Assembly (NCBI GenBank): GCA_951406725.2
Contig: OX597814.1
Coordinates: 31,682,001-31,746,000, forward strand
From: Octopus vulgaris
Taxonomy: Eukaryota
Reading direction: 5' to 3'
Length of the DNA stretch: 64,000 nucleotides
Below, in pieces: positions 1-64,000 of this stretch. The position numbers and the translations under genes are program-made. How positions within the stretch are numbered: the stretch's first letter is position 1; each line of letters opens with the position of its first letter. The notes under the pieces were generated by a model that was given only the letters and a program-made list of their open reading frames with translations, was not told the DNA's origin and ran no database searches.

Positions 1-199
1 AGGAGGTAAACCTTTTCCGTTGTTGAATTTCATTGTTTGAGTTGAAAAATAATTTTCTCTTAAAGGGTCATTTTAATTACTTCTAGTTGTACAATGATAC
101 AGCATAGGAAAATAATTGTTTTTGTTTAGTTAGTTTATATGTTCTTCTTTGTTATATTAGATGTTAATGACGGTTAGTGTTCCTCTGTTTCAAAATGTT

Positions 200-625
200 C
201 TTTTCGAATCCCAGGGACGGTGTCTTGCTTTTACGATTGCATGATATAATTACTTAGGAATATCTATTAATTAAGTTTTCTCGATGTTATGTTTTCTAAG
301 GTTTTCTCCAGGCATACGTTACACACCCGCGATGTTCTCTTGTATGGTCTAGTGTTTTTTTATTTTATTATAGACCAGTGGGTTGTATGCTCCACATTTT
401 TTGAGGTCCCAGATGAGGTTAGATAATGATGTGCAGTGCTTTTTGTTTACATTGGAAAATGACGTAGGGTGGTTGCGCAGGCGATTTTTTATGTTGTTTC
501 CGGTACTACAAATGTACACATATTTTTATGTAGACGTTTTCATTTCTCATTTGTAAATCACATTCTTTACCATGCAGTTGTTATTAAATTTGCATTCATT
601 TTCTGTCTGAATTTACATGTTATAT
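200..625 (-). pseudogene. Penelope-like element GIY-YIG endonuclease remnant (frameshifted)
   Basis: Manual minus-strand translation gives ..ECKFNNNCMVKNVIYK..YVYICSTGNNIKNRLRNHPTSFSNVNKKHCTSLSNLIWDLK..TRPYKRTSRVCNVCLEKTLE, matching the PLE pattern CxxxxxCxxxNVIYK / YIGxT..KxRxxNHxxSF / LSxxIWxLK / CxxCLxEK. Contains stops and frameshifts. Confidence 0.8.
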
Positions 626-998
626 TACCTTCACCTTCTATTCCTCCCTACCAAATACACACAGAACTGCCCGCGTACCCCAATCAATCTCTTTGAATGT
701 TAAAATTTGATAAACATCCATAGGTTATACAATCGTTGCTTCGAACTTTATTGCCATATCACCTGGAGAACTGTACATATGAATTCCATGATCCTCCCGC
801 ATGTCTATGGATACTACAGACTGTACTGTATCCATCCCAGGAACACGTACTATGATCGTAAGACAAATGTGATTTCAGGAAACGAGCGTAGCGATGCAGT
901 AAAATACATATAAATTCCATCCAAAGGTTATTATTATTATTACTATAAATATATGTATGTGTGTATGTGCGTATATGTGTGTGTGTGTGGGTGCGTGC

Positions 999-1054
<56 letters not shown>

Positions 1055-2249
1055 TTAATATTTTGGACTGATGGGTATTTGTCGATTAGTGTGTTGACGT
1101 TTTGAGTAGAGCACTGGCACAGTTTCGGCTACCTGATGTCATCCATAGTCGGGGTATATTTCCGCTGGATCTACCTCAGAAACTCCGCTGTGTTAATTGA
1201 GACAATAATGATAATTTCTTAGGTCTGTCATCACTGCTCTGTCGTTATGATTATGTCTGGTTATGGTAGATTTCAGCGAGACCGTGATTTCCGAGACGAA
1301 ATATTTCGGCCTTCAGGAAAACTGTGATGTCTACACCGCCTTCTGTGGACGTGAATCAAATGCTGTATGTTTCGATAAAATCCTGCACCTAATGCTGAAT
1401 ACCGTTTTACATAACACGGTAAATCGATGGCCTGAACGTTAGCATTGGTAAGCATTAGTAAGCATTCGCAAACCCATAAGATTAGTTGTCATTCAGTCTC
1501 CGGATTGGAGAGAAAAGATATTTTTCAGACATCAGATATTCCTAGAGGCATCTCGTTTATTAGTGTTTGTGGACAATTAAAATATCTTCTTGGATGCCCG
1601 CAGATATTTTGTTGGAGTAGCCGAGAGGAGTTAAAAGATGCATAAGCCTTGAAACAAACTTTTCAGATATTTCCGACCGTTTCCCAGGTGTCCTATGCCT
1701 TAATTTCTATTTGTGATAATGTGAACTTAGCTTCATAAAGGTAGATCATGAAAGTGCTATACAGATAACATTTCGGGTAAGTTAAGAGATGGGATTAACG
1801 CATGTGATACACAATTTTGGATAACTAGCTATTCGGACCACAAACTCGTGACATATACATATATGTTTTGCGGTACGTGGCCCAACACCTCTCCCTTCCA
1901 TCTTCTGAAGCTTTACTCCTTTTTCTTTTTCTTTTTCTCTCTTTCTCATCGGTATTTTTTCCTGTTTATTTAAATAATAAATGTTAGTAAAAGGTAAACG
2001 CGTTCTTTCTGGCCTAGAAAACTTTCAGAGACCCATATTATTCTACTGGTTAAGCCATAATAGATAGCAGCCATCAAGGCAGCAGGTGCTGTATCATGCT
2101 GATGAGAGACATTGGACTAGCTTTTGGTGGATTTAATAAAAAAAGGTAACTATAGAGGACAACAGGATACAGACAGGATTATATGTTTAGAAGTGGCTCA
2201 TTGAAGAAACATCGCAAATGATGTGATAGAGCACTGGGTTTACAAAACT

Positions 2250-2425
2250 ATTGGAATGCAGTATATTTCACAGTTCTTTGCGCACTGAGTTCAAATTTCC
2301 TCAAGGGTCAATTTTGCCTTTCAGACTATAGAAAAAATAAAATACCAGGTAAATACTAGGTTTAAGACTATTGACTGACACTTTCCCTCAAATTATGATG
2401 GCTTTGTTTCTAAATCAGGAATCAT
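2250..2425 (+). mobile_element. Degenerate SINE, same family as 49096-49321
   Basis: ctgagttcaaatttcctcaagggtcaattttgcctttca...aaataccag resembles the younger copy at 49162-49230. Confidence 0.55.
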
Positions 2426-2842
2426 CATTATGGGGAAAAAATAAGATGATTTTTACATACTAGTTAAACATATAGTGAGGTCGAATTTGCCATTCATGAA
2501 AATGGTGTCGACAAATAAAATATAGACAAGCACAAGTATCAATTGTTTCGAAAAATCCGCACGATTCAAAATTGTCGAAAAACTGATTTGTAAGACAAGG
2601 TTAGATATTTTAATGAAAGTTTCTTACTATTTGCACAATATTGAAATTGTTGACCATGGTATTTACATTGCCGACACAGGCATGATTTGAACTCAGACCG
2701 TAGTAGTATATAACTGGAAAGAGTATTGGTTATTATCAGGTGCGCTCTACAGATTCTGACATCGAGTGCAATTCACAAATATATATTATTTTTATCTTGT
2801 TGCACTTTACAACTTCATTCTTGTATACTGAGAAACATAGAG

Positions 2843-2973
<131 letters not shown>

Positions 2974-3747
2974 TATATACACATATATACATACATACCT
3001 ATATACATTTTAGTACAGTGTTTAAAATAAGTTTCAATAAATCAAAATACTTTCACACAAAAAGTCTTGCAATAGCTTTCGATAGAAGTATACACACATA
3101 CAGAAATATATACAAGACGGAGAAAATGTTAATACATCTCACAAAGTGCACGTATACAAAGTTACAAGAGATAATTTATAATTTATAGTTATTTAAGTAG
3201 TGTGTATATTAAAAAAAAATCTTTAAAGAGTATTCGAGAATTCGTATTTTCTACGATTTTACATCTAAATAAAATAACTTATAAGTATAACTTCAGGCAA
3301 TTTCACCGCAAAAACAGCGTTCCTCATTCGAGGACATGTAATGACGCCACTTGCTTGTAATTAGATAGGTCATAAGGTTTCTTCTAACCGCTGATGGATT
3401 TTTAACTTTACTAAGCAGAAGAGATTCATATTATCATTTACAGAAGCCATTTAGTTATACAGCAGATTACATGCAAAACTTTCAAAGATATATCTGTATT
3501 CTTTACAATATCACAAAATTATATGGGCATAAACATCTGAATAAATATACAAAACAGTATATTATATAGTAGTTATACTTCTCATCTTACCTAAGGTATG
3601 AAAACGTTAAAAGTGTTTTGGAGTAACTTTATTTCACTTCATAATCTTGCGTTTTTTATCTCTGTATTTCTATAACTGTCTTCCGCTCTCTTCTTTCTCT
3701 CACACTCCATCTGTACATAATATGTATGTATCTATGTATGTATGTTC

Positions 3748-3802
<55 letters not shown>

Positions 3803-3828
3803 TATATACACATATATTCTTATATTCC

Positions 3829-4011
3829 TTTATTATTGTATTTGTTTCAATCATTTGACTGCGGCCATGCTGAAGCGCCGCCTTTAGACGATCCCAGGAC
3901 TTATTCTTTATAAGCCCAGTACTTATTACATCCGTTCCTTTTGTCGAACCGCTAAGTTACGGGGATGTAAACACACCCACATCGGTTGCCAAGCGATGGT
4001 GGGGGCATAAA
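3829..4011 (-). mobile_element. SINE family A, 3' half
   Basis: Reverse complement of the conserved tail gcttgacaaccgatg...cagcatggccgcagtcaaatgactgaaac seen in full copies such as 58961-59395. Confidence 0.9.
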
Positions 4012-4160
4012 CGCACACACGCTCTCGCACACACACACACACACACACACATTTATACCAGAGTAAGCACATAAATGCGAAACAAGGCGGTAAAAATAGT
4101 ACTCGAATACCAGAGGTAGAGTAATATGGTGTATTAAAAAGAAGTAAAAATATAAAAAAC

Positions 4161-4207
4161 AAAACTGTTACTCAGAGTTTTGACGCTCCCGTTCGTCGGA
4201 CAGTTTT
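4161..4207 (-). ncRNA. Type I hammerhead-like motif, probably inactive, in a short PLE-like element (about 4055-4400)
   Basis: Minus strand: AAAACTGT-CCGACGA-ACG(GGAG)CGT-CAAA-ACT(CTG)AGT-A-ACAGTTTT. 8-bp stem I intact; GAA core mutated to CAAA. Confidence 0.7.
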
Positions 4208-5037
4208 GTTTAGAATGGAGCAAGATAAAATTGTATGCAGAAATACAATTACTTTGATAGATAAACATTTGAAAATGGTTTTGTTTCATTGGTCCTTTCA
4301 ACTAACTGTCTTTTCAACAACTGGTTGCATGAAATAACAAATTGCGGTTTAAAATCATATTATTATGAAAATCTAAGAAAACCTTAAAACAAAAATAGCT
4401 TATGAAGAAGGAAAAAGGCCTTAAAACCTAGGGTAAATAATTAGCTGTAAAAATAATAATAAATTAATAAATTAAAAAATATATTCTTTTAAAAAATTTT
4501 CACGCTAAATTACATATACATTTAGAAATACATACACATACCAAACAATCTATAATATATGTATATACACTAAACATACAGACGTAGGTACATGGCTACA
4601 TGCATATACAGCCATATATATGCTATAAGATAAATATATATACATATGCATATATATGTATGCGCATACACACACGCACGCGCACAAAACCTCCTGGCGT
4701 ATGCTTATATAAGTTAGTTGTTACAGGCGAAAGAAGGAAAAGGAAAAAAATCAGGGAATAACAAGAGGTGGGGGGGAGAAAGAAAAAGGGAAAGAAGGAA
4801 GAGAAATAAAAGAAAAATAAACAGAAAACTAGAGAGAGAAAATAAAAAAAAATAGTGGTAGAAAGAGTGAAAGGATTGGCGTTCCAATAAGTATCTGGCG
4901 AAGGTTAGATGCTTCGTTTAGCTTGCGAAACGTACACATGCAAAAACGCACGCATAAAATTACATGTATATCTACATAGATACAAGCATACATACAAATA
5001 CACACACATATAGACACGCATACAAATATATAAATAA

Positions 5038-5068
<31 letters not shown>

Positions 5069-5600
5069 CATACACATGCATACATTCATACACATGAATA
5101 TAATACATTCATACACATGAATATATAGAGACATACCTTCACATCCAGATTAATATATACATCCTAACGTATATACGCACACATTAAAAAAAGAACTGCC
5201 GGGTATATATAGTATTAAAATGTTAGAATAAAGAAACTGCACAATAAATTAATATAACATAATCCAATGCGTGAGTGAACAATAAAAATATACCTCGGCG
5301 AAGCTTAAGCTTAAATTTGCAAACCAAACAGTCGAAGGCTTTTATAAAAGTGAAGACGAAATATGCAGTAGCATTGTAATACAAAATAACCATAAGGTGC
5401 AATGATACATTCAAATGCGACAGTCAAAGTTTTCCGTAAGTCAAAAGATTTTACCCATACGGAATTTTATCGGTTGACATTATAAACCTTGCGCCATGCC
5501 TGCATGAATTTAAGAGTTCGCATCTCTCGTTCAAAGCATGCTTATCCTGGAACAGGATGAAGAACTTTTCTGAGAGGCAAAGATTTCATTTCATGGGTCT

Positions 5601-5682
<82 letters not shown>
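5601..5682. repeat. (TATC)n microsatellite
   Basis: Direct inspection. Confidence 0.97.
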
Positions 5683-5683
<1 letters not shown>

Positions 5684-5719
5684 ATGATCGATCGATCGGT
5701 CTATATAGATAGATAGATA

Positions 5720-5880
5720 CGATGGGATTCTTTCAGTTTCCTTCTATCAAATCCACTCACAAGGCTTTGGTCGGCCCGAGGCTATAGTAGAAGAGACTTA
5801 TCCAAGGTGCTACGCAGTGGGACTGAACCCGGATATATGTAGCTGGTAAGCAAGCTACTCACGACACAGCCACGTCTGCT
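5720..5880 (-). mobile_element. SINE family A, 5' half
   Basis: Reverse complement of the head gtggctgtgt..agtagcttgcttacc..ccgggttcagtcccactgcgt. Confidence 0.88.
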
Positions 5881-5894
5881 GCCATTCCTCTATT

Positions 5895-6258
5895 CTATTA
5901 TTCTTTAACATGTTTCAGTCATTTGACTGCGGCTATGCTGAAGCACCACCTTAATCGAACAAATCGACCCCGGGACTTATTCGTTGTAAGTCTAGTACTT
6001 ATTCCAGCGGTCTTTTTTGCCGAATCGCTCAGTTACGAGGAGGTAAACACACCAGCATCAGTTGTCAAGCGATGCTGGTGGGACAAACGCACACAAACAC
6101 ACACATATGTATATATATATATATATACGACGGTCTTCTTTCAGTTGCCGTCTAACAAATCCACTCACAAGGTTTCGGTCGGGCCGAAAACCCTTGCCCA
6201 AGTTGGGACGGAACCTGGAACCATGTCGTTGGTAAGCAAGCTACTCACGACAAAGCCG
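5895..6258 (-). mobile_element. SINE family A, near full length
   Basis: Head, internal (TA)n(TG)n and conserved tail, all in reverse orientation. Confidence 0.88.
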
Positions 6259-6530
6259 AATATGAATTTTACAAAGAAAAGTTTGAATGTAACTTCGAAG
6301 CTTCAGCTTACTTGTCGTTATCAGACTGCCTGATTATGGATTGTATACCGAAATTTCAATGTGCCGGTGAAATTCTTCCTTGGAAAAATACAAATTATAC
6401 GTTTCTTCAGTACAAATTACCCAAGCTTCCTTGCTTGAACAGATGAACAAAGTACAATTAACGCAGACCAATTAAGCCTACTGTTTTGAGACTTTCATCA
6501 TCTTGATGGAATGTGATCAGTAACCGCCTC

Positions 6531-6605
<75 letters not shown>

Positions 6606-6608
6606 TAA

Positions 6609-6915
<307 letters not shown>

Positions 6916-6933
6916 TCTGGTCGGTCACGTGAT

Positions 6934-6993
<60 letters not shown>

Positions 6994-7276
6994 GTCGCCC
7001 TTTTTAAGCCTAGCCAGGCTCAAATGCACGGTTTTCCGGTTTCTGTGGTGTATGTGTTCCCCCCAGCTGCACGGAACGCAGAAACAGGAAGAGAGAGTGA
7101 GAGAAAGTTGTGGCGAAAGAGTACAACAGGGATCGCCAGCACCCCCTGCTGGAGCCTCGTGGAGCTTTTTAAGTGTTTTCGCTCAATAAACACACACAAA
7201 GCCCAGTCTGGGAATCGAAACCGCGATCCTCCGACTGCGAGTCCGCTGCCCTAACTATCTGGCCATTGTGCCTACA
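6994..7276 (-). mobile_element. SINE family B copy with a different 3' tail
   Basis: Reverse-complement A/B boxes at 7205-7270; body matches family B to about 7080, then diverges. Confidence 0.85.
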
Positions 7277-7434
7277 CACACACACGCACACACACACACA
7301 CACATATATATATAAATATTTATATATATACCGGAGTAAGCACATAAATTTGAAACAAGTTGGGAGAAAGCGTACTCAAATAACAGAGGTAGATTAATAT
7401 GCTTTATTTAAAAGCAGCAGAAATATAATAAAAG

Positions 7435-7497
7435 CTGTTACTCAGAGTTTCACGTTCCCGGTCATCGGACGAAGGGGAACGTGAAACTCTGAGTAAC
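7435..7497. ncRNA. Back-to-back inverted pair of hammerhead motifs
   Basis: Minus: GT-CCGATGA-CCGGGAACGT-GAA-ACTCTGAGT-A-ACAG. Plus: CGGACGA-AGGGGAACGT-GAA-ACTCTGAGT-A-AC. Same family as 4161-4207; flank 7328-7435 matches 4056-4160. Confidence 0.7.
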
Positions 7498-7499
7498 TC

Positions 7500-7815
7500 T
7501 AGGCTGTGAGATTTGTAACACTCTGCCTAAATACCAATCTTGAGAAATAAGGCTTCTCAAAACTAGAAAGGAGAAAACTAATTCGAAGACTACAAATCCA
7601 ATCCATCACTAGAACTGTAAAAATCTGTAAAATTTCCAGTTTATTATTTAAATAAATATGAGCGTCTAGATATGCAACTACATGCATGAGAATACATACA
7701 TAAAGCAATACATACAAATCTGCATACATACATGCACACAAAAAATACCCTTTTGTTGATGTTAAAATTCCAATGAAGAAGCCTTGGATCTAGGTTAGAA
7801 AACGGTTCTTTATTA
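7500..7815 (+). mobile_element. 3' end of RLE-type non-LTR retrotransposon, same family as 62360-63535
   Basis: Encodes ..CLNTNLEK*GFSKLERRKLIRRLQIQSITRTVKICK.. and a 3' UTR (ccttggatctaggttagaaa) matching the reverse complement of 62385-62690. Confidence 0.85.
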
Positions 7816-7878
7816 CACACATGTGAGTGAGAACACTTTGAGATATTTTTGGTATCTAACATATGTCAGATACTGCGA

Positions 7879-7990
7879 GCGCTGCTTCTGAGTGGTCAAT
7901 CCATGGTGATGACCCGAGGTCACGGTGACAGCGCTACTTCTGATTGGTCAATCCATGGTGATGACCCGAGATCACGGTGACGGTACTACT
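7879..7990. repeat. Two-copy ~49-bp tandem duplication
   Basis: gcgctgcttctgagtggtcaatccatggtgatgacccgaggtcacggtgac is repeated with few changes. Confidence 0.9.
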
Positions 7991-8077
7991 TTTGTCATTC
8001 ATAAGTTACAACTAAACGTGAAGAATTTAGTTATTGGGTTAATAAAATATGGTCGTTTATTCGTGTGTAATAAATAA

Positions 8078-8221
8078 AATACCAAACTCATTCCCTATGG
8101 ATACCGTATTTATTACAACTCGTGGCTTGTAAACGTATCTAACTCGCTTTCGCTCGTTAGATACGTTTACAAGCCACTCGTTGTAATAAATACGGTATCC
8201 ATACGGAACTCGTTTGGTATT
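8078..8221. repeat. 144-bp palindrome with symmetric TC/TC (minus strand GA/GA) mismatches and a GCGAAAGC loop
   Basis: Arms pair around 8149/8150; mismatched dinucleotides at 8088/8210, 8120/8178 and 8144/8154. Confidence 0.92.
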
Positions 8222-8852
8222 CTCTCTTTCTCTGTTGGCAAGAAATCTTGAAATAAAATGAATAATGACATACATACATGTAGACGTGCCTGTCAACCTA
8301 GTGGTACTGCTACAAACCTCAGTTTTTTTAGAGGAATCAATGTAAAATTTCAATTCAAAATTTTTAACGGAAAATATGGAAAACCAAAGCCCCTATCTAT
8401 GCCTCCAGTCCAATCAGTCGTTTTTGTGTTCAGAAGATGAAAACTGTCATTCGAACTTGAAGCAACCCAAGAACTGTGTGTCATTAATGGCTAATATCAG
8501 ATTCGAGTTTCTCATAATGAATGATGAAATCTGATCTGAAATAATCTTGTTGCAAACAGTGGCTGTATCTTAACCTTCTAATCATACGGCTCTGTTACCC
8601 GAGAAATTCTATAGTTTTATGAGCCGATTGCAATAGGAATATGACTTTTCTGGTTTGTTGAAGGATAAAACTTCAGCCGACTGAGATGCACTGCCTAAAG
8701 TCTGCAGAGAAGCAGTTTACCAGACGTCGTGAGGAAACTACGGAGTTTATCAAGTGATAGACGTCCTCAAGGAGACATACTTTTATGCATACGAACATAC
8801 ATATGCGTACACACGCACGCACACATACACACGTATATATATGTGCTCGCAC

Positions 8853-8987
8853 ACATACATACATACATACATACATACATACATACATACATACATACAT
8901 ACATACATACATACATACATACATACATACATACATACATACACACATACATACATACATATATACATACATACATACATACATACA

Positions 8988-9016
<29 letters not shown>
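8853..9016. repeat. (CATA)n microsatellite
   Basis: Direct inspection. Confidence 0.97.
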
Positions 9017-9019
<3 letters not shown>

Positions 9020-9520
9020 CAGAAATTTATATCTTCTAAAGTTGAGACATTTTGAAGCCAATTTCGTTCACGCGAGTTAAATAAATAAAAAAAAATCCTC
9101 TTATGTCCTTTTTCTTGAAATATGAAGAGTTTAGTTTTGTTTTGCTTTAATGTTAAAACATTTAAATATGACTACATCGATGTCTAGACTCTAAGAAAAA
9201 TAATAATATTATATTTCTGATAGCACAAAAGCTACAATTTTGGCAGGATATCAGAACAATACGAGATAAAGAATTAAATAAATTATAAAACTGGACGGCA
9301 AAAAAAGTATATGTATGTGCATGCATATTTGTACTTTGTGTCTATGTGCATGTTTGGGTGTATGTGTGTGTATGGATGTGTGCGTGTGTGCATGTGTGTG
9401 TGCTTGTATGTGCGTGTGTGTGCAGGAAAGTAGACAAACTCAATATATTCACAAATTTTTCTTGTGTCAAAACAAACATATAAATCCATGTACGTATATA
9501 CGTGTGTGTTTGTGTGTGCG

Positions 9521-9551
<31 letters not shown>

Positions 9552-9581
9552 ATATATAGAGAGAGATATATAAATACATAC

Positions 9582-9629
<48 letters not shown>

Positions 9630-9674
9630 GCACATATACTTATGTATATTATATGTGTACACACACACACACAT

Positions 9675-9732
<58 letters not shown>

Positions 9733-10883
9733 ATTTGTGCACGCACAGACACTTTGTCTGGGCGTGTGGGTATATATATATACAGACAGACAGACCCACC
9801 CATATACATATATGTATATATGTAGGTATGCATATAAAAACACATGCATATAGATGTATGCGTAAATATGTACGTACGTACTCCTATACGGAGAGAGTTG
9901 TGTATGAATATCTCTGCTTGTATTCATGAGAGATTATATTTTTGGACGGATGACATTCATTTTTGATTAGAGTTCTGCGATGTGTACGAATGTGCGTTCA
10001 TCTGTTTGTGTAAGATTGTGTGTGTGATTGTGTGTGTGTGTGTGTGCGTGTGTGTGTTCGTATAATTGTGTTGTATTTCTTCATTAAATCTAATGAAAAG
10101 AAAATTGCTCATATTCTCCAAGATACAATACCAATCATAGGTATCAAATTCATTAATGCTTGAGGACAGTTCAGCACATTCTTTTATTCTTATTTTCTTT
10201 GTTCCTATCGATTAAACAGAAGGAATACAAGAAAGAAGGCAGAACAAGAGACATAGGAAGAGAAAGAGTGAAAGAGATAGAGAGAAGGAAACTGAGAGAG
10301 AGAGAGAGGCAGACAGACAGAGACAGAGAGAGAAACAAAGGGAGTATGAGAGAAGGGAGGTGAAAGACATTAGTTAGAGGTTGAGGAAAAGGTTAAGTAT
10401 TCCGCAGGTTTCCTGGCATTTATTATTGAAATAAATAACGTTCCCCCATCGTTGATGTGTCTGATGATTGACAAAGCAGAATTGTGTCTTTATGAATGTA
10501 TTTATTTATAAACAAAATTCAGTATACACAGACACACAAGCAAGCACACACAAAACTTTCTATGTATGTGCCTACGTACGTACAAGTACATGTACGTACG
10601 TACAATTATGCTTTGTCAATCATACTCTCTCTCTCACACACACACACACATATACACACAGATTTATATGTAAATGAATATATACAAACAAAGCAAAGAC
10701 AGTGAGAGAGATGGAGAGAAAGCGGAAATCATGCCTATATACACATATGTATGTGTGTATGTATGTATGTGTGCGGGAATCTTTGAGAGTACACGCGTGC
10801 ATATATTATCTATTTATTCCCCTGTTTCATTGTTTGTTTGTCTGTCTGTCTGTCTCACTGTCATCCCTTCTCTTCCTTTGTAC

Positions 10884-10946
<63 letters not shown>

Positions 10947-11339
10947 ATCATGCATGTAAATGTATATAACACATTTTTGTACACACGCAAACATATACAT
11001 ATATACGGATAATTTAATATATATGTATATATCTCTGTGTTTTGTGTGTAAGTCTGTGTGTGAGTGTGGGTGTGTATGTCTATCTAGCAACGTGTGTGTT
11101 TATGAATTTGCTATATAATAATGGAGTACTATATATGAGTTAGAATAAGAACAGTAATAAACGAGTGAAGACCTAATATATAGTGTGTGTGCTTATTTTG
11201 CAAAGAAGCAAAAGAAAAAAACATGACCGTCCCCAAATACAACAGAATCTGTTTCAACACATGGTTTAACATCATGAAACTTGCAACGCAAATAGACAAA
11301 CGTATATAAATATAAATATAAATTTATATTCATACATAC

Positions 11340-11376
<37 letters not shown>

Positions 11377-11460
11377 AGAGTTTACGAAAAAAAAAGGCGA
11401 AGACAGGTGGTGTACAAAACAAACAGATGTATTAGTATAACGTTGAGGAATAGAAAAAGT

Positions 11461-11496
11461 CTTTTATGTTTCGAGCCTACGCTCTTCTACAGGAAG
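11461..11496 (-). ncRNA. Minimal hammerhead-like motif, family 1, in short element 11373-11517
   Basis: Minus: CTTC-CTGTAGA-A-GAGC(GTAG)GCTC-GAA-ACAT-A-AAAG; element 3' end abuts (TA)n. Confidence 0.65.
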
Positions 11497-11526
11497 GGAC
11501 ACAGAAAAAACAAGGAATATATATAG

Positions 11527-12203
11527 ACACAAAAATTCTATAATTATACGGATAATTATAATTAGAGTTCAGCAAATTGCTTCACCACATATCAAAATTT
11601 AGAAATAGCAGCTAAATACTATATCTTCCAGACAGCAATACTCTTAATTAATGTAGGTAAAGAGAAAAAATAAAGAATCCACCAGGCGTATCCACCAGCC
11701 GGGTGGATTTGTTACTTTTTCTCTTTACCTACGTGAATTAAGATTATTGCTATCTGGGAGATATCTTATGGTTGAGGAATATTATTTAGCTGCTATTTCT
11801 AAATTTCAGTATGTGGTGAAGCAATTTGCTGAACTCCAATTATGAAGACCACCTTCGGTCATGAATGACCATGGGATTGCACCTAGAAAGTTACCCTCCT
11901 AGACACAAGTCCGGGCAAGGTTGTTTATGGAAGGCCAGCAGTCGCCCATGCATACCAGCCTCCCCTCTCCAGGCCACCAGTGTTATCCAAGGGAAAGACA
12001 AAGCTCGATACAGCTTGGCACCAGTGACGTCGCAACTCATTTCAATAGCTGAGTGAACAGGAGCAACGTGAAATAAAGTGCCTTGCTCGAGAACGCAACA
12101 CGCAGCCCGGTCCGGGATTCGAGCTCACAACCTCACGATCGTAAGCTCGACGCTCTAACCACTGAGCCATTATAATTATGCTTATAATCATAGAATTTTT
12201 GTA
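11527..12203. repeat. Fold-back element with a SINE inserted in its right arm
   Basis: 11527-11670 is the reverse complement of 11716-11843 plus 12171-12203 (e.g. gagttcagcaaattgcttcaccacata / tatgtggtgaagcaatttgctgaactc). Confidence 0.85.
11844..12170 (-). mobile_element. tRNA-derived SINE family D with RTE-like 3' tail
   Basis: Minus: tggctcagtggttagagcgtcgagc (A box) ... gagctcgaatccc (B box) ... gagcaaggcacttta; the tail resembles RTE-clade 3' ends (inference). Confidence 0.85.
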
Positions 12204-12295
12204 TAAGGTTACCGATAAAGGTTTTTTAACATACCGAACTACTTGGTAAATTTATCAATTATTAATTAATTAATTTTACCCTTTATTATTGTTGG

Positions 12296-12432
<137 letters not shown>

Positions 12433-12645
12433 CACACTCGCCTTTGCAAAGTTCCTGATGTGAAATCGTGTGTTGAAGCAGATATTGTTATAGTTTGGTA
12501 TCGTGGTTTACTTTACTTTTATTTTCTGGTGAGGGGGGTGCAATTAACCACACAAGCTACATATTCGTTCTTCACTTCAGCTTATCATCATCATCATCCT
12601 TCTCATCATCATCATCATCCTCCTCATCATCATCATCATCATCTT

Positions 12646-14010
12646 CATGTCTAACGCACCACACTTTTTCAGTCCGAACTCCATTCTGATATCAGCTCTA
12701 AAAGTATACACCATACCAACGAGGGAACTGACTTGGGATTTATCATTACCATAAAGTTTGAGTTCCTCCATGAATAACAAGTGATTGAGTTTTTGTTGGT
12801 GGCTTTTGTATACATACCCAGCTTTTACTTTCATCAGAATCAGTGTTAGTATATCCTACCCATTGTCAAGCACTCTGGTGTTATTTGGTCGGCATTTAAA
12901 TAGGTGTTGAGTTGTGCAGCTATTCGTGCATGACATTCCCCCAAATCTTTTGATATCCAGTAGCCTTGAACTCCATCTGGGCCCGGAGCCTTCCATTTGC
13001 CCAGTTTGTTGCTGATTTTCTTCACTTTCCTAACTGAAATGGCTAGTTCTGCCTGTTTTGGACAGACTGCCGTTTGTTTCAGTTCTTGCAACCATTCAGC
13101 ATCCTTCTTGTGCTCCAGATGTCACTTCAAAAACCTTTGACTTTCAATATTATCTGTTATCAACTTTTCATCTGTACAGTTTCCACTTATTTCTTTATAG
13201 CGTCTCATTTGATCCACTCTGAATAACCTGTTCTGCTGGTAAATCTTCATTCTTTGGTCGTATCTTGCAATCTTAGCTTTCACTGCAACGAGGCTCTGTT
13301 TCAGTTCCTTCATTACTACATTCAGGCTCTCTCTTTCAATATACTTCCTGTTCAGTGCCCTGTATTTTTTGTTAGCATTTAAGCTCCCCCTTCTCTTTTC
13401 AGTCTAACACAGAAATGTCTTTCGAGGGCATATCTAACCTCACCAGTATTCGTCTTTTCCACCATGGATCTTTTCTTTTGTCACTCCCATTATATTTCAT
13501 TTTCTTAACATCAACACCCACATTTTCTTCTACAACAATACTTTCTGCCTTGATGAACTTATTTGTTACTGTGATGTTTTTTTGTTCTGATATATTTCGC
13601 AATTGCATTCACATTTTTCGATTCTTGGTTCAATTTCCACCGATTAACTTTTTTTAAGGTTGCAAATAATGTCGCTATCATTCTCCTGTAACTTTGCCTT
13701 TATTCTATAGTAAATTGCCTTTTGCCCATATGTCATGTCACCATTAGTTTCAGTGTCTTCTTCGAATCCATCCATATGTCTCTCATCGAGCATGCTATCT
13801 TTGATCCTTTCCTGTAATGTGGTTTATTGGGGATTTCACCTCTATTTTCTACTATGAGTTTACTTTTATCAGTAGGAACTATATTTTCATCGTTTCCTCT
13901 GCTGCTGTTTTCCAATACTTTTGATAGCTTCGAGCTCTCCTTCTTTGAACCAAAGATTTTTTCTTACTGCTGTAGCTTTATCACACATTCCCTGTTCCGT
14001 GAGTTGAAAT
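12646..14010 (-). pseudogene. Decayed R4/Dong-like non-LTR retrotransposon (N-terminal region plus RT)
   Basis: ORF fragments KDPWWKRRI, YDQRMKIYQQNRLF, KLGKWKAPGPDGVQGYW, KLNHLLFMEELKLYG (degenerate HLLYMDDLKLY) and IRMEFGLKKC; internal deletion within RT. Confidence 0.85.
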
Positions 14011-14479
14011 AATCCTCTTTTTCTCCATTGATGAAACTTCATATGTGGATACGTAACAGTTTCAAAATAACCTCAACAAAACTGCTTAGACGATGGGTTA
14101 GGCCATGGCTGAGTACTGGTATCTACGAGTAAAGGCTTTTTCCTATGATGCTTTATTATTTCCATCAGGATTAACATTTTGTAAGACTTTTACATTTAAG
14201 AAAGAACATAACTAAGTTTCCTTCAGATTCATTGTCTGTATCTAAGCGATCGTGGATATATCGATGCTCGAAATATATTCCAGCATGGCCGCAGTCAAAT
14301 CACTGAAAGAAGTAAAAGAATAATATAACTCATTTACAAAGGTAACTCGGGTAACAGAATACGATTATGTTGACAGTAATTTGTATGAATGTAAAAAAAA
14401 AACACAGGGGCGTAACGGTTATTGCTAGGTAGTAGGTTTTATCAGTATTTCTTGAGACACTCATAACAGATTCCTTACC

Positions 14480-14783
14480 TTCTGCTATAGCCCCGGGCCG
14501 ACCAATGCCTTGTGAGTAGATTTGGTAGTCGTATATATGTATATATATGTATATGTATGTATGTGTATGTGTTCTGTATTTGTACCCCTAGCATTGCTTG
14601 ACAACCGATGCTGGTGTGTTTACGTCCCCGTCACTTAGCGGTTCGGCAAAAGAGACCGATAGGATAAGTACTGGGCTTACAAAGAATAAGTCACGGGGTC
14701 GAGTTGCTCGACTAAAGGCGGTGCTCCAGCATGGCCGCAGTCAAATGACTGAAACATGTAAAAGAGTAAAAGAGTAAAAGAGA
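14480..14783 (+). mobile_element. SINE family A, 5'-truncated
   Basis: Matches 58961-59395 from tctgctatagccccgggccg to the (AAAAGAGT)n tail. Confidence 0.92.
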
Positions 14784-14870
14784 GCTTCCGAAACAATGCA
14801 TAAAAAAATGTGTATGTGTGTGCATACATAAGAGAGAGAAACATAGACAGATATGCGTGTGTGTGAGTGT

Positions 14871-14935
<65 letters not shown>

Positions 14936-14959
14936 CTTGAATGCGACCGAAATCCTCTT

Positions 14960-15200
14960 CAATATCCATTGGAATAGCGTATCCTGCCTGTGCTCCACTG
15001 AGTTTCGCATGTTTGTAACGCAGGACTTCGAATATTCTCACATTAAACTACATGTTATTTTTCTCACCCCCATCTATAGAGTGCGCCCACCTCCCGCTGC
15101 AGATCTGCAATGTCTCCAGCAGGGCTCTGTATCCTTCGTGAGAGTTTAGTGTGATTTGCATACCTAGCAAGGGTGGCTATCTGAGCAGCTGAGGGCACTC
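14960..15200 (-). pseudogene. CR1/L2-group LINE RT C-terminal fragment
   Basis: Manual translation YANHTKLSRRIQ..DIADLQREVGALYRWGEKNNM*FNVRIFEVLRY, i.e. degenerate YADDTKL..LQxDLxxLxxWxxxNxMxFNxxK. Confidence 0.8.
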
Positions 15201-15229
15201 TGAACACACGCGCGCACGCGCATACACAC

Positions 15230-15268
<39 letters not shown>

Positions 15269-15313
15269 GTTTATATATATATAATAGATTAAAAACTTTT
15301 TGCTACGTTTTGC

Positions 15314-15362
<49 letters not shown>

Positions 15363-15410
15363 TATATATATACAAACATATACACACATATAATACATAT
15401 ATATACAAAC

Positions 15411-15452
<42 letters not shown>

Positions 15453-15783
15453 CCACATGGTTCCGGGTTCAGTCCCATTGCTTTGCACGCTGGATAAGTT
15501 TCGGCTATTATATAACCTCTGTGCACCAAGGCCTTAATTATATATGTATGTACAACTGTGTGTATATGTGTGTGTATATATCTATTGAGAGGCAGAGAAG
15601 AAGAGCCAACAGCCTAACAGGTTCAATCTTCGAAGTCACTATCCCACCTCTACGTACAAAATTGTAATATATATATGTACTCAACTAAAACGTATTTAGC
15701 AATTCTTCAGTTTAATATTAAATTATTTCTGCATATACAAGGCCATAAAATAAACGTCAATACACACATACACACCCGCATAC

Positions 15784-15895
<112 letters not shown>

Positions 15896-17054
15896 AAGCA
15901 TGTATGTATATGTATATATGTATTTATAATTTTATCTGTTATACAAAAGAAAAGCAGATGGAAGATTTCTGGTTTGAAAATTATATTTGAAATCAAGAAA
16001 CAACAGAAAATATTTAAAAAGTACATTAAAACATAATTTGTCTTCAGTTATAGCAGTGGAAATATACGGTAGATTATATATCAAAAAGTAACAGAGAAAA
16101 CATGAAAGAAAAGAACATAGGATTACTGCAATGTATTAAGTAAAAAATATTTTTAAAAAAACACCCAAATACGCTTCACGAAGTCCACCAAGCAGCATAA
16201 TTGATTCTGAAAAATTATATAGATTCTGAAATTATTTATCATATTTCTCTAAAGACACCGTGAAATATGTCGCCCAACGAAATATTTAATGATTCACATA
16301 TTACATATTGTCTCCATTTCCTTTCTTTAATACAATACAAAGGTTAGGAAAAAATACATCTCAAGATTTTTTTTTAATTTCAAAACGAAAATATTAACAA
16401 AAAACTGTCATATATTATAAGTCTCCACTAATAACGTAGCAAAAAGTTTTTAATCTCTTTTATAGATTTCATATTACAAAATGTATTTTGTGATATAGAA
16501 CATATGATTAAATAAATAGAACAAATCAAATTATGCATATATCATGCATTATAGTAGCTCATAAATCAAGAGGTAAAAAATACGAGCTATTTAATGTTTC
16601 GATAAGAAAAATCCAAAATGAAGATATATTAAAGTTGAAAATTTATTCAATACGACACCTATTTGGTCTTTTAGTTAAAAGACCAAAATGCAAGTTGTGG
16701 CTGCTAAACAATGTAGTTAGCATTCGAAGTGTTAGAAACAACAATCAAATCTCCTACTGTCGTAAAACGAGCAAAGTGCATTAGATAATAAAGTCCTAGT
16801 TGTAATATATTTTAAACTAAGAAACAAATTTCTATGAAGGGTAGATTCCGATCAGTTGGATAGAACTTAATTTTAGACTAAGATACAAAAACAGAAATAA
16901 TATCAGATGATAAGCAACATTGTTTCTAACGCACATTCGGTTAGATATCTGCCGCTGATGACGAGACGGTAATGCGTATATTATGTGGCTTCTCATTAAC
17001 GCACAATTCTGGAAACACATATACATCACACACGCACGCAAAAACGCAAGCACG

Positions 17055-17099
<45 letters not shown>

Positions 17100-17659
17100 C
17101 ACACACATATATACCCACAACGCACACATACACAGGCACACAAAACTCATCTCTGTTTTACTCTTCTAATAGTTACATAGACATTCCGCCACTTAACCCT
17201 CTAATTATTATGCGGTTTGCATCTCAGAATAATTTAATTTTTCATAAATTTTCTTCCTGTGTGCCAAAAAATATGCGTAATTATCTCCTCGAATATGTTG
17301 AACTAGCAGATCTTTAGTCTATAAATATATAGACCTTATAAACCTATGGCAATATATCGATATAGAATATAAAAAAAAGTTTTACCGACATATTATTAAA
17401 CACCTTTTAGCCCTCACTTTTTCTGCTTCTTCAACTGTTTTAAAGGCTTTACTCTGCGTCAAGTTTCGTAATTATAGCATTCAAACAGCTGCCACTTCGA
17501 AAAGAACTGCCTCGTAGTTACTTTAGACTATATTGGAATATTTGCAGCATATTGAACTTTCTATGAGTGTATTTGATCTGTTATTTTTTTCTTTGTTTCC
17601 CTCGGGTCCAGGGTCTCTAAGAAATTACGGTTCTTAAGTTTTCTTCACTTCTATCAAGA

Positions 17660-17724
<65 letters not shown>

Positions 17725-17782
17725 GCATTTTATATACATAAATATATGTGTGTTTGTGAGTATATTTACATACATACTTATG

Positions 17783-17990
17783 GAGATGCGTGGTTTAGTG
17801 GTTAAGGTTTTGCGCTCATGAATGTAATTTCAATCCCAGGACCGAGCCATGCGTTGTGTTCTTGAGAAAAAACTTGATTTCACATTCCTCTAGTCCATTA
17901 AATTGATAAAAATGCTTATTGATATGACAGATATGCGTCCTGTCCAGTGGAGGAATATATACACTACAGTATCCGGGAAATCGAATCGGA
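17783..17990 (+). mobile_element. Degenerate tRNA-derived SINE, head similar to family D
   Basis: gcgtggtttagtggttaagg...tcaatcccaggaccgag..gcgttgtgttcttgag. Confidence 0.65.
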
Positions 17991-19610
17991 TTTATGAGCC
18001 TAAGATGCGTGGAGGACTTTTTATCGATATATATAAACTTTTGATACCTTGGCAACGAGATTTCTTTCTTTATGTAATCCTATTTTCTCGCTTCTCTTGA
18101 GACTCAATGCTGCAAAAATAGTAGTTGCTTAAGAACACTTTTCCGATCAATCAATCCTAAGCCATTACATAACATAGGGAAGTTCACAGTTATCTCATGT
18201 TGAGGTATAACGCATGTGAAACACATAGTCTCGTTGACGAATAATAATGCCCATTCACGAATCATTGCCAGTCAAAATGCCTCATGAGCTAACAGGACAT
18301 TTTTGATAGACTATGATCTGAGATGTTCCCAAACTATTGCAATGTAACCTACACAGGTCTTCGAAACATGAATTGGTTCTGTTATTTCTAAATACATATC
18401 ATCCTATGAGATGACTATATCCTTCACTAATCCTTAATCTACGTCATACAGATGTGTTTTACAAAGAATAAAAACATTTGTGCAAGATATAGAGAACTCA
18501 ATGAACAAAGACCTCAGATCACATAGCGTAGAATTATCATGGAATACACATCCTTTATACACATATATTCAAATGACAGTGGTCAGAGCTGAAATGACAG
18601 CCATCATAAATCCGCTCAGAGTGAACTAACTTGGAGACAAGAAAAACAAACCTAACAGAAATTCTGAATGCATGCTTTGATATTACTAAGTATTTGTGGA
18701 GAGCAAAGAGACACAGCCGCTACATACACATAGACGTAAGATGTATGTAGTGGATGTGTCTCATAAAAAAACCAGATAACTAAATTCAAGCAAGCACAAA
18801 GGATTCTTTTTAGTAGTAGTTCCAAGTGTTAGAAATATGAGCTAAATATCTCTAAAACCACGCTATACTTTAATTTTATGTTATTAGGTATACAAAGAAA
18901 CAGAGTGGGTTTCGTGAAGCATTGTGTAACATTGCACTAAAGATATACTCACCTTCTCAAGTAGCTGTGACCAGTCATAAATAACTAGAAAAAAATTACA
19001 TGAAGCAGATTGATTAATTTAGCAACACCAATCTGAACATTTCACCGTTCTCACCCACAGCGACGACCTCGTTCCATCCCTCGCTTTCCAACATGTTTTG
19101 AAGAAGCAATCATAGCCCCGAAATCTAAAAAATATAAGTAAAAATTCCTACTTTGTTTTCTTTCTTTTTGTAATTTACCTTATACCTTCTCGCATTGCTC
19201 CGGTATCACCCGACCTTATCTTTAATATACAGAATCATCCAATAAATCTCTGCAAAATACTACAAGCGCTAGACCGAATTATTCTTTGACTTGTCTCAGT
19301 CATTTGACTGCGGCTATTCTGGAGCTGTGTCGTTTATAGGGATGACATATGCTAGATCTACTTATATTTTATTATTTTTTTAGTGAAAATATCAGAAAAC
19401 CTATACAATAAAGGATAAGTACTAGTCTTACACAGAATAAGTCATGGGGTCGATTTACTCGACTAATGGCGGAGCCTCAGCATGGCCGCCGTCAAATGAT
19501 TGAAACAAGTTAAGGAATAAAAGAAACATCATTTTGTGCACGTTTAACGAAGTTCCTTGATATATATTTCATTCTGACAGCTTTATTAAATTTTCTTAAA
19601 TTATTTTAAA

Positions 19611-20005
19611 CTAGCAGTATCGCCCGGCGTTGCTCGGGTTTGTAAGGGAAATAACTATAAACCATTTTTAGAGAGTTATAGCCAAAAAATAGCAAAAGAA
19701 TGCATTAAAAATGGAAAAAAAATTATGGTAATTTTTTTTAAATCGTTGACTCATCGTAGACATTTTTAGAGAGTTACTTCCCTTATATAATAGCGAAGAA
19801 ATGCATTAAACTGGAAAAATATGATGGTAAATTATTTTTAAAATCATAGACTCATCGTACACGCGCGCTAATACCCAGAAGGGCTCGATATGAATCACGA
19901 CTATAAGATACCCGGTTTTGGTTAAACTGCATCGCAAAATGTGTGAGTAGTTAGGAATCTAAATCGTAGGAGACAGACACACAACCTTACTTTTATATAT
20001 AAAGA
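19611..20005 (-). mobile_element. Non-autonomous Helitron
   Basis: Minus strand reads A|TCtttatatataaaag ... cccgagcaacgccggg hairpin ... ctgCTAG|T: 5'-TC, subterminal hairpin, 3'-CTAG, inserted in an AT site. Second copy at 35676-36053. Confidence 0.88.
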
Positions 20006-20481
20006 TTATTTTAGACGCCCATGTCGTCACAGGTAGGCATAGACACTTTTGAACCACAAAATACATCAAACATAAGTTATTGCTGATTTACATTGATAGG
20101 TGTGTTTCTCTACAGGTAGGTATTGTTTTCGGGCAGCGTTAGACACAACCAATAAAAGATTATTCGGTTCACTAGTTCAAAGATACCTTTTCTTATCTAA
20201 CATATTCCCATACTAGTCGCTAATCTTCATAAATAGTTAACAGTTTGTTCCCTTCTTTCTTCTCTCTTAGAATTTTGCCCTCCTTAAAATTCTTCCCCTA
20301 TCACATAACACAAACTACAGATGTTCAAGCTGAGTATCAGTTGCATAAATTTGAAATAGTTTTGGAGGACTTGCAATTAACACTGACACTGATAACTCTC
20401 CTCAGGCTAATGTCAGCGCCCACATATACACACATACACACACGTGTGTGTATATGAGTAATTATGTGTATAGAATATACA

Positions 20482-20529
<48 letters not shown>

Positions 20530-20969
20530 TATATATACATATATATTCATGTATATATATTTATTTGTCATTTGTATGCACATCACATATATATGTATAC
20601 ATATATGCACATACGTATGTATGTGCAATGTACAAGGTTTTCATTACCCTTGATATTAAGAATATAGATCATAAATTATAGAGATATTACAATTCGGTCA
20701 TCACATGCGGTGTATGCCTCGAGCATGTTCATTTAATAGCAAATTCTATGTTAAGCTTCTTTAATAAATCACCTTAATAAATTATAATTCCAGTAAATGA
20801 TCGCCTTTGTTCCTTAATGTAGATTTATGCTACAGTAATTATATTTACTCTCTTTGCCTAAATTAAAATATTTATTCGTTTCAAAGCAATATTTTTCATT
20901 CTAAAATAAGGAATTTATAATGCGAATAAATACAAACCTAACTGCTGTATAAAAATCTGAATACATAAA

Positions 20970-21431
20970 GGTGCAGGAGTGGATGTGTGTAAAGTAGCTT
21001 GCTTACCAACCACATGGTTTTCAGTTCAGTCCTACTGCGTCCTTGGGTAAGTGTTTTCTACTATAGCTTCGGGCCGACCAAAGACTTGTGAGTAGATTTG
21101 AAAGACGGAGACTGAAGAAGCCTGTTGTATATATATATATACGTATATATATATATGCGTGTGTATGTGTGTGTCTCTGTGTGCATGTGTGTTTGTCTGT
21201 GTGTGTGCGTGTGTTTGGCACCACAACATTGCTTGACAACCGATTGTAGTGTGTTTACGTTCCCGTAACTTAGCGGTACGGCAAAGAGACCGATAGGATA
21301 AGTAGTAGTCTTACAAAGAATAAGTTCCGGTGTCGATTTACTAAGAATAAGTTCTGGTGTCGATTTACTCGACTAATGGCGGGGCCCCAGCATGGCCGCA
21401 GTCAAAGGATTGAAACAAGTAGAAGAATAAT
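20970..21431 (+). mobile_element. SINE family A, full length, diverged
   Basis: Head ggtgcaggagtggatgtgtg, ccttgggtaagt CORE-like block, internal microsatellite and conserved tail. Confidence 0.9.
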
Positions 21432-21725
21432 GGAAACATCAATTTGTGCACGGTTAACGAAGTTCCTTGATGTATATTTCATTCTGGCAGCTTTACTAAG
21501 TTTTCTTAAACTATTTTAGGCGCACATGTCGTCGCAAGCAGGCATAGACACCTCTCGAATCTCCTGTTGTTGATCCTGTGTAACTTTAGATATGTGACGC
21601 CAAGATTGGAAGAGAGAGACAAACACATACACAGCAGAGAGACAATAGAGACTGAGAGACAGTAGTCATTATTTTGGCAAGAGGACATGAGTAACGTGAA
21701 TGAAGTACCTTTGTCAAGGATACAA

Positions 21726-21759
<34 letters not shown>

Positions 21760-22146
21760 TCCAACCCCAGCTGAACCCACACCCCACTTCCCCCTTTCAC
21801 TCTCCCCACAACCCCCACTCTACCCCAACCCCCAGCCGAACCCACACCCCACATGGGCTTTCCCCACCTCCCACCACACTACACTACACCATACGACATT
21901 ACACATCACATCATACATACATACACACGTCCAGACCTTTCATACGCACATACATACTCTCTCATACACACACGCACCCTTATGTTGGTGCCAGGTCATT
22001 TGACCTTGTTATCTCCCCTACTATCCCTCTTGCGTCTAACGTCTGATCTCTGACTTCTGGCCGAAATCAGACCGCCATGTTGAATCGTTAGCTCCTGCAC
22101 GCATTTTTTTCTCTCCTTGTTTCTCTCCGTGTTTCTTTTCTGTGTA

Positions 22147-22184
22147 TCTTTCTGTTGAAGAGCGTAGGCTCGAAACGTAAAAGA
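22147..22184 (+). ncRNA. Minimal hammerhead-like motif, family 1, in element about 22030-22281
   Basis: TCTTT-CTGTTGA-A-GAGC(GTAG)GCTC-GAA-ACGT-A-AAAGA; palindromic ACGT stem III, A6U core variant. Confidence 0.72.
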
Positions 22185-22285
22185 CTTGTTTTATTTCTTT
22201 TCCTGAGCGCCATACAAATACAATTGTTTGTTTGTACTCCACCTGCCTTCGTCTTTTGTTTATTTTCGTAAGCTTCCCGTTATAT

Positions 22286-22359
<74 letters not shown>

Positions 22360-22451
22360 ATGTGTGTTTGTGTGTATGTATGTATATCGCCACGATAGAA
22401 CACTAGACACTACACATTCTTTAGTTTCTCTCCTTGTTTCTTTCTGTGTTC

Positions 22452-22487
22452 CTTTCTATGGAAGAGCGTAGGCTTGAAACGTTAAAG
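22452..22487 (+). ncRNA. Degenerate family-1 hammerhead motif in element about 22420-22572
   Basis: CTTT-CTATGGA-A-GAGC(GTAG)GCTT-GAA-ACGT-T-AAAG. Confidence 0.55.
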
Positions 22488-22570
22488 ACATTTCTACTTC
22501 CCGAGCGTTATACTAATACACCTGTTTGTTGTCTACACCACCTGTCTTCGTCTTTTTTTATGAATTCTCC

Positions 22571-22670
<100 letters not shown>

Positions 22671-25600
22671 CAAATCGCATCGTCAACACTATGCTAAGTA
22701 GTTAACTGTTAGAATTGGAAGGATGCCCATCCTTCTTTTCTCTGGTAACCGTTATCAGTATTGGCATCGGCAGTATAGACTTTCCCATCTAAATTATAAA
22801 GTGCGCGCACACACTCCAAAAGCACACACTTATACATAAAGACATAGCAGTGTTTATGCATATATGTATCTATGCATACACACACATATATATATTTACA
22901 CATATACATACACATGTGTGTGAGTGTATTTATCTTTATTTGTAGGTATGTATAATTTCAGTGCTATGGAGCACTGTTTTCATAGAATTCGAACAATACT
23001 TTAGCTTGAAGCTGCGTTTCAATTCACTTATAAAATATTTGTGAGAGACAGAAAAACATTTCTTCGCAAAACTCATTATCTAAGTACTAAGTAAAGCGTC
23101 ATATCTGGAAGGCAAACACAGGTTTCTATCTCTCTTGAAGAATGTTTGAGCTTTTTCCCTAGTTCTCCATAAATTTTATGCATATCTTAAACTTAATAAG
23201 GATGGGTGTCTATGAGCAATATAAATAAATAAATAAAAGATGTAATAAGAAAAGAAATATTTTTTAGCAAGCATCAATATTTTGTGCCTTATATGAAACT
23301 GCAGTTTTACTTGGAGCTCTTTTTTGCAAAGATCCAAAATAAGAGAGAAAAAATACTTTTACTATGAAAGACACATTTTATTCTGTGTTAATAAAAAAAT
23401 ATATATCTTTGCACAAAATGATATCCTACCTAATAAGTTAAAAAACAATATTGACCTTGCAGGAATAAGTAATCAAATTATTCAGCGTGTATTATGGAAG
23501 AAAGGGCATAGAATTTAAGAGCAAAGCATAGTTTTCTAAAAAAACAATTATCTCTCGGGAAAGGTCGAATGTGTGAGCGAGTTGATAAATTAGTAGAAAC
23601 TAAATTTTGCAATACGGTTTCGTATTCTGTTTAAGATAATTTCACGTCACCTGTCTGAGTTATTTATTTGTAAAAAGCATGAAGCTCAGCAAAAATTATT
23701 CTGTTTATCTTTATAATAAGAAAATAAGATGACATTGTTTTTCATAAGTGTATTGATACTGTATTCCCTTAGAACTAATTTCTCATTCAGATTTGTTTCC
23801 CAGTTGGAATTCATTTTACCTTCCTCACGCTGGTAATAATGATTACAAAATGTCGCGAATGATAAAACTTCCATTTGATAAAACTTGTCTGGTATGGAAT
23901 GCTTTAAATACGGCAGAGGATACTGAGGACTAAATCTGCACGCATACATTATTCAATACTAGGATCAATATTTTGCAATTTTTTGTTATTTTAAAATCTA
24001 TATCCAGCCATAGAGAAGAAAATCGGACATAATTCAAATGTTGTCTTTCTGTGTATCACATCATGAAGGACATCTCTTCTCGCATTTGTCATGTATTCTT
24101 GGTCATTATGAAGGAAATATATTAATTTCTTTCTTGCTATGTAATATTCTGTCAATAAATTGAGGTGCACGACTACAATACTGTTCTATAACAGAGACCC
24201 TGTATACAGCAGCTTGATCATCAGTGAATATCAACGAAAATTATCTTGGATCATATTTTGTTGCCTTCATACGAGGAAAAATATTTTATGATTTCTCCCC
24301 TAAAGTGATGGTGTTAGAGTTTCGATAGGAATACACTTGATTCTATGCAAAAGGTATATTCACTTAATGCAATTTGAAGTTTGGAATGAAATAAAATAAT
24401 AAAGATTAAGAGTGTTACAATACAGAGATCAAATTGTCTACTGATTTAAAACAAATGCTTAAAGTGATTTTGAATATAGAACATTCCAGGCCAATATCAT
24501 AACTTCCTACCAAGAAAAGAAAGTTAAATTCAGTATAATACTGGTATCAGTACAGATGACCTCATCATATTACTATGGAGTAAAAATATTTTGTACGCAG
24601 GAAATACTGCCCTATTTGAGTAAGTAAGCTACAGAGATTATACAACGCAATTATATACTGCCATAGGAATTAAACTGAGATGGAATATACCGACAAAAGA
24701 AATTCTCGATGGAATTTGAAAATTTATTTAACTTTTCCTATCTTCGATAGACACAATTGTATGTAAAACATTAGAAAAGATAATTCGTTATATAGAAATA
24801 GAGTCGATTGTTTTATAGACTGCAGAATAAGATATTGTAATATGTAGAAATGAAGATTGGACAGGAAATCATTTCTTTTATGGGTTAAAAAGACGTTGAA
24901 TTTCAAAACACAACTTGTACTTACCTCATTGGAATAATTAACGTAAAACGCAAACAACTTATACATGTATGTGAAGACTTTTTAAGCACAACTAACGTAT
25001 TTAATAGCATGATAAATCAAGTTTAGGTCAACACCACTTAAATGATAACTGCATGCTCAGGGAAAATTAAATTAAGTTATAAAAAAGAAACTGAACATTC
25101 AATTGATCCATATGTCAAACAAAACTAGTTCTAATTAAGTTGTTCTAACAAAAGCAAAATATCAAATATTGCTTGCGGTGTTTAGATGATATTACAATTA
25201 ATGATATCACTCTCTTAATATATATAAATACGAGACAAACGGAATGCATAATAGGAAGAAATGACATATGTCATGCTAAACCAATAATTAATTATAAAAG
25301 ATATTATGAAGTCAGCACGCTAAGTTATTCACCCGAAGATTATAAAAATGTATGTTTACTATTAAAGCATTCAAAAGATGTTATAAAGAAAAAAATATAC
25401 AATTCATAATGGCAGTCTTTATAAGATTAGTTCTCGATTGTTTCCAAAGATTCTTTTAAGATTTTTTCAAATGAGCACCATCATTAGTATTATCAGTTTT
25501 CTTTAGATTATGTTTATTGTTATCAGTAAAACACCAATGCTGCTGTCGCAGTGCTGAGACTGGGCCATTTTAGGTAAGTGGAGTTTGTTCTCTGAAGGTT

Positions 25601-28184
25601 TTAGAAGGACATGCGGCAGATGAGGTTTCTTGGTCATACGCTGCGCCATCTCATTAAATTAGGAGTGAAAAAACAAATGCGAATAGTCAGTACTAAAGTG
25701 ACAGAAGTTTGGTCATTTAGCTGCATACAAAACTTGTCCATTTGTATGAATTTGGATTCTGATGGCTTAGTGAACAGATTTGTGAAAGGTCAAGGGTATT
25801 TAAAGTGTTTGCAGACGTTCAGCAGCATAAAGATTGATGTAATTACTAAACGGGATAAACATTTAAGGATGACAATTTATTCAAGGTTCCACTGTTTTGG
25901 GTTGTGACGGCTGCAAAAGACAGAAATATTTGTCTATATTGCAACCTATGATTTCAGTAAGAGCTGAGATGAGATTAATGCCACTGTTTAGGAAGAACAG
26001 ACAGAATATTAGGACAGTAAATGGAGAGTTCCAGTGAGTGAAAGAAAATGTTTTTGTCTCTGTTTTCCAAGGGAAAACTGTGTGTGGTGCACCTAAGTTG
26101 AACTAAGAGTTTTGTATTATCAACAAAGATAAGTCAAAATAGTGAATGGAATGTTTTGTATTAGGGAAGAGTATGTTGCGACATGTTTAATGCCGAGCAT
26201 CTTCACATGAGTGCTATTCAAACAATCTTAGAATTCAAGATATTCAAACCATGATCATCCTATCTTTTTGTGTACCTAAGATTTCATTGTTTCATATACA
26301 ACTTTTGAAAACTGTAGAATATAATTTCGGTATAGTGTCTGATATTTCTAGTATTAAAACAACTACGGAGAGTTTGTGTGTGTGCGCATATTCCGTATGG
26401 ATTCGAAAATTGAGTTTTCGATTTTAATAATCTTTCGACTACCAAATAAAGTATGTTATTTGCACAAAAACTCTTCTTTTTTTGTACAAGAAACATAATC
26501 TCGAAAACGACGTCAGGTCGCACAATTTTGAGGTCTTTACCTAAGGGTGGCAACTCTGCTTGAACAATATTAAAATACAATATTAAAATACCAGGGAATG
26601 AAACTTCGGAAATGTACCGTCAACTTTATTAGTATTATTTAGTAGATACTCTTTTAATGTGAAGTGTTTAATGTGTTTTGATTTGCCCAGTTTCTTCTGA
26701 TGTAGCAGACACATCGCATAGTTTTTTTGTTTTTTCCCCTTCTTGAAATACTATAAATTTGTGTCTTCCTTTTGATGAAGAAGGTGTGTTTTAAGAGAAA
26801 TTGGCAGCTATTTGTTGTAGCTCAATTTACCACAGAGACACCTCCATCTCTCTCTTTCTGTCTCCCTCACTCTCTCTGTCTCCGTCATTCTCTCTCTCTC
26901 TGTGTTTTGTTGTGGTAAAAATATAATTTTTCTCAGAATATTTTGCACAAAAATTTTTAAAAATATGGACAACGTTCGTAGTGCTAACCATTCAACTTCA
27001 AATTACAATTGTTAATTGTTGGAAGTCAAGTATACTGAGATGTACATGTACTGTTATCGTATAGAGTGGAAGTTCAATATGAAGTTTTGAAGTCATTATT
27101 TTGTGGTTATAAATTCATTACCTCAAATTTGAAGCCATTAAATCTTGAAACATTATTTTACTGGGTTTCGTCTTTCGACTGTCGCCATAATGGGGTATCA
27201 CCTTCAAAAATTTAATTGATCATACTGACCTCAGTACGTATTGCAATCTAGCATTTATTTCATAGATCCCTGCTTGATAAACTGCTAACTTTGAGACGTT
27301 TCTTTCTTAACCTCCCATCATACACGCACACACACACAAACGCACATATATATGTATTATATTATATGCTAGATAATAGCATATATAATACAACTATCTA
27401 CAGAGTTTTTTTTCAAATATATATAATCTAGAAACATATACTGTTGAACTAATGAGAACATTATGTTGTTCGATTTCGTGTTGATTTTCTGTATTAGTAT
27501 AGAAAGGAAAGCGATTGTCAGATGTGCCGCTTATAAATATTCGTAGCTCGGTAAATGTAGCCCCACAGTTATACAGACTCCATTTCAAAAACAAAATTAA
27601 ATACTTTGCAGCATTTTGAACTATTAACAGTCACCTCTTTAGGCCAGATCAGTGTCTGTCGTATACTATGTAGCTTATACACAATTTATGGGATTCAAAA
27701 TGAATCATAACACGTTTAATATTGCCCTGATGAAAATGTTATACCAAAGTGCCAAAGACTAGAATAAGAATTCAATACTTTGGTTTTTATTTACACGGAC
27801 ATTAGTACATAACATTTTATAGGAAGGAACAACACGAGCATTGTGTGATTTGAACACAAGGTATTCAACATCTATTGATCCTTAAACATGTCTACCTTCT
27901 GATGCATTTAATGATTCCATGTGTCAAGGGTGTGGACCATATGATCAAATAAAATTGCTATCTAGGAGTAGCATTAAGACCTTAGGCATGATTTTCTTTC
28001 ACTTCTGTGTGTATACCAAATTTCTGTTCTCTGGTTATATTTGTCAATCTGATTAGAGTAATTAAAAATATATCGTTTCCTTTCACGAATATGATTTCTC
28101 TTTTCCAAACGATAACCCATATAATTCTAAGATGTTGTTTTTCAGTACATTTATATACCTCCTCCTCGTCGTCGTAGTCGTCTT

Positions 28185-28186
28185 TG

Positions 28187-28253
<67 letters not shown>

Positions 28254-28254
28254 G
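28185..28254. repeat. (CAT)n microsatellite
   Basis: Direct inspection. Confidence 0.97.
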
Positions 28255-29606
28255 ATGTTGTCATCATATATTCCGACGTCGATATCGTTATGATCATTAA
28301 GTAATAATCATCAATATCACTTAGTAATCACCAATAATGCGGTACTCATTATTGTTCTCCTTAGCGTTCCTAACCATGATGTTTTCAAGATTATTTGCCT
28401 TGTTTTTTTTTACGTCTTCAATCCTTACACCATATTACCAACATTATGATTATCATAGCTTTTAATTTACATTTTAACATCTCTATATCTTGCCCATGAT
28501 AACCTACAGGTTTTTTTGAAATACATAATCAAAAAGTATCATCTAAGATAAACTTTTGTTCCTAAATCTTACCATAAAATGTTGTCTTCAACTTTCAAAA
28601 ACAACAATTCTATTAGCACCAACATTACCACCACTGCAACCACCAATAACAACAACGTTATAATTACAACCGCTGTCCATCATCACCTGAAATTTCAACA
28701 TAACTGCAACCACCCACCAACAGTCACAGAACCCACCATTCCACACCGTCATTATTATTACGACCCCATCATCATCAGCAGCAACAGCATCACCACCACC
28801 ACCACCACCACCACCGCATGAACAACTAGCTTCAACGATACCACTATAAACAGTAACAACATCAGGAAGAGCTGCAGCTGCAGTAACGTAATTTGCATCA
28901 TTGTTTTCTATATTTCTTATAGAAATTTGATCATGTTTCCGAAATCGTTATATAAATGTTATTTTCAGGTGAGAAAAAGGGAAGAAAAACAAAAATTACA
29001 ACATATATTGTTTGTTTCTAAAGACACTGGAAATATTCTGTGCATTTCAAGTATGTTAAAAACGCATTAATTAAACGTGGTTTGAAACTTTAATAAATGA
29101 ATGATTTCATATTTACGTTTCTTACACTCATGAATATGCTGAGTATATTCCCATAAAGCAATACGGTTTACCGTATTATAAATGGATTCATATGAGTGAT
29201 GATTTAATACATATATCACAGGCACACAAACAAAATGTATACAAATGCAAACAAATATTCATAAAAATATCGCTATACAGTGCGTATGTTTAAAAAAGAA
29301 ATACATACATATTTGTACATACAAGCACACACACACACACAGATACAGATACACACACACAGACACACAACCACACTCAAACACACACACACACACAAAC
29401 ACATATATATATATATACTGGTATTCTGCCGAAATGTATCCATGATTAAAAAGTTTACTCTCCATTCAAGTCGTTTCAAGTTCAAACTCACATCATAGTA
29501 CCTTAGACACGAGCCTACCATACTATGAACTTTAGGTCCATGGAAACTAAAAATATCATATATATTTACCATATATATACACTTACCACACAGCCAATCC
29601 TGCGCC

Positions 29607-29635
29607 TATATATATATATATATATATATATACAT

Positions 29636-29682
<47 letters not shown>

Positions 29683-30130
29683 TACATACACACACGCATA
29701 CATACACACATACACACACACATACACACATACATACATACACACACGCATACATATACATACATACATACACATACACACACATACACACATACACACA
29801 CACACATACACACACATATATAAACACACATATAAGCCTCTACATTGTACACACACGCACACATATATACATACATTCACTCGCACACACACAAACACAT
29901 ACAAACGCACACATACACGCACACACATACACGTACATACATACACTCTCACACAAATGAACCCACACATACATCCCTACACACACACACGCACGTACAA
30001 GCACACACGCACACACGTACTAGGTGAAGCAGTTACTCGCCACACACCCACACTCTACGCATACACACACGAACACACACATGCACACACACACACACAC
30101 ACTACGAACAACACACACACATGATACATA
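29607..30130. repeat. Compound degenerate (TA)/(CA)/(CATA) tract
   Basis: Direct inspection. Confidence 0.95.
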
Positions 30131-30444
30131 TAGCTCTTTGTTTTTTGACCTGGCTTTGACCTGGCTTGATACAAACAGCTAGTAGTCATAAAGGAGTGCC
30201 TTATGACAGCTGACTTTGTCATTGCTTATTATTCACCAAAAATACACACACACACACACAAACACACTTGTCATCCTTGCACACACACACACACACACAT
30301 TCCTTTTTTGAAACTCTCTTGCTTTTAAAAACCATGATTCGACTACCTCCCAACTTCTGTTCTTTCAACATGTGATCTCTTGAGCACCACCAGCTCAAAT
30401 ATTTTTTCCTCTGTCTTCCCTTCTTGGGATCTTTCCTTCTCCTT

Positions 30445-30479
30445 GTTTTCGACGAAGAGCTCCGCTCGAAACGTTAAAC
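30445..30479 (+). ncRNA. Minimal hammerhead-like motif in element about 30340-30588
   Basis: GTTT-TCGACGA-A-GAGC(TCC)GCTC-GAA-ACGT-T-AAAC; downstream ttcctgagcgtcaataatac is shared with family 1; ends at (TA)n. Confidence 0.68.
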
Positions 30480-30694
30480 CCTCCTTCCCTTCCTTCCTGA
30501 GCGTCAATAATACTTTAATTGTTCCCCGTCCTGCGTTGCTGTGTTTTTTTTCTCTCTTTTTTTCTGTGTTTTCTTGTTTGGATTAACTATATATATATAT
30601 ATATATATATAAAACTTAGATATGTTTCGACCAAAGATTGGTACCTAATTTTGCACGTGTTTCGTCAATATTAAATAAGGTAATGTGTTTACCA

Positions 30695-31324
30695 TGAATA
30701 CAATAGGTACACGCCTAAATTCCCGCCCAAACTGGCCTGGAGTGAGAGAAAGAACATAAGGTTATAATGACCAATATAAGAACTACAAAATCATTGCGAA
30801 TTCAGTTAGCGGGTATGGGTAAGAGAAGATTTAGAGCCTCCATACCAGTTAGAGAGTAGATCGGAGTAGTCTGGTTCCTTATCAAAATATAAAGACGACT
30901 AATAGTTAATTATATATGTGTCTTTATGCTATACATCTTATTACATTAGGATTTGAAATGTGAATAGGAAGATTTGAACCCAGGATAAAGTAATTAAATG
31001 GCAGTTAAAAGGCAATTAAACATTCGATATGAGTGCCTCATATACTTCTCTAAAATTAAAATTAAAGAGGAAGGAGAATTCAGAATTTAAGGGGAAGTAT
31101 GGGAGAAGGTGATTTCGAAATGTGAGTGGGAAAGCGTTGGAACTGATAATTATTAGATATGCTCATTAACCGATATGGTGGCTATAACTCTTCTCTTACC
31201 GCTACTCACTAAGTAAACTTTTAATGTCTTTCTAGCTCTTTTATTGGTCATTACAGCCTTATGTTTGGTCTCTCATTTCAGTCTAGCTTTGGTTCGAGTC
31301 TAGGCGTATTCCTACTAAGTTCAT
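30695..31324. repeat. Old inverted repeat (arms about 30695-30851 and 31167-31324)
   Basis: aacataaggttataatgaccaatataagaacta versus tagctcttttattggtcattacagccttatgtt; ggtaagagaaga versus tcttctcttacc. Confidence 0.8.
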
Positions 31325-32754
31325 TGATTGTTCTTCTATTGCTTGAAATTTTTTGTATCATCTAATGAAAACAGTTTGTTTCTTTTTTGCTATGATGTAA
31401 TGCACTCATCCATTTATTAAAATGCGTTAGAAGCAGCTGTAATGGACTGACATTCATTCATCATTTGTTATTTATTTATTTGCTTATGATCCACCAAAAT
31501 GGAATCCCGACCCGTCTGACATTCTGGAGTATATCAAACACGCAGCGAAGCCGTACAACGTGCTCTTTCGACCAGCTCTTATGCGTTAAACACTCGTAAG
31601 GGTGAAATTGTCTGTATGCATAAACTGAATATTTCACTGAAGGTACTTCAGTATCCAGAATATTTATTTGACTAAAGATAGTGTTTAGAAGTTAAAGTAC
31701 CTGATTCTCTCCCGAATTTTTAATATCATATATATATATATATACATGCATACATAAGAAAGTAAGTTAGATGTGAATCCAACCAACTAAGGGATAGTAT
31801 CTATCCAATATACTGCAGGTAGAATATCTTATTAATACACAAGTAAGTGTTGGTTATTGCGTGGCAACTACCCTACTGAGTATAATAATATATATACATA
31901 TATATATATATGAATGTATATACATATATATGTGTATATATATATATATATATATAAATAATTTAGAACTGAAATAAGAATGTTTCTTACAGATAAATTA
32001 GCAGACATACATACAGACGCATGCACACGCATTCACAGGTACGCAGGCACATGCACATACAAAGTCTATAAATTGTAGAAACGTCACGCAGTTAGGATAA
32101 ATTCTAAGTTTCAACTCCGAATGAAATATCCCTATTCTTTGTCACTTATACCATCAGTAACTGTGCAATGACAGCATATAGATAGGATTCTAATGAAGGT
32201 CGTAGTAAGATGTGAGCCGCTAATAAGGATTGAGGTAGTATCTGGCTGTTCGCGTTCAAATGTTGTTCGATAAATTTATACTTACAAAAAAATGATGATG
32301 AGACCACAGAGATAATGAAAAACTTAATATAGGAGAGCAGGCAAGATAGAGAAAATAAATTAAAAGAAATTACAAATAACAAATATAGTAATAAACTAAA
32401 CTCGGCTATATCAAGCATAAATAAATCATTAAACCTAACTGAATTTCAATGTTGTTTAATAAACACAAAGAACTATTAAATATATCTATTAACAAAACAG
32501 AAAAAAATCACAGAAATATAGTTGTGTATATAACACCTGCTCAAATGTAGATGTATATATATATATATATATATAAATAATAAATATTAGGGAATAAATC
32601 CAAATTTACAGGGAAAAAATCAGATTTAGGATTAAATCCAATTTTATAGTAAAATATTATAAAATATTATTAGAGACAAAACCACTATTTTGCAAAACAA
32701 ACAAGGAAAGACTTAATCAATACATAAAATTTTAATAAATAGTCAAAAAAACCG

Positions 32755-32797
32755 CCACTACAATTGTTTCTTGTCTTGATCGACAATCTTCAGGTGG
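32755..32797 (-). ncRNA. Canonical type I hammerhead ribozyme
   Basis: Exact reverse complement of 34101-34143. Confidence 0.88.
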
Positions 32798-34100
32798 ACT
32801 TCCAATCTAAAATATCAATATTTTAAAATATAAAAATAATAATTTTAAAATAATTAAAGTATGAATGAAAAAATATAAATATATAATCCATATATAACCT
32901 ATATATAATCCATATATAATCAATATATAAACAATATATAAACTAAAATAAACCTATCAACAATTAAATATAAAATATAAAATATAAAATATAAAATATA
33001 AAACAAAACAAAAAAATAATAATAATATAATAATAAACTATATATACACCCATACACATATACCTAATTATATATAACCATATCTAACTACATACACTAA
33101 ATCACACACCTATATATATATCCCTATACATACACATAAAAACGTCTAGGCAACTATAAATAAATAAAATAGCTAAATACTTCAACACAATACTTATTCA
33201 TACTCCCACACACACACACATACAACCCACATTCACGCTCTAGAAAACGGACATCACTTAAAATTATGAACGGAGAAATGGAATAAATGGAATTAAAAAT
33301 TATATTCACTTGGTAAAACGAACACTACTTAAAAATTATGAATGAAACAATGCAATAAAACAACAGACATCGCAAATAGACACAAATTACTACGAATTCC
33401 TTAACAAACCTACCATGATAAACCAAAACTCATAAAAACATATAATGATAAAATCTCCCTTTACTAAACTCTATAACATACCTATATAGCAATCCCCCTA
33501 ACCTAAACATTCACACACAAATACACACACGTAAACCACACACCCACGACATATACAAATACCCACACAACTTACACATACCTATACATACATATAAACC
33601 TCAACATATACTCCAAAAACCCACTCAACCCCACACAGACAAATAAACACAAAAATTATGAATGGATTCTTTTATAAAACTACCATGATAAGCTAAAACT
33701 CACAAAACAGTGTTGAAGTATTTAGCTATTTTACTTATTTATAGTTGCCTAGACGTTTTTATGTGTATGTATAGGGATATATATATAGGTGTTTGATTTA
33801 GTGTATGTAGTTAGATATGGTTATATATAATTAGGTATATGTGTATGGGTGTATATATAGTTTATTATTATATTATTATTATTTTTTTATTTTGTTTTAA
33901 ATTTTATATTTTATATTTTATATTTTATATTTAATTGTTGATAGGTTTATTTTAGTTTATATATTGTTTATATATTGATTATATATGGATTATATATAGG
34001 TTATATATGGATTATATATTTATATTTTTTCATTCATACTTTAATTATTTTAAAATTATTATTTTTATATTTTAAAATATTGATATTTTAGATTGGAAGT

Positions 34101-34143
34101 CCACCTGAAGATTGTCGATCAAGACAAGAAACAATTGTAGTGG
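34101..34143 (+). ncRNA. Canonical type I hammerhead ribozyme
   Basis: CCAC-CTGAAGA-TTGTC(GATCAA)GACAA-GAA-ACAATTGT-A-GTGG: full CUGAnGA/GAAA core, GUA site, palindromic stem III. Confidence 0.9.
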
Positions 34144-34230
34144 CGGTTTTTTTGACTATTTATTAAAATTTTATGTATTGATTAAGTCTTTCCTTGTTTG
34201 TTTTGCAAAATAGTGGTTTTGTCTCTAATA

Positions 34231-34310
<80 letters not shown>

Positions 34311-35015
34311 AGTATGTATGTATTTGTGCATATGTATAATTGTTTATGTGGGAATATTCATTCGTCCATGTTTCTATGAGTATGCATTTATATAAATTTA
34401 AAGATAATAAATATAATAAATCATCAAGTGCACAGTGAACAATGAAAATAATAGCGATGGCTTTCGTATTCCTTACGTTTGGCAGGTCGAACATTAATAT
34501 GCTAACACCACTGCATACCCTCTTGGTGAATTTGCAGATTTCTTTTCAGATTCGAATGTGCTAAAAACATACATTTATCTGAAGAAGCTATACTTCAAAG
34601 ACAAATAAAACAGCGATTAGCTAATTCACTTTCAGATCCGCTAGAATGTATCATGAATGAATCTGTACGTCATCGTGTAATACTTCTATTTCCCTCTTGC
34701 ACTATCTTTTTCCCTGTATCTCAGTCTTGCCTTTCTCTGTTTACCCTCGTTTCAGTTCGTTTGCCTTCTATCTTCTCACATTGTGTTTTCTAACACTACT
34801 TGCTAATGTACGAAGTTCACGTTGTCCTGCGTTCCTTACATATTGCAGCGATATTTTGTTGTGAACTTGGAGAATGTAAAATTCTACCGTCTCTCATTAA
34901 TTTCTGCCCTTTTAAAAATTCCCTCAAGAAAAACTTTCTCAAAAGTTGGATTTTTAATTCTGCACAGCAAGTTCAAGTTCACTGTATATATTTTATCGAT
35001 TTTACTTCATATATA

Positions 35016-35110
<95 letters not shown>

Positions 35111-35159
35111 TACATATATACATATATATATGTACATATATATATACATATATATATAC

Positions 35160-35216
<57 letters not shown>

Positions 35217-35365
35217 ACTTATAAATAAGGGCAAACGAAAGAGTTTCTAATGCCAAATATGCCGAAATTGGACATATTGTCCATAACCATATAATTTTTC
35301 ACAATACGCACGCTACTCGAAAAAAGGTCGACAGAAATTTCTAAAAAATCCATTATTACCATAAC

Positions 35366-35412
35366 GGACCGATTTCAGGGTTAGTTCGTAAGAACCCTCC
35401 CTTCGTCAGTGA
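35366..35412 (-). ncRNA. Possible degenerate hammerhead core
   Basis: Minus: CTGACGA-AGGG...CCCT-GAA-ATCGGT-C; no convincing stem I. Confidence 0.4.
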
Positions 35413-35675
35413 TAAATGTGGTAAAGAAATAAATGAGATACTTTCTCATACCCTTGGAAGAAGCAAAACACTAAGTCATGAGCACAACTAAGTACCCCAA
35501 ATACATCCAAAATAGAAATATTCCAGCCTATTCAATTATTTCGTTTACCCTTATTTATAAGTTATTTATAATTTTAACCTTTAAAGGTATTTTTTAATAT
35601 GCTGGCCATTGATAAAATGCTTTTTTTTTCGAAAAAATTTTATCCTACATTAAATATAAATATATATATATATAT

Positions 35676-36053
35676 ATGTTGTGTGAGTGTCTGTCTACTA
35701 CAATTTAGATTCCTAACTACTCCCACATTTTGCGGTGCAGTTTAACCAAAACTGGCTATCTTATAGTCGTGATTCATATCGAGCCCTTCTGGGTATTAGC
35801 GCGCGTCTACGATGAGTCTACGATTTTAAAAATAATTTACCATAATGTTTTTCCATTTTAAAGCATATTTTTTAAATAAAGGGAAGTAACTCTCTAAAAA
35901 TGTCTACGATGAGTCAACGATTTACAAAAAAAATTACCATAATTTATTTTCCAATTTTAATGCATTTTTTGCTGTTATTTAGCTATAACTCTCTAAAAAT
36001 GCTTTATAGTTATTTCCCTTACAAACCCGAGCAACGCCGGGCGATACTGCTAG
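35676..36053 (+). mobile_element. Non-autonomous Helitron, second copy (5' end obscured by (TA)n)
   Basis: Reverse complement of 19611-20005; ends cccgagcaacgccgggcgatactgCTAG|T. Confidence 0.88.
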
Positions 36054-36797
36054 TATATATATATATATATAGACGAGCATGACTCTCATTAGAATCCTAG
36101 ATGCAGTATAATGTCGTCAGTGACCAGGTTACAATACGGGGGAGGAAGGGTTTAACAACATATAATAATTTTTTTTTTATGGGAAGTTAACAGTCTTTGT
36201 GTTTTTAAACGGCTATCAATGAACCTTACGCCTTGCGATCACTCTATCCCTGTGCTCATGTCTGTGTGCACTCGCGCTTTTTTATTTACTTGCTTTAGTA
36301 ATTACACTCTGGCCACGCAGGGGCACGGCTTTAAAAAGTTTTGTTGTCGAAATAATTGCACTAGGGCTTATTCATTTTAAGCTTGGTACTTATTTCGTCG
36401 TTTCATTATACTGAAACGCTAAGTCACGGAGACGTAAAGACAATACCGATCGCCCAGCGATGGTGGGTGACGTAATGCTAATATAAAGAAACATACACAC
36501 TCAGATACACACACACAAGCAGGCACACAAAATTATATATATGTAAATATGAGATTGCGAATTGTCTATATGCCTACATCTGCATATTTATGCATCTAGA
36601 TGCATATACACATATAGGAATATAGATATACGCTTAATACGTATGATTGTCTTTATATAACCTTAAATGTATCCATGAACATATTTCATGAGCTTATTTG
36701 TTTATAATTTTGCATGTTCCAATAATTTTCCTTTGATGATTCTACTATATCTATCTGTCAGTCTATCTATATATCTATCTATTTTTCTATCTGGCAG

Positions 36798-36943
<146 letters not shown>

Positions 36944-37456
36944 CATATATACATATGTGCTGTGCTGTGCTGCACGATCCAGAGAGGAGTGGACAGCGTG
37001 CTGTGACCAGCGGTGTCAAATGGACACCTGACGGACTGGTCGGTCAAAGTGATATACATATGTATATATGTGTGTGCGTGTGCGCGCGCGTGAACGTATA
37101 TATAATTTCTTGCGTGTATGTATATATATAAAGTTATATAAATATATGTATATGACTTAACGGCTCTTATTCTCTCTATCTACATATATGCAAATATACA
37201 CACACAAACACGCTGTTATGTGTAATATACCTCCTCCCCTTAACATACTCTCGTCGACCCGCTCGTTACTTATCGTCAATCTGGCCAGGATAGTTATGTA
37301 GAAGAATCTTTATGATCCTTATAAAGCTTTCAGTTTCTATCTCTTATCGACTTAGATTCTGTCACTTTCTATCTCCTTTCCCAGTTGTATTTTTACGTTT
37401 CCGTTTTTACTTTTATTAGAAGTGTTTTTCATATACCTATTTTTACACACACACAC

Positions 37457-37522
<66 letters not shown>

Positions 37523-37829
37523 GAAAGTGAGAGATAGATAGATAAAATTTATCACAATCTACTTTTGGGGGATAGAGCTTCTATCCCTCAAACTCCTTCA
37601 CTTCCTAAATGTGTTTATGCCGTTTTCTCTGGTAATACTTTTTGGTGCATATATTCTTGTGAATGCTTTCCCGAATAAACTGCGCTTCAGTTTTGAAAAA
37701 CTGCATGCAGCAATAATTTACTACACAAGCACCCAAATATGTACATTGCATGTTATAACGGAAACAGCTGTAAGCTAATGAATTGTAAGCTGCTGAATTG
37801 TATGTAAGCTAACTATAAGCTAATGAATT

Positions 37830-39330
37830 TAGAGGGCCAGTAGCTGAGTTTGTTTTCATTTCATCAATAGCCTTTATTACATCGTCTTCCTTTATATTGA
37901 TGTAATCAATCATTGCTGCCTCCGATTTTATATCTGCAGTGGTAAAGAAGTCAGTTGGATTGCTGACTTGAAAATGCCCTATGGGTGGCGTGAAAATACT
38001 CTTGAATTGCTCATTTAGTATTTCACTTACCCTCATTGGATTTCCTGTGAGTGTGCCATCCTTTTCAAGGAGTGGCTCTATCCTACAGTGCACCGTAGCC
38101 GTTTCTTTGGCATACCTGTAGAAAGCTCTGGGGTTAGATTTTATGTTGTCTATAGCCCAGGCTTCTTTGTCTGCTCTTTCTTTTTCATGGGAGAGTTGCA
38201 GACATTTTTCAACTTCCAACAGTTTTATTTTCAGGCAGGCCCTCGGGCCATCTGACATTGGGCAGATTGAAGTCTCTCATAAGAAGTACACTTATGTGTT
38301 GTTCTAATGTGACTAGAACTTCTTCTATTTTTATAAGGCAGTCTTCAAACTTGCCTACATGGCTTGGGACATATGGAGGGCGATATGTAGCACATATAAC
38401 TACACTAAGTTGCCTTATATGTACAATTAGTGTGTCACACACCGAATTTGAGTGTGACAAAAGGACCTGGGGTGTGAGGTCCTCACGGATGTACATAGCA
38501 ACTCCTCCATGACTCCTTTCTTTTCTGTCGGTCCGCAGTGCAACATAATGTGGTATGTGTATTTCCGCATCTGCTATGTCCGGTTTCAGGTGTGTTTCCG
38601 TAAGTGCTATGCATAGGGCTTGATTGCATGCAACAAAGTCTCTCAAGAACGGGATTTTTGTCCTGTTACTGAGTGTTAGCAGTCCTCTGATGTTCAGTAG
38701 GAGCATCGGGGTGATGTGTATGCTGTTGCCGGTGGTGTCCACCTTGGGTCTATTTGCTGTGGTGGTCTTGTGTATTGTGGATAGTCCCATCTGCAAGTTT
38801 GAGTTTGATGTAGCCAGGTTAGCTGCTGTACAATCTTTTGTGCCATGCACAAAAAAGTTTCTTGTTCAGCAGCTGCCCTTTCAATAACATGTTGGCGGTT
38901 TGTAGCACGCACCACATCTGCGTACCTCCGTTTTGGAGCAGGTGGTGCGTGGTCCATCCCTTTTCCTTTTGGTAGTTGGTTTCTGACTTGTTTCGTGTTT
39001 CTGCGGCAGGGTCCCCGATGTGCAAAACGGCAGCCTGCACCTTCCTCTCCATGCCAGCAGACACCTCTCAGGTAGAACCTACACACCCGTGTGCGCTGTC
39101 TGTTTCCATCCTTTTTCGTACATGGATAGTCAGGTTTGCTTCTATCCTTGGCTGTTTCATTTTTTGGTTTTGTTTGAGTTTTAGTTTTTCCTTCTTTGAC
39201 TGTTTCATCTTTTGTTTTTCTTTTAGTTTTTCCTCCTTTTATTTCTTTTTTGGCTCTTTCATCTCCATGGCTTTTGGTGCTGGTAGGAGCACTTGCACTT
39301 GGGTTTACTTCCCGGGCAGGTTTCTCACTT
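37830..39330 (-). mobile_element. CR1/L2-group LINE fragment: ORF1 with CCCH finger, APE endonuclease and pre-RT linker
   Basis: LLNIRGL..IALTETHL..LRTDR..HGGVAMYIRE..TYRPP..DFNLPNVRW (APE); AIDNIKSNPRAFYRYAK..ILNEQFKSIFT..SATGP (pre-RT); CRFYLRGVCWHGEEGAGCRFAH in the upstream ORF. Confidence 0.9.
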
Positions 39331-39397
39331 GAATCTTCTTCCTTATTATATATAATAATTTTTTCTCTCCCTGTTTCCCTCGTTTTTTTCTGTGTCC

Positions 39398-39433
39398 CTT
39401 TCTGTAGAAGAGCGTAGGCTCGAAACGTAAAAG
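39398..39433 (+). ncRNA. Minimal hammerhead-like motif, family 1, in element about 39355-39525
   Basis: CTTT-CTGTAGA-A-GAGC(GTAG)GCTC-GAA-ACGT-A-AAAG. Confidence 0.72.
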
Positions 39434-39524
39434 ACTTTTTCTATTCCTGAGCGCTATACTAATACATCTGTTTGTTTTGTACACCACCTGTCTTCGTCTT
39501 TTGCTTTTTTTTCGTAAACTTTCC

Positions 39525-39571
<47 letters not shown>

Positions 39572-39624
39572 GAGATGTATTTGCATAGCAAGTGACCTGA
39601 TCTCAGATCGTGTGTTGGAACGAA

Positions 39625-39929
39625 AACAATTGCAGCGTGGCTGCTGTTTAGAAGCCATTTAAGAAACACCTGTCACATACCTGAGTTTTGCTAGGTAAGT
39701 GCTTAGAGTTCGCGTTCCCCTGCAGCACCATCGCAGGTTTGGGGGCGTATGGACTCGCCCTCAGTTTCGGTTCCAGTCTTCGAAGGCGGACAGCACGGAA
39801 TTTTGTCAGTGAACAGGTCGCGGTCTCAAAGCGACGAAAATAATTTGACAAATTAAATTTAAATGTTGAATTGAATCTCACAGATTTTGTGTGTTTCTTA
39901 AATGGCTTATAAACACCTTCCACGCTGCA

Positions 39930-39934
<5 letters not shown>
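39625..39934. mobile_element. Short PLE-like element with ~44-bp inverted arms
   Basis: acaattgcagcgtgg..aagccatttaagaaacac versus gtgtttcttaaatggctt..ccacgctgcaattgt; lies between (TA)n tracts. Confidence 0.8.
39802..39852 (+). ncRNA. Hammerhead-like motif with G3-C8 covariant core
   Basis: TTTGTCA-GTGAACA-G-GTCGC(GGTCTCAAA)GCGAC-GAA-AATAAT-T-TGACAAA. Confidence 0.7.
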
Positions 39935-39978
<44 letters not shown>

Positions 39979-39982
<4 letters not shown>

Positions 39983-40282
39983 CTATATTTCGGAATGTCA
40001 TTTTGCCAGTTTAGCCAATAAAAACACACGCACTATTTATTTGGTGTTATTTTGCTTCAGTGTTATTTATTTTTTTACATTAATCTTAATCTTATTTCGG
40101 CCAGAGTTCTTTTGTCACACTCCTGTGACCGCATCAGTGGTCGTTTGTTTTCTTCTTTATTATTTGTGTCTCTCTTTACTAACCGTCAGCAAATAACACT
40201 GAAGCAAAATAACACCAAATATATAGTGCGTGTGTTTTTATTGGCTAAACTGGCAAAATGACCATTCCGAAATATAACAATA
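39979..40282. repeat. Fold-back element with ~90-bp arms (39979-40068, 40191-40282)
   Basis: cattttgccagtttagccaataaaaacacacgcacta versus tagtgcgtgtgtttttattggctaaactggcaaaatg. Confidence 0.92.
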
Positions 40283-40337
40283 TCTGTTTCAACACACGAC
40301 TTCACATAAAAAAATCTTGCACAACAAATATTTAAAC

Positions 40338-40415
<78 letters not shown>

Positions 40416-41756
40416 GTGCGGAAAGAGAAAGAGAGTGAGTGAGAGAAAGGAGAGAGAGAGAGAGCGAGCAAGAGATGATATTGACTAGAATGGAAAAGCG
40501 AAAACAATTATATGATTAATATATTTAGTAACGTTATGTTTTGGGATTTGAAATGTTTGTTTCGTGTTCGGCGAGAAACAAAAACTCTAGATGCAAACTG
40601 ATTTTAATTTTGGCGACTGTACAAACTTGCACACATATATTACCCTACTTGTGCCTAGTGAAACTGAATCAATATTCTATGAAGTTGATACAAAATTTAT
40701 CACTTATGGACATTTACTATATGAATGAATCATGTATAGCTTTTTTTCTTTCTAATCGCAAATCACTGCACGATACGTTGTAATATTTATGCTTTAAATA
40801 AATTTTAATTTAAAATAAACAGAAAATTACTGCATTTGAAAGATACAAGTTCTCCTTCAGATGTTATTTTTGGATTTTATAAATTTTAAAACCGAATCGT
40901 TTTTCTCTTTTATTTAATTTCTTTTTTCTATTCGTTTGTTAGAAATACTTGAATCATGTCACGTATGTAATGGAAGATGATGTAAATTTTACTTTATGGA
41001 AGCATTTCTATTGCCTAGCCTACAAGTTAAGATGGTTTTTCTATTCTGCTAGAGGTGAAATTTCTATTTTCTCTCAACGGGAAAGCAAAATGAAAATTTT
41101 AAACCGTTGACATTTCTCTTATGACTTCAAGCATATACTCAGTAGTACATATGCTTTTGTAGAACTTTATAAATTAGGTTGTTTGTTCTGAAGTTACTTT
41201 TAAATTTGAAAAAATATATTAAAAGTAAATTTTAAAATAGGTTGAAATGTAAGAGATATTCTGATGTACACTCTGGCATTAGGGTTTAGCATATTAAAAT
41301 ATCAAATACAGTCAGCGTTCAAAAAATTATTTAATGCTAATTTTCGAAATAGTTTATACGTTTCCAAACCTAGATTACTTTGTAAGTTACTGCCAGTAAA
41401 TAACTTAATGCATAGCGTCAGGAGTGGTTTCGCTTCCTATTTCCCGTGCAGAATGAAGCCTCGGGACTTTCTTTACTTTTTACATTTGCAAAAAATAGAT
41501 AAAGGGAAAAAATGGAATAATGATCATGTGTTGTCACGTTCAGAGCTATTCCAAGGAGATCGTGAAAATAAGTAAACTTAATAGTTGGAAGAAAAAGTCG
41601 AAAACAAGACGTAGTCTCCACTCGCTGCAAGCTTATATTCTATACTTTGGTGATCGCGAGCACACATGCATACGTATATCTTCACACAGACGCACACAGG
41701 CATACATACATTCATACATGATACACACACATGCATAATCACAGACACATATACAT

Positions 41757-41842
<86 letters not shown>

Positions 41843-42310
41843 GCGCATACACACACACACAAACATGCAAAAAGCTACACACACAGACAAATACGTACAC
41901 GCATATATATAACGATATGGATCTTAATTCCCGATTTCGATAAAAATCATACAAATAAAGTTAACGTGTTTAACCTTATATCATGGTACATGAGAACAAA
42001 TGTATGGCATCGTTATTCTTGTAAAATACATTTTGGGCGATTTAAATTTTTTTTTTGCTTGGTAAAGCAGTTACCATACATTCTAGTTTAAAATATAGTA
42101 CTCTAGTTACTTGAAATACAACGGCATCATAGTCATACATTTGGATCCATAATACCCTTGGATTCTGGACAAAACGAAACTTGTCTTTATTAATAACTCA
42201 GAAATTCAAGAAACTAGATTTTGTTGGAATCTTTTTCTCATGCTATGAAAATAAATTTATTAAAATCGTCAGGATTTGGAACCTCGTTCTATTCTTTTTG
42301 TTTTATTATA

Positions 42311-42707
42311 AGTGTGGCTGTGTGGTAAGTAGCTTGCTAACTAATCCCATGGTTCCGGGTTCAGTCCCACTGCGTGGCATCTTGGGCAAGTGTCTTCTGC
42401 TATAGCCTTGTGAGTGGATTTGGTAGACGGAAACTGAAAGAAGCCTGTCGTATATATGTATACATATATATATATATGTGTGTGTATGTGTGTGTTTGTG
42501 TGTGTGTGTTTGTCCCCCTAGCATTGTTTGACAACCAATGCTGGTGTGTTTACGTCCCCGTCACTTAGCGGTTCGGCAAAAGAGACCGATAGAATAAGTA
42601 CTGGGCTTACAAAGAATAAGTCCCGGGGTCGATTTGCTCGACTAAAGGCGGTGCTCCAGCATGGCCGTAGTCAAATGACTGAAACAAGTAAAAGAGTAAA
42701 AAGAGTA
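42311..42707 (+). mobile_element. SINE family A
   Basis: Near identical to 58961-59395 apart from a small internal deletion. Confidence 0.95.
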
Positions 42708-43667
42708 TATCAAGTGTTACAAATTAATTTACCTTTCTTCGGTGGTGGTGGAGTTGTATAAATGAAAATATAATTGCCTAATTAAGGAGAATAGATATTA
42801 ATATAAAGCAAATAATAATTGTTGTTTCTAAAACGGATTCGGTCATATATAGGCGGAACAAAATTTTTTGAAATTATTTTTCGAAGGCTTGTCACCCCAT
42901 CCATGCACACCAACGTTCGAAGTCAACACGCTATTATATTAGCTGCAAACAATTCATTCTACCTTAAAATCAAGAATACTGCCACCCAGGGTTAAACTGC
43001 TTTAATGTAATAAATATTATATATGCATTGATGAATATACATCTACACACAAATACATGCATGCAAATATATGTGGGTTTGTGGGTGCTTCTGTGTGTGT
43101 AACCATCAGATGTATGTATGACTTGCTAACTCGAACCACACATTCATTAATCTTTTTAGCAAATAAACACTCTCTCGCAGCATCCTTAATCTTGATAAAG
43201 CGCAGCATCGTAGATATGATCGATATAGGGAAAACAAAGCTACACCAATACTAGTATGGTATTGATTGACAAAGGAGTAGAGTGGAATAAACTGATATGA
43301 GATACATTGTGCAAGGGTACAACACAGCACTCACTCCGGATTTGAAACCACGGCCTTATAAACATGAAACCAAGGGCCTGACCATTTGATAGAAATGGTA
43401 CGAGAACAAAAGAATGAAAGCGACCTCGATATTATGTAAATAGAGGAATTTATCTGTAAATGTAGCAACCTGAAATACGAAAATGAAGTTAGGTACGCAA
43501 AGTTCAGCTGTCATTCTACTCCTTACATCGAGCAATAAACAACAATTATGAGACTTTGAAGGCAGATGCTCCCACGAACTAAAATAAAGTTTGGGATTTG
43601 TGAAGGGTTAAAGTTGGTAACAAAAACAGGACATACAACAAACCAACCGAAACGAACACATATATAT

Positions 43668-43742
<75 letters not shown>

Positions 43743-43743
43743 G

Positions 43744-43823
<80 letters not shown>

Positions 43824-43906
43824 GGTGAAAAGGAACACACGAGTTGATATATATGAAAAAACAAGTCAAGATAGAAAATGCTAAAATAATTTTATAAAGA
43901 ACATTT

Positions 43907-43943
43907 CAGTACCGGTTTCGTCATTTTGAGACTTTTTCAACTG
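43907..43943 (-). ncRNA. Hammerhead-like motif with U3-A8 covariant core
   Basis: Minus: CAG-TTGAAAA-A-GTC(TCAAAAT)GAC-GAA-ACCGGT-A-CTG; palindromic stem III, GUA site; about 85 nt from the (TA)n junction. Confidence 0.68.
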
Positions 43944-44296
43944 TAACGATTAAATAATTAAATTTAGAAAAATTAAAAGAAAAGTTTTTTTAAAGGAATA
44001 TTTGTATAGTGTTCACATATAAGTGGCATTTTCCTTGTTTCTGCCTTGCTCTGTCTCTCTTGTTTGCACTTGTGTGTTCGAGGTCGTTGTGAATTCTTGG
44101 TAGGGTAGAAGAAGAAGGTTGATGAGGAGAAGGGGTGGAAAAATTTGGGAGTGCCTTGATTGTCGTATTTTGAATGGTCAATGACGGCTAGCAGTTGCAG
44201 TTCAATTCAGGAGAATATTTCTATTGAAAGGTTTGTTTATGGAATTTGCGTTGGTGTTATACTAAAAAACATTAGTGATAAAGTTAAGAAGTAGAA

Positions 44297-44560
44297 GTTG
44301 GAGCAGAAGAAGACGAAGAAGAAGAAGAAGAAGAAGAAGAAGAAGAAGAAGAAGAAGAAGAAGAAGAAGAAGAAGAAGAAGAAGAAGAAGAAGAAGAAGA
44401 AGAAGAAGAAGAAGAAGAAGAAGAAGAAGAAGATGATGACGATGTTGATGATGATGATGAAGAAGAAGAAGAAGGGGAAGCGGAAGGAGAAGAAGAAGAT
44501 GATGATGATGGTGATGATGAAGACGACGATGATGATGATAATGATGATAATGAAGAAGAT
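44297..44560. repeat. (GAA)n/(GAT)n microsatellite
   Basis: Direct inspection. Confidence 0.97.
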
Positions 44561-44899
44561 AAAAAAGAGAAGGGAGAATATGAATGAGTGGAAGTAGTGA
44601 GGTGTTGTATGACTTGAAGTTGGCACGATATGGATTATAGCTGTGATTGGGGCTGATTTGTAATGGATTCTTTGGAATGTAATGTTTGCGTGTGTATTTC
44701 TGTTGCTCTACAGCTGAGGTGCATTAATCGTTTGTCGTAGACCCGTTAAGAAGTAGCCTGTATTTTGTAATAAAGAGAGTTTCTTTACTTATTCATTGTC
44801 TTGAGGTTGTATCGTCCCTAAATTGGTAGAGGGGGAAAATCCTGAAGCCTGGTGTTTTGTTGTTGGCGCAAGTATCTATGTGTATCTTTGGCGCAAGTA

Positions 44900-45140
44900 T
44901 CTTTGGCATGAAAATATAGAGAAACTCAAAGAATTCCAAGAAATTTTAAATGGACTGGACGTAAACATCCAATTCACGATGGAATATAGCCAGCGACAAC
45001 TTCCCTTCCTCGATATCCTCATTAAGAAAGCTAATAATGTAATAGAAACAGACATATATTATAAGCCTACAGATTCTAAGCAATATCTTCCATTCAATTC
45101 ATGCCACCCCAGACACACCAGGATGAATATCCCCTTCAAT
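44900..45140 (+). pseudogene. Penelope-like reverse transcriptase C-terminal/thumb fragment
   Basis: LKEFQEILNGLDVNIQFTMEYSQRQLPFLDILIKK..IETDIYYKPTDSKQYLPFNSCHPRHTRMNIPFN contains the PLE motifs IxFTxE, LPFLD, YxKPT and SxHP. Confidence 0.92.
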
Positions 45141-45155
45141 ACGGATATATATATA

Positions 45156-46404
45156 TTTGGTTGGCAACTAAGTTCTCGCGGGTTTTTTTATTTAAAATTT
45201 TTAAATGCTTTAATAAAAAATAATTAATTAATCAATAATATATTCACCCTTGTTGTTTACAAATTATTCCCAACGTTCAACAAGATTTTCAATACCTCGT
45301 TGGTAGAAATCACCCGATTTCGATCGAAAAATTGATCCAACCAAGCTCTCATTTGTGCATCAGTCTTGAATGAAACTGCGCGCATAGCATTTGAAAAAGA
45401 TCGAAAGAGGTGAAAATCCGTTAGTGCCAAATCAGGAGAGTACGGTGGGAGTGGCAGCACTTCTCAGCCATGCGTTTGAATGGCTTCCTTGGTCATATTG
45501 GTGATATGAGGGCGGGCGTTGTCGTGCAGCAGAAGAACTCCATGCTGCTTATTAGGTTTTTTCTCTTGAATAGCCGTGTTGTGTCGTTCCATCTGTTAAA
45601 CATAGAGTTCCGCGTTGACCGTTTGGTTCCATTCCAGCAATTCGTAATGGATAATCCCTTCCCAATCGCAGCATACGCACAACATTATTTTACGCGGATG
45701 AAGATTCTGTTTCACGCGCGGTGTCTCTTGTTTACCGGGGCTAAGCCATTCCTTTCGCTGCTTCACACTGATGTACAGGCACCATTTTTCGTCGCCAGTA
45801 ACGATTCGGTATAAAAAAAAACGTTGATTGTATCCATGAGTTGAGCGGTGACGACCAACCAAACCAGCGGAGATTGTGGCTCGTTGATTTTTGTTGTTGT
45901 CACTTAAAACATGCGGAATCCTTGCTCCATACTTCTGAATCGTTCCCACCGTGTGAAGATGCTTCTCTATGGCAGTGTGGGAGCATTCCATTTTCTCTGC
46001 CAGTTTCCTTGTTGTTTGACGAGAATTTTCGTGCAAAAGTTGGTTTAATGGCTCTTCATCGAACTCAACTGGGCGACCAGAGCGAACAGTGGTTTTGAGT
46101 TTAAAATTTCCATTTTTGAACTTGGTATACCAATCGCGAGCGGTTCTTTCAACTATCAAACCCGCTCCATACACAGCACAAATGTCACGAGCAGCTCTTG
46201 CGGCCTTAGAACCTTGCTAAAAGCAAAAAGAAGGAGATGTTGAAAGTGCTCGTTTTTCTTAACTTGACATGCCATTTTAATGATCTGAAAATAAACAAAA
46301 AATAACTAAAATTAATTAGAAAAACAACAAAATAGATTCCGAAATTTAAAAACGCAATAAATTCCAAAATTTGAAAAACAGCGGGAACATTGTTGTCAAC
46401 CCAA
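45156..46404 (-). mobile_element. Full-length mariner transposon with frameshifted D,D34D transposase (about 46275-45228)
   Basis: TIRs tttggttggcaactaagttc / gaacattgttgtcaacccaa flanked by TA; motifs RSGRP, IVTGDEKW, HDNARPH and YSPDLALTDFHLF. Confidence 0.95.
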
Positions 46405-46447
46405 TATATACATACGCACACACACACACACACACACACACCTTAGA

Positions 46448-47045
46448 TTTAAATGTACACTGTATTTTGTGACTCATACATTGTCTTTGGACTAAATTTT
46501 TAAATGCTAGGCCACTGGAAATGAAAATTTCTATCAATTTCCATTTCCCTTTGATATGATTAAATATTATAAGTCTTCGGATAATTTCCGGTTTTTAAAA
46601 GTTGGCATTTTTTTTATTGCCGGCGAAGGACTGCGCCTGCGTGGTAGATTTAAAAAAAGATTAGGATGTATAAACAAGAGGCATATAGTTGATTGCCTCG
46701 TGTTTATATATTTAAATCTAAGTTATCCCTGTTGAAAACGATTTTACCTCGCGTGTATAAGTTATTTACTTGCTAAACAAAAATCAGAAACCAATTGGTC
46801 AAGGAAATTAGATGGTAAAATGTTTTTATTTTTTCATTTCATTCCTGTCGAATTTTATCCCTAATTTTATGGTTACAGAACCTTGCTGTTCTTTCTAGCG
46901 TGTTGAATCCCATGAGTGGATTCCTCATGTGTTTAAATGTACACTGTATTTTATGTCTAATGCATAGTTTTGAACTAAAGTTTTACACGCTAAGCCACTG
47001 GAAATGAAAATTTCTATTAATTTCCATTTCCTTTTGATATGATTA
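46448..47045. repeat. ~115-bp direct repeat (46448-46562 and 46933-47045)
   Basis: tttaaatgtacactgtatttt...gccactggaaatgaaaatttctat.aatttccatttcc.tttgatatgatta occurs twice. Confidence 0.88.
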
Positions 47046-47169
47046 TATACATATATATGTATGTATGTGTGTGTGTGGGTGGGTGGGTGTGAGTGTGTGT
47101 ATGTATATACATACATACATATATATATATACACATACACACACAGGTATATATATATATATATTTATA

Positions 47170-48275
47170 TATATAAATGGTAATATTATTTAAAATAATT
47201 CATACCATGGGGCTAGCATGCGTTAAAATGTCAGTAGACATTGATATTTGTTTTAATATATATATGAGGGTATAAAAATTTATACAAGAGGAGACGTCCA
47301 AAATGTGGTCTTCTTGTATGCTAAAAAGTGCTGTCAATTTCACAATCCACGAAAGGACAGTCTTATTTGTAGCACTTTGTAAGCGAGAAGGACAATTTGG
47401 AAGAATTAAATATCAGTCAATTCTATACTCCGAAGTTCCACCTTTAATGATTAAATAATTCAATTAATTAATCAATCAGTTGATGAATTAGCCATCCGTG
47501 AATTATCAGTAGAATCGCTGCTACACATACTTATAAAACTCGAATACGCACCGAAGCAAGTGTATAGTGCGTTTCATCGTTACACACCAAGAATTCAATT
47601 AAAATTATCGTTCTGCGGCAGAATAATACAGCAGTGAATATAAGTTTAACTGTGAACCTTCTGACCCAAGAATTAAAATAACTATAAGCATAAAGGGTAA
47701 AAATTATTTAAAATAATTTATGAATGTAGCTCGCTTACAACCAAAGTGCTATAAAAGTGTTCTTTCTCGTGTTGGGAATTTGACATCCCTTTTTATCATG
47801 CAAGAAAACCACATAGTGGTCTTCTCTCTGTGTAAACATTTTTATAATCTCGTATGTACTCTTAAAATATTTATGTCTACTGATGTTTTTTTATGCATGA
47901 TAGCCACTTGGTATAAATCATTATTTTTAATAATTTTACCCTTTATATCTATACTTGAATATTTTAATTTTTGGGTCAGATAATTCACTGTTAAACTTAT
48001 ATTCACTGCTGCATGTGTTTCGGTGCATACTGGAGTTTTATGTGTCGCAGAGATTTTACTGAGAATCCACGGATGGTTAATCCATCAATTGATTGATTAA
48101 TTGATTTATTTAATCATTAATTGTGAAACTTCGGAGTATAGAATTAACTTATATTTTAATTTGTTCAAATTGTCCTTCTCGCTTACAATCAAAGAATGTT
48201 CTTTGGTGCTTTGGGAATTTGACTGCACCTTTTAGCATGAAAGAAGACCACATAATGGTTTTCTCTTCGTGTAAG
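47170..48275. mobile_element. Diverged ~520-bp PLE-like unit in permuted and inverted arrangement
   Basis: 47283-47720 is the reverse complement of about 47920-48275; 47170-47260 matches the reverse complement of 47865-47950; 47730-47835 repeats at 48178-48272. Extended hammerhead-like motifs at 47420-47515 (-) and 48053-48144 (+). Confidence 0.75.
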
Positions 48276-48279
48276 AGAG

Positions 48280-49052
48280 TTGTGGACCTTCAGCGATTTG
48301 CTCTGGATCTCGACAACGGTGATCTTCGAGCAGCAGTTTCATTTTGGAGAAGAGATGGAAGTATGTATGGGGATAAATCTGGCAAATAAGGTTGGTACAG
48401 AGCTGATACCATGTTGTTTCTTGTGGGAATCTCACGAATGAGGAGAGATCCGTAACAAGGTACATTGTCGTAGTAAAAAACCCAAGGTACATTGTCGTAG
48501 TAAAAAAGCCAATTTTTCTCACTCCACAGATCCGGTTGCCTTCACCGAATTCCTTCAAACGCTTCAAAACGTCACAGTAGAACTCTCGATTGACAATCTA
48601 GTCCTGGGGGACGAATTCTCGATGCAAAATACCACAATTCCACGGGTGAAGCTCGTGCTGGTCTTCCAAATTGCTCATTTCTTCCAGATCGCTCATTGTC
48701 TTCTAGAGACATTATCCAGCTTTGGAAGCGTCTGTGCAAATCGAGACATTGACTACGACCCATGGCTTCGTTGCCGTATGCATGCCGAAGCATGCACAAT
48801 GTCTCTGTAGCAGACTTCCCAAGTTTAACGCAAAATATCACGTTGGCTCTTTGTTCCTGTCTATGGCAAAATCGCAGACTACAGCATACACGTGATCACA
48901 AAAACACAAATTTCACAACTTGTGCAGTAAACTCAGCAATGTCACTCGGTACGCTGTTTCAAGAATGTCAGATCTGGCTCTCACGGTGCACGTGACAGTG
49001 TGTGTTGGGGTACTACACAACTAGTCGGGGAAGGTTTTGATATTATCTTGTG
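48280..49052 (-). mobile_element. Internally deleted mariner remnant
   Basis: IFCVKLGKSATETLCMLRHAYGNEAMGRSQCLDLHRRF..SLEDNERSGR is a mariner N-terminal HTH; degenerate HDN region near 48490-48510 is tandemly duplicated. Confidence 0.85.
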
Positions 49053-49095
49053 TACATGCACGCACACACACACACACACACACGCATATATATAT

Positions 49096-49321
49096 GGCTA
49101 GCTGGCAGAAACGTTAGCACGCCGGGCGAAATGCGTAGCCGTATTTCGTCTGCCGCTACGTTCTGAGTTCAAATTCCGCCGAGGTCGACTTTGCCTTTCA
49201 TCCTTTCGGGGTGGATAAATAAAGTACCAGTTACGCACTGGGGTCGATATAATCGACTTAATCCCTTTGTCTGTCTTTGCTTGTCCCCTCTATGTTTAGC
49301 CCCTTGTGGGTAATAAAGAAA
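49096..49321 (+). mobile_element. SINE family C with Meta-like central domain
   Basis: agctggcagaaacgttagcac (A box), gagttcaaattcc (B box), gaggtcgactttgcctttcatcctttcggggtggataaataaagtaccag (resembles the MetaSINE domain). Confidence 0.88.
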
Positions 49322-49324
49322 CGC

Positions 49325-49356
<32 letters not shown>

Positions 49357-49358
49357 AG

Positions 49359-49686
49359 CACAGAAGTAAGTCTGAGACATTTCAATTTAAGAGGAAATTT
49401 AATAAAAAGATTATTTAAAGAAAATATTACCTGTTTCGATGTATATCATCTTATCAAATATCAGTAAATATTTATAAAACATATGAAGTAAAAACAGTTT
49501 ATCTTCTGTCTAGGGGTCAAGAACAGTGACAACCAGAGAGAAGATAAACTGTTTTTACTTCAATATTTTATAAATGTTTTCTGATATTTCGATAAGATGA
49601 GATACATCGAAAGCGGTAATATTTTCTTTATATAATTTTTTATTAAATTCCCTCTTAAATTGAAATGTCTGAGACTTGCTTCTGTG
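49359..49686. mobile_element. Fold-back element (arms 49359-49507, 49539-49686), each arm with a U3-A8 hammerhead motif
   Basis: Minus 49424-49461: ATAT-TTGATAA-GATG(ATATA)CATC-GAA-ACAGGT-A-ATAT. Plus 49584-49622: TCGATAA-GATG(AGATA)CATC-GAA-AGCGGT-A-ATAT. Confidence 0.8.
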
Positions 49687-49780
49687 GTATTTCTACCTCC
49701 ATCTTTTACATATAAAAATTTGATTTGTAAAGATATCTACACTTTTTGAACAATATATACATATACATATATATATATAT

Positions 49781-52700
49781 ATCAACAATAAAGGAACGGC
49801 CATAATAGGCCATTCACCCACTAGAAATAACAGCCAAAGCTTCAACCGCAAATAAAAGTTAATTCAGTAAACCAGGAGAAAATTTAAAAAACATTTACCC
49901 TGTAATTTCTTATACGATATACCGTTTCATCTGCTGATTAATGGTAAACTAACCTGATTAAATTAAATCAAGTCAATCTTCCACAGGCCCTCAGATTCTT
50001 CAGTAAGAAATAGCCCAAGACGGAACAGATATTTTCACGAGGCATTTCCGACGTTGCCAAGTTAATATCTGACCTAAAATTTTCAAATCGTCGCACTCGC
50101 ACCAAATTTATCGGCAGCAAATAAATATAAGCCGTCGATTCCATTACGGAATTAACCAGAAAATTCATAATTAATCAATATAGGGTGGCAAAAAAAATTT
50201 TGTAGAATTCTTTTGCCACCAGCGGCCTAGTAGGAAAAAATTAAAATAGTCAAAGACCATTTTTAAGTTCAACATCAACAATAAAGGAACGGCCATAATA
50301 GGCCATTCACCCACTAGAAATAACAGCCAAAGCTTCAACCGCAAATAAAAGTTAATTCAGTAAACCAGGAGAAAATTTAAAAAACATTTACCCTGTAATT
50401 TCTTATACGATATACCGTTTCATCTGCTGATTAATGGTAAACTAACCTGATTAAATTAAATCAAGCCAATCTTCCACAGGCCCTCAGATTCTTCAGTAAG
50501 AAATAGCCCAAGACGGAACAGATATTTTCACGAGGCATTTCCGACGTTGCCAAGTTAATATCTGACCTAAAATTTTCAAATCGTCGCACTCGCGCCAAAT
50601 TTATCGGCAGCAAATAAATATAAGCCGTCGATTCCATTACGGAATTAACCAGAAAATTCATAATTAATCAATATAGGGTGGCAAAAAAAATTTTGTAGAA
50701 TTCTTTTGCCACCAGCGGCCTAGTAGGAAAAAATTAAAATAGTCAAAGACCATTTTTAAGTTCAACATCAACAATAAAGGAACGGCCATAATAGGCCATT
50801 CACCCACTAGAAATAACAGCCAAAGCTTCAACCGCAAATAAAAGTTAATTCAGTAAACCAGGAGAAAATTTAAAAAACATTTACCCTGTAATTTCTTATA
50901 CGATATACCGTTTCATCTGCTGATTAATGGTAAACTAACCTGATTAAATTAAATCAAGCCAATCTTCCACAGGCCCTCAGATTCTTCAGTAAGAAATAGC
51001 CCAAGACGGAACAGATATTTTCACGAGGCATTTCCGACGTTGCCAAGTTAATATCTGACCTAAAATTTTCAAATCGTCGCACTCGCGCCAAATTTATCGG
51101 CAGCAAATAAATATAAGCCGTCGATTCCATTACGGAATTAACCAGAAAATTCATAATTAATCAATATAGGGTGGCAAAAAAAATTTTGTAGAATTCTTTT
51201 GCCACCAGCGGCCTAGTAGGAAAAAATTAAAATAGTCAAAGACCATTTTAAAGTTCAACATCAACAATAAAGGAACGGCCATAATAGGCCATTCACCCAC
51301 TAGAAATAACAGCCAAAGCTTCAACCGCAAATAAAAGTTAATTCAGTAAACCAGGAGAAAATTTAAAAAACATTTACCCTGTAATTTCTTATACGATATA
51401 CCGTTTCATCTGCTGATTAATGGTAAACTAACCTGATTAAATTAAATCAAGCCAATCTTCCACAGGCCCTCAGATTCTTCAGTAAGAAATAGCCCAAGAC
51501 GGAACAGATATTTTCACGAGGCATTTCCGACGTTGCCAAGTTAATATCTGACCTAAAATTTTCAAATCGTCGCACTCGCACCAAATTTATCGGCAGCAAA
51601 TAAATATAAGCCGTCGATTCCATTACGGAATTAACCAGAAAATTCATAATTAATCAATATAGGGTGGCAAAAAAATTTTGTAGAATTCTTTTGCCACCAG
51701 CGGCCTAGTAGGAAAAAATTAAAATATTCAAAGACCATTTTTAAGTTCAACATCAACAATAAAGGAACGGCCATAATAGGCCATTCACCCACTAGAAATA
51801 ACAGCCAAAGCTTCAACCGCAAATAAAAGTTAATTCAGTAAACCAGGAGAAAATTTAAAAAACATTTACCCTGTAATTTCTTATACGATATACCGTTTCA
51901 TCTGCTGATTAATGGTAAACTAACCTGATTAAATTAAATCAAGCCAATCTTCCACAGGCCCTCAGATTCTTCAGTAAGAAATAGCCCAAGACGGAACAGA
52001 TATTTTCACGAGGCATTTCCGACGTTGCCAAGTTAATATCTGACCTAAAATTTTCAAATCGTCGCACTCGCGCCAAATTTATCGGCAGCAAATAAATATA
52101 AGCCGTCGATTCCATTACGGAATTAACCAGAAAATTCATAATTAATCAATATAGGGTGGCAAAAAAAATTTTGTAGAATTCTTTTGCCACCAGCGGCCTA
52201 GTAGGAAAAAATTAAAATAGTCAAAGACCATTTTTAAGTTCAACATCAACAATAAAGGAACGGCCATAATAGGCCATTCACCCACTAGAAATAACAGCCA
52301 AAGCTTCAACCGCAAATAAAAGTTAATTCAGTAAACCAGGAGAAAATTTAAAAAACATTTACCCTGTAATTTCTTATACGATATACCGTTTCATCTGCTG
52401 ATTAATGGTAAACTAACCTGATTAAATTAAATCAAGCCAATCTTCCACAGGCCCTCAGATTCTTCAGTAAGAAATAGCCCAAGACGGAACAGATATTTTC
52501 ACGAGGCATTTCCGACGTTGCCAAGTTAATATCTGACCTAAAATTTTCAAATCGTCGCACTCGCGCCAAATTTATCGGCAGCAAATAAATATAAGCCGTC
52601 GATTCCATTACGGAATTAACCAGAAAATTCATAATTAATCAATATAGGGTGGCAAAAAAAAATTTTGTAGAATTCTTTTGCCACCAGCGGCCTAGTAGGA

Positions 52701-54388
52701 AAAAATTAAAATAGTCAAAGACCATTTTAAAGTTCAACATCAACAATAAAGGAACGGCCATAATAGGCCATTCACCCACTAGAAATAACAGCCAAAGCTT
52801 CAACCGCAAATAAAAGTTAATTCAGTAAACCAGGAGAAAATTTAAAAAACATTTACCCTGTAATTTCTTATACGATATACCGTTTCATCTGCTGATTAAT
52901 GGTAAACTAACCTGATTAAATTAAATCAAGCCAATCTTCCACAGGCCCTCAGATTCTTCAGTAAGAAATAGCCCAAGACGGAACAGATATTTTCACGAGG
53001 CATTTCCAACGTTGCCAAGTTAATATCTGACCTAAAATTTTCAAATCGTCGCACTCGCGCCAAATTTATCGGCAGCAAATAAATATAAGCCGTCGATTCC
53101 ATTACGGAATTAACCAGAAAATTCATAATTAATCAATATAGGGTGGCAAAAAAATTTTGTAGAATTCTTTTGCCACCAGCGGCCTAGTAGGAAAAAATTA
53201 AAATAGTCAAAGACCATTTTTAAGTTCAACATCAACAATAAAGGAACGGCCATAATAGGCCATTCACCCACTAGAAATAACAGCCAAAGCTTCAACCGCA
53301 AATAAAAGTTAATTCAGTAAACCAAGAGAAAATTTAAAAAACATTTACCCTGTAATTTCTTATACGATATACCGTTTCATCTGTTGATTAATGGTAAACT
53401 AACCTGATTAAATTAAATCAAGCCAATCTTCCACAGGCCCTCAGATTCTTCAGTAAGAAATAGCCCAAGACGGAACAGATATTTTCACGAGGCATTTCCG
53501 ACGTTGCCAAGTTAATATCTGACCTAAAATTTTCAAATCGTCGCACTCGCACCAAATTTATCGGCAGCAAATAAATATAAGCCGTCGATTCCATTACGGA
53601 ATTAACCAGAAAATTCATAATTAATCAATATAGGGTGGCAAAAAAATTTTGTAGAATTCTTTTGCCACCAGCGGCCTAGTAGGAAAAAATTAAAATAGTC
53701 AAAGACCATTTTTAAGTTCAACATCAACAATAAAGGAACGGCCATAATAGGCCATTCACCCACTAGAAATAACAGCCAAAGCTTCAACCGCAAATAAAAG
53801 TTAATTCAGTAAACCAGGAGAAAATTTAAAAAACATTTACCCTGTAATTTCTTATACGATATACCGTTTCATCTGCTGATTAATGGTAAACTAACCTGAT
53901 TAAATTAAATCAAGCCAATCTTCCACAGGCCCTCAGATTCTTCAGTAAGAAATAGCCCAAGACGGAACAGATATTTTCACGAGGCATTTCCGACGTTGCC
54001 AAGTTAATATCTGACCTAAAATTTTCAAATCGTCGCACTCGCGCCAAATTTATCGGCAGCAAATAAATATAAGCCGTCGATTCCATTACGGAATTAACCA
54101 GAAAATTCATAATTAATCAATATAGGGTGGCAAAAAAAATTTTGTAGAATTCTTTTGCCACCAGCGGCCTAGTAGGAAAAAATTAAAATAGTCAAAGACC
54201 ATTTTTAAGTTCAACATCAACAATAAAGGAACGGCCATAATAGGCCATTCACCCACTAGAAATAACAGCCAAAGCTTCAACCGCAAATAAAAGTTAATTC
54301 AGTAAACCAGGAGAAAATTTAAAAAACATTTACCCTGTAATTTCTTATACGATATACCGTTTCATCTGCTGATTAATGGTAAACTAAC
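49781..54388 (-). repeat. Tandem array of 9 full plus 1 partial 492-494-bp units, retrozyme/PLE-terminal-repeat-like
   Basis: Units start at 49781, 50274, 50767, 51260, 51752, 52245, 52739, 53231, 53723 and 54216; only a handful of differences per unit; (TA)n on both sides. Confidence 0.98.
49905..50011 (-). ncRNA. Type I hammerhead ribozyme with extended stem II, first of nine (others start at 50398, 50891, 51384, 51876, 52369, 52863, 53355, 53847)
   Basis: Minus: ATTTCTTA-CTGAAGA-ATCTG[58 nt]CAGAT-GAA-ACGG(TATA)TCGT-A-TAAGAAAT. 8-bp stem I, intact core, GUA cleavage predicted between 49913 and 49912. Confidence 0.88.
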
Positions 54389-54396
54389 TATATTGA

Positions 54397-54467
<71 letters not shown>

Positions 54468-56497
54468 TGTATGTATAGGTATGTATAGATGTGTGTGAGT
54501 GTATTTCTGTGTGTATATATGTATATACACACACAAATACACTCACATACATCTATAAATACATACACGCGCGAGTCTATGTATTTATGATGTTTAAACA
54601 ATTGTTTGTGGACGATTACGTTCCAACCCAAAGCATAAGATGAAATTTCATGATTATATATTCGCTTTAATATAGAGATTTGTGGTGAGAAATGAGATTA
54701 CCTTCAGACTGGATACATGGCATGAATGCTTCGCATAAAGTTTATTCTGTTAAAGGTATCAAAGGGTAGGCCGTGGTGTCAAAGTAGATACGGGTCAATT
54801 CTTCTGTTCTAAATATCACAGTTTTCTGCTCATGAAAGTCTGACTAGCTTTAATTCGACAGTGAATGACTGTTGTTAAAGAAATTGGCTTTTCTTAGACG
54901 GTAGGCTAGGCTATGATTACGAGTTTTCTTACAAAGTAATGTTGATGTATTATCAATTCCTTAAATCCAAAGTTTTACATCTTTTACAAATGTTAAATAC
55001 ATTACTATTAATTGCATAAGTATGTCTAAATGAAACATATTTAGAAGTTTTAATAATCGTAAATATATCGACAAAGAGCTGAGATAGCAATCTCTAAGAT
55101 ATCAGATTTAAATTTTAAAAAGACACACCATCGATAGTTAAACTTGTTATGGTAACGTTAACCTCGTCATATATAACAAAAATAATGAAATGGCGTGCAA
55201 TATACACCATGTAAAGAAACATTGTTATATATGTATTCGTAATACATTTGTTGATATTTATGAGCAACATCCTCAAACTTGATGGAGCAGACTTACAAGA
55301 TAAGGCATTCTGTGCACGATATTCATTCATATTTAACTGGAAAAACATTATCTTCTTGTGCTTCCAATTTTAGGGTCATGATCTTCTAGGATATTTAGCT
55401 GCTATTTCTAACAGATTGACATTTTGGAAGTTCTTTCGTTGGCTCTTTATTTATTTTGGCCTGTAGGTGTGTTCCCGATATCATGCTGGCGAGTTATTCA
55501 TTATATCTAATGTTAGCTTCCACTATTCAAGAAAGTCAAGATAATTTTATGCCAATGGTAATTTTTAGCTTCACTTGATTCCATTGAAATAATCAACAGC
55601 TGTCTCAGACAGTAAATATGGTTTCAAAGGTCTCTGTAGAAAAAGACAACTTAAAAGAATATATTTTGTATAAGCAGTTAATAGTCGCGATCCTGAGGGC
55701 TGATATATCTCGTATGACTATCTAATAGACTTATATAAATCTCTTGTAAAATTAAACTTATCAAGAATTATAAATAAACGGAATCGGCTGCATTGTATAT
55801 GATTTATTTCTGGTTTCTAGGGGAGATGCTTATATTTGAAAGGAGAGTAGTTTCATGATACAATTTACTGAAAGAAACTATATTCGTATACTTCATTGAC
55901 GTTCGTTTCACTTGATGATATCGCCCAGAAATTTTATATATGATCTACTGGTTTAGAGATGGTATTATTAACAAAACAGCAATTCCGTTTAAATGAGAAA
56001 TAAAAATGGATAAAATGCTAAATTTAAATGATGATATTTTTTGCTACTGTACCTGTCTAGTAATTGACATTTGAAAATTTTTGCATGCTATAACACTACA
56101 TGCTTTTAAATCTCCCGACAATCTCTTTCTTTCTCTCTTTATCTCTCTCTATCTCTCATTCTGTCATCGACAGTTACACAGGGGACATTTACAAACATTC
56201 TGGAGTAAAAATGTGTCAACAAAAATTGTAAAATGTGGTATTTTGTGGTTTGATAAAATATACGACAAAACGCTAATTCCATTAGTTTAATTAATCTTAG
56301 TGCTTACGGGTAAGCTGTTGGAATAGCTATAGATATTTAAGTTTATTCTTGTACATTTCTGACCTCATATACATACAGACATATGCCATCACTCACGCAC
56401 ACATTCATATATTGTTGCATATATATGTGCGTGTGAATGTATCTTTCTCCTTTTCTCCCCCCCCCTCTCTCTCTCTCCATCTATCTATCTATATATC

Positions 56498-56528
<31 letters not shown>

Positions 56529-56553
56529 ATATACACACGCACACACACACGCG

Positions 56554-56611
<58 letters not shown>

Positions 56612-56960
56612 AATGTATATATACACACACAAACACACATATACACATGCACACATACAAATATACAGATTGGTGTTCAACCTAATCTGTGTCCTCATAA
56701 TTTCTTTAAGAATGCATATTTATTTTGATGAAATTTTGTAGCGATAAATTTCCCATTGTGCACATTACGGTTATGTTCATACCTTAAAAATAATTTTTAT
56801 AATCGGGGGCGCGTTGACTATTTTCCACTTCACATACTTCTCCCCTTCCGATTCTTATTAAATGCATATATTTAAATGACATTTTGCACACAAGTTTTCG
56901 ATAAATGTGGAATTAAAAATTTTTTATTAAATTGTTAACCAGGCATACACACCAAGTCAT

Positions 56961-57347
56961 TTTCTTCTTTCACTCCGTCGGTTACGACGACGAGGGTTCC
57001 GGTTGATCCGAATCAACGGAACAGCCTGCTCGTGAAATTAACGTGTAAGTGGCTGAGCACTCCACAGACACGTGTAACTTTAACGTAGTTCTCGGGGATA
57101 TTCAGCGTGACACAGAGAGTGACAAGGCCGGCCCTTTGAAATACAGGTACAACAGAAACAGGAAGTAAGAGTGAGAGAAAGTTGTGGTGAAAGAGTACAG
57201 CAGGGATCACCGCCATCCCCTGCCGGAGCCGCGTGGAGCTTTAGGTGTTTTCGCTCAATAAACACTCACAACGCCCGGTCTGGGAATCGAAACCACGATC
57301 CTATGACCGCGGGTCCGCTGCCCTAACCATTGGGCCATTGCGCCTCC
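56961..57347 (-). mobile_element. SINE family B, full length with 14-bp TSD
   Basis: A/B boxes on the minus strand at 57280-57340; acacaccaagtcat at both 56947-56960 and 57348-57361. Confidence 0.95.
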
Positions 57348-57390
57348 ACACACCAAGTCATACATTTTATTTTACACAAGCATGTATGTA

Positions 57391-57607
57391 CGAGGGGTTG
57401 TTGAAAATTTCCTGCTTTAAGAGTTATCGCGAAAGACCTTGCTGGAGGCTCAACTTCCGAATTCTTTTACAGGGCTTGGAAAAACTGAAGAACTGCTGCA
57501 ATAAGTGTGTGAATCTGAAAGGGGAATATGTTGAATAAAATGGTAGATATCTGATTTTCCAGTATTTTTTTTTTACCCAAAGCCAAGCAATTTTCAATAT
57601 CCTCTCG
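57391..57607 (+). mobile_element. Mariner-derived MITE
   Basis: TA|cgaggggttgttgaaaa ... ttttcaatatcctctcg|TA; retains the transposase C-terminus GLEKLKNCCNKCVNLKGEYVE*. Confidence 0.85.
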
Positions 57608-57612
57608 TATTT

Positions 57613-57773
57613 CGCAGGAGTGGCTGTGTGGTAAATAGCTTGCTAACCAACCACATGGTTCCCGGTTCAGTCCCGCTGCGTGGCATCTTGGGCAAATGTC
57701 TTCTGCTATAGCCCCGGGCCGGCCAATGCCTTATGAGTGGATTTGGTAGACGGAAACTGAAAGAAGCCTGTAG

Positions 57774-57806
<33 letters not shown>

Positions 57807-57997
57807 TTGTCCCCCTAGCATTGCTTGACAACCGATGCTGGTGTGTTTACGTCCCCGTAACTTAGCGGTTCGGCAAAAGAGACTGATAGAATAAGTACTG
57901 GGCTTACAAAGAATAAGTCCCGGGGTCGATTTGCTCGACTAAAGGCGGTGCTTCAGCATGGCCGCAGTCAAATGACTGAAACAAGTAAAAGAGAGTA
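57613..57997 (+). mobile_element. SINE family A
   Basis: Head, internal microsatellite and tail as in other copies. Confidence 0.95.
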
Positions 57998-58489
57998 CAA
58001 CACCTCTGTAATTTTTCTTCCTCATCATCCAACTTTGTGATTATACTCATCCATTTAGTATGCTGCGTACTTTGACAAATTTTCACCACCAAGACGACTA
58101 CTTATTGTTCGCATCCTGCACCCCTTATTCTAACTATCTTTTGTACCATTCGTTTACTCTTTCTTCCCGTCTATTAATACAATGTAACACGTGACTAGAG
58201 AAATCAAAAGGCCAGCCACTCATCTAACCTAACAACAAACCAATGTATATAGATATTGGCAATTAAATAAAGATGTATATTGTAAGGAATACAAAAGAAT
58301 ATTAAGCTTGAAATATCACTGACAGAAAATTCTATGTCGACTTAATCACATAATATGGAATGCAGTTTGTCAGTAATATCGAAATCAGGCATTGGCAAGA
58401 GTTAGCAGTTTTAGTAGTGCGATGTTAAAATTTATGCCATATTTCTAGGTAATTTGACATCAGGAAGATGTCACTAATCTACAATACCA

Positions 58490-58890
58490 CTATTTTATGA
58501 AAACAAGGATTGCACAACATATAGACACTACCATAGCCTGCCCTAGGTCCAGACGTCAACCCCATAGAGCACCTGTAGGACGAAATCCAAAGCAGGCAAA
58601 AGACGTCCGTCCAAGGCCGACAACTGCGGAACAACTCACTGCAAGTTTTAACAGAGTGTGGGCTGCTATCCCCATGGCCTTCATCAATCGTTTGGTGCAT
58701 TCAATATACAGAAGATGCTTGGCAGTAACCAGCGCTAACGGTGGTCCACTCCGTCATCACGTGACACCATATGACGTCAAATATGTTTCAGGAAATGATG
58801 TTTCATCATTAAGAATGACGGTTTCTTAATTCATACTCTTCAATCAATGCTATGACAGTCTATGTGTTCGACGTTATTTTTGTGGTTCAG
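58490..58890 (+). pseudogene. Tc1-like transposase C-terminal remnant
   Basis: Frameshifted PDVNPIEHL followed by RPRPTTAEQLTASFNRVWAAIPMAFINRLVHSIYRRCLAVTSANGG. Confidence 0.85.
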
Positions 58891-58923
58891 TTTATATATA
58901 ATTATATGCGTACATACATACAC

Positions 58924-58960
<37 letters not shown>

Positions 58961-59125
58961 GGCGCAGGAGTGGCTGTGTGGTAAGTAGCTTGCTAACCAA
59001 CCACATGGTTCCGGGTTCAGTCCCACTGCGTGGCATCTTGGGCAAGTGACTTCTGCTATAGCCCCGGGCCGACCAAAGCCTTGTTAGTGGATTTGGTAGA
59101 CGGAAACTGAAAGAAGCCTGTCGTA

Positions 59126-59170
<45 letters not shown>

Positions 59171-59395
59171 ATGTGTTTGTGTGTCTGTGTTTGTCCCGCT
59201 AGCATTGCTTGACAACCGATGTTGGTGTGTTTACGTCCCCATCACTTAGCGGTTCGGCAAAAAGAGACCGATAGAATAAGTACTGGGCTTACAAAGAATA
59301 AGTTCCGGGGTCGATTTGTTCGATTACAGGCGGTGCTCCAGCATGGCCGCTGTCAAATGACTGAAACATGTAAAAGAGTAAAAGAGTAAAGAGTA
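58961..59395 (+). mobile_element. SINE family A, full length (tRNA-like head, CORE-like block, internal microsatellite)
   Basis: ggcgcaggagtggctgtgtggtaag (A box), gggttcagtccc (B box), cttgggcaagt, internal (TA)n(TG)n and (AAAAGAGT)n tail. Confidence 0.95.
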
Positions 59396-59411
59396 TATAT
59401 ATATATTTATA

Positions 59412-59455
<44 letters not shown>

Positions 59456-59540
59456 GAAGAGATAAAATAGCGAGCGATAGAGAGAGATGTACAAACATAT
59501 TTACACACATACACATTTGTTATATGTGTATAAATATAGA

Positions 59541-59800
59541 AATAATGTTTATCGCTACTCAACATGGCTGTTCCGTGTGAAATGACATTACTATTATTTT
59601 TAATCCCAAGAGAAAACCCTCCTGTAGCTGGTTATCGATGCAATCAACACCCGATTGAATCAGAGGAGTGATTCTCTACTACCTACTAGCGACTTGTCAG
59701 GACCAGCAGACCACCAGGCTTCTGCTTCCTCTTGGGGTCAAAAATAGTAGTGACGTCGGTTCGTACGGAACAGCCATGTTGATGTGGCAATAAATATTAC
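59541..59800. repeat. Short element with ~40-bp inverted ends
   Basis: tcaacatggctgttccgt versus acggaacagccatgttga, with flanking similarity. Confidence 0.75.
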
Positions 59801-60113
59801 TTCTCAGTATAAAAGTTCATCTCTTATAGAGACATTCTGACTAGCTACTTCGCTTGTATAAATTTAGATATACTTACGAATATTCTCGTACTGAATGCAG
59901 TATATCCTTCTGAATAGATGCAGATACACCATTTTAAAGACGCGGTGCATTTGTTTATATAGACAAACAAAGTATATGCGTGTATATGTGATGCATATTG
60001 CATCTACACGTGGTATATAGGATATTGCTTTGTAGGTATGATATAGATTCCCCTATTTTTGAATTATACGTATGCAGATCATGATTATTTACACTTAGAA
60101 TTTGAAGAGGTAA

Positions 60114-60151
<38 letters not shown>

Positions 60152-60238
60152 TATAAATAAATATATATATGTATGTATGTATACAGAGAGAGATAGAGAG
60201 AGAGTGAGATATAGCTTGATAGATACATAGAGACAGAC

Positions 60239-60293
<55 letters not shown>

Positions 60294-60848
60294 GAGATAG
60301 ATAGATAGATAGACAGACAGATAGACATAGATATATGTCAGTCACTCAAAGAAGCTCGCTAATGGAAAAGAAATATTACATTAAACACATGAACTTAAAC
60401 ACTAAAACCTACACATAAACCCATACATATACAATTTTCGATACAAGCATATACCTACTTACGTGTGTATATATTTATAAATAACATAATAACGCAATTC
60501 GCAAGCTATTTTTCTGTTTCGGAAAGGAATATTTAATTAAAATTTTCAAGAAATATTTAGTAAAGAGAAAAAAAAAAATAAAGAATGAAAATGGAGAATT
60601 GACTTTTAAACAAAAGAATTTAATATATATTTTTTTTTCTCTTAACCATTCTTAGCTTCCCAAAACAATTCACTTGAATTCGCCCAAGAAAATACCAATA
60701 TTGGACATTCTATTTCAGCAATAAATCATATTCTAAATGAAGATTGATTGTCTTCATCGGAAGCTAATTAGGGTATTGTTTTAAATAACATTTACCAAAG
60801 CCTCCGGCATCTATATTCGCCACGATGTTATGAATACACACACACACG

Positions 60849-60885
<37 letters not shown>

Positions 60886-60960
60886 GCACATATTTTATAT
60901 GCATATCTTATGTATACATACATAAATATGTCTATATATATATGTATATATATACGTACA

Positions 60961-61036
<76 letters not shown>

Positions 61037-61314
61037 AATGTATATATGTACACACACTCACACACATACATATAAACGTAGACTAACTGAGGGAAAGGGA
61101 GCGGTATAGGGAATAATAGCCGTACAAGATTATATATATACCTATGCATGTATGTTTGTGTGTATACGTGTGTGTGCCTTTCTATACTTGCTTACATATA
61201 TAAACATTCGTATATTTCATTGTTTCTCTCATACATATAAGAGCATAGTCCTCTTTCACTCTGTCAGCCTGCCTCCTTCTCTCTCTCTCTCTTTCGCTAT
61301 ATATATATATACAT

Positions 61315-61437
<123 letters not shown>

Positions 61438-61737
61438 CATATATACATCATATATACACACACATATATATATATTAAGAGAGAGGGGGAGAGAGATACT
61501 GAAAGAACGAGCCAAGCACTAAGTAGGCATATGAATTTATATATACATAGATGCATGTGTAGAATTTATAATACGCTGACGGGTTAGGATTCACGGGATA
61601 TTAAAACGAGTAAGTAGAAGCAAATATTCATAATAGAGCAAGTATGCTCATTTTATAATTTAACTATAGTGAAAAATAGTAGCGAAATATTGTAAATGTC
61701 AGGAAAACTTATATCCTTGAGTTAGTTTTGTAAGACG

Positions 61738-61894
61738 GGAGTGGCTGTGTGGTAAGTAGCTTGCTAACCAACCACATGGTTCCGGGTTCAGTCCCACTGC
61801 GTGGCATCTTGGGCAAGTGTCTTCTGCCATAGCCCCGGGCCGACCAATGCCTTGTGAGTGGATTTGGTAGACGGAAACTGAAAGAAGCCTGTCG

Positions 61895-61931
<37 letters not shown>

Positions 61932-62165
61932 GTGTGTGTGTGTGTGTGTGTGTCTGTGTTTGTCCCCCTAGCATTGCTGGACAACCGATGCTGATGTGTT
62001 TACCTCCCCGTCACTTAGCGGTTCGGCAAAAAGAGACCGATAGAATAAGTACTGGGCTTACAAAGAATAAGTCCCGGGGTTGATTTGCTCGACTAAAGGC
62101 GGTGCTCCAGCATGGCCGCAGTCAAATGACTGAAACAAGTAAAAGAGTAAAAGAGTAAAAGAGTA
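61738..62165 (+). mobile_element. SINE family A
   Basis: Near identical to 58961-59395. Confidence 0.95.
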
Positions 62166-62359
62166 AGGCAGGTACATGTCATGAAGCTCCTTAAAAGATG
62201 TCTAAATCAGGTTTAACCGATATTAAATAGAAATTGAAAAGCCATTGACCCAGGTAAGACTTAATGTACAGTAATCTTTGAAAAAGCATCTTAAAAATAA
62301 ATTCAGAGTATCTTCTGGAGCTGTCAGTATGACGGCTTTATGTATGTTATTATTCAGTT

Positions 62360-63535
62360 TTATTTCAAAATTTCTTGCCAATATAGAAGCAGCCGGTTTC
62401 TAACCTAGATCCAAGGTTATTTTATTGGAACTTCAACATCAACAACAGAATATTTTTGCATACATGTATGTATACGTGCATATTTGTATGTTTGGTTTAT
62501 ATATGTCTTCTCATGCATATTCTTGCATATCTAGACATGATCATATATATTTAAATGACAAATTCCAGGCAAGTTTTACAGAATTTTACAGTTCCAGGGA
62601 TGGTTTGGATCTGTAGTCTTCGAATCAGCTTTCTCCTTTCCGATTTTGAGAAGCCTAATTTCTCAAGATTGTTATTTAAACAGTTTGTTACATATCCCAG
62701 AGCCCCAATAATTACAGGTATAAACTTGAGCATGTAATCTGGATAAAGTAACTGTAGATTTCTCAATAGTTCAGCTCAGATAATCTCTATTTGACTGATC
62801 TTCAGCTGTGTTTTAACATCCACTGGCCGGCTGATTTCCACAACTGTACACAGTCTCTCTTCTCTATTTCAAATCATTATATCAGGCGTATTGTGTTAAC
62901 ATTTTATTGAGGTTTTCACTGAGACTTTCTACCAGTACTCCTTTTCATTATGAGTGGCTATAGCTTCTACCATCCTGTGGGTTCTTATTTCTTTGACCTC
63001 GAGTTATCCTTTCGACGGATCTCGTTACAGTGGCCTAGCTACATCATGTCTCATCGATAGATAATACAGTGATGGTGTTTTCGGACAACTACTTATGATG
63101 TACGTGATATATACGGTGTTAACAACGGCAAAGTCTGCACCAGTTTTCCGATTTAATGATTTTTCTGCACCTGTATCCCTTTTGTGCATCAAGTATTTGG
63201 TTGATATTTGCTGGATTGCAAACGCATATCCTTCAAAGTAGGAGCGAGGTAGTAATCCAGTTGATGCCCCATGTTAGACTGCTTTATGATCAATGTTACT
63301 ATCATCTCGGAGCTTTCTACTAACATATCCATGCATAACCTTCTGCTCATATACGCTCATCCTTTATCTGATGATATGTTGCCGTAGAGTCGTGTGACTT
63401 CTTTGGGCATATTTTAAGGTGATCAGACAAAGAACGCCATTCATAGAGCAGTCTTCCAAATTTTATGATGTTATCAGTTTCATATATGCAAACTTGGTTA
63501 AGGGATGCACTTCGACACTTGGTGGTTAAAAGATG
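62360..63535 (-). pseudogene. 3' part of an RLE-type (R4/Dong-like) non-LTR retrotransposon
   Basis: CRLC..SSCP zinc-knuckle remnant, MRHDVA, HNTPDIMI..CTVVEIS (PD-(D/E)xK-type) and FIPVIIGALG, followed by a 3' UTR. Confidence 0.85.
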
Positions 63536-64000
63536 TTATATATATATATATATAGAAAAATTGGTTTCAAATTGTTTTGTATATAAAGAAAAGTAAAATT
63601 GTTTAAACGGTGGTTACTTGTTTTACATTAGAAATTGTCTTTGGGTGTCAAATTATTGTATAAGAAAAAGATAGTATAGATCTGTTATGGAAAAGAAGCA
63701 GAAGATGAAATGTTAATTTACTTCAGCTTAAAACATGTCAAATTAACTGACAGGGGATTTTCATATTCGTTACATGAATTACTTTTTGAATTTGATATTG
63801 GAAATTTAAGCGAATGTCTAACTTCTGCCGAAAGAGAATAACTGACAGAAACATTTCAGTCTGGGACCCACCAAAATATCGGAAAATATATCTTCAAAAG
63901 AAATGTCACTGTTTGCAGCTTAGCGGTTAAGCTTATTGAAAGAAATGTGCTCTCGACATATGATGTGTCACTCATCACAATTATAAAGGCAAGCCGATCC

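Follow-up and report, generated by a model that had tools for sequence, protein, structure and literature searches.

The origin and movement of hammerhead satellites have been open questions since newt satellite 2, and two models compete to explain how such arrays are born, namely rolling-circle reverse transcription, as put forward in the text of PMC7229834, and later unequal crossover, as discussed in that of 10.64898/2026.07.22.740005. A hammerhead repeat array lies in a 64,000-nucleotide stretch of Octopus vulgaris contig OX597814.1 (positions 31,682,001 to 31,746,000; hereafter the window). Using TRF, a tandem array with a period of 493, 9.4 copies and 99 % matches was delimited at 49781-54388, with unit starts spaced 492-494 nt apart, nine variable alignment columns among the units, and (TA)n tracts on the left (49753..49780) and right (54405..54440) flanks. 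The period, the near-identity of the units and the (TA)n setting agree with a preliminary description of the locus, while the extent that it gave, 49781..54388, holds for the tandem arm but not for the element, which runs 16 nt beyond 54388. It had overlooked that two inverted arms with two fixed ends are present in place of a single array. The long arm (49781..54388, minus strand; 9.4 tandem 493-bp units) has its RNA-sense 3' end at a site termed A (49781), and the short inverted arm (54389..54404, plus strand), which is identical to unit positions 387-402, ends at a second site, B. The tenth unit of the long arm (54216..54388, minus strand) is 5'-truncated, comprises positions 1-173, in which just the ribozyme's 3' half is left, and ends at the inner junction. 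Sites A (49781..49815 in unit 1, minus strand) and B (50167..50220, minus strand) recur in each unit, and each is made up of a predicted hairpin, of 13 bp at site B, and a short stretch after it that is U-rich at A and similar, but U/A-rich, at B. Between them lies a 107-nt "tail" (50167..50273, minus strand; unit positions 387-493). The longest sense-strand ATG ORFs of the unit are 66 and 41 aa, with no ORF of at least 90 aa within the array. Neither unit nor array encodes an RT and GIY-YIG ORF, and the element is thus not an autonomous PLE. ARAGORN predicted no tRNA genes, so there is no sign of a head derived from a tRNA.

Scanned on both strands with a strict motif, the window gave nine matches, all on the minus strand and within the array, so that a type I hammerhead is found in 9/9 full units. 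The layout comprises an 8-bp stem I, CUGAAGA, a 68-nt stem II, GAAA, a 4-bp stem III and GUA, and incorporates the CUGANGA core, GAAA and NUH elements with stems I-III that define type I. The hammerheads of units 1 to 9 occupy 49905..50011, 50398..50504, 50891..50997, 51384..51490, 51876..51982, 52369..52475, 52863..52969, 53355..53461 (one change in stem II) and 53847..53953, respectively, all on the minus strand, with A17 at 49913, 50406, 50899, 51392, 51884, 52377, 52871, 53363 and 53855. The intact cores, the 8-bp stem I and the predicted cut between 49913 and 49912 in unit 1 are all as first proposed; the cut lies 132 nt upstream of site A. No match to an Rfam hammerhead model was obtained, with nothing found in the whole window at gathering score, and only seven chance-level matches, none to a hammerhead family, for one unit at E<=10. 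This is probably due to the long stem II, which is also the feature seen of the "extended" form first proposed. Among thirteen older loci the eleven core bases are invariant, while 196 of 488 columns are variable, N7 occurs in four states and either A or C is present at H17. The stems are paired in 95.4 % of cells, with four two-sided changes, three of which come from one sequence. Folding predicts a weak stem III (pair probability <= 0.08) and an active fold 1.8-2.1 kcal/mol above the MFE. The hammerhead of the unit is plausibly functional.

In the genome, 559 sequences match the ribozyme core pattern exactly and none matches the reversed control, and the family extends to approximately 1,300 loci when older subfamilies are included. 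The array in the window is thus one insertion of a dispersed family of hammerhead repeats, which is young, as had been suspected, and its copies are spread as those of a mobile element. The insertions sit in (TA)n, a microsatellite and AT-rich target, and subfamilies as low as 72 % identity retain the non-coding unit. With tandem hammerheads, dispersed copies and no coding capacity for mobility, the family is retrozyme-like. This class of metazoan hammerhead retrozymes is already described, and its origin from PLEs has been argued before. With regard to expression, 20 of the 24 rows listed contain the stretch, with none on record as RNA, and four contig sets presumed to be RNA speak to the presence of the sequence only, and not to its level, strand, ends or circles.

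Most loci of the family lie in (TA)n and consist of two tandem arms in inverted orientation, one of which ends at the fixed site A and the other at the fixed site B, 107 nt apart. Among 39 young loci, an A end is paired with a B end in 32 (30 by script and two by eye), with no A+A or B+B pairs and seven loci without a recognisable second end. In a second set, picked solely for the B end, 16/22 insertions carry an inverted A arm, none is B+B and six have no recognisable second end. An inverted 5'-truncated copy was found by BLAST beside the tandem copies in 33/39 young loci, in addition to the 16-nt arm in the window. Of the 36 loci on C1-C3, 18 have both orientations, and all 18 diverge in the ribozyme sense (hand tally). 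The exception is L146, a 72 %-identical relative with A-type ends on both sides. Inverted copies with a one-sided tail are described for PLE insertions in the text of PMC8557442, and this tail is bounded by two internal reverse-transcription starts (PMC11167929). The two-arm layout is this PLE footprint, and it fits the two internal starts. The mobilisation by PLEs that the preliminary description had proposed is now backed by the insertion footprint, and we consider it very probable that PLE-type two-site priming produces the insertions.

The inner junctions, at which the two arms meet, are unique in 33/33 cases, and 28 of these range from a 6-nt overlap to a 1-nt gap. Foldback elements likewise have inverted arms and TA targets, and palindromes may arise as artefacts of long reads. 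It is nonetheless hardly credible that the element is a DNA transposon, of the foldback or another type, whose inverted arms are filled with repeats, or that chimeric fold-back long reads produced it during assembly, given that every junction is unique, that the two ends differ, that the flanks are not mirrored, and that opposite-strand joints also occur in contigs of two of the four other runs. A foldback or TIR DNA transposon, with its identical termini and repeated whole copies, was rejected on the first two of these observations.

The arms also record their template. Breakpoints fall within 10 nt of the cut in 4/66 cases, against 2.8 expected, and the arms run through the cleavage site to end at the unique junctions. 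A cleaved linear monomer, at whose cut the arms should stop, is thus ruled out as the template. At position 284, a subfamily site, the loci are split 15/11, the two arms agree in 26/26, and none of 34 multi-segment loci has mixed alleles. Since the arms agree, cross the cleavage site and meet at unique junctions, the arrays appear to have been written at insertion from one template. The number of ribozymes per arm (31, 14, 5, 0, 2, 1, 0, 0 and 1 observed) is near the geometric expectation (29.5, 13.4, 6.1, 2.8, 1.3, 0.6, 0.3, 0.1 and 0.1), with a slightly heavier tail. At positions covered by at least four segments, and excluding subfamily sites and homopolymer columns, 62 variants are single, seven are partial and three are fixed. 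Some of the partial ones are present in the two arms alike but recur at no clear period, and no exact period of a multimeric circle was found among the seven. Locus-fixed A>G changes outnumber T>C changes by 6 to 1 (p 0.02; 5 to 1 by site, p 0.05; singles 10 to 7, p 0.11), a post hoc hint only of A-to-I editing of the template.

The alternative that short copies of PLE terminal pieces are inserted first and expand into arrays afterwards, through unequal crossover or slippage, draws on the heavier tail of arm lengths and on the few adjacent or repeated partial variants in L063, L041 and the window. It is improbable in view of the 62 single against seven partial variants, which imply little exchange after insertion, of outer ends that are fixed while inner ends are random, and of inverted arms that are both multi-unit with common alleles. 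A stronger contender, although still unlikely, retains the two-site priming by a PLE but takes as template a linear, multimeric transcript that is read from an array already in place and left uncleaved, with the ribozyme serving another role, such as 5'-end definition or turnover. The weak stem III and the heterogeneous templates suggested by the seven partial variants speak for it, as does PMC11167929, where ribozyme cleavage is dispensable for the anole PLE and the principal substrate is RNA that was not processed, and a long source array could be concealed in the N gap that L035 enters. However, rare variants fixed in both arms of single loci (e.g. L061, L063 and L067) require the amplification of one monomer, arms copied from a linear multimer would shorten with every round, the ribozyme core is conserved, and none of the 36 loci listed for C1-C3 holds a long array, the nine ribozymes of the window being the longest. 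We therefore favour a circular over a linear multimeric template with some confidence, although the 62/7/3 spectrum is not the clean U predicted for a single circle. Further points against the favoured reading are the active fold above the MFE and the finding that only one of nine Xenopus retrozymes cleaved in vitro (10.64898/2026.07.22.740005).

A partner that could supply the enzymes was sought among the PLEs of the genome, which include intact Hydra-type and Neptune-like elements. The PLE RT and GIY-YIG remnants that had been suggested as partner lineages are indeed present in the window, but the RT remnant belongs to a Neptune-like family with a tail of approximately 33-35 nt and nothing significant in common with the unit, and the remnants are no more than putative partners. 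In local alignments of the unit with six regions from five autonomous families (the Neptune-like and four Hydra-type families; family 5 and outliers sampled from three loci only), scores at least equal to the real ones were reached by 9-96 of 100 shuffles, and no pLTR was shared above shuffles. The four Hydra-type families likewise have nothing significant in common with the unit, which is not the terminal repeat of any PLE family compared. Likenesses of the sequence after site B to the 5' leader of family 4 (78/500 shuffles as high) and to family 5 (17/500, in one of four comparisons) were likewise discarded. There is also a 76-nt match, at 68 %, to a relative of family 2 (E 0.006). Pfam named no domain in the Hydra-type ORFs. 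Families 3 and 4 carry RW., DKT and CxCX5C motifs (RWK in family 4), and in families 2 and 4 stem II of the hammerhead is long, as are the tails, at approximately 155 and 117 nt, respectively. In support of PLE-type insertion, autonomous PLEs of the genome have two ends arranged in the same way, and one of them occurs as four 3.62-kb tandem copies. We lean slightly towards a partner from the Hydra clade. That some autonomous PLE escaped detection, with the unit as only its pseudo-LTR and the arrays as its truncated products, is very improbable. The autonomous families share the order of ribozyme, near end, tail and far end, and the Naiads, which lie outside the five families covered, target (TA)n in Octopus according to PMC8557442, but upstream of the unit lies another unit or an inverted arm (in the 39 loci of the young set and the 22 insertions of the B-end set), no RT ORF adjoins it (ORF scan, B-end set), and a non-coding unit persists in the subfamilies with identity as low as 72 %.

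On balance, we consider it somewhat more likely than not that the family is a non-autonomous retrozyme that depends on PLEs and has its arrays written in the course of insertion. The minus strand would be transcribed, the hammerhead, perhaps as a dimer, would cut the transcript every 493 nt, and, by analogy, a host ligase may close the monomer into a circle. A PLE RT/GIY-YIG protein would then cut both strands of the (TA)n target that is observed at the insertions. One DNA end may prime at the internal site A, and the opposite end, on the same RNA molecule, at site B, which lies 107 nt further downstream, in keeping with the observed end positions. Each RT would circle the template until a random stop, leaving n-and-a-fraction units, and the cDNA ends would be joined through 0-6 nt of microhomology into two diverging arms. 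More tentatively, a PLE RT-endonuclease dimer may sit on one 493-nt circle, give one target strand site A and its partner site B, through the hairpin and the short U-rich motif that the two sites have in common, and drive two simultaneous rolling-circle reactions, with autonomous Hydra PLEs doing likewise on a 3.6-kb circle. If this is true, pseudo-LTRs, tandems, inversions, tails and retrozyme satellites share one hammerhead-made circular intermediate. The earlier link between PLEs and retrozymes rested on co-occurrence and pLTR similarity, to which the insertion footprint adds new mechanistic evidence. In this family the reaction has left its trace in about a thousand insertions, whose starts are fixed, whose stops are random and whose markers tie the arms to one template. 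A substrate of 493 nt on which two start sites are mapped, as well as several young intact PLE families, are available for testing. The family could also decide what the PLE hammerhead does and account for the one-sided tail.

Compared with known systems, the family shares with the metazoan non-LTR retrozymes described in PMC7229834 and 10.64898/2026.07.22.740005 the tandem units, which are non-coding, low in GC and equipped with a single type I hammerhead, and the presence of PLEs in the same genome; rolling-circle reverse transcription by PLEs is proposed for that class in PMC7229834. The 493-nt unit exceeds the 170-400 nt given in the former but falls within the 51-972 nt of the latter, and the 68-nt stem II is a further difference. 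The main texts of both, whose supplements may differ, include no cephalopod retrozymes, inverted arms, fixed ends or (TA)n targeting. Some RNAs of such repeats circularise, and for the present family circles are a prediction. MRC1 and other non-autonomous Chlamys elements are similarly PLE derivatives with multicopy head-to-tail insertions, but as PMC8557442 describes them, the MRC1 clade is without canonical hammerheads and the 3' ends of the elements are like those of their partners, while the present unit has no such likeness to any family examined. PLE insertions, including those of Anolis Poseidon PAc, have tandem copies, an inverted 5'-truncated copy, an often one-sided tail, an AT-rich target and ends at two internal sites downstream of the hammerhead in the accounts of PMC8557442 and PMC11167929; the present unit differs in having no ORF and a tail of 107 rather than 30-40 nt. 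Its near-strict pairing of one A with one B end also differs from PAc, where the start sites in vitro do not differ between the target strands (PMC11167929). The Hydra-clade PLEs, as described in PMC8557442, share the (TA)n targeting and canonical hammerheads. They differ in having no homology to the unit above shuffles, and partnership with them is one that we infer. In L1 twin priming, each of the two target ends serves as a primer and microhomology joins the diverging arms, with the poly(A) tail as the first start and a variable second start. The two primed ends and the microhomology-joined diverging arms are alike in the octopus family, but here both starts are fixed internal sites.

The tandem array was located at 49781-54388, as the preliminary description had proposed, with a period of 493, 9.4 copies and 99 % matches. 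The nine full units differ at nine alignment columns. A strict scan, run on both strands, likewise agreed with the nine minus-strand hammerheads described there, returning exactly nine, all within the array (cleavage base 49913 in unit 1), while the proposed Rfam search missed them, probably because of their 68-nt stem II. The predicted energy of the active fold exceeds the MFE by 1.8 kcal/mol alone and by 2.1 kcal/mol in a circle. Although stem III is weak, its 12-nt arm is predicted to pair with that of a second copy at -13.6 kcal/mol; dimeric cleavage is thus plausible, and dimeric hammerheads are described in PMC7229834. The ribozyme core is constrained: in a BLAST alignment of thirteen older loci, not selected by motif, 11/11 core bases are invariant and 196/488 columns vary, with four states at N7 and A or C at H17 (naive P 0.003, relatedness ignored). 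Pairing holds in 95.4 % of cells across thirteen copies selected by motif, and both sides are changed in four pairs, three of them via one divergent sequence.

Searching the genome (2.8 Gb, 227 contigs) with the unit gave at least 233 matches, from 39 scored among 927 candidates, and exact cores of the young subfamily number 559 genome-wide (control 0). Insertions have two types of outer end, both directly abutting (TA)n: site A is at unit position 1, which lies 132 nt beyond the cut, and site B, a further 107 nt on, is near position 387. There are 182 exact site-A/(TA)n junctions. For site B, the reverse strand by itself gives 671 junctions, with a total of ~1,300 loci (forward counts overlap), and the excess of site-B junctions is due to older subfamilies (85-97 % identical). 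A relative with 72 % identity is also present. The array family is real, young and mobile.

Thirty-eight further young loci among the 150 matches listed were analysed together with the window, and, as they were picked by BLAST score, this sample of thirty-nine favours full units. Two inverted arms, pointing outward in the ribozyme sense, were found by BLAST in 33/39 loci. End classes assigned by script comprised A+B, one end of each type (30 loci), A with an unclear partner (5 loci) and B with an unclear partner (4 loci); the window, whose 16-nt arm is identical to unit positions 387-402, and one further locus (L059) are also A+B by eye, giving 32/39, with seven remaining unclassified. No A+A or B+B insertion occurred among the thirty-nine. 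A second sample comprised 22 B junctions, taken from the 43 distinct ones listed; sixteen had an inverted A arm, five were single arms ending in TA and one ended elsewhere, with B+B insertions absent from all 22. No A junctions lay within 10 kb of each other among the 100 listed. The exception is the 72 %-identical relative (L146), which bears A-type ends on both sides. Sites A and B are alike: each has a predicted hairpin and, after it, a short U-rich stretch that is similar in the two.

The inner junctions are distinct in all 33 pairs. In 28/33 the arms either overlap by up to 6 nt or are separated by at most 1 nt, and among the remainder are some with short insertions of unit sequence. Such pieces were seen in L037 (3337-3400), L063 (2721-2742), L047 and L048; those of L037 and L063 are site-A sequence, which suggests repeated re-priming at A. 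Breakpoints are not enriched near the cleavage site (4/66 observed vs 2.8 expected), which excludes a cleaved linear monomer as the template. At position 284 the loci split 15 to 11, with the arms agreeing in 26/26 and no mixed locus among 34 multi-segment loci, while at position 473 the arms agree in 24/25 loci. Several rare variants are fixed across both arms of single loci. With homopolymer columns and both subfamily sites excluded, variants at positions with at least four segments comprised 62 single, 7 partial and 3 fixed (71, 7 and 9, respectively, with at least three segments), a spectrum which counts against a pure single-circle model. The main rival template, an uncleaved multimer, seems less likely, and a circular template, made by other retrozymes according to PMC7229834, is somewhat favoured as best accounting for unbounded arm length and fixed private variants. 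The number of ribozymes per arm is approximately geometric (hand tally, among the 99 places listed for three contigs), and the nine-unit arm of the window, the longest of 54 tallied, makes it an extreme member. Locus-fixed A>G changes outnumber T>C by 6 to 1 (ribozyme sense, young loci L031-L068), with several in the long stem II, a weak hint that the template RNA is possibly subject to A-to-I editing.

In the insertions, the paired ends are fixed and the inner junctions random, each locus has a single allele set, and the cleavage site is read through. A Penelope-like element (PLE) protein may start synthesis on a single RNA at both A and B, with one priming event each; the RNA would be copied for several rounds before the cDNA ends are joined via microhomology. 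In PLE insertions an inverted, truncated copy is frequent, as is a tail on one side (PMC8557442), and with a purified PLE protein both target strands are cleaved and extended, synthesis beginning at two internal sites of the RNA that bound the tail (PMC11167929).

The PLE remnants of the window had been put forward as plausible partner lineages. The RT remnant (44865-45140) belongs to a young, very abundant family with intact 785-aa ORFs carrying GLKF, DKG and CX4CxxC motifs, which is Neptune-like on the basis of these motifs, as given in PMC8557442. None of the five PLE families examined, this one and four of Hydra type, aligned to the unit better than shuffles. The Neptune-like insertion is truncated and inverted (43813-45140; RT on the plus strand, GIY-YIG and 3' UTR on the minus strand), and the family tail is ~33-35 nt. 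The hammerhead of this family seems to have a variant core (U3/A8). Unusually for single-ORF PLEs, the family has a second ORF of 435-437 aa (L090 7144-5831 in minus-strand numbering, L092 1514-2827, L096 2626-3933), which overlaps the RT-EN ORF start and has no Pfam match. Hydra-type RW. and DKT motifs are present in four further families, two of which also have CxCX5C; young Hydra-type families with intact ORFs (778-984 aa) number at least four in L162-L194, and the Octopus rows seen in the supplement of PMC8557442 are Naiads. Families 2 and 4 have long-stem-II hammerheads, (TA)n insertion and two ends ~155 and ~117 nt apart, respectively, the latter from three near and three far ends only; family 4 has the tail closest in length to that of the unit, and its end is formed by a hairpin and a similar 8-nt stretch. 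Four head-to-tail copies of family 2, 3.62 kb apart with one hammerhead per repeat, occur at one locus (L153, L154; first contig near 119.51-119.53 Mb), matching the expectation for a circular or tandem template. The family 5 core begins CCGAAGA, not CUGAAGA. A Hydra-type-like GIY-YIG remnant lies at 385-600 on the minus strand (E 4e-7 to 6e-6).

A further two-armed (TA)n insertion at 32570-34240, with 531-nt arms (99 % complementary), a short canonical hammerhead in each, ends 97 and 183 nt past the cut and an 86-nt tail, shares the footprint of the array but belongs to another family. The array itself lies inside the (TA)n tract of an older inverted pair (49351-49752) with hammerhead-like cores, including a U3/A8 variant at 49457 on the minus strand, and ~60 nt extra on the right. 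Mariner-type transposase remnants occur at 45596-46216 (matching Transposase_1 and HTH_48) and 48232-48895 (no Pfam match). Two frames (37809-38865 and 12577-13403), also without a Pfam match, look, from their motifs, like non-LTR retrotransposon endonuclease/RT remnants.

A survey covering few subscription papers and neither Repbase nor Dfam found no paper on cephalopod retrozymes or on a paired-end footprint in retrozymes; the main text of PMC7229834 does not mention octopus or cephalopods, nor does the accessible part of 10.64898/2026.07.22.740005 mention a tail, molluscs, junctions or inverted arrays. The array is not an autonomous PLE; judged on sequence-level criteria, it would function in the manner of a non-LTR retrozyme. 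Both the retrozyme class and the PLE hypothesis are already known. What is new, as far as searched, is that a retrozyme carries the paired-end footprint, together with the evidence for arrays born at insertion; both render the mechanism testable.
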